A DNA stretch of 64,000 nt, taken from assembly GCA_963752155.1 (NCBI GenBank), contig CAVVXH010000010.1, positions 1-64,000 on the forward strand. Direction: 5' to 3'. Both the position numbers and the translations under genes were made by a program. This document shows, piece by piece, positions 1 through 64,000 of this stretch. Numbering within the stretch: position 1 is the first letter of the stretch; the number at the start of each line of letters is the position of its first letter. Source of the DNA: an uncultured Parachlamydiaceae bacterium. Lineage in GTDB: Bacteria > Chlamydiota > Chlamydiia > Chlamydiales > Parachlamydiaceae. The notes beneath the pieces are model-generated. The model searched no databases. It saw only the letters and a list, made by a program, of their open reading frames with translations, and had not been told where the DNA came from.

Positions 1-1639
1 CTGGATCGTTGGAATGAATATGAATGATTTTTGGATCCTTTCCGACTTTTGTTCCATAAACATGGAGATGTTTATAAGGTTTACCCTTCTTTATTGCCTC
101 TGCAAGTTCACCAAATGTCATAAAAGGGGTTTTGGTCTCTTTTTGAATGAGTTCCTCCAACCATTCTCTAAATACCTCTCCATCACATATACCGGTACAT
201 TGATAAAGAGCCTTTAGAGGAGCTGTAATGGCCTTGAGCGGATTCAAACAAGTATTTAGGACCGATAGAAGAGTTTTTAAGACACTCGAGACATCCTTGG
301 TTGCCTCATTGAATGCATCTGAAAGCTTTTTTTTCGATAGAGGATGGTCCAAAAGAAGGGTAGCTAAGTCTGTTGTTCTAAGTAGGTGATCTAACTTATC
401 AATCGGATAATTGATGGCAACCAAAGAAGCGGTAATAGCGCCTGCCGATGTTCCAGCAACACGCTCAACAGTTTGCAAAAGCTGTTTTTCCTGAAGTTCA
501 GTGAGAGCTCCTATAAATGCGAGTCCTTTTGGGCCCCCACCCTTGAAAACAAGGTTTAATGGTGGGGGAAAGTGTGATGATGGTAATAATTTTCTTGCTT
601 CTTTACTTTTACTCAAATTCACCAATAGGCTCTCACATGATCTAGCTTGATCTCCTGGTATTTTCCTTACTAAATCAAGAGGACGATTTAAATCGTGATC
701 TTTAGGCTCGATGTCCGAGTCCGATCCTAATGAAGCTAGCAACTGGATCGAGTCATGATGGCACCCTATTGCCGCATGATGAATTGGCAAACGATCATTG
801 TAGTCTTTTGCATCGATAGAAGCCCCACAATGGTGAAGTAGATAAATGGCCTCTTGTTCACCTAAAGATGCAGCATAGCTCAAAGGGGTTAGGCCATCTT
901 GGTTTTTAGATTCGATATCAAACTGAGTCCTATAGTGGTGAAGTAAATGGTAGAGTGCATCAAACTGATGAAAATAGATCGCAACGTGGAGTAAACTGCC
1001 GATCTTATGATACAAGAATTTTACATCACATTTTGGATTTTTGATTAAGAGATCAATGCAAACTTTCTCCCCCCTCATTGTGGCAAGTCCCAATGCATTT
1101 AAAGTGATTTGAGCATCACTTCCAATGAGAATCGTTCGATTTACATTGGCCCCTTTTTCGATCAATTTCTCTGCAAATTGATGATGCCCTGCTTCAATAG
1201 CAATGTGCAATGGCGTTTGTTTTTGATTATTTTCTAAATCTACCTCAATGTGGTTACAGAGAAGATCGATGAGATGTACAGCTCCACATTTTGCAGCGGA
1301 ATGTAAAGCAGTGTTACCTTCAAAATCGACTGAATGGAGATTAATCTTATGGGCAATCAATTGTTTGGTCCATTCATCTTCTCCTTCAGAAATAGAGTGG
1401 TTAAGTAGCGATGTTTTCCAACAGAGAGTCAACTTCGCTATATCCTCACGTGCTTTAGCAAGCTGAGTCCAACGACCTTGTTCACAGGCATTAATAGCTA
1501 GGGTAAATGCTTGTTGACAAGATCCCTCAAAGTCATCTTGGTAAATGCTCTGATTAAAAAGATTCGTAAATCTATTGACAGTATCCCATAGTTGTTGTGG
1601 GGACACATTTGTTGGTTGACTATCTCTTATTGGTTCCAT
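1..1639 (-). CDS. Ankyrin-repeat patatin-like phospholipase (3' end runs off the window)
   Basis: Hand-translated from ATG at 1639 (MEPIRDSQ...); start and final codons are in the same frame and no stop was seen. Ankyrin motifs GNTALHSAA, QTPLHIAIEAG, RLPIHHAA; patatin motifs NLVFKGGGPKG and GTSAG. Absent from the ORF track, presumably because no stop lies in the window. Confidence 0.9.
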   Translation of the reverse strand, partial: MEPIRDSQPTNVSPQQLWDTVNRFTNLFNQSIYQDDFEGSCQQAFTLAINACEQGRWTQLAKAREDIAKLTLCWKTSLLNHSISEGEDEWTKQLIAHKINLHSVDFEGNTALHSAAKCGAVHLIDLLCNHIEVDLENNQKQTPLHIAIEAGHHQFAEKLIEKGANVNRTILIGSDAQITLNALGLATMRGEKVCIDLLIKNPKCDVKFLYHKIGSLLHVAIYFHQFDALYHLLHHYRTQFDIESKNQDGLTPLSYAASLGEQEAIYLLHHCGASIDAKDYNDRLPIHHAAIGCHHDSIQLLASLGSDSDIEPKDHDLNRPLDLVRKIPGDQARSCESLLVNLSKSKEARKLLPSSHFPPPLNLVFKGGGPKGLAFIGALTELQEKQLLQTVERVAGTSAGAITASLVAINYPIDKLDHLLRTTDLATLLLDHPLSKKKLSDAFNEATKDVSSVLKTLLSVLNTCLNPLKAITAPLKALYQCTGICDGEVFREWLEELIQKETKTPFMTFGELAEAIKKGKPYKHLHVYGTKVGKDPKIIHIHSNDP

Positions 1640-1707
1640 AAAGTTTCCTTTAGTTAAATTGTTATATCGATGTGTTACAATGCCACATTAAATTTGTAGG
1701 TCAGTCA

Positions 1708-4440
1708 TTACTTTAAACAGATCTTCACCTGTTTGCCTTTTTTATACATAAATAGCAAAGCTGCGAGCATGATTGTTTGAGTTACTTTTCCATGAAAGTT
1801 GAATTCTGGAAATAATTTAAAAGGGACAGAAATTAATCTGTTAGAGTAGTAATGTAAAAAAAGTTGTGATCTTACATCCTCAACGTCCCAAAATCTAGAC
1901 CCTAACATATGAGCGGCAGAAGCTAATATCTCTTCTTGACAGATAAAAGGAAACCTATTAGTTAAACTATCAGCCAAAAATTCAACACGTTTATCCCAAC
2001 CCCCTCCCATTTCATCCTTTTCATAGATCAACTTGACTTTATTGATCCTCTCTTCCATAGTTTTTATCATTATTTCTATTGAGACGAAAGAAATATGCAC
2101 AGATTCAATTGCTTTTTCGAGTTCTTCTCGCTTTTTAATTAGCAATTCTAATTCTTTGAGTTTCATTAACATGTCATACATTTGATCTAATTCTTCTGAA
2201 CAATCTTTGATAATTTTTTTGACAGTTTCTTTCTCCACTTGTTTTTGTGCGTACCATTTAACTAATGTATGAATCGCTTTAGGTATTCCAAGTGGAATTG
2301 TGATCAAAACATTGACCCAATTAGGTAAAGTGTAGTCTTTTTCTACAGCTGAAACAGCAGCTTCGATACCTTTTCGTTTCTTAATCCATTTTGCTTCAAT
2401 CTCTTCAGTGTTTACATTTCCCTTCAATTCAACTCCTAATAAGCCCATCACATACTTTTCCAAACTAGTAAATTTGTTTTGAAGCCCTGACATTGCCATC
2501 GGATCTGCTATTTCTTTAATTTCCTTTAGTGTGACTTTGATGAGAGTGATGTCCAGATTAAGAATCACCGATCTCATGTATTTTTCGAGAAATTCTTTTA
2601 CGATTTTTTTGTCATAATTTCGTACAATGAGGGGATCGATTTCTGGCAAATGGAGAAACGTTCCAATTTCTGGATGGGATTGAGAAAATAGTGCGCTGAT
2701 TAAGCTGGACTCTTTCACGCTTTCTTCAAAATTGTCGAATTTAAAATCACCATGCTTCACCCTTTTCATTTCATCCAACAGATCATTTACAAATAGATGA
2801 TCTATTAATTTTTCATGATCTGGATCCAAAGAATCTTCGGGATTCGCGTAAAGAGCTTTTCCTTGAGAGAGATTTTCAAAATAGGAAGGTAAACACTTGG
2901 AGTTTTGTAAATCGTCAAATCGGATAATTTTTGCTAATCCAATCTGTTTTAATAGTTCATTTTCTCTTTCCTGGAGATTTTTCTTACTTTTGATTTTTTC
3001 ATCATTTTCAGGCAATGGAAGTTGTTGCTGACGCGCTTTTTCTTTTTGTATCTTCTCAAGTTGCTGTTGTTTTTGTCGTATCATTGGTTGTAAACTTTCT
3101 TGATTCAGAGAAGCAAGCACGTTAATTTCTATTGTGAGTTGATTCTCTTCAGGTGTTGAACGCGATCGCTCTCTTTTTTGTTGCTCTTCTATTGCTTTAA
3201 TTTTTCCAAAATCGGGATCCTTAGAATATTTTGTAATGCCTAATGCACACTCCTCTTTCTTTTCTAGCAAACGTTTTAAACGAGATCCCAGTTGAGCTGC
3301 CGCTGCAAATCTACTTTCTGTATTTGTGATCGACTCAATGATCAAAACTTTAGGTTGATGTTTTCTGATAAGTGCTTTTAGAGCACATTCCATTCCCAAA
3401 GAGATAAGGGGACTATTGCTATCATCAAAACCAGGAAAATCTACAATCAACCAATCTTTGACTAATTCAACCGTAGGCAGGAATGTACAAGAGGTTGCTT
3501 GCTCATGGCCGATAAGAGAATTTTTATCTCTTTTTGATTCATAGTTGGAACCTTTCAAAATCATTTCATCTCCGCGAAGAAAACAGAAAGTAGTGGATTT
3601 ACCTGCTCCAGAGCTACCTAATAGAAATAAAATATTGGGACAATGATGAGGAATGGAGCTTTCTACCTTCTCAATGATCGCTTGCCTGGTCTCGATTACA
3701 ACATGAGAGAGTAGAGAAAAGGACTTTTTCTCGATTGCGGCTTGCCGATCATTACGGGTGCTCCATTTTCGCATCTCAATGAGGTGATCATATAGATGAA
3801 GGTATCCACCACTTAGTAATTCATCAAAATAATCGGGAAAATCTATTGGGCTATTTTTTCTCCAATTCTCTAATTCTAGTTTTTTAGCTTTAATGATTTG
3901 TACAGTTTCTTTCTTTTGATTCAAAATTTTTATTACTTGATCACTTGAATAAGAGTTAATAAGAAATTTAATATCTTCATCAAGCTTTGCATCTGAACCA
4001 CATGTAGGAAGGAAGCGAGCAACCCAAGTCATTATTCGCGAATCATTTTCCGATCTACCAAATAATCTGTGAATTTCATTCTCGATAGGTAAATTTTTGT
4101 CGGAAAAATTTTTCAAATAATACAACGAAATCAAGCTTTTCGCGTCTTTAGCTGGATCTCTATCCAAATCCTTCCCACAAGAAATCACCCTTTCTTTGAT
4201 ACTAGCAAGAACATTTTGAGTATTATATTTTGGTATGTGCTCTACTATTTCAAGCAGGCCTATTTGTTGATAGGTCTTATCGAGCTGATCAACATCGTGC
4301 AGGCAAAGAAGGTCTTTCATCAAGATTTCTTGGATGATTTTCATCCCTTCTTCAATATTGGACAAAGGCTCCAACGATTTTATATTTCTAGGACAGCAAT
4401 CTTGCTGTATCGGCATATTATATTGAGTAATTGGTTCCAT
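1708..4440 (-). CDS. Large P-loop GTPase-domain protein (AIG1/paraseptin-like G domain, coiled coil, hydrophobic segment), paralog 1
   Basis: G1 GSSGAGKST, G2 SCT, G3 DFPG, G4-like TKYS; Q/E-rich coiled coil; hydrophobic WVNVLITIPLGIP. Start moved to MEPITQY at 4440 (AAGGA upstream; matches the paralog start). Confidence 0.8.
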   Translation of the reverse strand: MEPITQYNMPIQQDCCPRNIKSLEPLSNIEEGMKIIQEILMKDLLCLHDVDQLDKTYQQIGLLEIVEHIPKYNTQNVLASIKERVISCGKDLDRDPAKDAKSLISLYYLKNFSDKNLPIENEIHRLFGRSENDSRIMTWVARFLPTCGSDAKLDEDIKFLINSYSSDQVIKILNQKKETVQIIKAKKLELENWRKNSPIDFPDYFDELLSGGYLHLYDHLIEMRKWSTRNDRQAAIEKKSFSLLSHVVIETRQAIIEKVESSIPHHCPNILFLLGSSGAGKSTTFCFLRGDEMILKGSNYESKRDKNSLIGHEQATSCTFLPTVELVKDWLIVDFPGFDDSNSPLISLGMECALKALIRKHQPKVLIIESITNTESRFAAAAQLGSRLKRLLEKKEECALGITKYSKDPDFGKIKAIEEQQKRERSRSTPEENQLTIEINVLASLNQESLQPMIRQKQQQLEKIQKEKARQQQLPLPENDEKIKSKKNLQERENELLKQIGLAKIIRFDDLQNSKCLPSYFENLSQGKALYANPEDSLDPDHEKLIDHLFVNDLLDEMKRVKHGDFKFDNFEESVKESSLISALFSQSHPEIGTFLHLPEIDPLIVRNYDKKIVKEFLEKYMRSVILNLDITLIKVTLKEIKEIADPMAMSGLQNKFTSLEKYVMGLLGVELKGNVNTEEIEAKWIKKRKGIEAAVSAVEKDYTLPNWVNVLITIPLGIPKAIHTLVKWYAQKQVEKETVKKIIKDCSEELDQMYDMLMKLKELELLIKKREELEKAIESVHISFVSIEIMIKTMEERINKVKLIYEKDEMGGGWDKRVEFLADSLTNRFPFICQEEILASAAHMLGSRFWDVEDVRSQLFLHYYSNRLISVPFKLFPEFNFHGKVTQTIMLAALLFMYKKGKQVKICLK

Positions 4441-7252
4441 AAAATTCCTTTTGCCTTCCGGTTGATTCAATTTTATACTTAAGTAGCAAAGTGGCTGCCA
4501 TGAGAGCTTGATTTACTTTTCCATGATAAACTTTAAATTTTATTTTTAATATTTCAAATTTTATTTTTAATCCTACTACTTCTTCTTCAGAATATGAGAA
4601 TTTTGATTTAAAAAAAGCTGGAAGCCAAAAGAATGAACTGAACTCTTTAGAAGCATTTAAAACAAGACCTCTCCCTACAAGATTCTTTCCTTTAATTGAA
4701 AATGCTAATATATTAAAAGCTAAAGCTAATGTCTCTGCTTCGTTTAGCTCTTTAGTCCATTCTTCAGTTTTATTAGTTAAATTAACTGCTAAAAATTCAA
4801 TACGTCTATCCCAATCATTTTCTCCATAGATTAACCTGACTTTATTAATCCTCTCTTCTATGGTTCTTATTAATGATTCTTGTGATTTAACAGAAATTTT
4901 TACAGAATTAAAGGCTTGGTCGAGATCTTCTCGCTTTTTAATCAGCAATTCTAATTCTTGTAATTTCATTAACATGTCATACATTTGATTCAATTCTTCT
5001 GAACAATCTTTGATGATTTTTTCGATAGTTTTTTTCTCCACTTGTTTTTGTGCGTACCATTTAACTAATGCATGAATCCCTATAGGTATTCCAAGTGGAA
5101 TTGTGAACAAAACATTAACCCAATTAGGTAAAGTATACTCTACTTCTACAGCTGAAACGGCGGCAGCTGCGATATCTTTTCGATTCTCAATCCATTTTAC
5201 TTCAATCTCTTCAGTGTTTTCATTTCCATTCAGTTCAACTCCTAATAAGCCCATCACATATTTTTCCAATTTAGTAAATTTCTTTTGAAGATCTAAAATT
5301 GACATTGGATCTGCTATTCCTTTCATTTCCTTTAGTGCGACTTTGATAAGAGAGATATCGAGATTAAGAATCACCGATCTCTTGTATTTTTCGAGACATT
5401 CTCCTACAATTTTTTTGTCATAATTTTGTACAATGCGGGGATCGATTTCTGCCAAATGGAGAAACGTTCCAATTTCTGGATGGGATTCAGAAAATAGTGT
5501 GCTGATTAAGCTGGACTCTTTCACGCTCTCTTCAAAATTCTCGAATTTAAAATCACCATACTTCACCTTTTTCATTTCAACCAACAAATCATTTACAAAT
5601 AGATGATCTATTAATTTTTCATGATCTGGATCCAAAGGATCTTCGGGATTTGCGTTAAGAGCTTCTCCTTGAGAGAGATCTGCAAAATAGGAAGGTAAAC
5701 ACGCAGAGTTTTGTAAATCGTCAAATCGGATAATTTTTGCTAATCCAATCTGTTTTAATAGTTCATTTTCTCTTTCCTGGAGATTTTTCATACTCTCGAC
5801 TTTCTCATCATTTTCAGGCAATGGAACTTGGTGCTGCCGCGCTTTTTCTTCTTGTATCTCCCCAAGTCGTTGTTGTTTTTGTCTTATCGTTGGTTGAAAA
5901 CTTTCTTGATTTAGAGTAACAAGCAAGTTAATTTCTGTTGTGAGTTGACTTTCTTCAGGTGTTGGAAGCGATCGTTCTCTTTTTTGTTGCTCTTCTATTG
6001 CTTTAATTTTTCCAAAATCGGAATCCCTAGAATATTTTGTAATGCCTAATACACACTCTTCTTTCTTGTCCAGCAAACGTTTCAAACGAGATCCCTGATG
6101 GGCTGCCGCTGCAAATCTACCTTCTGTATTTATGATCGACTCAATGATCAAAACTTTAGGTTGATGTTTTCTGATAAGTGCTTTTAGAGCACATTCCATT
6201 CCCAAAGAGATAAAGGGGCCATTACTATCATCAAAACCAGGAAAATCTACAATCAACCAATCATTGATGAATTCAACCGTAGGCAGAAATGTACAAGAGG
6301 TTGCTAGCTCATGGCCGATAAGAGAATTTTTATCTCTTTTCGATTCATAGTTGGAGCCTTTCAAAACCATTTCATCTCCGCGAAGAAAACAGAAAGTAGT
6401 GGATTTACCTGCTCCAGAGCCACCTAATAGAAATAAAATTTGAGGACAATTATTAGGAATAGAGCTTTCTATCTTCCTAATGATCGCTTCTCTAGTCTCG
6501 ATTACAACATGAGAGAGTAGAGAAAAGGACAGTTTCTCGATTGCAGCTTGCCGATCATTACGGGTACTCAATTTTCGCATCTCAATGATGTGATCATAGA
6601 GATGAAAGTATGCACCCTCCAGTAATTCATCAAAATAATCGGGAAAACCTATTGGGTTATTTTTTCTCCAATTCTCTAGTTCTAGTTTTTTAGCTTTAAT
6701 GATTTGTATTGTCTCTTTCTTTTGAGTTAAAATTTTTGTTACCAGATTACTTGAATAAGAGTTCATTAGAAATTTAATATCTTCATCAAGCTTTGCTTCT
6801 GAACCACATGTAGGAAGGTAACGAGCAATATTTGTCATGATTTGCGGATTATATTTCGAATCACGAAATAAACTGTGAAAGTCATTCTCAATAGATAAAT
6901 TTCCGTAGGAAAAATTCTTCAAATAATACAACGAAATTAAGTTTTTCGCGTCTTTAACTCGATCTTTACCGAAATCCTTCACACAAGAAATCACCCTTAC
7001 GTTAATACTATTAAGAACATGTTGAGTATTAGATTTAGGGATGTGCTCTACTTGTCTTTCAAGTAGGCTTATCTGTTGATAGGTCTTATCGATCTGAACA
7101 ACATCGTGCAGGCAAAGAAGGTCTTTCATCAAGATTTTTTGGATGATTTTCACTCCTTCTTCAATATTGGACAAAGGTTCCAACGATTTTCTAATTTTTC
7201 TATAACAGCAATCTTGCTGTATCGGCATACTATATTGAGTAATTGGTTCCAT
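4418..7252 (-). CDS. Large P-loop GTPase-domain protein, paralog 2
   Basis: 944 aa; GGSGAGKST, DFPG, TKYS; collinear with and highly similar to 1708..4440 except the last ~100 aa. Confidence 0.8.
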   Translation of the reverse strand: MEPITQYSMPIQQDCCYRKIRKSLEPLSNIEEGVKIIQKILMKDLLCLHDVVQIDKTYQQISLLERQVEHIPKSNTQHVLNSINVRVISCVKDFGKDRVKDAKNLISLYYLKNFSYGNLSIENDFHSLFRDSKYNPQIMTNIARYLPTCGSEAKLDEDIKFLMNSYSSNLVTKILTQKKETIQIIKAKKLELENWRKNNPIGFPDYFDELLEGAYFHLYDHIIEMRKLSTRNDRQAAIEKLSFSLLSHVVIETREAIIRKIESSIPNNCPQILFLLGGSGAGKSTTFCFLRGDEMVLKGSNYESKRDKNSLIGHELATSCTFLPTVEFINDWLIVDFPGFDDSNGPFISLGMECALKALIRKHQPKVLIIESIINTEGRFAAAAHQGSRLKRLLDKKEECVLGITKYSRDSDFGKIKAIEEQQKRERSLPTPEESQLTTEINLLVTLNQESFQPTIRQKQQRLGEIQEEKARQHQVPLPENDEKVESMKNLQERENELLKQIGLAKIIRFDDLQNSACLPSYFADLSQGEALNANPEDPLDPDHEKLIDHLFVNDLLVEMKKVKYGDFKFENFEESVKESSLISTLFSESHPEIGTFLHLAEIDPRIVQNYDKKIVGECLEKYKRSVILNLDISLIKVALKEMKGIADPMSILDLQKKFTKLEKYVMGLLGVELNGNENTEEIEVKWIENRKDIAAAAVSAVEVEYTLPNWVNVLFTIPLGIPIGIHALVKWYAQKQVEKKTIEKIIKDCSEELNQMYDMLMKLQELELLIKKREDLDQAFNSVKISVKSQESLIRTIEERINKVRLIYGENDWDRRIEFLAVNLTNKTEEWTKELNEAETLALAFNILAFSIKGKNLVGRGLVLNASKEFSSFFWLPAFFKSKFSYSEEEVVGLKIKFEILKIKFKVYHGKVNQALMAATLLLKYKIESTGRQKEFYGTNYSI

Positions 7253-7367
7253 GGAATCTCCTTCTCTGTTCTTTTGTGATGAAAGAATTTCATATGAATG
7301 AATATTTATTTAATTTCTGAATTCATATAACTTTTTATTTTTTCTTGCAAATCATTTTTGGTGTTTC

Positions 7368-7800
7368 CAGTAATTTCCGCCACTAGGTGAGAAAGATGCT
7401 GCGATATTAAGATATAAAGTATAGGAAAAAATTAAACGCAAAGGAACGAAGGCACAAAGAGCACAAAGAGATCTTACGCGAAGAATTTTCATTTAAAAAA
7501 ATAGGTGAATTTTATTTTACATGTAAGATCTCTTTGTGCTCTTTGCGCCTTCGTGACTCCTAAATAACAAGTTCGCGCCTTGCCATTGGTGCCTGACCTG
7601 ACATTCTGACATTTGCCCTCCTAGGAGGTTATGTTATCATTGTAGGCAAATGTCAGAATATCAGGTCAGGCACCAATGGCAAGGCGCTTTAAAAATTTGT
7701 TGTTTCCCAATAGGGGGCGCCGTAGGCAACTGTCTCGCTTTGCGTTTAATTTTTCTTAGTATTCCGCATCAGTCGATTTTGTTATTGCGGGAATTGCTGA
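7368..7800. repeat. Nested palindromic repeat: element A (7389-7786) interrupted by a cassette carrying palindrome B (7575-7687)
   Basis: A arms AAACGCAAAGG..GGCACAAAGAGCACAAAGAGATCTTAC and its reverse complement; B arms GCGCCTTGCCATTGGTGCCTGACCTGA.ATTCTGACATTTGCC inverted; outer imperfect IR CAGTAATTTCCGC/GCGGGAATTGCTG. Both elements recur in the window. Confidence 0.9.
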
Positions 7801-7890
7801 TGTTCTGAGTCTGATCTTGCATTTGATAGATATAAGTGTTAAAAAAAAATTTGAGGGAACCTATGATCGCAGATCGTGGAGGAGGAGCTC

Positions 7891-8907
7891 ATGTTGCAGA
7901 AAGTTTTAAATGCTCCCGTAACAGAGCGGGAAAAGTTGATCAAATTTGTACGCAGATGGGCAGATGTTAATACAGATGGTTTATTAGAGGAATCTAGCCA
8001 AATGTTCTCCGTTCCTGGAATTGAAGGTTATATTGGGTATCGAATTGAGTCAAGCAATGCTGTTGTGTATGGTGATCCAGTGTGCTCTTTTGAAAATAAA
8101 CCGATATTGGCAAAAGCTTTTCAAGAATATTGTAATTCCCAGAAACTCGGAGTTCTCTATACAATTGTCTCTGAAGATTTTGCTGAGTGGGCGTCAAATA
8201 ATTTGGAAGCTGTGACTATCGAATTTGGTAAAAAATTAGTTTTAGATCCACACAGCCTCCCTATTCACAATAAAGATCCCAAGTTAGCTTTAGTTAGAAA
8301 AAAAGTCAGGCATGCCTTGAAAGAAGGAATCACGGTCCAGGAATATATAGGTGAATCGAATAAAGATTCACGCGACATTGAGCAACAAATCGAGAATGTT
8401 TCTACAAAGTGGTTGCAAAATAGACGTGGTCCACAAATTTACCTTTCTCATCTCTCTTTATTTAAAAATCGTCTTGGAAAGCGCTGGTTTTATGCAAAGC
8501 AGGGGGAATCCATCGTAGGTCTATTGATTCTTAATCGATTAGAATCCAAAAATGGATGGCTTTTGAATAATGTCATGACATTAAAAGACGTTTCAAGCGG
8601 TCTTTCGGAATTATTGATTATCTCTGCATTGGAAACGGTTGAAAAAGAAGGCTGTCAATATGTTTTAGTCGGTCCTATCCCAGATTTACAGTTAGGAAAA
8701 ATAACAGGAATCAGTCGTTTCTGGGCTAAAATGACGCGTGGGGTATTTCAGTGCGCCAAATATTTTTTCCATCTGGATGGTCATTATACATATTGGGATA
8801 AATTTGATCCCCATTTTGAGAGCTCCTATCTCATTTTTCCAAAAAAAAATTTAGGATATTCGAGTATTAAAGCTCTCATGCAAGCATATAACGTTACTAT
8901 AGGATAG
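7891..8907 (+). CDS. Stand-alone phosphatidylglycerol lysyltransferase C-terminal-like (DUF2156) aminoacyl-tRNA-dependent transferase domain protein
   Basis: VVYGDPVC, RKKVRHALKEG, GLSELLI, KFDP motifs resemble the MprF/AaPGS synthase domain; no membrane domain; GGAGGAGGAG SD before ATG 7891. Confidence 0.75.
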   Translation: MLQKVLNAPVTEREKLIKFVRRWADVNTDGLLEESSQMFSVPGIEGYIGYRIESSNAVVYGDPVCSFENKPILAKAFQEYCNSQKLGVLYTIVSEDFAEWASNNLEAVTIEFGKKLVLDPHSLPIHNKDPKLALVRKKVRHALKEGITVQEYIGESNKDSRDIEQQIENVSTKWLQNRRGPQIYLSHLSLFKNRLGKRWFYAKQGESIVGLLILNRLESKNGWLLNNVMTLKDVSSGLSELLIISALETVEKEGCQYVLVGPIPDLQLGKITGISRFWAKMTRGVFQCAKYFFHLDGHYTYWDKFDPHFESSYLIFPKKNLGYSSIKALMQAYNVTIG

Positions 8908-8910
8908 CCA

Positions 8911-10062
8911 GTGATTTCTCTTGCATTTAAAATGTTAATTGGAAAGAAAGCTTCTTGCATCGGAGTGATCTTTGGTATTTTTTTAGCAACACTATTAATT
9001 TCACAGCAAGCTGCGATTTTTTTAGGTCTGATGGCTCGTTCTTACCGTATCGTGACAGATACTCCCATTCCCACTATTTGGGTGATGGATCCGGCCACTG
9101 AAAGTGAAGATAAGTTACGAAGTTTCCCGGTAAGTTATCTTGACATAGTCAGAGAGACTCCTGGGATCGCTTGGGCTGTCCCTATGAACGCAGGTTTGAT
9201 GCCTATTGTGACTCCTCAGGGAAAATTTGATGTCACCCAAATTTATGGAGTCGATGAAGCGACGTTGATTGGGGCACCTACTCAAATGATTCAAGGTTCC
9301 GTAAAAGATCTACGGAGGGAAGGGGGAATCATTGTTGATGAAATGTCAGCTAACGGAGTTCTATCATCGATTGGACCACATGGGGAAAGGCATCCGATAG
9401 GAATTGGTGAAACGCTTGAAATTAATGGCAAACGCGCTGTTGTGGTAGGGATATGTAAAATTACTCAGGGATTTTATCCTCAACCGATTATCTACACATC
9501 TTTTTCTCAATTCCAAGCATTTAATCCTGGAATGGTCAATAAAACAGGATTCATATTAGCTAAGGAAAATCCAGGCACCGACATCGCGACCGTCATCCAT
9601 TCAATCAATTCCCATCCAGGATTAAAAGCTCTTACCCAAGATGAATTTAAGACCCGTATTATGGATTTTTTTCTAAAAACTGGCATATTGATCAACTTTC
9701 TACTTTCAGTAATACTTGGAATTATTATAGGGTTCTCAATAGCGGGACAAATTTTTTATATGATGACCCTGGAGAACATCACGTATTATGCGTTGATAAA
9801 GGCTGTAGGAGGGACTGGGAAGATGTTGCTCAAGATGATTATTTTTCAGGCGGCGATTGTTGGAATAATAGGTTACGCCTTGGGAATTGGTGCAACTGTC
9901 TTGTGGGGACTGGCGATTAAAAACACCACTTTAGCCTTTTTGTTCCCTTGGCAATTGTTGCTTATCAGTGGAGTAATAGTGTTGATTATCTGTATTTTTA
10001 CTGCTGTTCTCAGTGTTCAAAAGGTTTTCCGCGCGGATCCGAAAATATTGATGGGGACATAA
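8911..10062 (+). CDS. ABC transporter permease (FtsX/DevC-like)
   Basis: One N-terminal TM, periplasmic domain, three C-terminal TMs, YALIKAVG motif. Confidence 0.85.
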   Translation: MISLAFKMLIGKKASCIGVIFGIFLATLLISQQAAIFLGLMARSYRIVTDTPIPTIWVMDPATESEDKLRSFPVSYLDIVRETPGIAWAVPMNAGLMPIVTPQGKFDVTQIYGVDEATLIGAPTQMIQGSVKDLRREGGIIVDEMSANGVLSSIGPHGERHPIGIGETLEINGKRAVVVGICKITQGFYPQPIIYTSFSQFQAFNPGMVNKTGFILAKENPGTDIATVIHSINSHPGLKALTQDEFKTRIMDFFLKTGILINFLLSVILGIIIGFSIAGQIFYMMTLENITYYALIKAVGGTGKMLLKMIIFQAAIVGIIGYALGIGATVLWGLAIKNTTLAFLFPWQLLLISGVIVLIICIFTAVLSVQKVFRADPKILMGT

Positions 10063-10065
10063 AGC

Positions 10066-10773
10066 ATGTCTTCTGTTGTGATAAAATGCAAAAACATAAA
10101 AAAAACTTATGGGTTTGGAGAGAATAAGGTCGAAGCCTTGAAGAATACCAATCTAGACATTGACTCCGAAAAACTCACTTTGTTGGTAGGACCCTCAGGA
10201 TCGGGTAAAACAACCCTTGTGTCGATTATTGCAACGATATTAACTCCGGATGAAGGAGAGCTCATTTTACTGGGACAGAAGATAGATGGAATGGGGGAAA
10301 TTGAGAAAGCAAATTTTCGCTGTAACAATATCGGAATTGTTTTTCAGTCTCTTTTTCTTATTCCTACTTTAACAATTGCTGAAAATGTGGCTCTTCCGTT
10401 AATTGTGGGAGGGATGAAAGAAAAGCCTGCGCTTGAAAAAGCGATGCACTTTTTAGAACAAGTGCATTTAGCTCACCGTTCCCACGTGTCTCCAACCCTT
10501 TTATCCAAAGGTCAACAGCAACGTGTGGCTATTGCCCGTGCGATGATCAATGAGGCTTCAATCATCATTTGTGATGAGCCCACAAGTGCATTGGATCACG
10601 TTTCAGGATTTGAAATTATGGAATTCTTGCATTCAATTGCTCAAAATTCATCCAAAGCCGTCTTAGTAGTTACTCATGATCCACGCATATTTTCTTATGC
10701 GGATCGTATCATTCCTATGTGTGACGGTGAAATAACAGTTGACGAGATGTGTAATGAACAGAAAGTATTTTAA
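10066..10773 (+). CDS. ABC transporter ATP-binding protein (LolD/DevA-like)
   Basis: GPSGSGKT, LSKGQQQRVAIARA, CDEPTSALD, VTHD. Confidence 0.95.
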   Translation: MSSVVIKCKNIKKTYGFGENKVEALKNTNLDIDSEKLTLLVGPSGSGKTTLVSIIATILTPDEGELILLGQKIDGMGEIEKANFRCNNIGIVFQSLFLIPTLTIAENVALPLIVGGMKEKPALEKAMHFLEQVHLAHRSHVSPTLLSKGQQQRVAIARAMINEASIIICDEPTSALDHVSGFEIMEFLHSIAQNSSKAVLVVTHDPRIFSYADRIIPMCDGEITVDEMCNEQKVF

Positions 10774-11821
10774 TTGGATTATCTTGCTGGCAGCTCTCTG
10801 CATCCTTGGGGTCGCCCTTTTTATGTGGTCGGAAAGAACAGACAGCCGGAGTTTAATTCCTGTATCAGCGAGTTTAAGTCCGTCATCACCTTTTAAATCC
10901 TATATTTCGGCTGTAGGCATTGTGGAAGCAAGCAGCGAAAACATTAATGTTGGATCGCCAGTAAATCGTGTTGTTGACAAGGTCTTAGTGGCAGTGGGAG
11001 AAAAGGTCAAAGCCGGCGATGTGTTGTTTCGGTTGGAATCTCGCGATCTTAAAGCAGATTTAGAAACGCGTTGTATCGACTATGAAAACGCTAAAGCTAA
11101 TTTACAGAAATTAGAATCGTTGCCACGTCAAGAAGATGTAGTGGTTGCTTACGCCGCGCTTAAAAATGTTGAAGTTGACCTTGAACAAGCTAAAAGTCAA
11201 TATGATCGTGTGGCAGGCCTCCAGAATAGTGGCGCTATGAGTCAAGAAGAGGTTAATCGGAGAAAATACCTATTACAGCAAGCTGAGGCTAAAGTTTTGC
11301 AGGCCCAAGCAGAACTCACTAAAACTAAGGCAGGAGCATGGAAACCTGATCTAGAAATTGCGAAATTGCAAGTTCTACATGCTAAAGCCTATGTTCAACA
11401 GGTCGAAGAGGATATTAAGCGCACGATTATAGAATCTCCTATCGATGCGACGGTCTTGCAGGTTAAAATTCATGAAGGGGAATATCCACCGTCAGATTCA
11501 TCACGTACACCTCCAATGATTATTGGCGACATAGATACCATGCACCTAAGGGTCAATATCAATCAATTTGATGCCTCTTATTTTCATTCGGATGCGCCTG
11601 CTGTGGCTTATTTACAAGGAGATGCTAAAATTCAATTTAAATTGAAATTTGTGCAGCTAGAACCTTATTTTGTGACTAAGCAGAATCTAACGAATGAAAT
11701 TACAGAAAAAGTGGATACTCGCGTTCTACAGGTCATTTATGCCCTTGAAGATAACTCGCACAATGTTTTTGTTGGCCAACAGATGGATGTTTTTATTGAA
11801 ACTCATAAGAATCGATTATGA
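10754..11821 (+). CDS. Membrane fusion/periplasmic adaptor protein (HlyD/DevB-like)
   Basis: N-terminal TM, lipoyl-like VKAGDVLFRL and IESPIDATV, long coiled coil; ATG at 10754. Confidence 0.9.
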   Translation: MNRKYFNWIILLAALCILGVALFMWSERTDSRSLIPVSASLSPSSPFKSYISAVGIVEASSENINVGSPVNRVVDKVLVAVGEKVKAGDVLFRLESRDLKADLETRCIDYENAKANLQKLESLPRQEDVVVAYAALKNVEVDLEQAKSQYDRVAGLQNSGAMSQEEVNRRKYLLQQAEAKVLQAQAELTKTKAGAWKPDLEIAKLQVLHAKAYVQQVEEDIKRTIIESPIDATVLQVKIHEGEYPPSDSSRTPPMIIGDIDTMHLRVNINQFDASYFHSDAPAVAYLQGDAKIQFKLKFVQLEPYFVTKQNLTNEITEKVDTRVLQVIYALEDNSHNVFVGQQMDVFIETHKNRL

Positions 11822-13263
11822 AAAGTTTGTTCCCTAAATTTCTTTTACTGGCAAGCATGCTTGCGGGTTGTACGGTAGGACCTCGCTATGAGCCTCCTGA
11901 AATTGAAGTTCCATGTACTTGGCATAGTGAACTCTCTAAAAGTATGTATGAGCAACCTTCCGAACAGATCATTTGGTGGGAAAGTTTGCAAGATCCTTTG
12001 CTCAATGAACTGATGGATTTGGCTAGCATTCAAAACCTCGATCTATTTATTGCTGCGACACGAGTCCTTCAAGCTCGTTCTGAAATTAAGGCTAAAAGTG
12101 GTAGCCTGCTTCCTCATCTGGATGGATCTGCAAATTGCGGCCATGTTTACTATAGCAAAGATGCCTTAGTGAATGGATTGCTCGGAACAACTTCACATGG
12201 TAAATCCCGTCATCACGTCAGACGTAATGTTAATTTTTTTGAGCTCGGATTTGACGTAGAGTGGGAAATTGATTTTTTTGGAATGACAGCGCATGAAATT
12301 AGTGCATTAAAGGCACAGGAGGAGGCTGTTCAAGATGAGCTATGTGGAATTTGGGTGACTCTTTCGGCAGAAATTGCCAGAAATTATATTGAATTGAGAG
12401 GATTTCAACAAAGTTTGAAGAATATTCAACGAAGAGTACAAGTCCAAGAGTATGCGATTCAATTGACGCAAGAGTTGCAGGGGAGGGGAATTCTGAATGA
12501 TGGGGATGTCAGTCGAGAACAAGCTGAATGGAACACTTTGAAGGCAGAAGAGCCTCTAGTAGAGCTGAGTATAGCCAGAGCCATCCATCGCCTATCGATT
12601 CTCATTGGATGTGCTCCTGGGGACTTATTTGAGTGTTTTGAGATTGCGGAGTTGCCACAGTTGCCTACCGAACAATTGATTGGAATACCTTCTGATTTAT
12701 TGAGACGGCGTCCGGATATCACAAAAGCAGAAAGAGAATTGGCAGCAGCTACAGAACGTGTCGCGAGTGCTATTGCGGGACTATTTCCTCGTTTTTCATT
12801 AAATGGTTTTCTTGGAGATATTAGTACCCATGTCGGATCTCTTTTTAAACCTGCAAGTGCGACTTGGTTTGCAGGACCGCAATTGATGGTGCCAATTTTC
12901 AATAGTCGGCTGTTGATGCAAGATGTTGAGTACAATAAGATTGCAACAAAGCAGGCAATTTATAATTATCAAAAGAAGGTGCTAGAGGCTTTAGAGGAAA
13001 CTGAAAATGCGATTGCGTCTTATCATCACCAAGAAGAGCGTTCTGGATTTCTTGAAAATGCGTATCATCAGAATGAAGAGGCGTATAAATTTGCTGAAGA
13101 GTTGTATCATAGGGGGCTTACTGATTATTTTGCGGTCAATACATCAGCTAAGGCGTATTTTGTTTCAGAAGAGATGTATAGGCAAAGCCAAGTTGATTTG
13201 CTTTTGAGTTATGTGTCTCTACACAAGGCGCTTGGGGGAAGCATTAAGGAACAGGGGCTGTAG
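11818..13263 (+). CDS. Outer membrane efflux lipoprotein (NodT/OprM/TolC family)
   Basis: Lipobox LAGC-TVGP, WEIDFFG, LLRRRPDI..AE, C-terminal KALGG. Confidence 0.95.
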   Translation: MKSLFPKFLLLASMLAGCTVGPRYEPPEIEVPCTWHSELSKSMYEQPSEQIIWWESLQDPLLNELMDLASIQNLDLFIAATRVLQARSEIKAKSGSLLPHLDGSANCGHVYYSKDALVNGLLGTTSHGKSRHHVRRNVNFFELGFDVEWEIDFFGMTAHEISALKAQEEAVQDELCGIWVTLSAEIARNYIELRGFQQSLKNIQRRVQVQEYAIQLTQELQGRGILNDGDVSREQAEWNTLKAEEPLVELSIARAIHRLSILIGCAPGDLFECFEIAELPQLPTEQLIGIPSDLLRRRPDITKAERELAAATERVASAIAGLFPRFSLNGFLGDISTHVGSLFKPASATWFAGPQLMVPIFNSRLLMQDVEYNKIATKQAIYNYQKKVLEALEETENAIASYHHQEERSGFLENAYHQNEEAYKFAEELYHRGLTDYFAVNTSAKAYFVSEEMYRQSQVDLLLSYVSLHKALGGSIKEQGL

Positions 13264-13483
13264 TCATTATTCCATAGCCTCTAAGCAGTTCAAACCACTG
13301 CGTAAAGTCGTAACAGCCCAAAAATTTGCGCAAACTGTAGCTCATCATTCCGATATTAAATTATCTTGCAGAGGTCTGCCAATATTGTTTCTCTTCAATT
13401 CCTAACATTTTAAGTATGCTCAAATGCAAATCAGATAGTTCATCATGATAATGTTCAATGAATGATATCACCACCTTCCTCAA

Positions 13484-13907
13484 TTATCGTTCTTATCGTT
13501 CTTATCGTCTATACCGTTGATCTACAGTAGCAACAGAACATGTCAAGCTGTGAACATCAATGAGATTGCAGTAAAACAAGCTCAAAATGCCCTGTGAGTT
13601 GGATGTGTAGACGTAATCAACGATGCAACGATACAACGATAAAAACGATAAGAACGATAAAAACGATAAAAACGATAAAAACGATAAAAACGATAAGAAC
13701 GATAGAAACGATAAAATTTGTGGAATACAGTACGTCCGATTTCTTAAAGATTCTTCTAGACTAATCGAAAAGTCATCATTGTTTTGCAGCCTTTTCCATT
13801 CTAATAAAACAACAGTTCAGAATGGCGTCCGTCAATTCATGATGAGGTAATTTCTTGTCTTCTTCCATCGTTCCTATCGTTCTTATCGTTCTTAATCGTT
13901 TTATCGC
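13484..13907. repeat. 9-bp tandem repeat AACGATAA(A/G) x9 (13635-13715) flanked by shorter inverted tracts
   Basis: Directly visible; reverse-complement tracts at 13484-13509 and about 13867-13907. Confidence 0.9.
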
Positions 13908-14235
13908 TCAAAAGGAAGGTCGTATTTATTGATTGAAGGAGAGGTGATTTCGGGGTCAAATTTGAAAAATGTTCCGAAAAATGAATAAAAAAAAAGTGTA
14001 GACCTAACCCCACGCACTAGTATACAATGTTTTTCGGGTAAAATCTTGCATCACTTTTACCTGAGGAAAGTAAGGGGCACGGGCACGCACGCACGCAGGC
14101 ACGAAAGTTTAGCGGGAATTGCTGATTAACAAGCCACCGCACATTAACAAGCCACACTATTTACGGTAAAAAACAAAAAATGCTATAGTTAGACTATAAT
14201 AATGGTAATTATTTTTCGTATGTGGGAGGTACACT

Positions 14236-15948
14236 ATGCATTACACATTACACTTAAATGTTGGAGATAAAAATCTAGATATCAAGTTTATGGAACAAGA
14301 AAAACCTACAAAAGATAGTATTCAGTTCAATGGACGAAATTATTCGATTGAATGTCCAGAAGATCAAAAAGACTTTTTTAAAAGCGTCATCGAAAATGTC
14401 TTAGGACAAGCAGATCAACCTGAAAGTTTTGCACAACTTAAAGACAAAATCATTGAGCACTTAAACTCTAATGATCAAGCACAAGCCAAAACAATCTCTA
14501 GAATATCACAAAAAGAATTAAATCTTGATTCGAAAATAAATAATGATACTGTTATTAAGGGTGAGATAGCTCAAAAAATGGATCGCCATTTAGAATCAAT
14601 TCATAATTTAATTTCATTTAGTGGAACTGTTTTAGTAAAAAAAGATGGAGAAACGATTCTTAAAAAGGGATATGGCGAAGCGAGTTCGCAAGCACCTAAT
14701 TCAACAAATACAGTTTTTCAGATTGCCTCTGTGACTAAACAATTTACCGCAGCAGCTATTTTGAAGCTCGTTGAAGATGGAGAGAAATCTGGAGCAGTCA
14801 ATCCAATCAAATTGGATGATCCAATAAATAAACACTTACCTACAGAATTACAATCTAAAGAATGGGATCAAATCCAAATTCAACATTTATTATCCCATCG
14901 TTCAGGCTTGATAACCAATGATGAAAGTGATGAATTCAAAAAAGCTAAAGAAGCAAAATTGAATAATAAAGATAATAAAGAAGAATTTAAGCCATCTAAA
15001 TCGGAGCTAATTGCTTTGTTTCAAGATAAGAAATTGAGAGGGGATGTTGATAAAGAAACTCATTATTCAAATTTTGGATATTATTTGCTTGGTGCAATTA
15101 TAGAACATCATACAGGTAGGGCTTACGGAGATTTTATCAAAACGATTTTACCCCCAGAAATGAAATCTACAGGATATTATGAAGATGAGAACTATAAAAA
15201 ATTAGATCCATCGCGCGTTGCCACCGGTTATCATTTGAATCTTGATCAGGAATTGGAACCGCATAGAGGGGCGGTTGCTACAGAAGCTTATGCAGCAGGA
15301 GGGCTGTATTCTAGCGTGGATGATTTATCTAAGTGGAATGAAGCGTTATTAAGTGGAAATATTATTAGAAGCAGTTCAGTCAAACAAATGACAACATCCC
15401 ATGGAGTTGACCCTATGACTCTTCAAAGTTTTGGATATGGTCTTGAAAGAGGCTTAATTGCCGAAAGAGACGCTGTGTTTCATGGCGGAACTCTTGATGG
15501 ATTTAAGGCTCAATCATGTACCTTTCTAAGTGATGATCCTAGAAAATCAGATATGATTATCATTTTATCAAATGATTACGATATACCAGAAATAAATATC
15601 CGAAATAATTTAGCTTCAATCCTTAATAATAAGGAGTTTGAGGATTTTGCTGATAGTTCCAATAAATCATTTTTTCCTAGTGGAGAAGTCTACCATAAAG
15701 AAGGAACTCCAGATCATAAATTTATTGAAAAGAATGGTAAATATTATCTTCTTGTAGGTCCTTCACCAGTAGGAAAAACCAAAGTAGGTGAAGAAAAAGA
15801 AGATAAACCAGTAATTGAAACACGTTTTCTTGCACCATTAAATAATGGACGTTATTTAGATATAAAATGGGGAGTTCGATGGGAATTTAGCGAAGGGATA
15901 GCGCGAGGAATTGATCGTGCGGGTGTAGCAGGAGAGTTAAAAAGCTAG
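14236..15948 (+). CDS. Serine hydrolase, beta-lactamase/AmpC-like family, with ~100 aa N-terminal extension
   Basis: FQIASVTK (SxxK), LLSHRSG, YSNFGY, AAGGLYSS, HGG. Confidence 0.9.
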   Translation: MHYTLHLNVGDKNLDIKFMEQEKPTKDSIQFNGRNYSIECPEDQKDFFKSVIENVLGQADQPESFAQLKDKIIEHLNSNDQAQAKTISRISQKELNLDSKINNDTVIKGEIAQKMDRHLESIHNLISFSGTVLVKKDGETILKKGYGEASSQAPNSTNTVFQIASVTKQFTAAAILKLVEDGEKSGAVNPIKLDDPINKHLPTELQSKEWDQIQIQHLLSHRSGLITNDESDEFKKAKEAKLNNKDNKEEFKPSKSELIALFQDKKLRGDVDKETHYSNFGYYLLGAIIEHHTGRAYGDFIKTILPPEMKSTGYYEDENYKKLDPSRVATGYHLNLDQELEPHRGAVATEAYAAGGLYSSVDDLSKWNEALLSGNIIRSSSVKQMTTSHGVDPMTLQSFGYGLERGLIAERDAVFHGGTLDGFKAQSCTFLSDDPRKSDMIIILSNDYDIPEINIRNNLASILNNKEFEDFADSSNKSFFPSGEVYHKEGTPDHKFIEKNGKYYLLVGPSPVGKTKVGEEKEDKPVIETRFLAPLNNGRYLDIKWGVRWEFSEGIARGIDRAGVAGELKS

Positions 15949-15957
15949 GACGTTCCT

Positions 15958-18900
15958 TCAATCAAAATTTTTTACTTCTACTGGAGGAGATGTAGTAACT
16001 TCTTTCCAATAGTTTTTTGCCCAACTGGCGAGTTCAAATTTATTATTATTTTCCAGTTTTGTTAGAATCTTCTGAACTAAATAATTTGTGTGGTCCTTAA
16101 ATTTACTGAGGTTTTTTAATAATTCCTGCATTCCAAGAGGGACTTTACCCTCTGGACCAGGAATTTCATCTCCAAAATATTTTATAATTTTTTCAATAGC
16201 CATATCTTCATAAGGAGTTGCACCCAGTATTCTATAGAGTTCAAAACTCAGTGCAGCAGGATTTTGTTCTTGTGCTATTTTATTTAAGCTGGTTTCAATA
16301 TTTTGTAAAATAGCTTTATGATGCTCAAATTTAGCAAATCCAAGGTCAAAAACTTCAAGCTGAGACAAATTTGACGGAGGAGGCTGATTGGGATTTTCTA
16401 GCCATATTTCGCATAAAATCGTCGAAGCTGTTCTTAAGATTGCATATCTTGCCATTGTAGTGTCAAAGTTTCTTTCAGTAAGTTGTTGAAAAATATCCTG
16501 TTTGCTCATTTGACTGAATAATGATTTCATTTGATCCATGGCTTCATTAAATTGTTTTTCTCCTTGAGCTATTTCAACTAATTTAATTTCAGCTTTTAAT
16601 TTTCTTAGAACAGAGGGAAGATTGTCCTGTATAACTTCATCAACTTCATTCAAATTATCGTTGTGATATGCTATAAATAAATTTGTTTTGATCATTTTAT
16701 ATACAGCTTCTTTTTCTGCGGGAGAACCCTCAGCCATTTGCATACATTGATGACGCAGGAAAGCCATGAGGTTTTGCATTGCACAAGTGCCAGAAGCTTG
16801 TTTGGCCTCATAGTCTTCTTGATGCTTTGAAGGCGGCAACACTGTTCCTCCTTTTCCTAATTTATCACGAATATTCATATAGGTTGGGTTCATGTCTTTT
16901 GCTTCAGATTTATTTGTAAAAATTTCTTTCCAAGCATCTTTATTTACTATCGATTCCATCGGAATGTTATCAATAATGTAATGAGTTTGATAGCGTGTAG
17001 AGTTTTCCCAACGTGCATGCCAAGTTAACACTCCTTGTCCGGTGTTGTATTGAGTTAATTTAAATGTTCCTGACCCATTTTTTTCTACTAACAGGCTTGT
17101 AGCATGCTCCTTCGACCCTGTTGGTATTAACACGCTCTCTCCCGGCTTCATATTTCGAATTCGTTCTAAGATTTTTTGTGCTGCTAATTCGGGACTTAGT
17201 TCACAAAAGATAATAAATTCACTTAATAATTCACTTAATTTGTTGAAATTTTCTGTGTTAGTAAATGATTTTTCGGTTAAAGATGCATTTAATTTTTCAT
17301 TTTTAGCCATACTCTTTAATGCATTGATCATAGAATAAGCCATATTTGTAGAGTAAGAAGCTATATAATTTTCACTTTTTTGGAACATTAATTTATCCAT
17401 CATAAAATGGAAAATTGTTTTATTTACATGCCAACCCATTAACTCAACATCATCACTTGATTGAGATAAATCATGTCTATTTATTTTTGCTGTTATATTG
17501 TTAAACTGATAATGTCCCATTATGGTTAATTTTGCCACAATTTCCCATTCTTTTTGATGTGCTGCATATTGTTTAAATAGATTTTTATCAATTACGTCTA
17601 AATTGTTTACTGTTATGCTTCCGATTTTTAAATTTTTAATTAATTCAGAGAATTTATTAAAAAGTTCTCTCAAATCATTTGTTAGAATATCAATTTTCTG
17701 TTTGAGGTCTTCTATTATAGGGAATTTTCCTTTGTCGTATTTCTTGTAATTTTCATCAAACTCATTTATTAGATCAAGAGAATCTAGTTTGCTAGCAGTA
17801 AATAATTGATGGAAAATTGAATGAATTTTCCTATGCGCTTTAAGCTCATCATCATTCATGTATGTGGATAAATTATTATGCAAATCATTAGGCAAAAGAA
17901 GAGATTCTCTTAATATGTTTAATACGGAAGTTTCAGGATTAATTGTCAAATAAACTACGTTTGATAAAAGTTCTTGTGCAGCTAAACTTTTAATGAACTG
18001 AAAATCCTGGGGTTCCGATAACTTACGAGAACACACTTTCCCTGCAACCTCTTGAATACAATACATCTGTTCATAAGGTATGGGGGTTAATTTCGGAGTA
18101 TTTATTAGCATCCAATTTATTATTGAGATTAAATTTTGATCAGATTTCAAAGAATCATCAGGAGAGCATTTACTTCCAATTATAGCAGATTTACATCCGA
18201 TCCAAAGCTCTTCAGTAAACTCTTTAATATCATGTGTTTTAGAATATTTATTGATTAATTCGATTAACATGGGAATAGCATTTTCATTCTTAGCTAAATT
18301 TTGTATTTGATTGATGAAGTAAATAGGAGTTGGAACATCTTTGATCTTTTGATTTGGTTGAGCAAGACTCAGTAATAGAGCGCAAGAGAATGTACCTTTC
18401 TGAACAGCTAGGTCCAAAGGACTGATGTTTGCATTTTCTGGAGAAGTCTTAAGTTCTGGATTTGCCCCATAGTCCAACAGAAGCTTTAAAAGCTGGAAAT
18501 TGTCTTCATTCACTGCAATATGTAGAGCTGTAGCCCCATTTTGTTTCTGTGTATTGATGTTAAATCCTCCCATTAAGCACTCAAAAGCTAGCTGATTAAT
18601 AGCAAAGGATTTGTTACGGCACAACTCATGAAATAAATAATCTCCATTTTCCGGATTTCTCACTGTAATGTTAAGTTCTGGATTATGAAGAGCTTGCTTA
18701 ATAGCATTTGCTTGCGCTGGATCTGCTAAACAGATCTCCTGTTCATTAGAATTAAGTTTTAAAAAATTATCAATCATTGTTTTATCAATTAACAAAAGAA
18801 GATTGCTTGCTTTGGAATGACAAGTTGCGGCTGTTATTTGTTGTGCATTGGAATCGGAGTCTTTAATGTCATCTCTGCAATAGGAGTCCAATTCACAAAT

Positions 18901-19101
18901 TTTCCTTCCCGCCTCATATAAAGTGGGAATTGTATTTAGATTTGAAGGGTCTAAATTATTACTTATTTCTTTAAGCGAATTTATAATTAAATTTAATTGA
19001 GAAGAATCATGTTTAGAAGAAGAAAGTTTTATATTTTGGTTTTTATTATACGAATCAAATATTTGACAACAATCATTAATGTGGAATTGAACATTGTTCA
19101 T
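15958..19101 (-). CDS. Ankyrin-repeat protein with putative CE-clan-like cysteine protease domain
   Basis: GATALHIAV and ISPLDLAV ankyrins; later KEHATSL...YNTGQG...KQASGTC (His, Asn, Gln, Cys order). Confidence 0.7.
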   Translation of the reverse strand: MNNVQFHINDCCQIFDSYNKNQNIKLSSSKHDSSQLNLIINSLKEISNNLDPSNLNTIPTLYEAGRKICELDSYCRDDIKDSDSNAQQITAATCHSKASNLLLLIDKTMIDNFLKLNSNEQEICLADPAQANAIKQALHNPELNITVRNPENGDYLFHELCRNKSFAINQLAFECLMGGFNINTQKQNGATALHIAVNEDNFQLLKLLLDYGANPELKTSPENANISPLDLAVQKGTFSCALLLSLAQPNQKIKDVPTPIYFINQIQNLAKNENAIPMLIELINKYSKTHDIKEFTEELWIGCKSAIIGSKCSPDDSLKSDQNLISIINWMLINTPKLTPIPYEQMYCIQEVAGKVCSRKLSEPQDFQFIKSLAAQELLSNVVYLTINPETSVLNILRESLLLPNDLHNNLSTYMNDDELKAHRKIHSIFHQLFTASKLDSLDLINEFDENYKKYDKGKFPIIEDLKQKIDILTNDLRELFNKFSELIKNLKIGSITVNNLDVIDKNLFKQYAAHQKEWEIVAKLTIMGHYQFNNITAKINRHDLSQSSDDVELMGWHVNKTIFHFMMDKLMFQKSENYIASYSTNMAYSMINALKSMAKNEKLNASLTEKSFTNTENFNKLSELLSEFIIFCELSPELAAQKILERIRNMKPGESVLIPTGSKEHATSLLVEKNGSGTFKLTQYNTGQGVLTWHARWENSTRYQTHYIIDNIPMESIVNKDAWKEIFTNKSEAKDMNPTYMNIRDKLGKGGTVLPPSKHQEDYEAKQASGTCAMQNLMAFLRHQCMQMAEGSPAEKEAVYKMIKTNLFIAYHNDNLNEVDEVIQDNLPSVLRKLKAEIKLVEIAQGEKQFNEAMDQMKSLFSQMSKQDIFQQLTERNFDTTMARYAILRTASTILCEIWLENPNQPPPSNLSQLEVFDLGFAKFEHHKAILQNIETSLNKIAQEQNPAALSFELYRILGATPYEDMAIEKIIKYFGDEIPGPEGKVPLGMQELLKNLSKFKDHTNYLVQKILTKLENNNKFELASWAKNYWKEVTTSPPVEVKNFD

Positions 19102-19191
19102 AATGTCACCATGTTTCTATAACATTAATAGAGTCTAATTATAAATATTATTATATGGATATTAATAAATAACTGTCAAATGATGCGTTGT

Positions 19192-19223
19192 AAATGTCAA
19201 GGTCAGGCACCAATGGCAGGCGC
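19192..19223. repeat. Degenerate half copy of palindrome B
   Basis: AAATGTCA..GGTCAGGCACCAATGGCAGGCGC matches the B right arm. Confidence 0.75.
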
Positions 19224-19318
19224 TCTCGTGAATTAACACTAACCATTTTTTTTTAATTTATTAAAATTATTTTATGATATACTAAAAGAATAAAGGAAGT
19301 TGGAGCTAAGGGGGTCAT

Positions 19319-20059
19319 ATGGAATCTAACTTGCAAAAAGATAGTATGGAGAATCGTGAACTCGTAAGGCGATCGATGATGATAGCTCAAGGTGTGCCGA
19401 TGTCAATGTTAATTGCCGATGCAGGATTGAAAGAAGAAAAAGAAGAGGTTGAAAAAAAGCTTGTACAAAAAAATATAGATTTGCTTGTTCTTTCCTTCGA
19501 AAAGGGATATAAAATTTTAATTGCCGAGATTAAAAACAAAGTTCAAGACGATCAGTATACAGTTAGCGCCGACCTTGAACCTATCCTCGTAGAAGAATTT
19601 CAGATAGATGATGAAACAATGAATTTGTTGAAGGAAGAAATTTCTGAAGGAGAAAATCCACCCCCACCACTTTTTGAATTATGCGATTTTTCTGAAGACA
19701 TTCTTATAATATTTTACGATTTAGGAGTTAAATTATATGAAGAAGCGCGTTATGCTGATTCAATCGATGCCTTTATTTTTTTAACAAGGCTTTACCCAAC
19801 TATGCAATCTTTTTGGACGGGATTAGGGCTTTGTTATGAGAAAAATTTAGAGTTTGACAAGGCAATTGATTCATTTGAACAGGCAATAAAAGTAGAACCT
19901 TCAAATTTCTCACCAGTTTATGGTCTCATTCGATGTTGTGAATCTATTAAAGATTTCTCTAAATTGACGAGGATACTTGAAGAGCAAAAAGAAAATGAAG
20001 TTATAAAATCGGATGTTGAAGAAGTTTTAGCCTATATCAAGGATAAAAAAATACATTGA
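19319..20059 (+). CDS. TPR protein, SycD/LcrH-like type III secretion chaperone
   Basis: YDLGVKLYEEARYADSIDAF...FWTGLGLCYE...AIDSFEQA TPR pattern; acidic. Confidence 0.7.
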   Translation: MESNLQKDSMENRELVRRSMMIAQGVPMSMLIADAGLKEEKEEVEKKLVQKNIDLLVLSFEKGYKILIAEIKNKVQDDQYTVSADLEPILVEEFQIDDETMNLLKEEISEGENPPPPLFELCDFSEDILIIFYDLGVKLYEEARYADSIDAFIFLTRLYPTMQSFWTGLGLCYEKNLEFDKAIDSFEQAIKVEPSNFSPVYGLIRCCESIKDFSKLTRILEEQKENEVIKSDVEEVLAYIKDKKIH

Positions 20060-20102
20060 AATTTTCAATGATTTTAAATAAAAAATACAATCAGAGGTAA
20101 TT

Positions 20103-20951
20103 ATGGATGCAATAAGAAATGTATTAAGCTCTGTCGGTGTGAGTAATGTTTCAACTGACGGTAAAAGTAAAATAGATAAACGTTCGAGTAGTTTTAGTTT
20201 CAGTAGTTCAGCGTCTTTAAGTTCAATAATAAAAAATGCAATTAAGCCTGAATCAAAGGTGGATTATTATAATTCAAAAATTTCTAACTTAGAAGAGAAA
20301 CTTAAAAAAGAAGAAGATCCTATTAAACAAGGTAAAATATTAACTGAAATTAGTAAATGTGAATATGGAAGAAGTACTCATTTAAGAACTAAAATTATTC
20401 AACAACACACAAAAATTGAAAAAATGGAAAAAAATTTGAAGGCTATGATTGGAAATGGCAACAATTCTGTTAAAAGTTCTGAAATAGAAAAATTAAAAGA
20501 GAAATTAAGCCGTTATGAAAGTAAAAGAGAAGATACTATACGAGCCTTTGCTAGTACTGCATTTGACTCTAAAATCAAAAGAGATTTGGATTCTTTGCAC
20601 TCTGGAATTTCACCAATTGGCAAATTATATATAGATATTGTTGTGAAAAAAGACCTTAAAAGTGGTTCTACTGACAGTCTGGATAAACTTGACAGTAAAA
20701 GACTTAATGATGAAGCTAAAGATCTGATTACCGCTGTAAAGGAGGGTATAGCATCAGATTATATGGAAATGAAGGCAAGTGTAGAAAAAAAATTTGAAAA
20801 TGGCAATACAGAAGGTTTGAATAACCTAAGAAGCGAAGATAAAGTAGCGATTGTCATCAAACATATGAAAGAGAATCCTGAAAGTATGTTAGGTTACGAA
20901 GAACTTTCTCCGCCGGAGAAGGAAAAAGTTATGATAGGTGTTCATTCATAA
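20103..20951 (+). CDS. Hypothetical coiled-coil protein with Ser-rich N-terminus
   Basis: 282 aa ORF, GAGGT SD, directly downstream of the TPR gene. Confidence 0.75.
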   Translation: MDAIRNVLSSVGVSNVSTDGKSKIDKRSSSFSFSSSASLSSIIKNAIKPESKVDYYNSKISNLEEKLKKEEDPIKQGKILTEISKCEYGRSTHLRTKIIQQHTKIEKMEKNLKAMIGNGNNSVKSSEIEKLKEKLSRYESKREDTIRAFASTAFDSKIKRDLDSLHSGISPIGKLYIDIVVKKDLKSGSTDSLDKLDSKRLNDEAKDLITAVKEGIASDYMEMKASVEKKFENGNTEGLNNLRSEDKVAIVIKHMKENPESMLGYEELSPPEKEKVMIGVHS

Positions 20952-21202
20952 GAAAAGAGAAAAGATGGATTAATTATTCAATTTAAACTATATCTTTTTG
21001 CATAACAATATAATAGTAGCGATTCCCGCTAAAAAAAGACTAAGTACTGTTATTAGGTTTATTTTTTGGCACCATTACAATTTAACCACAAAAAGCTTTT
21101 TGGAGCGCATAATTAAACTTGACTTATTATAAAATTCTTCGTACACTACAGTCAGATCATATACCGCTCAGTCATAGCCTGGTATAACTATTGGAGTGAT
21201 TA

Positions 21203-22666
21203 ATGCAGGTAGCTTTAAAACAGTCTATTCATAATACCATGGGAGAACCGCAACCTAAAGCAAGACTTTTAGCGCGGGTTTGGGAATATCAAAATCAATT
21301 AGGTCATTTGTTTTTGAGTTTTTTTTCGCCTAAACAGCTGACCAGGCCGGATTCAATCTTTGCTTGCTGTCGTGAAGTTTTTCCTTATATTAAACAATCC
21401 TTTGCGGAGCAATGCTGGAAGATTGTTTTTATCGTAAAGCGTTATTTGTATCTCGCAAAGGATGATTTTCTGAGTACTAGTTTAATTGCTTTGGAAGCAA
21501 TAAATGACTTAGAAAAAACCTTGAGCAATGATGATTTAACTCAGATTACAATTAGCGATGAAAAGGCAAAGAGCATTCAATTTTTTTTATCTCAATCCCT
21601 TTCTGATCGTGAATACGTCAAGATAAATGCTTATCTAAGTTTCTTAGGGAACAATAAGCTTTGGAGAACCTTAAAAGCTTGTAAAGAGTTATTTCTACCT
21701 ATACAACAAAACTGTATTAAAACTCTTCACACTAAAATGTTAAACATAAGTAAAACTTTGAATGAACCTATCGAAGCTTACTTTAATTCTGAATATAAGC
21801 TTACATCAGAAGATCTACGCCTTTTAATAGTTGCAGAGTCAAGAAGAAAACTAATGATGATCTTAAATAAAAATGGGATTGATTGTTACTGTGCTCAAAA
21901 ATTACATGATGAATGGGAAGGAGTAGAGAAGTTGAATAATTGTGAGGTCATGAACATCATTAGAAATCGCTGTGAGAATGGCTATAAACCGGGTCAGATT
22001 TATTTTTATGATTGGCATTTCATTGAAATTAGAGATTTTTATCCTCTAGGCTTGGAATGGGCTTTTAAGCATGTTTTGTATAGCAGAATTCCTCATTTAG
22101 GAATTATTATTAATGATGATCACAATAAAAATAAACCGAAACTATCACATGTTAATGGTGCTATGGGAACACATGGATTCCATCCGATTGGATTTCCGAT
22201 TTTAGGTGCTTTAGGCAATTTTGGCGAATTGGATATTTTACCTTTGATTCCAGCTAACGTTATACCGGAGCATCATAATCGACTGAAAAAATGTTTTTCT
22301 GATGCCTTTATACAATTTGCTTCTGAAATACATCCTGAGGTCAAATTTGAATTGAAACCGACTTGCTTTTTAGGGCATAAAGGGCTATTTGCGCAAAAAC
22401 TTTCAAATGTTGACTTTAGTTCTAAGGAATCACATTTTTGCTCAAGCTATGTAGGGGTGGTCTTTTTAAAGGCTGTTAATGAAGTTAACAAACATCTTTC
22501 AGTATTAGGATATCAAGAAAAAATTCCACATCCATTCGGAGAACATGAAATACTAAATAGGATCGATACTTTGCGTCTCATATATCACTGGAAACAGTTA
22601 AAAGTTCTTAACGTGGTCTCACTTGATGCATTTGTTGATAAAGTTTTTGCTGCCCCAAGATTATGA
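21203..22666 (+). CDS. Hypothetical protein with permuted papain-like (YiiX/YebB NlpC/P60-like) C-terminal domain
   Basis: KPGQIYFY, PHLGII, LSHV, FCSSYV: His before Cys as in permuted NlpC/P60 enzymes. Confidence 0.55.
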   Translation: MQVALKQSIHNTMGEPQPKARLLARVWEYQNQLGHLFLSFFSPKQLTRPDSIFACCREVFPYIKQSFAEQCWKIVFIVKRYLYLAKDDFLSTSLIALEAINDLEKTLSNDDLTQITISDEKAKSIQFFLSQSLSDREYVKINAYLSFLGNNKLWRTLKACKELFLPIQQNCIKTLHTKMLNISKTLNEPIEAYFNSEYKLTSEDLRLLIVAESRRKLMMILNKNGIDCYCAQKLHDEWEGVEKLNNCEVMNIIRNRCENGYKPGQIYFYDWHFIEIRDFYPLGLEWAFKHVLYSRIPHLGIIINDDHNKNKPKLSHVNGAMGTHGFHPIGFPILGALGNFGELDILPLIPANVIPEHHNRLKKCFSDAFIQFASEIHPEVKFELKPTCFLGHKGLFAQKLSNVDFSSKESHFCSSYVGVVFLKAVNEVNKHLSVLGYQEKIPHPFGEHEILNRIDTLRLIYHWKQLKVLNVVSLDAFVDKVFAAPRL

Positions 22667-22669
22667 ATT

Positions 22670-22953
22670 TAGGGACGGTGCAATAATAACTTGTATGATT
22701 GAGCAACGCGAAAGTCCACTCGTGCAAGTTATTGTTTCTAAATAACAAAATCGACTGATGCGGAGTACTAAGAAAAATTAAACGCAAAGGCTCGAAGGCA
22801 CAAAGAGCACAAAGAGATTTTACATGTAAAGTATAAAATTTACCTATTTTTTTCTTTAAACTGAAGATTTTTCGCGTAAGATCTCTTTGTGCTCTTTGTG
22901 CCTTTGTGTTTAATTTTCCCTATACTTTATACACTAATATCGCAGCATCTTTC
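22670..22953. repeat. Element D (22670-22737) joined to a full inverted copy of element A (22738-22953)
   Basis: TAGGGACGGTGCAATAATAACTTG...CAAGTTATTGTT, then the reverse complement of the 41687-41898 element. Confidence 0.85.
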
Positions 22954-22995
22954 ACACTGTGGTTGTAGAAAGATTGTCTTAGCGATTCTTTATTT

Positions 22996-24558
22996 TTAGG
23001 GGACTGATATTCCGTTTCCTAGAGACTCGGAAACGATTTCTATCCGTTTAATTCCCTCTTTGTCTGCGATAATTCTGTATTTCTTCCATTCAACTTTTTC
23101 AGAGAGGTCTGCTTGACGAAACGTGTTTTTCAAGATGATGTTAATATGATAAACTTTTGGTAATAAGATGTGATTGAGTTCAAGAGTTTCACTGTCTAAA
23201 ATGGTATAGGGTTCATAGGGATTGCTCCCTTTAGTGAGAAAATGGTGTATATCATAACGAAAGAGAATATTGAGACCTTTTATTGCCTTTTCCTTCTGAG
23301 TTTCCCCATAGACGTTGATTTTTCTTTTATAATGGATAATCTGCTCTTGACGCTTGATCATTTCAAGATAGGAATGAAATCCTTGGTTTCGTAAGTGAGA
23401 GATGTCCATTGGGACTTGATTCGTGCCGACAAAAGAAAATGATTCATTGACCTTGCCAATGACCTCTTCGCGATCAGGAAGCGAGATTTCAGTAATATAG
23501 TCAGGAAACCACTTAAAAACATGCTTATAAGATAGATTTTTAAGTTCCTCTTTGAGCCGATCCTTTACAACATAAATGAGGATAGAAAAAAGAATAAAGG
23601 GTAGAGAATTGATTACAAAAATGGTTCCTTGAGTGATGAAGAGCACCAAATAGAGAGACATTGCTAATCCAGCAGCAAAGCTACCAATGATAGATCGATA
23701 TTTTTCATCAATTGCAAGCCTTTGCGTCTTAAGTTGCAAAGCATCTAAGATGAATTTGTTTAAGAGGCTGCTTTGATGAAGAATAGCCTCATTTTGCACA
23801 ACATCCCGCTCTAACTGACTTGGTTCTTTAAGCCTAGTTTCACGGTATTTCTTCTCTCGAAGTAATAATTGGGCCAGTGCGTTGTCAGTTTCATTCAGGA
23901 TAGGATCTGCTTTTTGCCGCAAAACTTCCAACAACACCGCCATCGAAGAATTTAACGAAATACTGATCGCATCTTGAATATATCCAAAGATGTGATGTAG
24001 AGCCAAGCCTCCTGGATGCGCTAGAATGCTTTCTTTTAAAGGTTGAAACTCAGCATTCACTTTTTCGATATTTGTTAGAATCGTTCCAATCTTTTCTTTG
24101 TATTCGTTGGCATCTTGTGGCGATAGTGACTTTTCCGGTGTTTTTTCAAGAGAAAGGGCAATTTGATGGACTTCATTTCGAATGGTCGTGCAGTAGATGT
24201 TAGCGAAAAGTTTTAGTTCTTGCTCCATGACTACCATAGAATCTTTTTGTTGTATCGTAGTTTGCAGCTCTCTAAGTCTGACTAGGGGGGAATGAAGACA
24301 AAATGGATTTAACAATTCTTCAAATGACAAGTTTGGAGTCTGCAAACGGATAAGATTTGTTTCATCGCGAAAAAAGTCGTTCTTGGAATATGTTTGCGCA
24401 TTGATTTGCAGGGCAGTAGGAACAAAGATGTAGAATTCTTGGGTATATTCACTTTGCTTTTGTCCTGGGATAGGAGAGAATTCCGATTTTAATTCAAATT
24501 GCCATTTGTCCCTAAAATGGATCTCTCCTGTTTCAAATTCATCCCAAAATGGATCCAT
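22996..24558 (-). CDS. Hypothetical membrane protein (two TMs), likely co-transcribed with secA
   Basis: 520 aa ORF, hydrophobic pair around residues 290-330, starts 3 nt after the restored secA stop. Confidence 0.8.
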   Translation of the reverse strand: MDPFWDEFETGEIHFRDKWQFELKSEFSPIPGQKQSEYTQEFYIFVPTALQINAQTYSKNDFFRDETNLIRLQTPNLSFEELLNPFCLHSPLVRLRELQTTIQQKDSMVVMEQELKLFANIYCTTIRNEVHQIALSLEKTPEKSLSPQDANEYKEKIGTILTNIEKVNAEFQPLKESILAHPGGLALHHIFGYIQDAISISLNSSMAVLLEVLRQKADPILNETDNALAQLLLREKKYRETRLKEPSQLERDVVQNEAILHQSSLLNKFILDALQLKTQRLAIDEKYRSIIGSFAAGLAMSLYLVLFITQGTIFVINSLPFILFSILIYVVKDRLKEELKNLSYKHVFKWFPDYITEISLPDREEVIGKVNESFSFVGTNQVPMDISHLRNQGFHSYLEMIKRQEQIIHYKRKINVYGETQKEKAIKGLNILFRYDIHHFLTKGSNPYEPYTILDSETLELNHILLPKVYHINIILKNTFRQADLSEKVEWKKYRIIADKEGIKRIEIVSESLGNGISVP

Positions 24559-24561
24559 GCG

Positions 24562-27500
24562 CTATCTAGCATCCTCAAGTATAGCTCCGCAACATTTTTT
24601 ATATTTTCTTCCCACTTCCGCAAGGGCAAAATTCATTTCTTGCAGTGCGTTCTCCGATAACCACAGGTTGTAATGCTTTCTTCAAGTTGATTTGTTGAAT
24701 CGAGTTCCGGCGGAAGAGATTCAATTCATCGGAAAACGAACGGTTGGTTTCAAGATTGTAACTTAGAGAAAAATTGTTGTAGATAAGTTGTGGGTTCATT
24801 ATTGTTATTTCGAAACTAAATAGGGCATGAGCGATCTCTTCGCGAACGGTGCGACTGAACTCTTCGAACATAACAAAAGCTTCCTGTTTAAATTCCATTA
24901 ATGGATCGCGTTGGCCGACAGTTCGTAAGTTGACATCAGACCGAAGATGATCCATCGTCAAAAGATGTTCTTGCCAGAGTTTATCGCAATGTCGGATCAT
25001 GATATTGCGAATAGCGTCATTGATGGGCTTAAGAGGACTGGTATACCTAAAAGAGCTTGATATTGAGTGATCTTATCATTTTCGTTGTTTATCTTATCTT
25101 TAAAGGCAGAAATGATCTTATCGCTTGCCAAATTGATGAGATCTTCTTTTGACATGTAATCATCATCAAAGATGCCTGCTTCAAATGTAATAGGGAAATG
25201 AAGGAGTAGCCATTGCCTAAAACCTTCAGGGTCCCAACCTCCTTCTTCTCCTCTACTGTGGAAGAATTTATTTCCTGCAGTTTCGCAGACACTCTCTAGC
25301 AGGTCGATCGCGAGGTTCGACATTTTCGGCATGTAAACATCATTGCGGAAAGCGTAGATCTCTTGTCTTTGCTTATTCATCACATCATCGTATTTCAGAG
25401 TATGTTCACGCATGGTGATAATTGCGTTGTTCAATGCGTTTTTGAGCCGTTTCAATGGATTTATTCAGCATTCCTGCTGAGATAGCTTCACCTTCTTCAG
25501 GTCGGAATTTTTGTAAGATACTCGGTAAGACGTGGAGAGGCAAAGAGACGAATGAGGGTATCTTCAAAGGAAATATAGAATTTGGAAGTTCCCGGATCCC
25601 CCAAACGCGCACAACGTCCTCTAAGCTGACGATCGATACGTCGCGATTGATGGCGAGTTGTTCCAATGACGTGTAAGCCTCCTAGTTCAGGAACCCCTGC
25701 TTCTAGCTTAATATCAGTCCCTCGGCCGGCCATATTCGTAGCAATTGTGATGGCACCTCGTCGTCCCGCTGAAGCAATAATTTCGGCTTCTTGTTCATGG
25801 AATTTCGCATTTAAAACCGCATGTTCAAGCTTATGCTGTCGGAGGATTCGAGATAGCTTTTCTGAGATCTCAACAGATTCCGTTCCTATAAGAATAGGAC
25901 GACCTTTTCATGAATCTCTTTAACTTCTTTTAGGATGGCGTTATATTTTTCACGTTCGGTCATGTAGACTTCATCATTGTGATCCGTGCGAATACATTTG
26001 CGATGGGTAGGAATACTCAAGCACATCCATTTTATAGACTTGCTTGAACTCATTCGCTTCAGTTGATGCTGTTCCTGTCATACCTGCAAGTCGTTCTGTA
26101 CATCCTGAAGTAGTTTTGCAGAGTGATCGTTGCATAAGTTTGTGTTTCCTTTTGGATAGAAACACCTTCTTTAGCTTCAATCGCTTGGTGTAATCCGTCG
26201 GAGAAGCGTCGTCCAGGCTGTGGACGGCCGGTATTTTCATCGATGATGATAATCTTGTCATCTTGCACGATATAATCGACATCGCGCTCCATCATCAAAT
26301 GAGCTCTTAACAGTTGTCTTAGATTGTGTGAACGTTCTTTTCGCTTCGCATCTTCAGCTTGAATCGCTAATTTTCGTTGTATTTTAGTTTCTGCATCTAG
26401 TTCAGTATCATCGTCGATGAGTAGATATTCATGGCTAATGTCGAGCATGGTAAAGTCATCTAAGCTGCCGACACCCCCAGAGTATTCTTGCCAGGCGAGG
26501 ATTCCTTTATCTGTCAGTTCATAGTCGTTGCTGCGCTCATCGACAATCATAAAGAGTTCAGCTAAGTTAGCAATTTTTTCTTCTTTATTTTGGTCTGAGT
26601 GGTAATAGAGATCTTTTCTGTCTAGTGCTGCACGGATGTCAGGGTTTTCTTTAAAGCGTTTGAGAGCTTTATTTGTGGGAGTTCCCTTACTGACTAACCA
26701 CAGTTTGCGTAGAGCCTCTTCTTCTTGTTCCTCTTGCTTTTTATCTCGTTTTCCTGAGGGAGAGCCCTCTTGTTCTCGTTTATCGAGTACTTTTTTGGCC
26801 TCGGAGGCGAGCCGATTGCATAGCTCACGCTGGTGGCGAACGAGTTCGGATACGCCCCCTTTAAGTTCGTCATACATTTGTCGACTAACGGCTACAGGTC
26901 CTGAAATGATCAAAGGAGTTCTTGCTTCGTCGATGAGGATAGAATCGGCTTCATCGATAATGCCATAATTAAAACCACGTTGAACCTGATCTTCTTTTCG
27001 GGTGGCCATGGAGTTATCTCTGAGGTAGTCAAAACCGAATTCGGAAGAAGTACCATAAACGACGTCACTAGCGTAAACCTTTTTGCGTTCTTCCTGAGGT
27101 GTTGCATTTGTTAGAGGCATTGTTGTCAGGCCAAGCCAGCGTAGAATTGTTCCGCACCATTCGCAATCGCGATTGGCGAGATAATCGTTGACTGTGATGA
27201 GATGAACTGGTTTTCCACTTAGAGCATTTAAGTAAAGGGGAAGAACGGAGGTCAGGGTTTTTCCTTCTCCCGTTTGCATTTCAGAGATACAACCATTATG
27301 TAAAGCTATTCCGCCGACAAGTTGCACGTCGAAAGGAACCATGTCCCAATTTTGATCATATCCTGAAACGTGAATGGGAGTTCCTACAAGACGTCGACAG
27401 GCATTTTTTACAACTGCGAAGGCCTCAGGAAGAAGTTGGTCTAAGGATTCTCCTTTAGCGTATCTAGCGCGGAATTCATCTGTCTTTGCCTTGATTTGTT

Positions 27501-27618
27501 CATCGCTGAGCGATTGGAATTTTTTATCCCATTCGTTGATATTTTTAACGACATGGAAATATCTTTTGACTTGCCTATCCTGAGCTGTGCCGAAAATTTT
27601 TTTGAGGATTCCAAACAT
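24562..27618 (-). CDS. secA: Preprotein translocase subunit SecA (several apparent frameshifts in the 3' half)
   Basis: [56 protein letters not shown] and C-terminal CPCGSGKK(Y)KKCC spread over different frames. Confidence 0.95.
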
Positions 27619-27660
27619 TTGATACTTCTTACTTTAAGGATTAATTGAATGAGGCCCTAA

Positions 27661-27820
27661 GGGCCTCGTTCACCTTTAGGTCAAAAATACGGTCGACTGC
27701 GAAACGCCGACTGCACTGCTTTGCTCCTCGGCAATAGCTTAGGCTATTACCTCGTCGCAAATCAGCACATTCGGCATTTCTCGTCTGACCGTATTTTCGA
27801 CCTAAAGGTGAACGAGGTCC
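27661..27820. repeat. 160-bp MITE-like palindromic element E upstream of secA
   Basis: ~34-bp terminal inverted repeats GGGCCTCGTTCACCTTTAGGTCAAAAATACGGTC / GACCGTATTTTCGACCTAAAGGTGAACGAGGTCC; inner hairpin GCAATAGC-TTAG-GCTATTAC. Confidence 0.75.
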
Positions 27821-28094
27821 TTTGCAAAGCAGGGCTATAGATATTCCATTATAACCTAAATTCAAATTTATTACAACAGGGTGAAGGGAAAATTTACGGG
27901 CATATGAAATCAGAACATTTTAGACCTGGCGCTATTTCAAGTTGACCTAATAAAAATTTTTTGGAGTGCGTGTGGCTTTGCCACCACCGAAAGGTCTATT
28001 GCGAAAAGTTTGTTTGGATAAGCAATAGGTTTTACATCAGCATAAATTGAAATTGTATTGCTGTTAATATGGGATCACTTTTGATCGCTTAACC

Positions 28095-28274
28095 ACGGGG
28101 CTTTGGCGCAGCCCAATCGTGCAAGTTATTGTTGCACAGTCCCTAACGTTCCAGCCTTGGTTCCAGACCTGACATTCTGACATTTGCCCTTTAGGAAGCA
28201 ATGTTATCGCATCGGCAAATGTCAGAATATCAGGTCAGGCACCAATGGCAAGGCGCGAACTTGTTATTTAGGAG
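28095..28274. repeat. Element D end fused to palindrome B (28145-28256)
   Basis: ATCGTGCAAGTTATTGTTGCACAGTCCCTA, then AACGTTCCAGCCTTGGTTCCAGACCTGAC...GGCAAGGCGC and the TTGTTATTTAGGAG end. Confidence 0.85.
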
Positions 28275-28345
28275 CGGCTCCCATTACTTTATAAGAAATT
28301 TCATTCTTCATGATCTTTGCGCCTTTACTCTTCTTTGCGTTAATT

Positions 28346-28990
28346 TCATCGGCCCTGAGAAAATTTAGCCATGATTTCTATCACTTCAGCATCTTCAACT
28401 TGAGGAAATGTATCGTAGTAAGCTCCGACACTTCCCATATACTCATAATCATCCGGAATTTGTACTGCGACTAAATCATCAGCGAGAGATAAAAGTAAAT
28501 TTGCTGTTGATCTCGGGCTGACTGGCACAACAACAACAATTTGTTGGGGGCCTCTTTCTCTTAATTCCAGAATGCCCGCTTGCATCGTGAGACCTGTCGC
28601 AATTCCATCGTCAACAATCAGTGCTATTTTATTTTTTACTGAGATCTCTTTTCGATCAGCTAAATAGACCTGGCGTTTTCTTTTGATCTCAACAATTTCC
28701 TTTTGCTGTGCTTTTTTTAACCATAATTCACTCACTGAATTTAAGCCATGAGGCGATTCAACGAGATGGCCATTTTCAGAAATGGCTGCTATGGCATATT
28801 CAGGTTGATAAGGATGCCCAATTTTATGGGCGAGGATGAGATCCAGTGGGGCTTTTAAATAGGAGGCGATCTCCTCCGCAAGGACCACTCCGCCACGCGG
28901 GAGAGCATAAACCACGACTTCTTGGCCTTTGTATTCATCTAGAAGTTCACAAAGTTGCCTTCCCGCATCGCGCCGATCTTTAAAGTACAT
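28346..28990 (-). CDS. Phosphoribosyltransferase family protein
   Basis: FKDRRDAG, ALPRGGV, IVDDGIATG PRPP-binding loop. Confidence 0.9.
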   Translation of the reverse strand: MYFKDRRDAGRQLCELLDEYKGQEVVVYALPRGGVVLAEEIASYLKAPLDLILAHKIGHPYQPEYAIAAISENGHLVESPHGLNSVSELWLKKAQQKEIVEIKRKRQVYLADRKEISVKNKIALIVDDGIATGLTMQAGILELRERGPQQIVVVVPVSPRSTANLLLSLADDLVAVQIPDDYEYMGSVGAYYDTFPQVEDAEVIEIMAKFSQGR

Positions 28991-29006
28991 ATAAAGGTCC
29001 TATGGT

Positions 29007-29822
29007 TTATCTGTAAGGAGAGCCGCGTCCATCGGTTCTAACAAGATATTCCCAATAGTCAGCCATTTCTTCGGAAAGATGACGACTAACATGATGAAGA
29101 GGCAAGGGGCGTTGCGGATTTTCGGTATCAATGCAAGCAAACTCTCCCTTTTTTGTGTAAGGGATGTTTGAACCCAAGAGGCATGAAGAGTAACCATGAC
29201 TTAAAATGCAGTAAAGTTGTTGTATGATGGTTTTATCAGGGATCGTTTTCCATGCCTCTTTTGAAGCAGTACGTCCCACAAGTCGCATATCGGTGACGAC
29301 AAGGACAGCAGGTGTCGTATTTTCGATTAAATTATCTTCATTTTCGATGGGCCCAACTGGATAAATCCATTTATTTGGAACGGCAAAATAATCTAGGTTG
29401 TACTCCTCAATCAGTTTACGTATCTTGGTTACCCCAATGCAGCGAAAAACTGCCCATTGCCAATTGGGCTTTGTTTTTTGCGATTCAATATAGACTTTTA
29501 CAAGATGACCTGGAAGCTTTGGATGAGAAGCAACAAACATCCCTGATGGACGTTCGCTAATGACGACGAATCCGGCCTCTACAAATCTTCTTGGATTTTT
29601 CAGGACTTGTGGATCGGAGAAAATTTTTTTTAAAGGTTTTTGCAGGGGGCTATCTTCGGGCAATAGGAACTCTCTTTGATTGATGCTCTCGTCTTGAGAG
29701 ACCACATAGAATGCTTTGTTGACGCCACTGAAATTGGTATCTTCAATTGAATGACCATAGAATGGTTTGCTTAAGGTAATGAATAATATCAACAAATATA
29801 AATGTTTAAAGTGGCTATACAT
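29007..29822 (-). CDS. Hypothetical exported protein, possible kinase-like fold
   Basis: Signal-peptide-like N-terminus; HLVKVY, SNIPY, CIDTE. Confidence 0.6.
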   Translation of the reverse strand: MYSHFKHLYLLILFITLSKPFYGHSIEDTNFSGVNKAFYVVSQDESINQREFLLPEDSPLQKPLKKIFSDPQVLKNPRRFVEAGFVVISERPSGMFVASHPKLPGHLVKVYIESQKTKPNWQWAVFRCIGVTKIRKLIEEYNLDYFAVPNKWIYPVGPIENEDNLIENTTPAVLVVTDMRLVGRTASKEAWKTIPDKTIIQQLYCILSHGYSSCLLGSNIPYTKKGEFACIDTENPQRPLPLHHVSRHLSEEMADYWEYLVRTDGRGSPYR

Positions 29823-29921
29823 TATTTTTCCCCTTTTTTTGGTGCCTATAAGTTTTATATAGTGTAAAGATTTTTTTTTAGCTACTTTTAATCTTTAAGA
29901 AGAAGAAGCTTTGTTGAAATT

Positions 29922-30962
29922 TCATTGAGCCGGTGCTGAATCTGTAAGAATTCTACTCCACATCTTATCCAGGAATTGTTGTTGCTCTTCTAGAAGCGGA
30001 GACAAGATGATAAAACAGTCATCATTGTCTTCAAAAGCTGCCCTTGTCCAATTAGCAGAGCCATTGACGAGTATAGAATGATCAATGATCATACATTTGT
30101 GATGCAATAAGGGAGCCCCTGTACTCATTCTTAAGTTGATTCCATTTGTTAGAAGGTTCTTAGTAATGTGCTCACAACAACTCATTGCGGCAGTTTTGTC
30201 GATAACGACTTCAACTTTAATTCCGCGGTTTTTCGCATTGATCACTTCCTGGGCTAGATCATCACGTGTCCAAGTATACATCGCTATACGAAGGCTTTTT
30301 TGGGCACTTTGGATGAGTTTCTTGAGACGGGATAATGCCATTGGATCGTCCGGCAAAAACCACAATTCGATGTTTTGCGTTCCTAGGGAAAAAATGCGAT
30401 GAGGGATAGGAATAAAAAAGTCATCTGAGCTAAAAAGTGAACGAGCTTTACTCGAAGCAAACTCCGCTAAAGCTTCACAATTGATGGCTAACATTAAATT
30501 ACCGTAATGACGCAAGGATTCGGTGGACATATTAGCCGAACCAATCCATGTTTGACGATTATCGATAATAAGCATTTTAATATGCATCAAACCATTGAAA
30601 TCACGTTTAAGGAGACTCACTTTAGGACCTAAGCGTGCTATAAGTTTTGAGGCATTTTTAAAATGAGAAATAACTTTTACTTCGCAATTAGTATTGCTTT
30701 TCTTTTTTAAGCTATTAATAATTTTTGAATTGCTTAGATTATAAATAACTAAAGTTACAGATTTTTCTGCTTGGTCAATAGCTTTGCTCATTGTAAGAGC
30801 TAAGTCATCTTGCATTTCAGTACTATAAAGTTCAACCTGAAAAACTTCTTCAGGAATATGAACCTGGTAGATAGCATCGGCAACCCAGCCATAAAATAGA
30901 ATGATTAAAAAAATGGAGGTGCTAAGAATTAATTTCCGAATTATTTTTTTTATATCTTTCAT
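29922..30962 (-). CDS. Phospholipase D family protein
   Basis: Two HKD motifs: HIKMLIID..GSAN and HHKCMIID..GSAN; N-terminal TM. Confidence 0.92.
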   Translation of the reverse strand: MKDIKKIIRKLILSTSIFLIILFYGWVADAIYQVHIPEEVFQVELYSTEMQDDLALTMSKAIDQAEKSVTLVIYNLSNSKIINSLKKKSNTNCEVKVISHFKNASKLIARLGPKVSLLKRDFNGLMHIKMLIIDNRQTWIGSANMSTESLRHYGNLMLAINCEALAEFASSKARSLFSSDDFFIPIPHRIFSLGTQNIELWFLPDDPMALSRLKKLIQSAQKSLRIAMYTWTRDDLAQEVINAKNRGIKVEVVIDKTAAMSCCEHITKNLLTNGINLRMSTGAPLLHHKCMIIDHSILVNGSANWTRAAFEDNDDCFIILSPLLEEQQQFLDKMWSRILTDSAPAQ

Positions 30963-30975
30963 AAAAGATGATCAC

Positions 30976-33156
30976 TTAGCGTAAAAGAGGGGGATTGATA
31001 ATACCGCTGACGGCTTGTTGAAGACCCGAATAACGTTTTTTAACCTCGTCGTTTTTAACCGCAATATAAAGAGCTTTGGACATTCCAACCAGGATCACTA
31101 ATTTTTTACCTCTCGTGACTGCAGTATAGAGTAGATTCCGATGAAGAAGTTTAAAATGTGTGGTATGGACAGGAATGACAACACAGGCACGTTCGCTGCC
31201 TTGATATTTATGGATCGACACTGCATAAGCAAGGGTGAGTTCATCTAGTTGATCAAATTCATATTCGACGATTTCATCGTCAAAAGAAACTGTTACGAGT
31301 TGTTCGCTTTGGTTGATCTCAAGAATTTTTCCAATATCCCCATTGAAGACATTTTTTTTATAGTTGTTTCGCAATTGCATGACTTTGTCATTGACCTGAA
31401 ATCGTGTTCCCCAAAGCACTAATCCTTCCTGATTAGGATTTAAAGCCGATTGCAAAGCTAAATTAAGGTTTTCTGTTCCGATGATTCCTTTTTTCATGGG
31501 GGCTAAGACTTGGATATCGTCCATAGGACTAAATTTGTATTTTAATGGAAGGCGTTGTGACACTAATGTAATAATGTGTGTGAGGACTTGTTCAGGGGTT
31601 TGAGCATCGATAAAATAGAAGTCGCTATCGCTCATGTTTCGAATATCAGGGAAGTCTCCACGATTAATCTTATGGGCATTGAGGATGATTCTTGAGCCCG
31701 CAGCTTGACGAAAAATTTCGGTTAATGTTGTCACAGGAATACACTTGGAAGCAATGATATCTTTTAAGACATTACCAGGACCGACACTTGGCAATTGATT
31801 GATATCCCCGACAAAAATAACTCTGGCGTGGTCCGGAATAGCCTTTAGAAGACTCCACATCAAAGACGTGTCGATCATACTAGATTCATCCACGATGATC
31901 AAATCGCATTCGAGAGGATTGTCTCGTTTCCGCTTAAAGCCGAAGTTAGAAAAATCGAATTCTAACAAACTATGGATGGTTTGTGCCTTACGTCCAGTGA
32001 TTTCAGTCATCCGTTTAGCGGCTCGGCCTGTCGGGGCAGCCAGGACAATTTTTGTGGAGAGCTGCTCGGTGATGGCCATGATAGCATTGGTGATTGTACT
32101 TTTGCCTGTACCTGGACCCCCTGTAATAATTTGTACTTTTGCTTCTAAGGATTGTGCTACGGCATCTTTTTGGTGTGTTGCAAGCTCAATTTGGAGTTTT
32201 TTTTCGACCCAATCGAGAGCTTTAGGAATGTTCACTTGACGTAAGGCACAAACGCCTTCCTTAAGGCGTTTAAGTTCTCTGGCGATGCCTATTTCAGCTG
32301 CAAAAAGAAGTTTGTTCCATAGAAAGGGCATGACCTCACCGGCATGGACTAAGTCCATGATTTCAATGCGGCTTTCCTGTTCCAAACTTTTGATACAAGC
32401 AGTGATATTTTCCTGAGAAGTTTCCAAAACTCCTTCAGCTATTTTAAGGAATTCTTGTTGAGGGAAACAGACATGCCCGTCGCCGGCAAGTTCTGACAAT
32501 ACATGTTCAATACCGGCTTCAATGCGTAGAGGGGATTCTTTGGCAATGCCCATTTTCTGAGCAATCGTATCAGCTGTTTTGAATCCGATTCCACGGATAT
32601 CCCGTGCAAGACGGTAAGGGTTGCTTTGTACTTTTTCAATACTTTTGTCGCCATAGATTTTATAAATTTTTTGGGCATAGGCGGGACTGACACCATTTGA
32701 CTGAAGAAATATCATGACGTCGCGAATCGATTTTTGTTCTGTCCAGCAGAAGCAAATCTGCTCGAGTTTTTTCTTTCCGAGTCCAGGTATTTCTAAAAGT
32801 TTATGGGGAGCTTTTTCGATGATTTCGAGAGTATCTACTCCAAATTTATCGACAATACGGCTGGCAAATTTAGTACCGATGCCTTTAATGAGTCCGGAGC
32901 CCAAATATTTTTTAATGCCTTCAACATTGGCAGGAACTTCGCTTTTATAGCTTGAGACTTCAAATTGCATCCCATGCACTAGATGCCGTTTCCAGTTGCC
33001 TTGGCAGCGTAACGTTTCCCCTGGGGATATAGAAGGCATAATGCCGACAATGCAGGAAAGTTCTTGTTTATTGCTTTCTTTTAATTGGGCGATGGTGAAG
33101 CCGTTTTCAGGATTTTGAAATGTGATCCTTTCAACATAACCGATAATTTCTTGCAT
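30976..33156 (-). CDS. recD2: ATP-dependent RecD-like DNA helicase
   Basis: N-terminal OB/HhH region, GGPGTGKS, APTGRAA, VDESSM, GDINQLPSVG, SIHKYQGSE, YTAVTR. Confidence 0.95.
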   Translation of the reverse strand: MQEIIGYVERITFQNPENGFTIAQLKESNKQELSCIVGIMPSISPGETLRCQGNWKRHLVHGMQFEVSSYKSEVPANVEGIKKYLGSGLIKGIGTKFASRIVDKFGVDTLEIIEKAPHKLLEIPGLGKKKLEQICFCWTEQKSIRDVMIFLQSNGVSPAYAQKIYKIYGDKSIEKVQSNPYRLARDIRGIGFKTADTIAQKMGIAKESPLRIEAGIEHVLSELAGDGHVCFPQQEFLKIAEGVLETSQENITACIKSLEQESRIEIMDLVHAGEVMPFLWNKLLFAAEIGIARELKRLKEGVCALRQVNIPKALDWVEKKLQIELATHQKDAVAQSLEAKVQIITGGPGTGKSTITNAIMAITEQLSTKIVLAAPTGRAAKRMTEITGRKAQTIHSLLEFDFSNFGFKRKRDNPLECDLIIVDESSMIDTSLMWSLLKAIPDHARVIFVGDINQLPSVGPGNVLKDIIASKCIPVTTLTEIFRQAAGSRIILNAHKINRGDFPDIRNMSDSDFYFIDAQTPEQVLTHIITLVSQRLPLKYKFSPMDDIQVLAPMKKGIIGTENLNLALQSALNPNQEGLVLWGTRFQVNDKVMQLRNNYKKNVFNGDIGKILEINQSEQLVTVSFDDEIVEYEFDQLDELTLAYAVSIHKYQGSERACVVIPVHTTHFKLLHRNLLYTAVTRGKKLVILVGMSKALYIAVKNDEVKKRYSGLQQAVSGIINPPLLR

Positions 33157-33273
33157 GTCGCGGTCCCTTTATGCATTTAGTGCTTTCAGTGTAACATTGA
33201 ATTAGATTGCATTGTACGACTAATTTTCGTAAAAGAAAAAAAGTGGTGGTAATCGTCGTCAAAGGGGGAAGTC

Positions 33274-33552
33274 ATGTTTAAGCCAGTAATTACATTTTTA
33301 GTTGCTCTATTTTTGTTTGGAGTACCACAAGTTTGTACAGGAGATTATGAAGATGAATTTCCTGAAATGCAAAATGAAGAACAGTTGAATGCTCAAATTG
33401 AATACCGTGAAGCCGTTGACGACGAAAATTGTCCTCGATGTAATCGTTGTGTACAAAGACGCTGGAAGAAAGATCGATTTCTTGAGAAACAGTTTCAAGA
33501 AACTGGTTGGCCTGGACGCCGAGATGAGCTTTCGGATCAACTTTCGCGGTAA
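33274..33552 (+). CDS. Small putative exported protein with CxxCxxC
   Basis: GGGGGA SD, signal-peptide-like start, acidic stretch, CPRCNRC. Confidence 0.55.
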   Translation: MFKPVITFLVALFLFGVPQVCTGDYEDEFPEMQNEEQLNAQIEYREAVDDENCPRCNRCVQRRWKKDRFLEKQFQETGWPGRRDELSDQLSR

Positions 33553-35972
33553 GGGAGTAAATCAAATTCGTGCACGTAATATTCAAATTCTGCCTCATCT
33601 GTTACCCATGCGGATTTTAGAATATGGATAAGAAAATTACGATCTTCAGGTTCTTGCGGCAGAACATGATCTACTGGATAAAGGATCAGAGCATCGAGTT
33701 TACGTACGACAGCAGAATGGATCTCATTCTGAAGAGCTATAATGTCTGCTGGATTCGGAATAGACTCTAATGTTACAAGCTGTATGGCTTTAGTAAGATT
33801 AGAATCGAGCTCTCTAAGAAATGTAGAATGTTTAATTTTTTCGATGTATTCTTTGATTTCTACTGTAGATGATGCATTTAGCTCATGTTGCTGAAGCTCT
33901 TTGAGGTTCCTTTCGAGATGGGATTCTATTTTTGCAGCTTTAAGGAAATTCATAAATTGCGAAAAAGGCATTGAAAAATATTCACGCTGGAGATTGTTAA
34001 TAATTTCCATGGTTTTCTTATGCAATTTTTGCGATATATTGTCATAATTGATTTGAAGTGCTGAAAGCTTTCTTGGACTATCCCATTTCTTATTGAGCTT
34101 TTCTTGTTCAATTTTATTACTTATGGGTCTTAAAGTTTTTTCATTCTCATTGTGAAGAGCAATCAATTTATAATACAAAGGGTGTTGTTTATCAATTTGT
34201 GTTTCTCCGTCTATATCTAATTTATCTGGCTGTTCTTGTTCGTTTATCGAGTTTAAAGCGACGTGATTGATTTCATTATCATCGATAAGTAAGTGAATAG
34301 TGTGAGAAAACATTTGTTGGTTAAACTGCAAGTAAGCATAAAGAAATTTATAATGAGGGAAAAATGTTGCAAGAGCCTTATTTCCACGTTGAGCCATTTG
34401 TATTCCTTCTGAAGAGTAGAGTACGATGTCAGGAAATCGAGTAAATTGGCTGATCTCTTCAATCAAGGGGATGAGATCGTGACCATTTTCATCATTGTCA
34501 TAAATCGCAGTCGCTTTTTTAATTAAGGATTCCCCCAGAGGGTAATATCTAATACTATTATAAATCAGGTTTTCGGCTCCGGGGCGGAAAAGAGCAAGCG
34601 CTTTGGGTAGGTCAAAACCTGCATGCGGACGATAATTCTTTAAGGTAGACAAGGAAACAAGCTTGCCGAGTTTGACTAGGTTGGTAATTTCTGCGCTGTT
34701 ACTCGTATCGAGTTTTGCGTTGACGAGTAGGCGATTAAGAGTTTTTAAATCCGTGATTTTACGCAGTTCCATAAAACTCGAATCGACCGTAATCGCGGCT
34801 TTTGGTATTAACCATTGGAGGATATTAGGGCTAGGCTGAGCGATGATTAAGAAATGATTTAAGTCATCTCCGGTATAAATGCGCAAAATATAAGAAGTGC
34901 TTTTAAAATGTCCATGAGCGTCAATGTTGATCAGGGGCTGGTAGGAAGGAGCTAACACTGCAGCTAAAGTTTGCTTGAGAAATTCAGGATCTGACCAATT
35001 ATGGTTTTGTGGCTGTGCATGGTTGATGAAGGCAGAATTTAACGCCATAGCAACGTCAGCAATGGCCTGAGCAGCTTTAATTTCTTCTTCTTCATTCTTA
35101 CCGGTAATAGCCAAATAAAGGGAGCCTGAAATAATTCCAATAAGCAGAAGGAAGATTCCAATAAACGAGAAAAACATCTTCCAGTTCAAAAAGAATGGCT
35201 TATCTTTCTGATCGAAGGATTCCTTTTTAAGGATATTTTCTTCAATCGTGTCATTTGAGGATTTTATTTCCGACGTGGGTAATGGTGGAGAAAGGGTTTC
35301 TTTCACTTCTTCGTTTACGTGAGGCGATGGCGTTGGTTCTATATCATGTAATTCAATCCGGGTTATATTTGGAGAATGCAGATCAAGAGCATCAAGCTTC
35401 GAAAAAAGAGCTTCAAGTTCTTGATCGGATATAGGAGATTCTTTTGTCGAAGAAATGAGTTCATTATCGGCTTGCAGAGACTTCTGTTTGACATTCGATT
35501 TTTCTAAAAGTTCTTCTAATTCCAGCATGGTCGCATCAATATCCAACGATGTCGTTAATTCCGGAGAACTCGGAGGAGAGATGTTTTCTATTTTTTGAGT
35601 GAGTATGTCAATGAGATATTCATCTAAACATTCGTTTTTGTTTGGCTGAATCTCATCGTCAGAGACTTGTGAAATGAATTCTCCAAATAAGATCTCAGTA
35701 CTACCAATTTGTAAAAGATCACCTGTTTTCAGTCTTTTTTTATTAAAGGGAAAGTCATTAATAGTGATAAAGGGATCTTCGGCGAGGTTGCTTGCAATAT
35801 AATTCTCTTGAACTAATTCAATTTTTACATAGACAGAATGTTCTCCAGAATGAGAAACAATGAAATCCGGCACAAAATCATCGATAATTTCTCCAATAAG
35901 GATACACTCTTTCTCAAAGATGTATGTAATAGGTTGCGTCTGTGGAGTCATAGTGAGCTTGATCATCGACAT
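33537..35972 (-). CDS. Large hypothetical membrane protein with degenerate FHA-like N-terminus
   Basis: 811 aa; N-terminal LKTGDLLQIG typical of the FHA end; single TM near residue 265-290. Confidence 0.7.
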   Translation of the reverse strand: MSMIKLTMTPQTQPITYIFEKECILIGEIIDDFVPDFIVSHSGEHSVYVKIELVQENYIASNLAEDPFITINDFPFNKKRLKTGDLLQIGSTEILFGEFISQVSDDEIQPNKNECLDEYLIDILTQKIENISPPSSPELTTSLDIDATMLELEELLEKSNVKQKSLQADNELISSTKESPISDQELEALFSKLDALDLHSPNITRIELHDIEPTPSPHVNEEVKETLSPPLPTSEIKSSNDTIEENILKKESFDQKDKPFFLNWKMFFSFIGIFLLLIGIISGSLYLAITGKNEEEEIKAAQAIADVAMALNSAFINHAQPQNHNWSDPEFLKQTLAAVLAPSYQPLINIDAHGHFKSTSYILRIYTGDDLNHFLIIAQPSPNILQWLIPKAAITVDSSFMELRKITDLKTLNRLLVNAKLDTSNSAEITNLVKLGKLVSLSTLKNYRPHAGFDLPKALALFRPGAENLIYNSIRYYPLGESLIKKATAIYDNDENGHDLIPLIEEISQFTRFPDIVLYSSEGIQMAQRGNKALATFFPHYKFLYAYLQFNQQMFSHTIHLLIDDNEINHVALNSINEQEQPDKLDIDGETQIDKQHPLYYKLIALHNENEKTLRPISNKIEQEKLNKKWDSPRKLSALQINYDNISQKLHKKTMEIINNLQREYFSMPFSQFMNFLKAAKIESHLERNLKELQQHELNASSTVEIKEYIEKIKHSTFLRELDSNLTKAIQLVTLESIPNPADIIALQNEIHSAVVRKLDALILYPVDHVLPQEPEDRNFLIHILKSAWVTDEAEFEYYVHEFDLLPYRES

Positions 35973-36070
35973 CCAAATTTAAAATATGGAAAAGGTTTGA
36001 GTAAAAATGTGAATGTTGACAAATGACCTAACATAGATTTCCACTATAAATTGCCAGTTTTTAGTTTTGT

Positions 36071-36901
36071 TTAACAGATAGTTGGTTTGCAGTCAATTGA
36101 CATATAGGGATCGTGCAAGTTATTATTGCCCAGTCCCTTAGGGTCTCTTAAGAATTTTGAAAAATTTTCTGCTAATTTATTCTTAAGGGATTTTTTGATC
36201 GATTTTTGATCCTCTGGAGTTGCACCTATTTCTAAAAGATGAAATGTGTGTTTCTTCATTGCTAAGGAAATTGCCGCATTGTCCAGAATTTCATTTAGAA
36301 AATTTTCTGGTGGAAGTGTTAAGGCAATCGAAGCCTGATGTAAAAATCCTTGCTTTGTTCGGCGCTGGGCCCCTCCTGCAAGTTTGAGATCGCCACAGAT
36401 GACATCGTATACTGTGGGAAGAGCCATGCAAAAATTGCGAAGTTGCTTGTCGATTAGACGATTATTGGAGCATCTTTTGGTACACTCTTGTTGGGATTGT
36501 AATTCTAGGGGATTAAGGAGGCTCTTTAAAAAAGGTTGAAGAGTATTGGCAATCATCGTGTTGACTAAGTGATAATTTACTAGAGTGTTTAAAGAAAAAC
36601 TAGGGTGTGAAGAAGGGAGTAGAAACGAAAAAGCAAAGTCATACTGATGAAAAATAATTCCACCTCCGGTAGGTCTGCGTGCCAAATGGAGTTGATGTTT
36701 GTCGATGGCGGCAGGGTTCAATAGCGTTAGTGGGGAGTTGAAGTAGCCGTAAGTGGCACTGGGCTCTTGCCAATCATAAAAATGCAAGATAGGGGTGGAA
36801 CAGCTTGGATTTAAAGACAAAAGCAATTGCTTGTCATATTCCATATTTTCTTCGGCCGATTTTTTTCCGCTATCGATGATGGTTAATTCAGGGAGGTTCA
36901 T
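36071..36901 (-). CDS. Lipoate-protein ligase family protein (LplA/LipM-like)
   Basis: NMEYD, RRPTGGGIIFH, KLAGGAQRR, LHQASI; tail encoded by repeat D. Confidence 0.9.
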   Translation of the reverse strand: MNLPELTIIDSGKKSAEENMEYDKQLLLSLNPSCSTPILHFYDWQEPSATYGYFNSPLTLLNPAAIDKHQLHLARRPTGGGIIFHQYDFAFSFLLPSSHPSFSLNTLVNYHLVNTMIANTLQPFLKSLLNPLELQSQQECTKRCSNNRLIDKQLRNFCMALPTVYDVICGDLKLAGGAQRRTKQGFLHQASIALTLPPENFLNEILDNAAISLAMKKHTFHLLEIGATPEDQKSIKKSLKNKLAENFSKFLRDPKGLGNNNLHDPYMSIDCKPTIC

Positions 36902-37737
36902 TATTTATTGATATTCCGATTTTTTGTGTTTTTACGAATCATTTTCAAGAGCTCTTGATAGGGGTATTCAGGAGTAAATTTTCGTGCAAAGAGGGCTCCG
37001 CTATCATAAGCTTCATCGATGAGAACGTTGTTAAATGTGCTTGCTTCGGTAAAAGGGTAGGGGCTTGCTCCACCGTTGGGCGAGTGCTCCCAATTCATGT
37101 AGGTATAGGATTGGTTGTAGGTTTCGTCGATAAGGCAACCATGCATGGCAAAAAGTGTTGCAAAGTAGGATTCTTGGTCATTTTCAAAGGCGGAAATGAC
37201 GTTAATAAGTGCTTGGTCTGCAGCGACTAGCTCAGCATGCTTTCGATTGAGAACGATCCATTCCCAATTCCCATAGCGGTATTTCGGATTAACTATGCGA
37301 ACTTCCCTAGGGTTATCCTTAGGCCACCAGGGTCTTCTATAGAACATATGAGTGAACTCATCAGAAAGGATTTTTTTGTAGATGGTTCTTAGGGAATATA
37401 AAGGAATGCAAGATTCTGACAGTAAAGCAAATCGAACATTTTCTGGATTTTTAACAGCTTCTTGGAGCAACACCTGCCAGGCTTTAGCATGGATAGACCA
37501 ACTTGTTTTGACAACTTTAGGAATGCGGTATTTTTGGAAATAGGGATCTTCAATAGGTACTTTAGAATGAATGTAGACGTTGTACTTATTTGGTGCTTGT
37601 TCTAGCAGTATTTTCCATAACTCTGGGTGATTGACGTTTGATTGAGTGAGGAAAAGGAGGGCTATTTTTTCTTGAGCGAATGCTAGATGAGTGAACATGA
37701 ATAGAGAAAGTAAAGAGAGTAAGAACGTTGGATTCAT
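36901..37737 (-). CDS. Core-2/I-branching (GT14/DUF266-like) glycosyltransferase with signal peptide
   Basis: KIALLFLT, YNVYIHS, FALLSESCIPL, ESYFAT, LFARKF; start MNPT after AAGGA. Confidence 0.85.
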   Translation of the reverse strand: MNPTFLLSLLSLFMFTHLAFAQEKIALLFLTQSNVNHPELWKILLEQAPNKYNVYIHSKVPIEDPYFQKYRIPKVVKTSWSIHAKAWQVLLQEAVKNPENVRFALLSESCIPLYSLRTIYKKILSDEFTHMFYRRPWWPKDNPREVRIVNPKYRYGNWEWIVLNRKHAELVAADQALINVISAFENDQESYFATLFAMHGCLIDETYNQSYTYMNWEHSPNGGASPYPFTEASTFNNVLIDEAYDSGALFARKFTPEYPYQELLKMIRKNTKNRNINK

Positions 37738-37956
37738 TGTGAAGTCCTTTATTGTGTATTTGTGTAACACAGCATCTCATTTATATCTTATAGGAGTCAA
37801 AGGGAATTTTAAGCAAGGACAGCAAGGACAGCAAGCTTAGCGAATATGGTGTCGTTTTATTGTTAGCTACTCTTTGTCGTCCTTGCCATCCTTGCTATAA
37901 AAAAAGAAGCTTGCACAAAAATACCATAATCCTGTAGATTGAAAACTTGACTGCCT

Positions 37957-38031
37957 GCACCGGTAGCTCAATTGGATAGAGCACCCGGCTACGAACCGGG
38001 AGGTTTAGAGGTTCGAACCCTCTCCGGTGCA
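37957..38031 (+). tRNA. tRNA-Arg(ACG), CCA not encoded
   Basis: Acceptor stem GCACCGG/CCGGTGC, D arm GCTC/GAGC, anticodon arm CCCGG-CT ACG AA-CCGGG, T loop GGTTCGAA. Confidence 0.97.
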
Positions 38032-38667
38032 ATGATTATTCAACCATTCCCTTCAGGGCCACTTGCCACAAATGCTTATGTTATTGCTTGCGTTGCAAGC
38101 GGTAAAGCTGCAATCATTGACCCTTCGTTGGCAAGTTTAGAAAAGATTAATTCTTTTCTTGAAAAAAATAAATACGTCCCAGAAAAAATTCTGTTAACTC
38201 ATTCTCACTGGGATCATATTGCCGACGTTGCCAAATGTAAACGTGAATTTGCTATTCCGGTTTGGATTCATGAACTTGATGCGCCTAACTTAGTAAATCC
38301 AGGATCAGATGGTTTGCTGAATCGATTGACAATAGAAGGGGTGATTCCGGATCACTATCTCAAAGATAAAGAGACTTTTTTTGTTGGAGAGACTGAATTT
38401 GCAGTCATTCACACGCCGGGTCATTCTCCTGGAGGAGTATGCTTTTATTCAGATCAAACTAAAATCTTGATGTCTGGGGATACATTATTTCGAGGATCCT
38501 TCGGAATATTGTCATTACCGACAGCTCAGCCAGATTTAATGTGGATATCATTAGCTAGACTTTGGCAATTACCCCCAGACACAATTGTTTATCCTGGCCA
38601 TGGTCCCAGTACAACAATTGGTAGGGAAGATTGGCTTCCTCAAGCACAAAAATTTTTTAAGATGTAG
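38032..38667 (+). CDS. MBL-fold metallo-hydrolase (YcbL/glyoxalase II-like)
   Basis: THSHWDH, HTPGHSPG, GDTLF, YPGHG; family-typical start MIIQPFPSGPLATNAY. The track's longer start runs through the tRNA. Confidence 0.92.
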   Translation: MIIQPFPSGPLATNAYVIACVASGKAAIIDPSLASLEKINSFLEKNKYVPEKILLTHSHWDHIADVAKCKREFAIPVWIHELDAPNLVNPGSDGLLNRLTIEGVIPDHYLKDKETFFVGETEFAVIHTPGHSPGGVCFYSDQTKILMSGDTLFRGSFGILSLPTAQPDLMWISLARLWQLPPDTIVYPGHGPSTTIGREDWLPQAQKFFKM

Positions 38668-38680
38668 AGAGGTTTGTATT

Positions 38681-39289
38681 ATGAATCAATTAATTGGAAA
38701 TAAAGCTCCAAGTTTTCGAGCAAAAGCTGTCGTTTCCGGAGAAATCATTAATGATTTTTCTTTAGACTCCTTTCACGGAAAATATGTCGTTTTTTTCTTT
38801 TATCCGCTTGACTTTACATTTGTTTGCCCTACTGAATTGCATGCATTTCAGGATCAACTTCAGGAATTTGAAAAGCGAAATACAGAAGTGATCGGCTGTT
38901 CCGTTGACAGTTGCTATACTCATTTGGCGTGGTTGCGGACGCCAAAGGAAAAAGGGGGGATTGAAGGAGTTGATTTTCCTCTAGTTTCAGATCTTCAGAA
39001 GACAATTTCTCAAGCTTACGGCGTATTTATGGCTAAAGAGGGAATTTCATTAAGAGGCCTTTTTATTTTAGATCGGGAAGGCGTGATACGCCACCAAACA
39101 GTGAATGATTTGCCTATTGGACGTTCCGTAGATGAAGTGCTTAGAACATTGGATGCGTTAATCAGTGTCGATACCCATGGAGAGGTTTGTCCTGCCAATT
39201 GGCGAGTGGGAATGCGTTCGATGAAACCGACCAAAGAAGGAATTGAAAAGTATTACTTAGGCGCTACTCCTTCTAGGGCTCCAGAGTAA
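38681..39289 (+). CDS. ahpC: 2-Cys peroxiredoxin
   Basis: FYPLDFTFVCPTE and GEVCPANW; GAGG SD before ATG 38681. Confidence 0.95.
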   Translation: MNQLIGNKAPSFRAKAVVSGEIINDFSLDSFHGKYVVFFFYPLDFTFVCPTELHAFQDQLQEFEKRNTEVIGCSVDSCYTHLAWLRTPKEKGGIEGVDFPLVSDLQKTISQAYGVFMAKEGISLRGLFILDREGVIRHQTVNDLPIGRSVDEVLRTLDALISVDTHGEVCPANWRVGMRSMKPTKEGIEKYYLGATPSRAPE

Positions 39290-39671
39290 GATAATCATAA
39301 AGGTCAGCTTCTGTAGTAATAAAAATGGTATGATAGAGAGCGCAAATGGAAGTTGTCGCCTTTATTATTTCACTGTTGCCTACTCCAGGCATGCAAATAG
39401 CTAAGAAATTAGAAATTGTGCGCTGAGTACGCAACAGGTCTATTCCGTAGTGATAATCCTGTAGGCTGAAACCTTCTTCTCTGACACGAAAAAAAAGCAG
39501 TTGACGATGGTAAAGAAGGGCTTGTACAGCAAAGTGCAAGCCTTTGCTGTTTGTGGGAGCATTGCCAAAATAATCGACAAGTTGTTGAAGATTATTACAA
39601 AGATAAGCTGAATCATAACTCCCTTTTTCAGCTTCCCCAAAAAGAGCGATGACATGTGGTATTGTTTCCAT
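39273..39671 (-). CDS. Hypothetical protein
   Basis: 132 aa, GAGGTG SD; IALFGEAEKG, FFRVREEGFS, MPGVG look like conserved motifs. Confidence 0.75.
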   Translation of the reverse strand: METIPHVIALFGEAEKGSYDSAYLCNNLQQLVDYFGNAPTNSKGLHFAVQALLYHRQLLFFRVREEGFSLQDYHYGIDLLRTQRTISNFLAICMPGVGNSEIIKATTSICALYHTIFITTEADLYDYLTLEP

Positions 39672-39912
39672 TATTCACCTCTGCAGAGTATTAGTTTTAT
39701 ATCCTTAATTTTATTTTACCAAATTTAAATAATTCTAACAATACACCAATTAAGAACGGTGAGAACAACACCGAGACTGGTACACCATCTCCAAAATTAG
39801 TCTTTTTTGCCCCTTGCGTTTTCATTCATAATTTGATATAAAAAAATTTTCTGAACATGATAGAAAATTAATAAGCTATCGTATTTATAATTTTGATTAG
39901 GGGACTTATGCC

Positions 39913-41676
39913 ATGCTTTCTTGGAAAAATAACGATGACCCTATATGGGTCTATCCAAAATCTGATTCAGCCTTAAAAGAAAGCATCATTAAAGAATTCA
40001 AGCTTCATCCTATCATTGCCCAAATTCTTGTTAATAGAGGTTTTACCTCATTGAAAGATATCCATGACTTTTTATATGCAAAGCTTCCGGACCTTCACGA
40101 TCCCTTTTTAATGGCTGAAATGCCACAAGCAGTGGAAAGAGTTTGCAGGGCTTTGCGAGAAGGGGAAAACATCTTAATTTACGGGGATAATGATGTCGAT
40201 GGTATGACAGGAACGGCATTACTTACGGAATTTTTGCAATACATCGGATGCAACGTCTATTTTTATGTCTCGACACGTACAGCATTACGTCAGCGCTTGA
40301 TTATTGAAGCTCTAGAATATGCTGTCATGAATAAGTGTTCATTATTGATTACTGTAGATTGTGGAATTACTGCAGCAGAGGAGATCGCTCAGGTAGTTAG
40401 GCAAGGAGTAGACGTCATTGTCACGGACCACCATGAACCGACGGATACGATCCCTCATTGTGTGGCAACGTTGAACCCCAAATTGTTGAATAATTCTTAT
40501 CCAAATCGTGATCTTACGGGTGTAGGAGTCGCCTTTAAATTTGCACATGGGATCATTAATCAGTTAGTCGCTGAAAATAAAATTTCTCCTAAAAAAGTGG
40601 ACTTAAAACGCTATCTAGATCTTGTTGCCTTAGGAACCATTTCCGATATGGGCGCCTTAGTAGGTGAAAATCGCATTTTGGTACGGTATGGATTGCGTCA
40701 GCTACGCAAAACAAAGCGAAATGGCCTTCTTAAATTGATGTCGATCTCTGATGTCGATTTAAATGAGCTTTCAGCCTTTGACATTGCCTCAAAGATAGCT
40801 CCTCGGCTTAATAGTTTGGGACGTATTGACGACCCTCAAAAGGGCGTTAAAATGCTTCTTGTTCGAAATGTTCTCATGGCAGAAAAAATGGCAATCGAGC
40901 TAGATCTTAATAATATTGAAAGACAAAAAATTGAGAGATCGATGAGCAATGAAGCTGAAAGTATGATTGCGATGAATCCAGATTTACTCAAACATAAAGC
41001 AATCATCCTTTCTTCTGAAAAGTGGCATCCAGGGATTATTGCTATTCTTTCAGCCAGAATTTCTCGTCATTATAACAAGCCCGTCATCATCATTGCCATC
41101 GATAATGGCGTTGGAAAGGGTTCTTTGCGTTCTATTCCAGAATTTCCTTTGCTGTCTCATTTAAAGGACTGCTCTGACATATTGCTCAATTTTGGAGGGC
41201 ATGATTTTGCCGCAGGGTTAACTCTTAAAGAGTCAAATATTGAAGAATTCAAACAACGGTTCATTGATGCAGCGGACAAAATTTTGACTGAAAATGATGT
41301 CATGACAAAGTTAGTGTTGGATTCAGAGGTGCATTTTGATGATTTAACATTTGATTTTATGGAGTCGATGCGGTTGTTGGAGCCCTATGGCAATGGGAAT
41401 TATCCACCGGTTTTATATTGCAATGCCAAGCAAGCGTGGCCTCCGAAAGTTGTTGGCAAAATGCATTTGAAATTCTATTTATTGGAATATTTTGATGCTG
41501 AGATGCGTACAGGGGAACGGATGCTTGAAGGAATAGCGTTTGGCCGAGCCTCAGATAGTTCAAGTTTAAGAAAGCGTAATCTTTTACTGGAAGTTGCTTT
41601 CACACCTCAAGTAAACAATTACCAAGGGCCTAGTATTCAATTGATGTTCAGGGGGTTTCGTGCGCGACCAGATTAA
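39913..41676 (+). CDS. recJ: Single-stranded-DNA exonuclease RecJ
   Basis: YGDNDVDG, TVDCG, TDHH, LGTISDM, PRLNSLGR, GGHDFAAG. Confidence 0.97.
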   Translation: MLSWKNNDDPIWVYPKSDSALKESIIKEFKLHPIIAQILVNRGFTSLKDIHDFLYAKLPDLHDPFLMAEMPQAVERVCRALREGENILIYGDNDVDGMTGTALLTEFLQYIGCNVYFYVSTRTALRQRLIIEALEYAVMNKCSLLITVDCGITAAEEIAQVVRQGVDVIVTDHHEPTDTIPHCVATLNPKLLNNSYPNRDLTGVGVAFKFAHGIINQLVAENKISPKKVDLKRYLDLVALGTISDMGALVGENRILVRYGLRQLRKTKRNGLLKLMSISDVDLNELSAFDIASKIAPRLNSLGRIDDPQKGVKMLLVRNVLMAEKMAIELDLNNIERQKIERSMSNEAESMIAMNPDLLKHKAIILSSEKWHPGIIAILSARISRHYNKPVIIIAIDNGVGKGSLRSIPEFPLLSHLKDCSDILLNFGGHDFAAGLTLKESNIEEFKQRFIDAADKILTENDVMTKLVLDSEVHFDDLTFDFMESMRLLEPYGNGNYPPVLYCNAKQAWPPKVVGKMHLKFYLLEYFDAEMRTGERMLEGIAFGRASDSSSLRKRNLLLEVAFTPQVNNYQGPSIQLMFRGFRARPD

Positions 41677-41686
41677 GGAGTTAGGA

Positions 41687-41898
41687 GAGAAAGATGCTGC
41701 GATATTAAGATATAAAGTATAGGAAAAAATTAAACGCAAAGGCACAAAGAGCACAAAGAGATCTTACGCGAAGAATCTTCAGTTTAAAGAAAAAATAGGT
41801 AATTTTTATACTTTATATGTAAGATCTCTTTGTGCCTTCGTTTCTTTGCGTTTAATTTTTCTTAGCATTCCGCATCAGTCGATTTTGTAATTTAGGAG
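41687..41898. repeat. Uninterrupted element A (~210 bp palindromic)
   Basis: GAGAAAGATGCTGCG...inverted arms...CAGTCGATTTTGTAATTTAGGAG, between convergent genes. Confidence 0.9.
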
Positions 41899-41914
41899 TT
41901 GAAATTTCCAGTTT

Positions 41915-42994
41915 TTAAATTTTTTGCAAAAACAAATTTTTCCATTTCTCAGCCATCGTTTTCCAAGTGTATTCTTTAAGAATAAAGTTTCCCATATCTT
42001 TGCGATTCTCTAAACTTATTTTATCAGCCTGAGACATCGCTTGGCAAAGTGTGTTGAAGTATTCAGCAGCATCGTAACATTTGTATCCATGCCGTACTGT
42101 TTCTGGCAAAGCCGAATTTTCTATGATGACAGGTATGGCTCCTGCTAATTGTGCTCGAAGAGCTGAAATACAAAAAACTTCGCAGCGAGTGCATGGATAA
42201 GTCCAAAATGAGGATTGACCATAAGCCCTATTCAATTCGCCGTGACTAACCAGACCGTGTTCCACGATGTCAAGCTCTGCACCATTTGTTATATGTTTGC
42301 GTAATTTAGTTTCTTTTTCCGGAGAAAGGAGGCCCCAATGTTGCCATCCATAATAAATATCGAGGGTTGCCCCAGGATATTGAAGTTTGACTTTGGGCCA
42401 GATATCTAACAAGATCTCTAAACCTCTGCTATAGTTGGATCCATAGATGCAAGAATAGGGGTTTTTGCGATTTTGAATTGGTTCGAATTGTTCTGGATTT
42501 ACACCATTGCCAAAAATCGGTTCAAATTTTGCAAATTCTGGATTTATTGAAATCCAATAGTCTCGTTGCCATTTTGAAAGCCATAAAACTCCATCAAATG
42601 CATGGATTTCTTTGGCAGATAGGCGGTGACTAAAGGCGTCGTGTGGCCAAAGATAGACTTTGCGGGCATATTTTTTAAGGAGTTCAGCACTCCATGGCAT
42701 ACGCCAGGCTATGGCAATATCGTAGAAGATTCCCTTGTCGTTGTTGTCTTCGCAAATCTCTATAAAACGTGGATTGCTTTCCGGCAAAGAGTGGGGAGAA
42801 TGTTTAGGAGGATTCCCTAAAACAGTGACTTTGTAGCCTAGTTTTGCAAGCTGTTGGGACATATAAATGACCGATTCTTCAGCCCCGGTAATCCCTGCAT
42901 TAATGCTATCGGGATCCCAGGATGGTGCCTCATCCACTTTATAGGTAACAATAACAATAGATGTGGCATTACTCGTCAAATCAGTCTGTTTCAT
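41915..42994 (-). CDS. Glycosyltransferase (GT-B, GT4-like), paralog 1
   Basis: GITGAEES, GNGV, YSRGLE, EVFCISALRAQLAG, ALPET. Confidence 0.85.
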   Translation of the reverse strand: MKQTDLTSNATSIVIVTYKVDEAPSWDPDSINAGITGAEESVIYMSQQLAKLGYKVTVLGNPPKHSPHSLPESNPRFIEICEDNNDKGIFYDIAIAWRMPWSAELLKKYARKVYLWPHDAFSHRLSAKEIHAFDGVLWLSKWQRDYWISINPEFAKFEPIFGNGVNPEQFEPIQNRKNPYSCIYGSNYSRGLEILLDIWPKVKLQYPGATLDIYYGWQHWGLLSPEKETKLRKHITNGAELDIVEHGLVSHGELNRAYGQSSFWTYPCTRCEVFCISALRAQLAGAIPVIIENSALPETVRHGYKCYDAAEYFNTLCQAMSQADKISLENRKDMGNFILKEYTWKTMAEKWKNLFLQKI

Positions 42995-44120
42995 CAGAAT
43001 GAACCGCTACAGCCTTATGAGAATCGAAAAGCTCCTTCCATTTTTCTGCGATTACTTTCCATGTATATTCCTTCAGAATAAAGTTTCCCATGGCTTTTCG
43101 ATCTTCAAGAGAGATTTGATCTGCATGAGCGAGCGCTTTGCTAAGCGTATCAAAGTATTCTGTTGTTGTTGAGCATTTGTAACCATGCCGGACTGTTTCG
43201 GGTAATGCCGATCCCTCGACAATGACAGGGATAGCTCCGGCTAACTGAGCCCGAATAGCAGTAATGCAGAAGACTTCAGGACAAAAGCAGGGATAGGTCC
43301 AAAATGAGGATCTTTCGTAAGCGCGGTTTAATTCCTCATGGCTAACAAGTCCATGTTCAGAAACATCCAGAGAAGCGTAGGAAGCGACTTGTTTGCGCAA
43401 TTTAGCTTCTTTTTCAGGAGAGAGGAGACCCCAGTGTTGCCATCCATAGTAGATGTCGAGTGTTGCTTTAGGGAATTGAAGTTTAATTTTTGGCCAGATA
43501 TCTAAGAGGACTTCTAAACCCCTGCTGTAGTTTGATCCATAGATACATGAATAGGGATTTTGCCGTTCTTGGAGAGGCTGAAATTGCTCAGGGTTTATTC
43601 CGTTGCCAAAAATGTGTTCAAATTGGGCAAGTTCAGGATTTCTAGCGATCCAGTATTCTCGCTGCCATTTAGAAATCCACAATACACCATCAAAACCATT
43701 AATTTCGTTGGCAGATAAACGATTGTCAAAAGTGTCATGAGGCCATAAGTAAACTTTGTGGGCATATTTCCTTATGGAATTTGCACTCCAAGGCATTCGC
43801 CAAGCAATGGCAATATCGTAGATCATGCCACTGCAGTAATTCATATCTACAAAACGAGGATTGCTTTGGGGAGTTGAGTGTCTTGAATTTTTGGGTGGAT
43901 CTCCTAGAACTGTCACTCGATACCCTAAATCAGCAAGATGTTGAGACATATAGATAACAGCTTCTTCGGAGCCTGTAATGCCGGATTTTATGCTTTCTGG
44001 ATCCCACGGGGTAGCTCCCCCCACTTTATAGGTGACGATGACGATTGATTCTGGCTGGTTTTCCCCAAAAATGGGTCCGTAAGTAAACAATGTGATGAGA
44101 AAAATAAAGAAAATCTGCAT
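42981..44120 (-). CDS. Glycosyltransferase (GT-B, GT4-like), paralog 2 with signal peptide
   Basis: Collinear with 41915..42994; hydrophobic N-terminus MQIFFIFLITLF. Confidence 0.85.
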   Translation of the reverse strand: MQIFFIFLITLFTYGPIFGENQPESIVIVTYKVGGATPWDPESIKSGITGSEEAVIYMSQHLADLGYRVTVLGDPPKNSRHSTPQSNPRFVDMNYCSGMIYDIAIAWRMPWSANSIRKYAHKVYLWPHDTFDNRLSANEINGFDGVLWISKWQREYWIARNPELAQFEHIFGNGINPEQFQPLQERQNPYSCIYGSNYSRGLEVLLDIWPKIKLQFPKATLDIYYGWQHWGLLSPEKEAKLRKQVASYASLDVSEHGLVSHEELNRAYERSSFWTYPCFCPEVFCITAIRAQLAGAIPVIVEGSALPETVRHGYKCSTTTEYFDTLSKALAHADQISLEDRKAMGNFILKEYTWKVIAEKWKELFDSHKAVAVHSDETD

Positions 44121-44227
44121 GGAATCCTCCCTGAATTCTTTTGCAGAGTATATGAATTATAGCTTTCACACAATAGGAATTTCAAAATATAAGGTATGGA
44201 GTATAAGAAAAATTCAACGAATTTTTC

Positions 44228-45685
44228 TTAGTATTCCGCATCAGTCGATTTTGTAATCTCCCTAGACATCCAGGTAATCTCAGGAATTTTATTGAGGACA
44301 AGTTTGAAAACTGCTGCAAATAAGATTAGAAAATAGAGGCTTTTGTATATAAGACCTACTTCAGGAATAAAATAGAGAAAAAGTTCGGTGACAAAAAAAA
44401 GAGCAAAAAGGGTGCCGTTGGTTTTCGAAAGGAAGATGTCGTAAGATTTTAATAAATGGAAAGCAAAGCCAGCCATGATCGTCTGTGCAAGGAATTCTGC
44501 AAATACTGATCCGGCTGCAGCCCCGATGAGAAGATAACGAGGAATGAGAATGACATTCAAAAGAATTTTAGAGCTTATGACAGCGAGAGTCACCCATAAT
44601 GCAAATTTAGAGGTTTTGTTAAGCCTGCATACAGAAGCGCACATTTCTCCGATTGCCATTAAGAAATAACTCGCTGCAAGGAGATAGATAATTTGGTTTT
44701 CATTCCCATATTCTGAGCCAGCAAAAATAAGTTGCAAAATCTCACCAATAAACAAAATAAATGCACTGAAAAGCACTACAATTCCTCCAAGATATAGTGT
44801 AAAATCTTTTTTCAGTTTTAAATACCCTTGTTGAATGTTTAAATTAAAAACTCTAAAAAGGGAAGGCTCCCACACAGTCATAAATGGCTGAACAATTCCT
44901 ATCCAGAGTCCCATGGCAAATTTATAGGCTACAGCATAGATTCCAACGTCAGTCATATTTACATAATAATTGATGAACAAGCGGTCAGAAAGCAACAGCA
45001 CCCATCCACTTAAAGCTGTGAGAATGAGAGGAGCGCCGAAACGAATCATTTTCCATAAAAGAGGGAGAGAAATAAAATTTTTGTAGTAGGGGAGCTGAAG
45101 AGATTTGATGTGATAGCCTACGATGAGTAAGGCTGAAGATTTGGTAATCAGAAATATGGTAATAAAGTCGGTCATGTTCCCGCCGCGCATCACAACGACA
45201 TAAAAGCTCAGTCCATGGTGTATCAGGGCGATGAAGATGGCGTTAATTGCTAAGGAGGTGATTTTACCTTCCACACGCAAATAAGAATTAATCAATGTGA
45301 GCATGTAGTCAGAAAATAAGGCAAAGGCATAGATGGAAATAAATAGGGCTGCATTTTGGTGTTGAAAAAAGAACGGAGAGATTTTCGAGGAAAAGAGGGT
45401 TGTCACAAGCGCAAAAGCTAAGATCCATAAGCCAAAAAAAAAGGCAGAAGCGAACACTTGCTTTTGTTCGAGTGTTTCTTTTGCATGGCTATAGAATACG
45501 TAAAAGGCTGTGTTCATTCCTACAAATAACAGAATGGACAATATGCCTTGATACGCTTCCAGGAGAGCTACAATTCCGTAGTCGGTAGCTCCTAGGGCCT
45601 TTGCATATAAAGGAAAAGCCAGAAAGCCTAGGGCATTTGGCACTGCGGTTGCTAATAGAGAAATCAGATAGGGTTTTAATTTCAT
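44228..45685 (-). CDS. Polysaccharide flippase (Wzx/MOP family)
   Basis: Many TMs, LGATDYG, SDRLFI, VGIYAVAYK, IGAAAG. Confidence 0.85.
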   Translation of the reverse strand: MKLKPYLISLLATAVPNALGFLAFPLYAKALGATDYGIVALLEAYQGILSILLFVGMNTAFYVFYSHAKETLEQKQVFASAFFFGLWILAFALVTTLFSSKISPFFFQHQNAALFISIYAFALFSDYMLTLINSYLRVEGKITSLAINAIFIALIHHGLSFYVVVMRGGNMTDFITIFLITKSSALLIVGYHIKSLQLPYYKNFISLPLLWKMIRFGAPLILTALSGWVLLLSDRLFINYYVNMTDVGIYAVAYKFAMGLWIGIVQPFMTVWEPSLFRVFNLNIQQGYLKLKKDFTLYLGGIVVLFSAFILFIGEILQLIFAGSEYGNENQIIYLLAASYFLMAIGEMCASVCRLNKTSKFALWVTLAVISSKILLNVILIPRYLLIGAAAGSVFAEFLAQTIMAGFAFHLLKSYDIFLSKTNGTLFALFFVTELFLYFIPEVGLIYKSLYFLILFAAVFKLVLNKIPEITWMSREITKSTDAEY

Positions 45686-45708
45686 TCAGGCAACGAATTT
45701 TATTCTGC

Positions 45709-46116
45709 TCATTTTTTCGGGAGGTCTGGTGTTAAATGGCCATGTTTTACAAGATAATATCCTCCAGCAAAATTGCTTATAAGACCCCCGATAAGTAATC
45801 CAACTGCACCGAAGCCTCCAGCGAAGGGTATGAGTGCAAAGCAACCCCCTCCAAGAGTAATAAAAGCTACCACTGAGACTTTTTTAAATAAAGTTTCCCA
45901 TCTAGAAGGTTTTTTTTCATCTACGTTTGCATTTGAATCGTTTTCAAAAGTTATTTTCCTGTCAGAATTAAGAGGATTACCATTTTGAGTTGAACCTTGC
46001 GGGAATTCAGGCACCTGCACCAAAGGAGGGACATTTGTTTTTTGAGGACCAGGAGATGCGGGAGGTATAGGATTTGTGTTTGTGTCTGTATTTGGATCTA
46101 TTGGATTATTGTACAT
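45709..46116 (-). CDS. Putative inclusion-membrane (Inc-like) protein
   Basis: AGGAGG SD; Pro/Asn/Thr-rich N-terminus; ~45 aa bilobed hydrophobic domain. Confidence 0.6.
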   Translation of the reverse strand: MYNNPIDPNTDTNTNPIPPASPGPQKTNVPPLVQVPEFPQGSTQNGNPLNSDRKITFENDSNANVDEKKPSRWETLFKKVSVVAFITLGGGCFALIPFAGGFGAVGLLIGGLISNFAGGYYLVKHGHLTPDLPKK

Positions 46117-46427
46117 AAGTTTCCTCCTTAAAATGGATAGTATGTATAACATATACTTTTATATTATACAGTATTTGAATTTAAATTGCAAATCTAAGTG
46201 GATAGAGTTACGTAGGCTTTATCCATCAATATAGCCCTAACACTACTTTTTTTTCACTCAAATATTCACTAAAAGGGATGCGCACACGGGCACGAAATAA
46301 TTTTCAAAAAATCGTTCTAATTTCATGTGCTCTGTAAGATGTCCTCTTTATTCTTTAATTATTCACAATTTATGTTGTAATTTTAAATATCCTGTGCTAC
46401 AGGTCAGGTAAAAATAAGGGGATAACT

Positions 46428-46943
46428 ATGAGAAATTTAACGAGAAATTCGGTGCCATCAAATCTTGCTGTCCCAAATCATTTGGGTGCAGATGCTTGTG
46501 ATGAGATCTCACAAGCCATAAACCCTCTAGTGGCAGATGCCTTTGCGCTCTATATAAAGACAAAAAATTTTCATTGGCATTTATCGGGAAGGCATTTTCG
46601 TGACTACCATCTTTTGTTCGATGAACAAGCCGATCAAATTTTTGCAATGATAGATGTGTTGGCAGAAAGGGTGCGTAAACTTGGTAGACTTACGATTCAT
46701 TCGATTAAGCAAATTAGCCAGTTGCAAAATGTTAAAGACGACCAAGACGTATTTGTTGAGCCACAAGAAATGGCGAGACGGTTACTTGTGGAAAATAGCA
46801 AATTAGCTGAGCGTATGCTTTCTGCTCATCAGGTTTGTGATAACTTTCAAGATGTCGCGACTGCTAGTATTCTGGAAGTTTATATTGACGAAGCTGAAAG
46901 GCGTGCTTGGTTTCTTTATGAAGTTCAATGTGATGAAGAATAG
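46428..46943 (+). CDS. dps: DNA starvation/stationary phase protection protein
   Basis: KTKNFHWH..G..F...HLLFDE, AERVR, D.AT, RAWFL. Confidence 0.95.
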   Translation: MRNLTRNSVPSNLAVPNHLGADACDEISQAINPLVADAFALYIKTKNFHWHLSGRHFRDYHLLFDEQADQIFAMIDVLAERVRKLGRLTIHSIKQISQLQNVKDDQDVFVEPQEMARRLLVENSKLAERMLSAHQVCDNFQDVATASILEVYIDEAERRAWFLYEVQCDEE

Positions 46944-46951
46944 AGATTAAA

Positions 46952-48595
46952 ATGAAAATCAGTCCATTGGCTGGAAAGCCGGCTCCATCGTCAATCCTTA
47001 TCGATATAACAAAATTACAAAATGCCTATTATTCGGAAATCCCTGATCCTTCAGTGAACGAACAGAGAGTTATTTTTGGCACTTCTGGACATCGAGGTTC
47101 TTCTTTTGATAAAGCATTTAATGAATGGCATATCCTAGCTATTACACAAGCGATTTGCTTATACCGCAAACAACAGAATATTAGCGGTCCTTTATATATT
47201 GGAATAGATACACATGCTCTATCTCAGCCTGCACTAAGAAATGCACTGGAGGTCTTGGCGGCAAATGATGTCCAAGTCATGCTTTCAGAAAAAGATGAAT
47301 ATACGCCGACTCCTGCGATATCTCACGCAATTTTATCTTACAATAAAGGACGCCAAAGTGGACTGGCGGATGGGATTGTGATCACTCCTTCGCACAATCC
47401 TCCTAACGAGGGGGGATTTAAATACGATCCACCAAGTGGAGGCCCAGCGGATCAAAATACGACGCGTTGGATTGAGACTAAAGCAAATGAATTTTTGCAA
47501 AATAGGCTTTCTGGAGTCTTGAGAATCAATTATGATAAAGCGTTGCAAGCCAAAACAACCCATAGACATAACTATTTAGAGGCCTATGTCAATGATTTGG
47601 CTAATGTCATAGATTTTGATCTTATTCGAAGTTCTGGAGTCAGTATGGGAGTAGATCCTCTCGGAGGAGCTAGCGTGCACTACTGGAAAGCAATTTCGGA
47701 ACGCTATCATCTGAATCTAACGGTTGTGCGTGAAACTGTCGATCCAACGTTTAGCTTTATGACCGTTGATTGGGACGGCAAAATACGGATGGACCCCTCT
47801 TCATCCTATGCCATGCAGAAATTAATAGGACTGAAGGATCGGTTTCAGGTCGCTTTTGCATGCGATACCGATGCGGATAGACATGGCATTGTGACCAAAA
47901 GTAGCGGGTTAATGCAACCCAATCACTATTTATCAGTGGCTATTTTTTATTTATTTCAACATAGACCTCATTGGAAAAAAACAGCAGCAGTTGGAAAGAC
48001 TGTCGTAAGCAGCCAGATGATTGATCGCGTGATAGCTAAGTTAAAAGGTAAACTATATGAAGTGCCGGTGGGTTTTAAATGGTTTGTTGATGGTTTGTTG
48101 GATGGATCTTTGGGATTTGGCGGTGAAGAAAGTGCCGGTGCATCTTTTGTTAGAATGGATGGATCTGTATGGACAACAGATAAAGATGGAATTATTGCAG
48201 CATTGCTAGCGGCAGAGATTACAGGAAAAATGGGGCGCGATCCAGGAGAAATTTACCAAAGTTTAACGAATGAATTAGGCACTTCATTTTATGAGCGTGT
48301 AGAGGCTGTAGCCACATTTGAGCAAAAGAAAGCATTAGGAAAAATTTCGGCGCAGCAAATACAAATTAAAGAGTTAGCAGGAGAAAAGATTGAATCGATA
48401 TTAACGAATGCCCCTGGGAATAATGCTCCGATAGGTGGAGTGAAGGTAAGTTCTAAGAATGGATGGTTTGCAGCACGACCATCAGGTACAGAGGACATTT
48501 ATAAGATTTACGGAGAAAGCTTTTTGAGCCAGGTTCATTTGAAGAGTATTTTAGAAGATGCTCAAACAATTGTGAATAGTGCACTGGTTGTATAG
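46952..48595 (+). CDS. pgm: Phosphoglucomutase (alpha-D-glucose-specific)
   Basis: FGTSGHRGSS, TPSHNPP, DTDADRH, GEESAG, RPSGTED. Confidence 0.97.
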   Translation: MKISPLAGKPAPSSILIDITKLQNAYYSEIPDPSVNEQRVIFGTSGHRGSSFDKAFNEWHILAITQAICLYRKQQNISGPLYIGIDTHALSQPALRNALEVLAANDVQVMLSEKDEYTPTPAISHAILSYNKGRQSGLADGIVITPSHNPPNEGGFKYDPPSGGPADQNTTRWIETKANEFLQNRLSGVLRINYDKALQAKTTHRHNYLEAYVNDLANVIDFDLIRSSGVSMGVDPLGGASVHYWKAISERYHLNLTVVRETVDPTFSFMTVDWDGKIRMDPSSSYAMQKLIGLKDRFQVAFACDTDADRHGIVTKSSGLMQPNHYLSVAIFYLFQHRPHWKKTAAVGKTVVSSQMIDRVIAKLKGKLYEVPVGFKWFVDGLLDGSLGFGGEESAGASFVRMDGSVWTTDKDGIIAALLAAEITGKMGRDPGEIYQSLTNELGTSFYERVEAVATFEQKKALGKISAQQIQIKELAGEKIESILTNAPGNNAPIGGVKVSSKNGWFAARPSGTEDIYKIYGESFLSQVHLKSILEDAQTIVNSALVV

Positions 48596-48599
48596 TAGA

Positions 48600-48767
48600 T
48601 GAGAAAGATTATAGGAAAAATTAAACGCAAAGACACGAAGGCACAAAGAGCACAAAGAGATCTTGCATGTAAAGTATAAAATTTACCTATTTTTTCTTTA
48701 AACTGAAGATTCTTTGCGTAAGATCTCTTTGTGCCTTCGTGCCTTTGTGTTGAATCTTTCCTATACG
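48600..48767. repeat. Element A variant with flipped spacer and two 'left' ends
   Basis: TATAGGAAAAATTAAACGCAAAG...CTTTGTGTTGAATCTTTCCTATAC. Confidence 0.85.
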
Positions 48768-48872
48768 TATCGGTAAATAAGATGGTAAGCGTTTAAGCGC
48801 TGATTTATATTGACCTAAAAAGATCAATAAAGAACTATGTTATATCCACCAGCAATAAAAGAGTCGATATAA

Positions 48873-50426
48873 ATGAAAAGTTTTTGCATCGCAGGACCTA
48901 TAAGTGAATCAAGGAATTATTTTGTACCTAAACGGCTTGATTGGCTTCAGTTAGAGACTTTAATTGATCAAATGCACTATTTTATTTTGCATGCACCTCG
49001 TCAAAGTGGAAAAACTTCTGCTATTTTAGAATTTGCCAAGCATTTGAATCAGCAAGCTAAATGCACTGCGTTATACATAACTACAGAGCCTGCTCATCCA
49101 GCAAAAAATGACATTGAACGAGCTTTTTTCTGGCTCTTGTCGCAATGTGAATCTCAGATTGCCATCCAGCTTCCGGATCAAAAGGAAATTCGCGACTTTT
49201 TACAACCCATTCTTAAAGAGCGCCCAATCTCTGAAGATGCTTTTTTTCGCTTTTTAACCTATTGGGCAGAATTTACTAAAAGGCCATTGATCTTTTTTTT
49301 TGATGAAATCGATGGACTTATTGAAAATACTCTCGTCTCATTACTCAAACAATTGCGTACGGGTTATACAAATCGGCCTGACCATTTTCCTCAGTCAATC
49401 TGTCTCATCGGTGTTCGCAATTTACAAGATTATAAACTTACCTCGATGGAAGAGGAAGAAAAAGGAATTTTACTCAGTCCTTTTAATATCGTAGCTGACT
49501 CTTTGTTTTTGCGAAATTTCTCTTTAGAACAAGTGTGGGATCTCTATGGTCAACATACCCAAGAAACGGGCCAATGTTTTACCCCCGAGGCCATTGAGTA
49601 CGTTTATTATCTTACGCAAGGACAACCCTGGCTTACCAATGCTCTAGCCTATCAAGTTTGTTTTAGAAATGAAATAGATCGCTCGAAGACTATTACTAAA
49701 GATAACATTGAAGTTGCAAAGGATCAACTTATTTTGAGAAACGACACACACATAAGTTCTCTCACTGAAAGACTCAATGAACCTCGAGTATGTAATATCA
49801 TTGATGCTATTATCAGTGGCTTAAGCGGTGCAGTTTCTCTAAATCCCGATGATATCCAGTACGTCCGGGATCTAGGTTTAGTCAAAACTGACAGTTGGGA
49901 AATTGCTAATCCTATTTACCAACAAATCATTCCACGAGCACTTACGCAAGTCTTGCAAGGGTTGATCAAAGTGGATTGTAGTTGGTATGTCGATAATTCC
50001 GGAAAACTTAATGTAATTAAATTACTTGAGAGTTTTACTGATTTTTTCAGAGAAAATGCTGAAGGATATCGAGCAAAAACTCCCTATTTAGAATCCTATC
50101 CACATCTTTTACTTATGTCCTATCTTCAACGTGTGGTCAATGGGGGAGGCATGATTCATCGAGAATATGGTGTAGGAAGAAAACGAGTTGATCTTTTAAT
50201 TGAATGGAAAAAAAGAGAGCGTTATATCATTGAAATAAAAATAAAATATGGTGAAGACACACTAAAAAAAGGCCTTAAGCAATCGGTTGAATATCTTGAT
50301 CTTTGCAAAGCTACAGAAGCACATCTTCTTATTGTGGATAGAAACTCTAAAAAAAGTTGGGAAGAGAGAATATCGAACGAGGAAGTAATTTTCGGTGGAA
50401 AAAAGATTCACGTATGGACCTTGTAA
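48873..50426 (+). CDS. AAA-like ATPase fused to C-terminal PD-(D/E)XK nuclease domain
   Basis: APRQSGKTS, FFDEID, C-terminal REY...RVDLLI...IEIK. Confidence 0.85.
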   Translation: MKSFCIAGPISESRNYFVPKRLDWLQLETLIDQMHYFILHAPRQSGKTSAILEFAKHLNQQAKCTALYITTEPAHPAKNDIERAFFWLLSQCESQIAIQLPDQKEIRDFLQPILKERPISEDAFFRFLTYWAEFTKRPLIFFFDEIDGLIENTLVSLLKQLRTGYTNRPDHFPQSICLIGVRNLQDYKLTSMEEEEKGILLSPFNIVADSLFLRNFSLEQVWDLYGQHTQETGQCFTPEAIEYVYYLTQGQPWLTNALAYQVCFRNEIDRSKTITKDNIEVAKDQLILRNDTHISSLTERLNEPRVCNIIDAIISGLSGAVSLNPDDIQYVRDLGLVKTDSWEIANPIYQQIIPRALTQVLQGLIKVDCSWYVDNSGKLNVIKLLESFTDFFRENAEGYRAKTPYLESYPHLLLMSYLQRVVNGGGMIHREYGVGRKRVDLLIEWKKRERYIIEIKIKYGEDTLKKGLKQSVEYLDLCKATEAHLLIVDRNSKKSWEERISNEEVIFGGKKIHVWTL

Positions 50427-50532
50427 GTAGTACAATCATTTTCAATAAATTAACCAGAATTCCTTGACTTGTAATCTTTGTTAATCTAGAATTAACGTGT
50501 CTATAATTCTTATAAATGAAGGAGCAAAATCA

Positions 50533-52143
50533 ATGGAACCTGTAGAAAATTCTCAAATCTATTCTCAAATTCAAAATTTTTACTCATCCTCCAGTGAAAA
50601 ATTGAATAAAAAATTTAAAAATGAATTAAATGAATTGCATAAAACTGTTTTTTCTATTTATGAAGAGATCATTCGCATTAAAAAGCCCATCCTAGCATCT
50701 TCTAGCATGCTGCTTGATATACGTTCAAGATTATATACTATAAGAAAACATTTTTCTAAACTTCCTCATGTTTTAAATAAAATTAATGATTTGATCATAT
50801 ATATCAATAAAAATGAGCCTAGTTTTAGAGAAATGACTTTGATGATGCCCAAAGAATTTATACGAAATATTATCAAAATTGTATTAGATTTGGATTACGA
50901 TGAATTAGATAACTATAAAGTTGCAACCTTGGATGAATTTAAACTTGCTGATCTGATAAGTGATGGGCAAGCTAATATAAACAATTATTTAGATGATAGA
51001 AAAAGAGATGAATTTTTGCCACGAGATCAACAAAAATTTCAAATTCGAGTGGATAGATTGAACAAAATGTTTGGTTTTCATGGTTATCAAGATTGGCCTG
51101 ATGAAATTTTTCATGAATGTTTTAATTCAGTTAATTTCAATTTTAGATTTTTGAAGGAGCAGCTTCGTGAATCTGATTTGAATCTTGTATTGCCCCATTT
51201 AGAAAGATTAAATCGTTTCAATAATTTAATTGATATTCAAAATTTCAGTTCTATTATTACTCCATTACAGCAGCTAACATCTCTTAATTTAGGAAAATGT
51301 TATTCTCTCAATGATAGAACGATTCAGAAAATCAGTGTGTTGACAAATCTTAAATTTCTTTTTCTTGCGCATGTTCCTGGGATTACTGAGGAAAGTCTAA
51401 AATATATTCGGCCATTGACAAAATTGCAAATACTTGACTTGTCTCGATTTACTGAAGAACAACAGAAACGGCTTAACTTGCCAAGCCTGCGAGGTATCTC
51501 GGATCTTGTTCCACTCGTCAATTTGCGAATGTTAAATTTATCCAATTCTCCAATCCAGTTAAGTTTTAGACATCTTGCTCTATTGACAAATATGCAATTT
51601 CTTAATTTTGATTCTTGGCACGTTCCAAGGAGTAAAATCCTTAAAGAGAAAAATTTTAAACTTCTTGGTCAACTGACAAAGCTACATTTTCTGAATCTAA
51701 ATTATTATCCTCTTGATAACTCCGAGATCAAGTATTTAACATCGTTAACAAATTTGCGATCTCTTGCTATTTCTGGAACCCTAAATGATGAGGGTCTTAA
51801 ACATCTTTCTCCGCTGTGTCTTCAAAGCCTCAAGCTCCAAAGTTGTAGCATCACTGATGAAGGCGTTAAGGATTTTTCTATCTCAACGAGTTTGAAGAAT
51901 CTTACGAATTTAGATCTTTCGAATTGTAATGCTATAACACATAAAGCTTATGAACATCTTGCTCAGTTGGTTGCTTTAGAAGATCTTGATCTTTCTTGCA
52001 CTCAATTAACAAATCAAGGTTTTAGACATCTGATGCAGTTAACAGCATTAAAGGTGTTAAAAATTGTAGATTGTGATGGGATTGAGATAACCAATGAAAT
52101 TCAAGAATGTTTTGGAATGGTTCTTCAGATATATGGGATGTAA
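50533..52143 (+). CDS. Leucine-rich repeat protein (eukaryote-like, putative effector)
   Basis: Repeated LxxLxxLxL units (LTSLNL, LQILDLS, LEDLDLS); start MEPVENSQ after AAGGAG. Confidence 0.9.
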   Translation: MEPVENSQIYSQIQNFYSSSSEKLNKKFKNELNELHKTVFSIYEEIIRIKKPILASSSMLLDIRSRLYTIRKHFSKLPHVLNKINDLIIYINKNEPSFREMTLMMPKEFIRNIIKIVLDLDYDELDNYKVATLDEFKLADLISDGQANINNYLDDRKRDEFLPRDQQKFQIRVDRLNKMFGFHGYQDWPDEIFHECFNSVNFNFRFLKEQLRESDLNLVLPHLERLNRFNNLIDIQNFSSIITPLQQLTSLNLGKCYSLNDRTIQKISVLTNLKFLFLAHVPGITEESLKYIRPLTKLQILDLSRFTEEQQKRLNLPSLRGISDLVPLVNLRMLNLSNSPIQLSFRHLALLTNMQFLNFDSWHVPRSKILKEKNFKLLGQLTKLHFLNLNYYPLDNSEIKYLTSLTNLRSLAISGTLNDEGLKHLSPLCLQSLKLQSCSITDEGVKDFSISTSLKNLTNLDLSNCNAITHKAYEHLAQLVALEDLDLSCTQLTNQGFRHLMQLTALKVLKIVDCDGIEITNEIQECFGMVLQIYGM

Positions 52144-52252
52144 TTTTTAATGTGTTTTAGATGTTGAAAAATAGTTTGATTAAGCATATATTAAGTTTAA
52201 TGCTTTCATTGGTGAATATTTACTTACATCACAAACTATAACAAGGATAAAA

Positions 52253-53317
52253 ATGATGAACCCCGGAGAAATTAATAATCAGCAAACTCAGCAAACTTAC
52301 AATCAATATTATAAATTTGCTCATCGCACAGAAGTTTTGCTTAATTTTACAGCAAAATATCCAACCATCAGTTCGCAATTTAACGATTTGAAAAAGCAAA
52401 AGATCGACTTTGAAGAATCACCATTTTTTGTTCACGCGATTTTTTCGACGATTGTTAGATATCGTAAAACAGATAATTTTAAATATTTTATTAAAAATGT
52501 TAACAAGGATAATTTCGCTCGGTGCGCAAACGGTTTAACTCTTCCCAATTTTGATGATTCTAAAAAATGCATTACTTCAAAGCCATTGCATTCTCTTCTT
52601 TTTCAGGCTATCTGTCCAAATTTTACATCCACTTGCGATGAAAGGCTTAAGCTTGAGCCAAAATTAATAAATATTTTATTGGCTCATGATGATATTGATG
52701 TCAATTCACCTGTCATTGATTATTCAGGATGGGATGATTATGGCCTATTTATAATGCATGGAGGGACTCCTTTAGATATAGTGATAGAAAAAATCCGAAA
52801 TATTCCTTTAGCGCAAGCTCTATTGCTAAACGGAGCCAGATTAAAACTGCCTCTATCAGATAGGGGGCTAATATTTTATCAATCTGTTATTAATCCTTTA
52901 TATGCACCTTCTAAATGGTTAATTTTATCTAAAATATTCCCCAAGGAAATTCTTTCGAAGATTGTATATTACCAAATCAAAAATGCTGAACAAAAAGTTC
53001 TACCTGAAGATGGTAGCTTCCAAGGTCCCCCTCCACCCTATTTTGAAGCTTTACATGAATTGAGGATCAAATACTTATTTAATCAGAGTTATAGAAAATA
53101 TGTTAATAAAACAAAGGAACTAATGAATCTGAACAAGTTTTTTCTTCTATCTGCATCGGAACCTACACTAATAAGCGAGCTACGTTTTATGCTAAAAAAA
53201 GCTGAAATTCTTGGTATTGACATCGGAGTCTTGGATGAAGAATCAAAAAATGCTTTGGACATCGCACAAAAATGTAAGAACGAAGAAGCAATCATCCTTC
53301 TTAAATCGGTGGGGTGA
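52253..53317 (+). CDS. Ankyrin-like repeat protein, paralog 1
   Basis: DIDVN...GGTPLDIV...LLLNGA, NALDIA; close paralog of 54141..55259. Confidence 0.8.
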   Translation: MMNPGEINNQQTQQTYNQYYKFAHRTEVLLNFTAKYPTISSQFNDLKKQKIDFEESPFFVHAIFSTIVRYRKTDNFKYFIKNVNKDNFARCANGLTLPNFDDSKKCITSKPLHSLLFQAICPNFTSTCDERLKLEPKLINILLAHDDIDVNSPVIDYSGWDDYGLFIMHGGTPLDIVIEKIRNIPLAQALLLNGARLKLPLSDRGLIFYQSVINPLYAPSKWLILSKIFPKEILSKIVYYQIKNAEQKVLPEDGSFQGPPPPYFEALHELRIKYLFNQSYRKYVNKTKELMNLNKFFLLSASEPTLISELRFMLKKAEILGIDIGVLDEESKNALDIAQKCKNEEAIILLKSVG

Positions 53318-53321
53318 CATT

Positions 53322-53390
53322 ACCCAGCCTTCGCTTAGCCCTCCGGGACTGCGCTCAGACTGGGCTGTTGTATATCGGCCCTCCGGGACT
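53322..53390. repeat. GC-rich REP-like palindromic remnant
   Basis: CCCAGCCT...AGACTGGG stem with two GCCCTCCGGGACT units in AT-rich context. Confidence 0.55.
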
Positions 53391-53709
53391 TGTTTTACTA
53401 AAATAGGTCACCAATTCCATCTTTCTGATCAAAAGAAAGAATTTCGTTAATAACAGTTGTTCCAGGGGGAAAAATGGTCAGCATTCCTTGAGGCATTCAA
53501 AACTCCCAAATTGAATTTCTTAAGCTCAAGTATATCAAATAAGAAAAAAAGGGTCATATAAAATCCGAAAGGGAAAAATTTTCCCTTTCCGAGTTTTATT
53601 GAAAATGCCATCTCGATGCATTTTAAATGGCATATTTTGAAATCTATGGAATTTCACGAGTTCATGTCCTCTGGAGCTACAATTTGCGCAATTTCTTAGC
53701 TGTTACGAT

Positions 53710-53985
53710 TCGCGTAAGATCTCTTTGTGCTCTTTGCGCCTTCGTGCCTCCTAAATAACAAGTTCGCGCCTTGCCATTGGTGCCTGACCTGATATTCTGA
53801 CATTTGCCCTCCTGGGAGGTTATGTCATCATTGTAGGCAAATGTCAGAATATCAGGTCAGGCACCAATGGCAAGGCGCTTTAAAAATTTGTTATTTCCTA
53901 ATAGGGGGCGCCGCAGGCAACTGTCTCGCTTTGCGTTTAATTTTTTCCTATACTTGATATCTTAATATCGCAGCATCTTTCTCAC
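53710..53985. repeat. Partial element A carrying the same B cassette (B at 53766-53878)
   Basis: Near-identical to 7525-7755 but ending in the opposite A terminus (ATCGCAGCATCTTTCTC). Confidence 0.9.
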
Positions 53986-54140
53986 CCACCAAACAACTGG
54001 TCAGGCAACCGTCTCGCTTTTTTTTAACAAGATCTGTTTTAGATGTTGACAAATTAATTTTATTTAATATATATTAACCTTAATACTTTCATTTTTCATG
54101 GTGAGTATTTACTTACATCACAAACTATAACAAGGAAAAA

Positions 54141-55259
54141 ATGATGAACATCGAAGAAAATTATGCCAGGCAAACTTGCAGTCAATATTATAAATTTGCT
54201 CGTCTCACAAACGCTTGCCTTAATTTCACAGCACAATATCCAACCATCATTTCGCAATTTAACCAATTGAAAAAGGAAAAGAACGATTTTGAAGAATCTC
54301 CATTTTTTGTTCACGCGATTTTTTCGACAATTGTTGATAATCGTAAAACAGATAGTTTTAAATATTTTATTAAAAATATTAACAAAGATACTTTCGCTCG
54401 TTGTGCAAACGGTTTAACTCTTCCAGATTTTGATGATTCTAAAAAATGCGTTACTTCAAAGCCTTTGCATTCTCTTCTTTTTCATGCTATCTGTCCACAT
54501 TTTAAAACCGTTTGCCGTAAAATGGTTAACCCTGAGCCAAAATTAATAAATATTTTATTGGCTCATGATGATATTGATGTCAATTCACCTGTCATTGATC
54601 AATCAGGATGGCATGACTATGACTTATTTATAATGGATGGAGGGACTCCTTTAGATATAGTTATAGAGAAAATCCGAAATATTCCCTTAGCGCAAGCTCT
54701 ATTGCTAAACGGAGCCAGATTAAAACTGCCTCTATCAGATAGGGGGCTAATATTTTATCAATCTGTCATTACTCCCTTATATGAACCTTCAAAATGGTTA
54801 ATTTTATCTAAGTTTGACCCCCAATGTAAATTCCAAATATTCCCCGAGGAAGTTCTTTCGAAGATTGTATATTACCAAATCAAAAATGCTGAACAAAAAG
54901 TTCTACCTGAGGATGATCACTTCCCAATTGCCCCACCACCCTATTTTGAAGCTTTACATAAGTTGAGAAGCTTTAACTTATTCAATCAGAATGAAAGAAA
55001 ATATGTTTACAAAAGAAATGAATTTATGAATCTGAACAAGTTTTTCCTTCTATCTGCATCGGAACCTACACTAATAAGAGAGCTACAGTTTATGCTAAAA
55101 AATGCTAAAATTCTTGATATTGACATCGGAGTCTTGGATGAAGAATCAAAAAATGCTTTGGATATCGCACAAAAATGTAAGAACGAAGAAGCAATCATAC
55201 TTCTAGAAAGCGCAAATCACAAACCTAAGCATTCAAATAAGCCTTGTGTGATACAATAA
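54141..55259 (+). CDS. Ankyrin-like repeat protein, paralog 2, with C-terminal CaaX motif
   Basis: Same motifs as paralog 1; ends KPKHSNKPCVIQ. Confidence 0.8.
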   Translation: MMNIEENYARQTCSQYYKFARLTNACLNFTAQYPTIISQFNQLKKEKNDFEESPFFVHAIFSTIVDNRKTDSFKYFIKNINKDTFARCANGLTLPDFDDSKKCVTSKPLHSLLFHAICPHFKTVCRKMVNPEPKLINILLAHDDIDVNSPVIDQSGWHDYDLFIMDGGTPLDIVIEKIRNIPLAQALLLNGARLKLPLSDRGLIFYQSVITPLYEPSKWLILSKFDPQCKFQIFPEEVLSKIVYYQIKNAEQKVLPEDDHFPIAPPPYFEALHKLRSFNLFNQNERKYVYKRNEFMNLNKFFLLSASEPTLIRELQFMLKNAKILDIDIGVLDEESKNALDIAQKCKNEEAIILLESANHKPKHSNKPCVIQ

Positions 55260-55285
55260 CTTCTTATATCTCCAAAATATTTAGA

Positions 55286-55314
55286 TTGCGTATAAATCTT
55301 TTATATGTTACAGT
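55286..55314 (+). promoter_or_regulatory. Predicted sigma70-type promoter of the aro operon
   Basis: TTGCGT-17 nt-TACAGT with TG extended -10 element. Confidence 0.6.
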
Positions 55315-55343
55315 TAGGAAAAGAGCACAAAGGACACGTTAAG

Positions 55344-55403
55344 ATGAGCCAACAGCTGTACTTCTACTTCTATTACTTACCCACTTGGCGGGAGGCTGAC
55401 TGA
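55344..55403 (+). CDS. Leader peptide 1 (Tyr/Phe-rich) MSQQLYFYFYYLPTWREAD
   Basis: AAAGGA upstream; six consecutive Tyr/Phe codons at 55359-55376; followed by a terminator. Confidence 0.88.
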   Translation: MSQQLYFYFYYLPTWREAD

Positions 55404-55430
55404 TGCTGTAAAAAGCATTCGTGTCTCACA

Positions 55431-55457
55431 AATCCCGCCACAAGCGGGTTTTTTTTT
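55431..55457 (+). terminator. Attenuator terminator 1
   Basis: CCCGC-CACAA-GCGGG followed by 9 T; its 5' arm TCCCGCCA can instead pair with TGGCGGGA (55386-55393). Confidence 0.85.
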
Positions 55458-55492
55458 GCCCTAATATAATTTAATTTTTTTAAGGAATCCAA

Positions 55493-55588
55493 ATGTCTCT
55501 TATAAACTCTATCAAAACTCTCCCAAGTACAAATTGCTATTTCTATTTCTTTTTTTATTTTACTCCACCCATAGGCGGGAGCCCTTGA
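55493..55588 (+). CDS. Leader peptide 2 (Phe/Tyr-rich) MSLINSIKTLPSTNCYFYFFFYFTPPIGGSP
   Basis: TAAGGA SD; eight consecutive Phe/Tyr codons at 55538-55561. Confidence 0.88.
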   Translation: MSLINSIKTLPSTNCYFYFFFYFTPPIGGSP

Positions 55589-55622
55589 TCCCTTATTAGC
55601 TGATGCTAAATAGGTTTGAATC

Positions 55623-55653
55623 AGGCCCCGCCAAAAGGTGGGGCTTTTTTTTT
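55623..55653 (+). terminator. Attenuator terminator 2
   Basis: GCCCCGCC-AAAA-GGTGGGGC followed by 9 T; its 5' arm can instead pair with GGCGGG (55574-55579). Confidence 0.9.
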
Positions 55654-55693
55654 GTCCAAAAATCAAAATGTGATGTTATATAAAAGGAAAAAT

Positions 55694-56485
55694 ATGGATA
55701 TTTTAAGTTCAAATCCTGCGAATTTAATGATTGCAGGACCCTGTGCTTTGGAATCTCGAGATCAGCTTCGAGAGACTGTGGCCACCCTAAAAAAATTGGG
55801 AATAAATATGATTCGAGCTTCTTTATGGAAGCCCCGAACACTACCAGGCTGGGAAGGCCTTGGATGGATGGGCCTCCCCATTCTCTTAGAAGAAACAGTT
55901 CCGCATGGTCTAATCCCTGCCACTGAAATCATCACTGCAGAACATGCATTAATGGTTGTGCATGCCATGGAACAGAATGGCGAAAATGCTAAAATCATCG
56001 TTTGGTTAGGATCTCGCAATCAAAATCATATTGAACAAAAGAAAATTTCTAAAATTTTGGCCACAGGTCCCGGAGGGATTATCCTCATGTTCAAAAATCA
56101 AATGTGGGAAGATGAGCGTCATTGGTTGGGTATCTATGAACATATCATTTCTGAAGGATTCCCTCGCGAACGGCTGATGATTTGTCACCGAGGATTTTCC
56201 CCAGGAAAAATGAATAATCCAAAAGGACTGCGGAATCTACCCGATTTCGAAATGGCGATGAGAGTCAAAGAAAAAACGGGTTTACCAATGTTGCTGGATC
56301 CTTCTCACATTGGTGGGTCAACAGAAAATGTTATGGAAATTTGTTCTGCTGCTATGGCCTATGACTTTGATGGACATCTTGTAGAAATGCATTGTAATCC
56401 AGATAAAGCAAAGACAGATGCAAAACAACAGCTTTCCCCGGCTCAATTCCAAAGTTTATTGAAATGTGTTCGAAATCCTTCTTGA
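55694..56485 (+). CDS. aroF: DAHP synthase (type I-beta-like, no regulatory domain)
   Basis: IAGPCALES, WKPRT, HRGFS, DPSH, EMH...TDAKQQ; AAAAGGA SD before ATG 55694. Confidence 0.85.
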   Translation: MDILSSNPANLMIAGPCALESRDQLRETVATLKKLGINMIRASLWKPRTLPGWEGLGWMGLPILLEETVPHGLIPATEIITAEHALMVVHAMEQNGENAKIIVWLGSRNQNHIEQKKISKILATGPGGIILMFKNQMWEDERHWLGIYEHIISEGFPRERLMICHRGFSPGKMNNPKGLRNLPDFEMAMRVKEKTGLPMLLDPSHIGGSTENVMEICSAAMAYDFDGHLVEMHCNPDKAKTDAKQQLSPAQFQSLLKCVRNPS

Positions 56486-56493
56486 GGTGGGGC

Positions 56494-57326
56494 ATGGCAA
56501 CAATTACTTATCAAGGTGTTCTTGGAGCTTTTAGCTACATCACAGCCGTAAAGCTATTCGGAGAGGATCAAAATTATAAGGCTGCTTCTACTTTTAAGGA
56601 AGCATTTGATTATGTAAATGATGGAGAAGCGGATTATGCAGTTTTGCCCATTGAAAATAGCCTGATAGGTTCAATTTTCGAGAATTATGACCTTTTGAAT
56701 GCTTATGAGATGCTTATTATTGGAGAGCATTATATGCGCATTGAACATTGCCTTTTGGTATTGCCTTGCTTATCCGTTCTTAAGGACGTCAAAAAAGTAC
56801 TCTCGCATCCTAAAGCTCTGCAACAATGTACTGACTTTTTCCGCAATCATCCATGGATAGAGGCTGTCGTTCACATTGATACTGCAGCTGCTGCCAAAGA
56901 AGTGGCCGATCGAAAAGATCCGGCTTATGCAGCCATTGCAAGTGCTTTTGCAGGAGAATTCTATGGTTTAAAGATGATTGAGAGGGGCATTGAAGATGAT
57001 ATACAAAATTATACTCGTTTTATTATTCTAGCGAAAAAAGAAATGATCCTAGAAACGGCAGTTGAAGACGATAAATGTTCCTTAGTGATGCGTTTGAGAC
57101 ATCAACCTGGAACTCTTGCGAATGCTCTCGAATTATTTGGAAAATATGGATTTAATTTGACCAAGATCGAATCGCGACCTATTCGAGGAATCCTTTTGAG
57201 TATTTATTTTATGTGGACTTTAGTTTTGAACCTAGAGATGGGCATGTTATTCAGGCCTTAGAAAATCTAAAAGATGAAACAGAGTCTTTAAAGATTTTAG
57301 GATTTTATAAAAAAGGGACGTTATGA
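56494..57326 (+). CDS. pheA: Prephenate dehydratase (apparent frameshift near 57190)
   Basis: YQGVLGAFS, PIENSLIGS, SHPKALQQC, NYTRF, ACT domain LTKIESRP; the shifted frame continues PFEYLFYVDF to a stop overlapping the next ATG. Confidence 0.9.
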
Positions 57327-58381
57327 AAATGTTGCAAAAACTTCGAGATCGAATTGATTGGCTTGATGAACATATCGCTTTTTTGATGGATGCGAGAATG
57401 AAAACGGTCGATCAAGTCGGTCGATTAAAAAGTACTCTACATCAAGATGTCACAGACTTATCCCGAGAAGACAATGTTTTACAGCATGTGCAAGATGCCG
57501 TTCAACATCCTATTCTTAAAACTAACATTGTCAACATCTACAAAGAGATTATGTTGGAAGCGAGAGTGGCACAACAGTTTTTTAGACATACTTCTCAGCC
57601 CTTTCGAAGAATTGGTATTATTGGGCTTGGAATGATGGGTGCATCTATCTCTAAAGCACTTAAAACAAAGGATCCATTAATTGAGTTGTGTACGATCATG
57701 CATCCTGGCAATGATACTTCACAGGCTTATGCGGGGGGGTGGATAGATCGTATGTTCTCCACATTAGCTGAACTTATTGAAAATATAGATCTTATCATTT
57801 TGGCATCTCCAATTTCGACGATTATTGCTTATGCCAATGAAATAGCACAGCATGCCTCACAAAACAAAAAACTCATCGTTCTGGATATCGCAAGCGTCAA
57901 GCTAGACATTGTTAAAGCTTTTGAGGCTCTGACCAGTGAACAGATAGAGTATGTGGGATCTCATCCTATGGCCGGAAATGAAACCAGTGGTTTTGCAGGG
58001 AGTCAACCCACTCTATTTGTTAATAGGCCTTGGGTCATCGTTCCTCATTCCAAAAATACTGCAGAAACACTCGGTTCCATCGAAGAGTTAATTCAATTTT
58101 TTGGTGCAAAACTTACTTCTTTAGATGCTGAAATTCATGATCAAAGAGTTTCACTCATTTCACATCTGCCTGCATTTATTTCAAAATCATATTTAGATTT
58201 TGTAAATTCTACGGATCCTCAGAGCTCACTTATTGCAGGGCCAGGTTTCGAATCATTTACTCGACTTGCTAGCCAAAACGAGCAGATGCAAGTTGAAATA
58301 GAAAAATATAACAAGAACTTTATTCAAGCTTATTTAAAGCAATGGCTAGCAGTTCTGGAAAATAGAGAGGAACATTCATGA
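57323..58381 (+). CDS. tyrA: Chorismate mutase/prephenate dehydrogenase fusion
   Basis: AroQ-like LRDRIDWLD...RE N-terminus; GLGMMG, DIASVK, HPMAG, HD...ISHLP, TRLA. Confidence 0.9.
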   Translation: MKMLQKLRDRIDWLDEHIAFLMDARMKTVDQVGRLKSTLHQDVTDLSREDNVLQHVQDAVQHPILKTNIVNIYKEIMLEARVAQQFFRHTSQPFRRIGIIGLGMMGASISKALKTKDPLIELCTIMHPGNDTSQAYAGGWIDRMFSTLAELIENIDLIILASPISTIIAYANEIAQHASQNKKLIVLDIASVKLDIVKAFEALTSEQIEYVGSHPMAGNETSGFAGSQPTLFVNRPWVIVPHSKNTAETLGSIEELIQFFGAKLTSLDAEIHDQRVSLISHLPAFISKSYLDFVNSTDPQSSLIAGPGFESFTRLASQNEQMQVEIEKYNKNFIQAYLKQWLAVLENREEHS

Positions 58382-59544
58382 AACAATTATCTGCTTCAGC
58401 AACTGTTGCAATCAATGATTTAGCTCTAGAAAAAAAGAGCAAAGGAGAGAGGGTCTATAATTTCGCAGCTGGGGATCCAGTCCTTGTTAATCACCCTTCC
58501 ATTGGTGCAAGGGGCTGTTAAGCAAATTGAGAAGGGATTATCTCCGTACCCTCCTGTAGAGGGGCTTCCTCAATTGCGTGCATTGGCTGTAGATTGGGTG
58601 AACACCACATGCCATACGAGTTTTCACAAAGAGAATGTATTGGTCACATGTGGGGGCAAATTTGCTCTGTTTGCGATATTAGAATCCCTCCTCGAGCAAA
58701 ATCAAACGGTTTTAATCATTGCTCCTTATTGGGTTTCCTATCCTTCACTTGTTAAGATGGCTGGAGGAATCCCTAAAGTGATTTCAACTCATGCTGCAAA
58801 AAAGTGGAAAATCACACCGCAAGACCTTATAGAGCATCATTCGGTAGAGACTAAAGCGTTGATTTTTAATAGTGCTTGCAATCCAACTGGAACGGTCTAC
58901 ACGAAAGAAGAGGTTGCGGCCATTTTACGTACAGCAAGTGAATTGGGTCTGATGGTTATATCTGACGAGGTCTACAGTGGTCTTGTGTTTGAAGAGGAAT
59001 TTGTTTCTTGCGGTTCATTTCCTGAATATCGTGAGAACGTTATGATAGTCCAAAGTTGCTCAAAGAATTTTGCTATGGCGGGATGGAGAGTCGGATTTGC
59101 TTTTGGGCCTGAATCGATCATTGAACTTTTGGCCCGAGTTCAAAGTCAAACAACTACAAGTACTCCTTTGGCGAGTCAGTGGGCTGCAATAAGTGCTTTG
59201 GAGAACGCAGGGGTTGTGAATTCATATGTTAAACAGGCAATGAGAGCAAGAAGAGACATTTTTGTCTCCACTTATAACTCTCTTTTTTCTACTCCTATTG
59301 AAACGCCAAAGTCGGCTCTTTATGCCTTTTTATCCATGAGTTCACTTGGATTACCGCAAGAGGTCTCCTCCGGTTCATTTTGTAAGGAACTTATTTCAAA
59401 AGATAATTTAGCTGTTGCCCTGGAACTGCTTTTGGAGATGAAGAGTATGTGCGCTTTGCCTATTCAGAAACTGAAGACGAAATTCAAGAAGGATTACATG
59501 TGTTGCAATCTGCAATTGAACCAATTAGGAGAGAAAAATCATGA
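58378..59544 (+). CDS. PLP-dependent class I/II aminotransferase (AspC-like; apparent frameshifts near 58503 and 59418)
   Basis: FAAGDP, NPTG, SDEVY, SKNFAMAGWRVG, shifted-frame PGTAFG...VRFAY; ATGA overlaps at both ends. Confidence 0.88.
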
Positions 59545-60840
59545 GTCACTATCTTGTTAAAAAATCAACTACAAAGCGGGGAAATTGTCGTCCCTCCTTC
59601 AAAGTCTCATACTTTACGTGCCATTCTTTTTGGCGCATTAGGTCACGGAGAAACAAAAGTTCGCAATTACCTTGACTCGACATACTCAGCAATGATTGAA
59701 GCCTGTAGACTCCTTGGAGCTACTTTAGATGTCACTTCTACATCCATTACAATTCAAGGGACGAATGGAAAAATTGATTTTGGGAATAAAGATGTGATCC
59801 ATGCTGGAAATTCAGGAATAGTTCTCCGGTTCTGTGCGGCCATTGGAGCCCTTTCTTCGAATCCAATTGTGATCACAGGGGATCATTCCATCCGCCATCA
59901 AAGACCTATGAAGCCACTTCTTGATGGGCTTTCACAGCTAGGTGTCACTTCTTATTCCATGCGAGGAGATGGGTATGCGCCCATTATTACTTTCGGACCT
60001 ATTCGTTCTGGAAAAGTAATTATTTCCGGAGAGGATTCTCAGCCGGTTTCTGACTCCTCGATCGCTGCCGCTTTTGCCGAAGGGCCTATTGATTTAGAAG
60101 TGCGTAATGCCGGGGAAAAACCTTGGGTGGCTCTGACACTAGATTGGTTTGATCGTTTAGGGATCGCTTATGAACATCGAAATTTTGAGTCCTATCGTCT
60201 TTTTGGAAATAATCGCTATGAAGGATTTGATTATACAGTGCCAGGAGATTTAAGTTCAGCAGCATTTCCCATTACTGCAGCGTTGATTACAGGTTCAGAG
60301 CTAATTGTCAATAATATTGACATGCAAGATTCCCAGGGAGATAAAGAGCTCATTTTGACGCTCCAAAAAATGGGAGCTAGGATTGAAATTGATGAACATC
60401 TCAAAAAGTTAGTTGTAAAAAAGGGAAAACAACTTTCAGGGATATCTGTCGACATTAATAATTATGTGGATGCCATTACAATATTGGCAGTCGTCGCTTG
60501 CTATGCTGAAGGGGAGACGAGAATTGAAAATGCTGCAGTTGCTCGACAAAAGGAATGCAATCGCATTCAGAGCATCGCAACAGAGTTGCGTAAAATGGGA
60601 GCTGACATTCAAGAAACTGAGAATGGTTTGCGTATTAGAGGATCCAAACTTAAAGGAGCAGATGTAGAATCGTATAATGATCATCGAATGGTGATGTCGT
60701 TGTGTGTTGCAGGCTTAGGTGCTGAGGGTGAAACTAAAGTGGGCCCTGTGGAGTGTGTTTCAAAAACATTCCCTACGTTTAAAAAGGATTTTACACTTCT
60801 TGGAGCTATCCTAAGAGATGACTTGGAGACCTCTTCATGA
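59541..60840 (+). CDS. aroA: EPSP synthase (apparent frameshift near 59565)
   Basis: PPSKSHTLRA, GNSG, RPM, PGDLSSA, RQKECNRI, DHRMVM, KTFP. Confidence 0.95.
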
Positions 60841-61367
60841 ACATTATTTTATGTGGACTCCCCATGAGTGGTAAGACGACGATTGGAAAAATGGTTGCTC
60901 AACAGCTAGATTATCATTTCATCGATACAGATCGCCTCATTGAAAAAGCTTATGTTGAGGAAAAACATCAAGCAAAATCTTGCCGTGAAATTTATCGAGA
61001 GCTAGGAGAAGTCAAATTTCGAGAATTCGAAAAACAACAAATTGCCACTTTGAAAGAATTAAATAGAACGGTTCTTGCACTAGGTGGGGGAACTTTGGAA
61101 GATGTTGAAAATGTGTTCAAATTAAAGGAAGTGGGTTTGATGATTTATTTGAAAGCTCCTATCGATGTTCTTTGGACCAGAATGAGTCTTCAAAACATTC
61201 CAGCCTATTTGGATCCAAAAGATCCTGAAAAAGCATTTTATGAATTAGCTAAAAAGCGTTTACCTTTATATGAAAATGCTGCACAGCTTGTTGTCGAGAC
61301 AACACAGTTAAGTGAGCAAGAGATCGTTAATAATATAATGAATAGGAAGTTAACAGATGGCGAGTAA
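60837..61367 (+). CDS. aroK: Shikimate kinase
   Basis: GLPMSGKTT, DTD, GE..FR..E, LGGG, RLPLY. Confidence 0.95.
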   Translation: MNIILCGLPMSGKTTIGKMVAQQLDYHFIDTDRLIEKAYVEEKHQAKSCREIYRELGEVKFREFEKQQIATLKELNRTVLALGGGTLEDVENVFKLKEVGLMIYLKAPIDVLWTRMSLQNIPAYLDPKDPEKAFYELAKKRLPLYENAAQLVVETTQLSEQEIVNNIMNRKLTDGE

Positions 61368-62449
61368 TCATTTTGGAAATATTTTTAAAATTACGACATG
61401 GGGAGAGTCCCATGGAAAGGCTATAGGTGTCGTGATCGATGGGTGTCCGGCAGGACTCGAGCTTGATGTGAGCGAAATTAATTCAGCCCTAGCCTTGCGT
61501 GCACCTGGAAGAAATCCTTATACTTCCCCAAGAACTGAAACAGATCAAGCAGAAATTTTTTCCGGGGTGTTTGAAGGAAAAACAACAGGAGCGCCAATAA
61601 GTATCATTATTCCAAATAGGGATGCAGATTCAACGAAGTATGAACCGATTAAAGATCTCCTTAGGCCGGGACATGCGAATTTTACCTATTTGGAAAAATA
61701 TGGGATTTTTGATTATCGGGGAGGGGGCCGGGCATCTGCACGTGAAACTGCCAGTCGCGTTGCAGCTGGAGCTGTAGCCAAGAAGCTACTGAAATACAAT
61801 GAAATTCAGGTTATTGCCTATCATTAAACAGATTGGGGAAGTAGAAGCTATTCCTAACCGAGAAGATTTTGAACAGTTGCATGAAGCTATCTATGAAAGC
61901 CCTTTATTTTGCCCTGATGCGAATGCTACACAAAAGATGATTCATCTTATTGAAAAAGTCAAGGATGATGGGGATTCACTTGGAGGTGTCGTTGAATTTT
62001 ATGCCTTTGGAGTTCCTGTTGGGTTAGGAGATCCAGTCTATGAAAAATTGGAAGCTAATTTAGCTCAAGCTCTGATGACGTTGCCTGCTACAAAAGGATT
62101 TGAAATTGGTTCAGGTTTTAGTTCAGTAAGGATGCTTGCATCAGAACACAATGATCTTTTTAGCAATGAAAAGGATAAAATAGAGACTAAAACAAATTAT
62201 GCAGGTGGAACATTGGGAGGGATTTCCAGTGGAATGCCGATCGTTGGTAGAGTTGCTTTTAAACCGACCTCGAGCATTAAAAAGCCTCAGGCGACTTTGA
62301 CAAGATCAGGGGAACGTTCATCTTTTAAATTGCCTGAAGGTTCGCGTCATGATCCATGTGTTGCGATTCGTGCGGTGCCGGTTGTTGAGGCTATGGTTGC
62401 GCTGGTATTGGTAGATGCCATTCTCATGAATAGGAGCGTTAGGATTTAG
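61357..62449 (+). CDS. aroC: Chorismate synthase (apparent frameshift near 61823)
   Basis: WGESHG, RPGHA, GGGRASARET, DSLGG, GGISSG, FKPTSSI, RHDPC split over two ORFs. Confidence 0.95.
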
Positions 62450-62549
62450 ATCTTGCATGTAAAGTATTGTCACACGAAATAGTAAAGATTTTGAACGATT
62501 AAATATTCCACTTATTAATCCCTGGCTATAGCAGGGTTCGATCGTTTGT

Positions 62550-62924
62550 CCGCGGCGTTCCCTATCGGGAAATAACAAATTTTTAAAGCGCCTTGCCATT
62601 GGTGCCTGACCTGATATTCTGACATTTGCCTAAAATGTAATGTAACCTCCAAGGAGGGCAAATGTCAGAATGTCAGGTCTGGAACCAAGGCCAGAACGTT
62701 ACCTCTCAGAATTAAGTATCTTGTTATTAATTGAAAACGACGCTTTTGCTTCTTTCAGTTTCGTAAAACTTGGGGGTAACGTTCCAGCCTTGGTTCCAGA
62801 CCTGACATTCTGACATTTGCCCTCCTGGGAGGTTACGTTATCATTTTAGGCAAATGTCAGAATATCAGGTCAGGCACCAATGGCAAGGCGCTATTTTTAA
62901 AAAAGCAAACTTGTTATTTAGGAG
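62550..62924. repeat. Double palindrome-B cassette (B at 62588-62700 and 62778-62891)
   Basis: Two B copies between CCCTATCGGGAAATAACAA and TTGTTATTTAGGAG ends. Confidence 0.9.
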
Positions 62925-63001
62925 GAATTAGAGTAGGGGCGGAGATTAACCCACCTCTACTCTAATGCCTTGCGTTTAGTTATTTCTGAAATGACAAGTT
63001 T

Positions 63002-63042
63002 GTGGTAGATGTCACAGAGTTGACATCTACCACTGTTTATTT
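63002..63042. terminator. Hairpin between the convergent aro operon and SPFH gene
   Basis: GTGGTAGATGTCA-CAGAGT-TGACATCTACCAC perfect 13-bp stem, T-rich on the + side. Confidence 0.55.
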
Positions 63043-63885
63043 AACTTGAATAAAAGGAGTTGCTCCGCTTGTTACAGAAGGAAGTTTGCCATCCCATTTT
63101 TGAACAGCTTGCCATTGGATCAGTTCCGGTGTAACTGATTGTGATAAAATGGTATTTGCTTTCGCTTCAGATTCAGCTTGTAATAAAACACACTGAGCCT
63201 GACCTGATGCTTTAGCGACTTGCTTTTTTGCCTCAGCTTCGGCTTCTCTCAACTCGTTTTCTCTTTGCTGTGCTCTTTGAATAGCTTCAATTTTCTGGTT
63301 AAGGGCAACAACAACCGTTTCAGGAAAATGAAATCTTCCAATAAGATAGATCCTAGATATCTCAAATCCAATTCCACGTAATTCTTCCCTCACTTGGCTT
63401 TGTACTTGATCAAAAAAAGTTTCTTTGCTTTCTCCATATAAATCTTCGATCTTCATTTTTGAAGCAGATTTATTGATCGCATCACGAATGTAGTTGCGTA
63501 TAAAAGTGTGGGTGATTTCATCCATTCCTCTTCGGTATTTAGCAAATATATTTGGAATAGAATCTGGTCGAATATGAAAAGTAATGCCAATATCAGCAGA
63601 AATGGCAAGTCCTTCTGACGTTTGAAAGTTAAATGCGTCTTTCCCTTCCCATGTGTGATTTTGTTCAAAAATTGGAAATTGATACACAGTTTTCCAAGGG
63701 GAAATCCAATGCACACCAACGTGCAATTCCTTTGCCTCAACACCTTTAGAATCGCCAAGCATATCTACAACGACTCCAACATAACCAGGACTAATCATCT
63801 TAAAAAAGAAAAGCCAACAAATAATAAAAGTAAACAAGATAGCGACCCCTAAAATGCCAAGGGAACCTTTAGTAGATTTCATCAT
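63037..63885 (-). CDS. SPFH/band 7/prohibitin domain protein
   Basis: N-terminal TM, PGYVGVVV, AEAEA coiled coil, QKWDGKLP; GAGGT SD before 63885. Confidence 0.9.
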   Translation of the reverse strand: MMKSTKGSLGILGVAILFTFIICWLFFFKMISPGYVGVVVDMLGDSKGVEAKELHVGVHWISPWKTVYQFPIFEQNHTWEGKDAFNFQTSEGLAISADIGITFHIRPDSIPNIFAKYRRGMDEITHTFIRNYIRDAINKSASKMKIEDLYGESKETFFDQVQSQVREELRGIGFEISRIYLIGRFHFPETVVVALNQKIEAIQRAQQRENELREAEAEAKKQVAKASGQAQCVLLQAESEAKANTILSQSVTPELIQWQAVQKWDGKLPSVTSGATPFIQVK

Positions 63886-64000
63886 AACCTCATAATTGCT
63901 TTTAATTACCACAACCATTATACACGTTTTCGATATTTTTTGCTATTTGAAAGTATGGATTCTGTTGAAATTTCCAAAAAAAGCGCTTAATTTAAAATCA

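Follow-up and report, generated by a model that had tools for sequence, protein, structure and literature searches.

The window analyzed in the current work (the whole stretch of DNA, 64,000 nt in length) carries, ahead of a gene for a DAHP synthase, two consecutive units, each of which consists of a short Tyr- and Phe-rich leader ORF followed by a predicted intrinsic terminator. The features of this region, and of the operon that follows it, are listed here with their coordinates and strand:

55286..55314 (+): candidate sigma-70-type promoter, placed by eye and a weak match (TTGCGT at 55286-55291, 17 nt, extended -10 element TGnTACAGT)
55330..55334 (+): Shine-Dalgarno-like AAGGA of leader 1, from sequence
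55344..55403 (+): leader ORF 1, 19 aa, with control codons YFYFYY at 55359-55376 (4 Tyr and 2 Phe); homologous ORFs occur in relatives
55386..55393 (+): antiterminator strand 2 of unit 1 (TGGCGGGA), beginning 9 nt past the last control codon
55402..55420 (+): inner hairpin of unit 1, between its strands 2 and 3, from folding
55433..55457 (+): strand 3 and intrinsic terminator 1 (CCCGC/GCGGG at 55434-55448 and T9 at 55449-55457; about -8.4 kcal/mol)
55482..55486 (+): Shine-Dalgarno-like AAGGA of leader 2, from sequence
55493..55588 (+): leader ORF 2, 31 aa, with control codons YFYFFFYF at 55538-55561 (5 Phe and 3 Tyr)
55574..55589 (+): antiterminator strand 2 of unit 2, core GGCGGG at 55574-55579, beginning 12 nt past the last control codon
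55596..55609 (+): inner hairpin of unit 2 (TTAGC/GCTAA), from folding
55623..55653 (+): strand 3 and intrinsic terminator 2 (GCCCCGCC/GGTGGGGC at 55625-55644 and T9 at 55645-55653; about -18.9 kcal/mol)
55694..56485 (+): aroF, class I-beta DAHP synthase, 263 aa (PF00793 over residues 10-258; catalytic barrel only)
56464..57317 (+): pheA, prephenate dehydratase plus ACT, with an apparent frameshift near 57189
57323..58381 (+): chorismate mutase-prephenate dehydrogenase (tyrA-like), from a domain match
58378..59560 (+): class I/II aminotransferase, with an apparent frameshift near 58503
59554..62449 (+): aroA, aroK and aroC, the latter split over two frames with a break near 61810

The preliminary description of this DNA had placed two complete units of the same layout in front of the DAHP synthase gene of an aromatic amino acid operon, and both parts of this claim held: the ORFs, pairings, terminators and T9 tracts were all retrieved at the coordinates listed above, and downstream of them aroF is followed by pheA, chorismate mutase-tyrA, the aminotransferase, aroA, aroK and aroC. 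In unit 1, TGGCGGGA (55386-55393) is complementary to TCCCGCCA (55433-55440), and in unit 2, GGCGGG (55574-55579) is complementary to CCCGCC (55627-55632). Both terminators were detected by a terminator scan, terminator 1 of the window being weaker than that of most relatives. An in-frame ATG at 55305 was considered as start of leader 1 and rejected, being situated within the candidate promoter.

The product of aroF aligns with solved DAHP synthases from residue 92-143 of their longer chains (333-385 aa) onward, and the window enzyme is thus without the N-terminal regulatory domain. The apparent frameshifts in pheA, the aminotransferase gene and aroC may represent sequencing indels or decay. 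Of the remaining genes, aroB was located at C10:68187 and aroE on a different contig, and a single aroQ query against the genome returned no match; TrpR was not found in G000 (80% complete); Rho is present. Two repeated structures flank the operon, namely a nested palindromic element of approximately 310 bp at 62585-62900 (partial copy at 53766-53878) with 51-nt perfect outer arms, which is present in at least 40 near-full genome copies of 89-97% identity and has the look of a MITE- or REP-type repeat, and a pair of tandemly duplicated ORFs (52253-53317 and 54141-55259; 88-89% nucleotide identity in 300-nt blocks) without a Pfam match.

Within the genome that was searched (3.13 Mb, 80% complete), both the leaders and their terminators are singular. 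Among 56,645 ATG-started ORFs of 8-45 aa, six consecutive Phe/Tyr codons were encountered at 11 starts (corresponding to 7 distinct stops), and only the two leaders of the window have a terminator behind them. Of 106 terminator-like sites in the genome, only the two of the window are associated with a Phe/Tyr/Trp-rich uORF, and these also represent the only terminator pair located 60-300 nt apart; no other convincing amino acid attenuator was found among these 106 sites.

Relatives were collected as aroF loci from genomes and metagenomes (the latter being the best 80 of 212 confirmed), from which loci of less than 44% identity were dropped and identical ones merged, resulting in 104 loci including the window. 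A unit was defined as an ORF of 6-60 aa with at least four Phe/Tyr/Trp residues in eight codons and an intrinsic terminator behind it. With the metagenome part being the best 80 of 212, 85 of the 104 non-redundant loci carry units (120 units), and pairs of Tyr/Phe-rich uORFs, which the preliminary description had suggested searching for in related genomes, are indeed present at 35 of the 104 (14 in a chlamydial branch and 21 in a Patescibacteria-type branch). Of the 22 loci of the chlamydial branch, 14 have two units and 5 have a single one, the other 3 being truncated; the corresponding numbers for the 63 loci of the Patescibacteria-type branch are 21, 33 and 9, one unit being scored at 38 loci with enough upstream DNA; the automatic scoring overlooked the second unit of L072. 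The 19 loci without units include 8 that are truncated, and side clades within the chlamydial part of the tree account for 10 of the remaining 11. Within the supported 14-row clade of the window, 11 loci are tandem. Since the arrangement is kept in independent assemblies, an assembly artefact, which the preliminary description had considered unlikely, can be ruled out.

The nearest aroF relatives of the window are records labelled Chlamydiae, and one locus of the chlamydial branch is labelled Oligoflexia. "Patescibacteria-type" is a tree label, its branch holding Roizmanbacteria and Patescibacteria records; two of its loci (L034 and L037) are labelled Gammaproteobacteria, yet their genomes fall within the Roizmanbacteria order sample, and these labels are probably wrong. 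This type of aroF is patchy: at E<=1e-90 it was present in 10 of the 400 genomes sampled from the phylum and, in the Patescibacteria samples, in 1 of 401 genomes phylum-wide and 17 of 201 at order level; with the same query it was not found in two genomes of the window's own genus. On a quick tree (72 loci used for state changes, rooted on a long outgroup, L039 being excluded for its frameshifted aroF) the one-unit or two-unit state changed at least 14 times, and lone units inside tandem clades are mostly unit-1-like (L022, L050, L038, L063, L064, L068 and L096). Just upstream of aroF, loci L050 and L027 carry one leader peptide and then two back-to-back terminators, of which the bare second one may be what is left after deletion of a second unit. 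In another chlamydial DAHP synthase clade, L009 has a Phe/Tyr-rich uORF approximately 460-355 nt upstream of the match, for which no terminator was detected. When trp operons were inspected by the same criteria, no Trp leader was found in 7 chlamydial regions, and of the 8 regions in total one (L165 of Patescibacteria, at approximately 2550-2700) contains a single Trp-codon leader and terminator ahead of its trp operon.

The promoter which the preliminary description had predicted ahead of unit 1 is sustained in its position but is weak. It lies 29 nt before the leader ATG (with a start site expected near 55321), in agreement with the strong promoters of relatives, which are mostly located 18-36 nt before the ATG, but its match to the consensus is poor; it is absent from the first scan of the window, and in a separate promoter scoring the best site at this place reached 8 against a threshold of 9. 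Across the relatives, most first units (28 of 32) and most single units (40 of 44) have a promoter score of at least 9 (searched within 75 nt). A separate promoter between the two units, named in the preliminary description as a finding that would contradict it, was looked for in the same manner, and a promoter-like site precedes 0 of 35 second units; considering this difference between first and second units, the two units of a tandem are therefore taken to act in series. A score-9 site was observed 105 nt upstream of unit 2 in the long spacer of L035. Long spacers of this kind (133-144 nt in L035, L073, L109 and L143) are structured-looking and mutually related, and are possibly inserted repeat elements. 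A Shine-Dalgarno-like word is present upstream of the second unit in 10 of 14 chlamydial tandems. In Patescibacteria-type loci (e.g. L033, L062 and L065) the ATG of the first leader is mostly situated 7-13 nt after the -10 box, making it near-leaderless, and a Shine-Dalgarno-like word is absent from all 21 first units of the tandems; the second ORF starts 9-26 nt past terminator 1, mostly without such a word.

The position of the antiterminator strand shortly after the control codons, described beforehand as the classical geometry, proved to be a general property of the family. Strand 2 begins 9 nt (unit 1) and 12 nt (unit 2) past the last control codon in the window, and 8-13 nt past it in 108 of 120 units (search window -3 to +36), this spacing being constant whether the stop codon follows the run by 6 nt, and thus precedes strand 2, or by up to approximately 40 nt. 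The conserved quantity, as far as sequence can tell, is the distance that would be left free by a stalled ribosome. The duplex of strands 2 and 3 (2:3) has a mean energy of -14.7 kcal/mol versus -7.7 kcal/mol with shuffled strand 2, reaching p<=0.05 in 101 of 120 units. Its core consists of GCGG with CCGC in 84 units, GGAGG with CCTCC in 22, a mixed pair in 1 and others in 13. Considering that covarying stems had been proposed as a check, it is relevant that the core of strand 2 covaries with the terminator arm: at least 6 core changes occurred on the tree, and the independent pairs, being only 3, are all concordant (p 0.25).

Folding of each unit was then modelled with the ribosome at different positions, where, in line with the size of a ribosome footprint, 6-12 nt beyond the A site were assumed to be covered. 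A hairpin of -2 kcal/mol or better is present at the place of the inner hairpin in 36 of 36 chlamydial-branch units. With the RNA extending to the terminator loop, strand 3 stays sequestered both when the ribosome stands on a Phe codon and when it stands on a Tyr codon in 32 of the 36 units of the chlamydial branch and in 83 of the 84 of the Patescibacteria-type branch; with the ribosome at the stop codon, strand 3 becomes free in 35-36 of the former and 81-84 of the latter. With the complete terminator at equilibrium, the two window units switch from approximately 0 to 0.99 as the ribosome passes the last part of the control run, but P(terminator) falls below 0.5 for a Phe codon as well as for a Tyr codon in just 18-19 of 36 chlamydial-branch units, is never below 0.5 in 14-15 of 36, and has a median of 0.87-0.98 over all units when the ribosome is at the last control codon. 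The comparison of folding with and without a ribosome, as proposed at the outset, thus gave a divided outcome: the cotranscriptional model switches (both codons being effective in 115 of 120 units), and the equilibrium model performs less well. Because equilibrium folding is less favourable, the switch would have to rely on folding order, with 2:3 forming first. The free RNA of each window unit adopts the antiterminator fold (z -1.4 for unit 1 and -2.1 for unit 2), and as both units antiterminate in folding without a ribosome, the protective 1:2 hairpin is predicted to be weak in the window; its local candidates there have -5.9 and -7.4 kcal/mol, and the outcome for the family varies with the folding model. 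Taking geometry, pairing and folding together, each unit is very probably a classical Phe/Tyr attenuator and the pair, standing in series, is real and conserved.

The codon content of the leaders follows that of the operon. At pheA-less chlamydial-branch loci (aroF then tyrA; n=4, at just 3 positions in the tree) the control codons comprise 22 for Tyr and 3 for Phe (Tyr fraction 0.75-1.0, 5 units), versus 93 Tyr and 120 Phe at pheA-bearing loci of that branch (n=17; Tyr fraction 0-0.67, 30 units), with L055 being excluded as too short. The loci concerned (L030, L054, L028 and L027) have Tyr-only or Tyr-rich leaders ahead of aroF-tyrA operons, and the tandem of L030, where the operon is without pheA, consists of two Tyr-only units. 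In the three genomes with such loci that were searchable, namely G300 (91% complete), G421 and G1016, no prephenate dehydratase (PDT) was found, and PDT was found in two positive controls. L022 has a Phe-only leader although its operon is full. Synonymous variation occurs at conserved Phe/Tyr codons, the control codons being mostly UUU and UAU (326 TTT and 193 TAT of 723). A Trp codon is present in 21 of 42 single units of the Patescibacteria-type branch, suggesting, from codon content, a three-amino-acid sensor. No clean link was obtained between leader Trp codons and trp genes when 30 (incomplete) genomes were searched with PF00290: G417 has trpA and no Trp codon, and G951 has a Trp codon with trpA not found.

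On this basis, we favour (with a probability of roughly 0.7) a reading in which two ribosome-stalling attenuators read the same signal, being a shortage of Phe OR Tyr, and in which their read-through is multiplied. A single promoter would generate a leader RNA with two complete attenuators in series, and in each unit a ribosome would translate the leader ORF behind the RNA polymerase. When charged tRNA-Phe and tRNA-Tyr are ample, the ribosome would pass the aromatic run and cover GGCGGG, upon which the terminator would form and transcription would stop; when either charged tRNA is short, it would stall on the run, allowing the free GGCGGG to pair with CCCGCC before the 3' arm of the terminator is made, with read-through as the result. 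At unit 2 a fresh ribosome would take a second decision on the same signal, and the output of the operon would therefore approximate the product of two read-through probabilities, the basal leak being reduced and the switch made steeper and more delayed. Most likely, the same amino acid shortage is read twice in order to keep the operon tightly off until needed, and such doubling may matter because the DAHP synthase is without a feedback domain. Sequence and comparison show the anatomy and geometry of the units, their covariation, the single promoter and the way codon content follows the operon, whereas we infer that the leaders are translated, that transcription terminates and responds to starvation, that the two decisions are independent, and why the unit was doubled. 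In a toy race model, the rates of which come from the legend to Figure 5 in PMC1183508, each window unit responds to either amino acid, and the tandem product is approximately ten-fold or more below single units under mild starvation and near full under strong starvation, which illustrates how tandem output might behave. The sharpened control of the pathway that had been proposed for the locus remains the best inference from two complete attenuators in series under one promoter.

The preliminary description had assigned the two stages different tasks, the first being Tyr-biased, the second Phe-biased and their output AND-like. Such a two-input gate, in which unit 1 would sense mainly Tyr and unit 2 mainly Phe (the reverse in Patescibacteria) with only the last one or two codons being effective, agrees with the 4Y/2F and 5F/3Y runs of the window and with the last control codon, which is position-specific in both branches (in chlamydial tandems it is Tyr in 10 of 14 first units and Phe in 13 of 14 second units, reversed in Patescibacteria-type tandems). 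In the equilibrium model chlamydial units antiterminate best within a narrow window that precedes the end of the run by one or two codons, and in the toy model at 5 codons/s the output was 0.094 under joint starvation versus 0.005 and 0.003 under starvation for one amino acid alone, i.e. a soft AND that single units display likewise. However, the bias of the window is not conserved in relatives: 68 of 70 tandem units contain both Phe and Tyr codons, the two exceptions being the Tyr-only pair of L030, which itself speaks against such a gate, and the Tyr fraction of unit 1 versus unit 2 is 0.50 versus 0.47 in the 14 chlamydial tandems (6 higher, 4 lower, 4 tied) and 0.44 versus 0.50 in the 21 Patescibacteria-type tandems (0 higher, 12 lower, 9 tied). 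Moreover, the last three codons mostly contain both Phe and Tyr, the cotranscriptional model finds both effective in almost every unit (115 of 120), and under a strict AND the operon would stay shut when just one product is missing. The gate is thus unlikely, and the claim of differently biased, AND-like stages is not supported.

Nevertheless, unit 2 has more control codons in 11 of 14 chlamydial and 15 of 21 Patescibacteria-type tandems and the stronger terminator in 12 of 14 and 14 of 21, respectively (-8.4 versus -18.9 kcal/mol in the window), and given these differences and that in the last codon the units are not equivalent. This asymmetry, together with the positional identity that is kept in the chlamydial branch (similarity of 0.71 between first units and 0.70 between second units, 0.64 across), would suit two thresholds for the same signal, in which a leaky unit 1 serves as a pre-filter or synchronising pause and unit 2 sets the threshold, and the asymmetry would also fit a gate that is two-input in part; we consider the two-threshold reading rather improbable, as single units in tandem clades are mostly unit-1-like, so that unit 1 apparently works alone (although these kin are not independent). 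The at least 14 changes between one and two units among 72 loci, and the back-to-back terminators behind one peptide at L050 and L027, could be taken as signs of neutral redundancy, in which the second attenuator would add nothing to regulation and, though tolerated, would often be lost. This is very unlikely considering that both units keep ORF, run, geometry, antiterminator and terminator at approximately 63-67% identity between unit 1 and unit 2 in two distant branches, and that a second intact terminator would not be neutral unless regulated. That the uORFs are by-products of U-rich sequence, with the hairpins being constitutive terminators or small-RNA ends, is hardly credible: UUU/UAU codons do dominate and Rfam matches are sub-threshold only, but the synonymous variation at conserved codons, the fixed spacing, the covariation and the Tyr enrichment where pheA is absent all argue against it. 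A wider reading, which is possible if doubtful, would assume a mobile aromatic operon with a modular, stackable attenuator, copy number (one or two) and codons of which are retuned to operon content, Tyr-only leader peptides included, where the two stacked units would have diverged into a true two-stage processor (with different thresholds or last-codon specificities) and their retention would point to transcription-translation coupling tight enough for classical attenuation in environmental chlamydiae and Patescibacteria, in the latter despite a first ORF that is near-leaderless and a second one mostly lacking a Shine-Dalgarno word.

If the favoured reading is correct, amino acid leader-peptide attenuators would join the regulators that are stacked in series, so far mainly riboswitches and T-boxes, and Chlamydiota would gain what looks like a well-formed classical attenuator. 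By implication, aromatic amino acid synthesis would be regulated in these organisms, which are usually taken as scavengers. Because classical attenuation needs a ribosome close behind the polymerase, the element would also allow coupling to be probed from sequence in two groups that are uncultured; the text of section 9 of PMC13323073, as far as accessible, contains no statement on predicted coupling in Chlamydiota. The natural one-unit, two-unit, Tyr-only and Phe-only variants represent a ready series for testing attenuation theory (of the kind in the accessible part of PMC1183508), and the element is a potential compact Phe/Tyr biosensor part.

Among known systems, the closest likeness in form is to pheL and trpL. 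Unit 2 matched the Rfam family Phe_leader (RF01859) with 24.2 bits against a gathering cut-off of 55, and Trp_leader (RF00513) was matched with 23.7 against 41, both being sub-threshold; judging by sequence, the units would share the testable defining features of pheL/trpL attenuators except a clear 1:2 protector, and fall outside every Rfam leader family. As in E. coli pheL-pheA (RF01859; accessible part of PMC3082878), a short ORF with an aromatic run and then Pro is combined with competing 2:3 and 3:4 pairings and an intrinsic terminator. E. coli pheL is single, contains Phe only and precedes pheA, whereas the present leaders are mixed Phe/Tyr, form two units and precede a whole aro-phe-tyr operon in other phyla. 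The aroR-aroF system of Corynebacterium glutamicum (Neshat et al. 2014, via the accessible part of PMC11802643) likewise has a leader with Phe and Tyr codons before a DAHP synthase operon; it differs in that a single leader carries just three control codons, with a tandem going unmentioned in that part, and its Phe-Tyr-Phe leader is described there as responding to Phe and not to Tyr, which counts against the Phe OR Tyr reading. In Acholeplasma, uORFC-13-1 (accessible part of PMC8632094) is a predicted uORF with an intrinsic terminator ahead of aroF, but it is single and Phe-specific, and its prediction is confined there to Acholeplasma and unassigned sequences. For C. trachomatis, the accessible part of PMC7755916 judges the sole leader candidate poor and holds no validated TrpL. 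In the open literature (i.e. without subscription papers and supplements, which may hold predictions) no report was found of tandem amino acid leader-peptide attenuators with intrinsic terminators, nor of any amino acid leader-peptide attenuator in Chlamydiota or Patescibacteria, in agreement with the preliminary description, which knew of no tandem of this kind in chlamydiae.

Its statement that leader-peptide attenuators normally act singly was too strong, since two stacked cases exist, both different in kind. Salmonella mgtCBR (mgtM/mgtP), called a singular example by its authors, has two independent uORF attenuators in one leader, but these respond additively to two signals (ATP and proline), operate without intrinsic terminators and do not control a biosynthetic operon (accessible part of PMC3641672). 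The double lock of mefA-msrD comprises two leader-peptide attenuators that respond to the same signal and suppress basal expression, but through antibiotic-induced stalling on leaders of different operon genes, with no amino acid sensing (accessible part of bioRxiv 10.1101/2021.11.29.470318). The same-signal stacking of riboswitches and T-boxes, cited beforehand as well known, is indeed established (accessible parts of PMC9481103 and PMC12452182), and pseudo-cooperative tandem riboswitches and tandem T-boxes resemble the present tandem in taking same-signal decisions in series with a steeper response, as is described for same-ligand tandem riboswitches (PMC9481103). In those systems the RNA itself binds the ligand or the tRNA, without ribosome or leader peptide (PMC9481103, PMC12452182), whereas in the tandem described here each decision would be taken by a ribosome translating a leader peptide.
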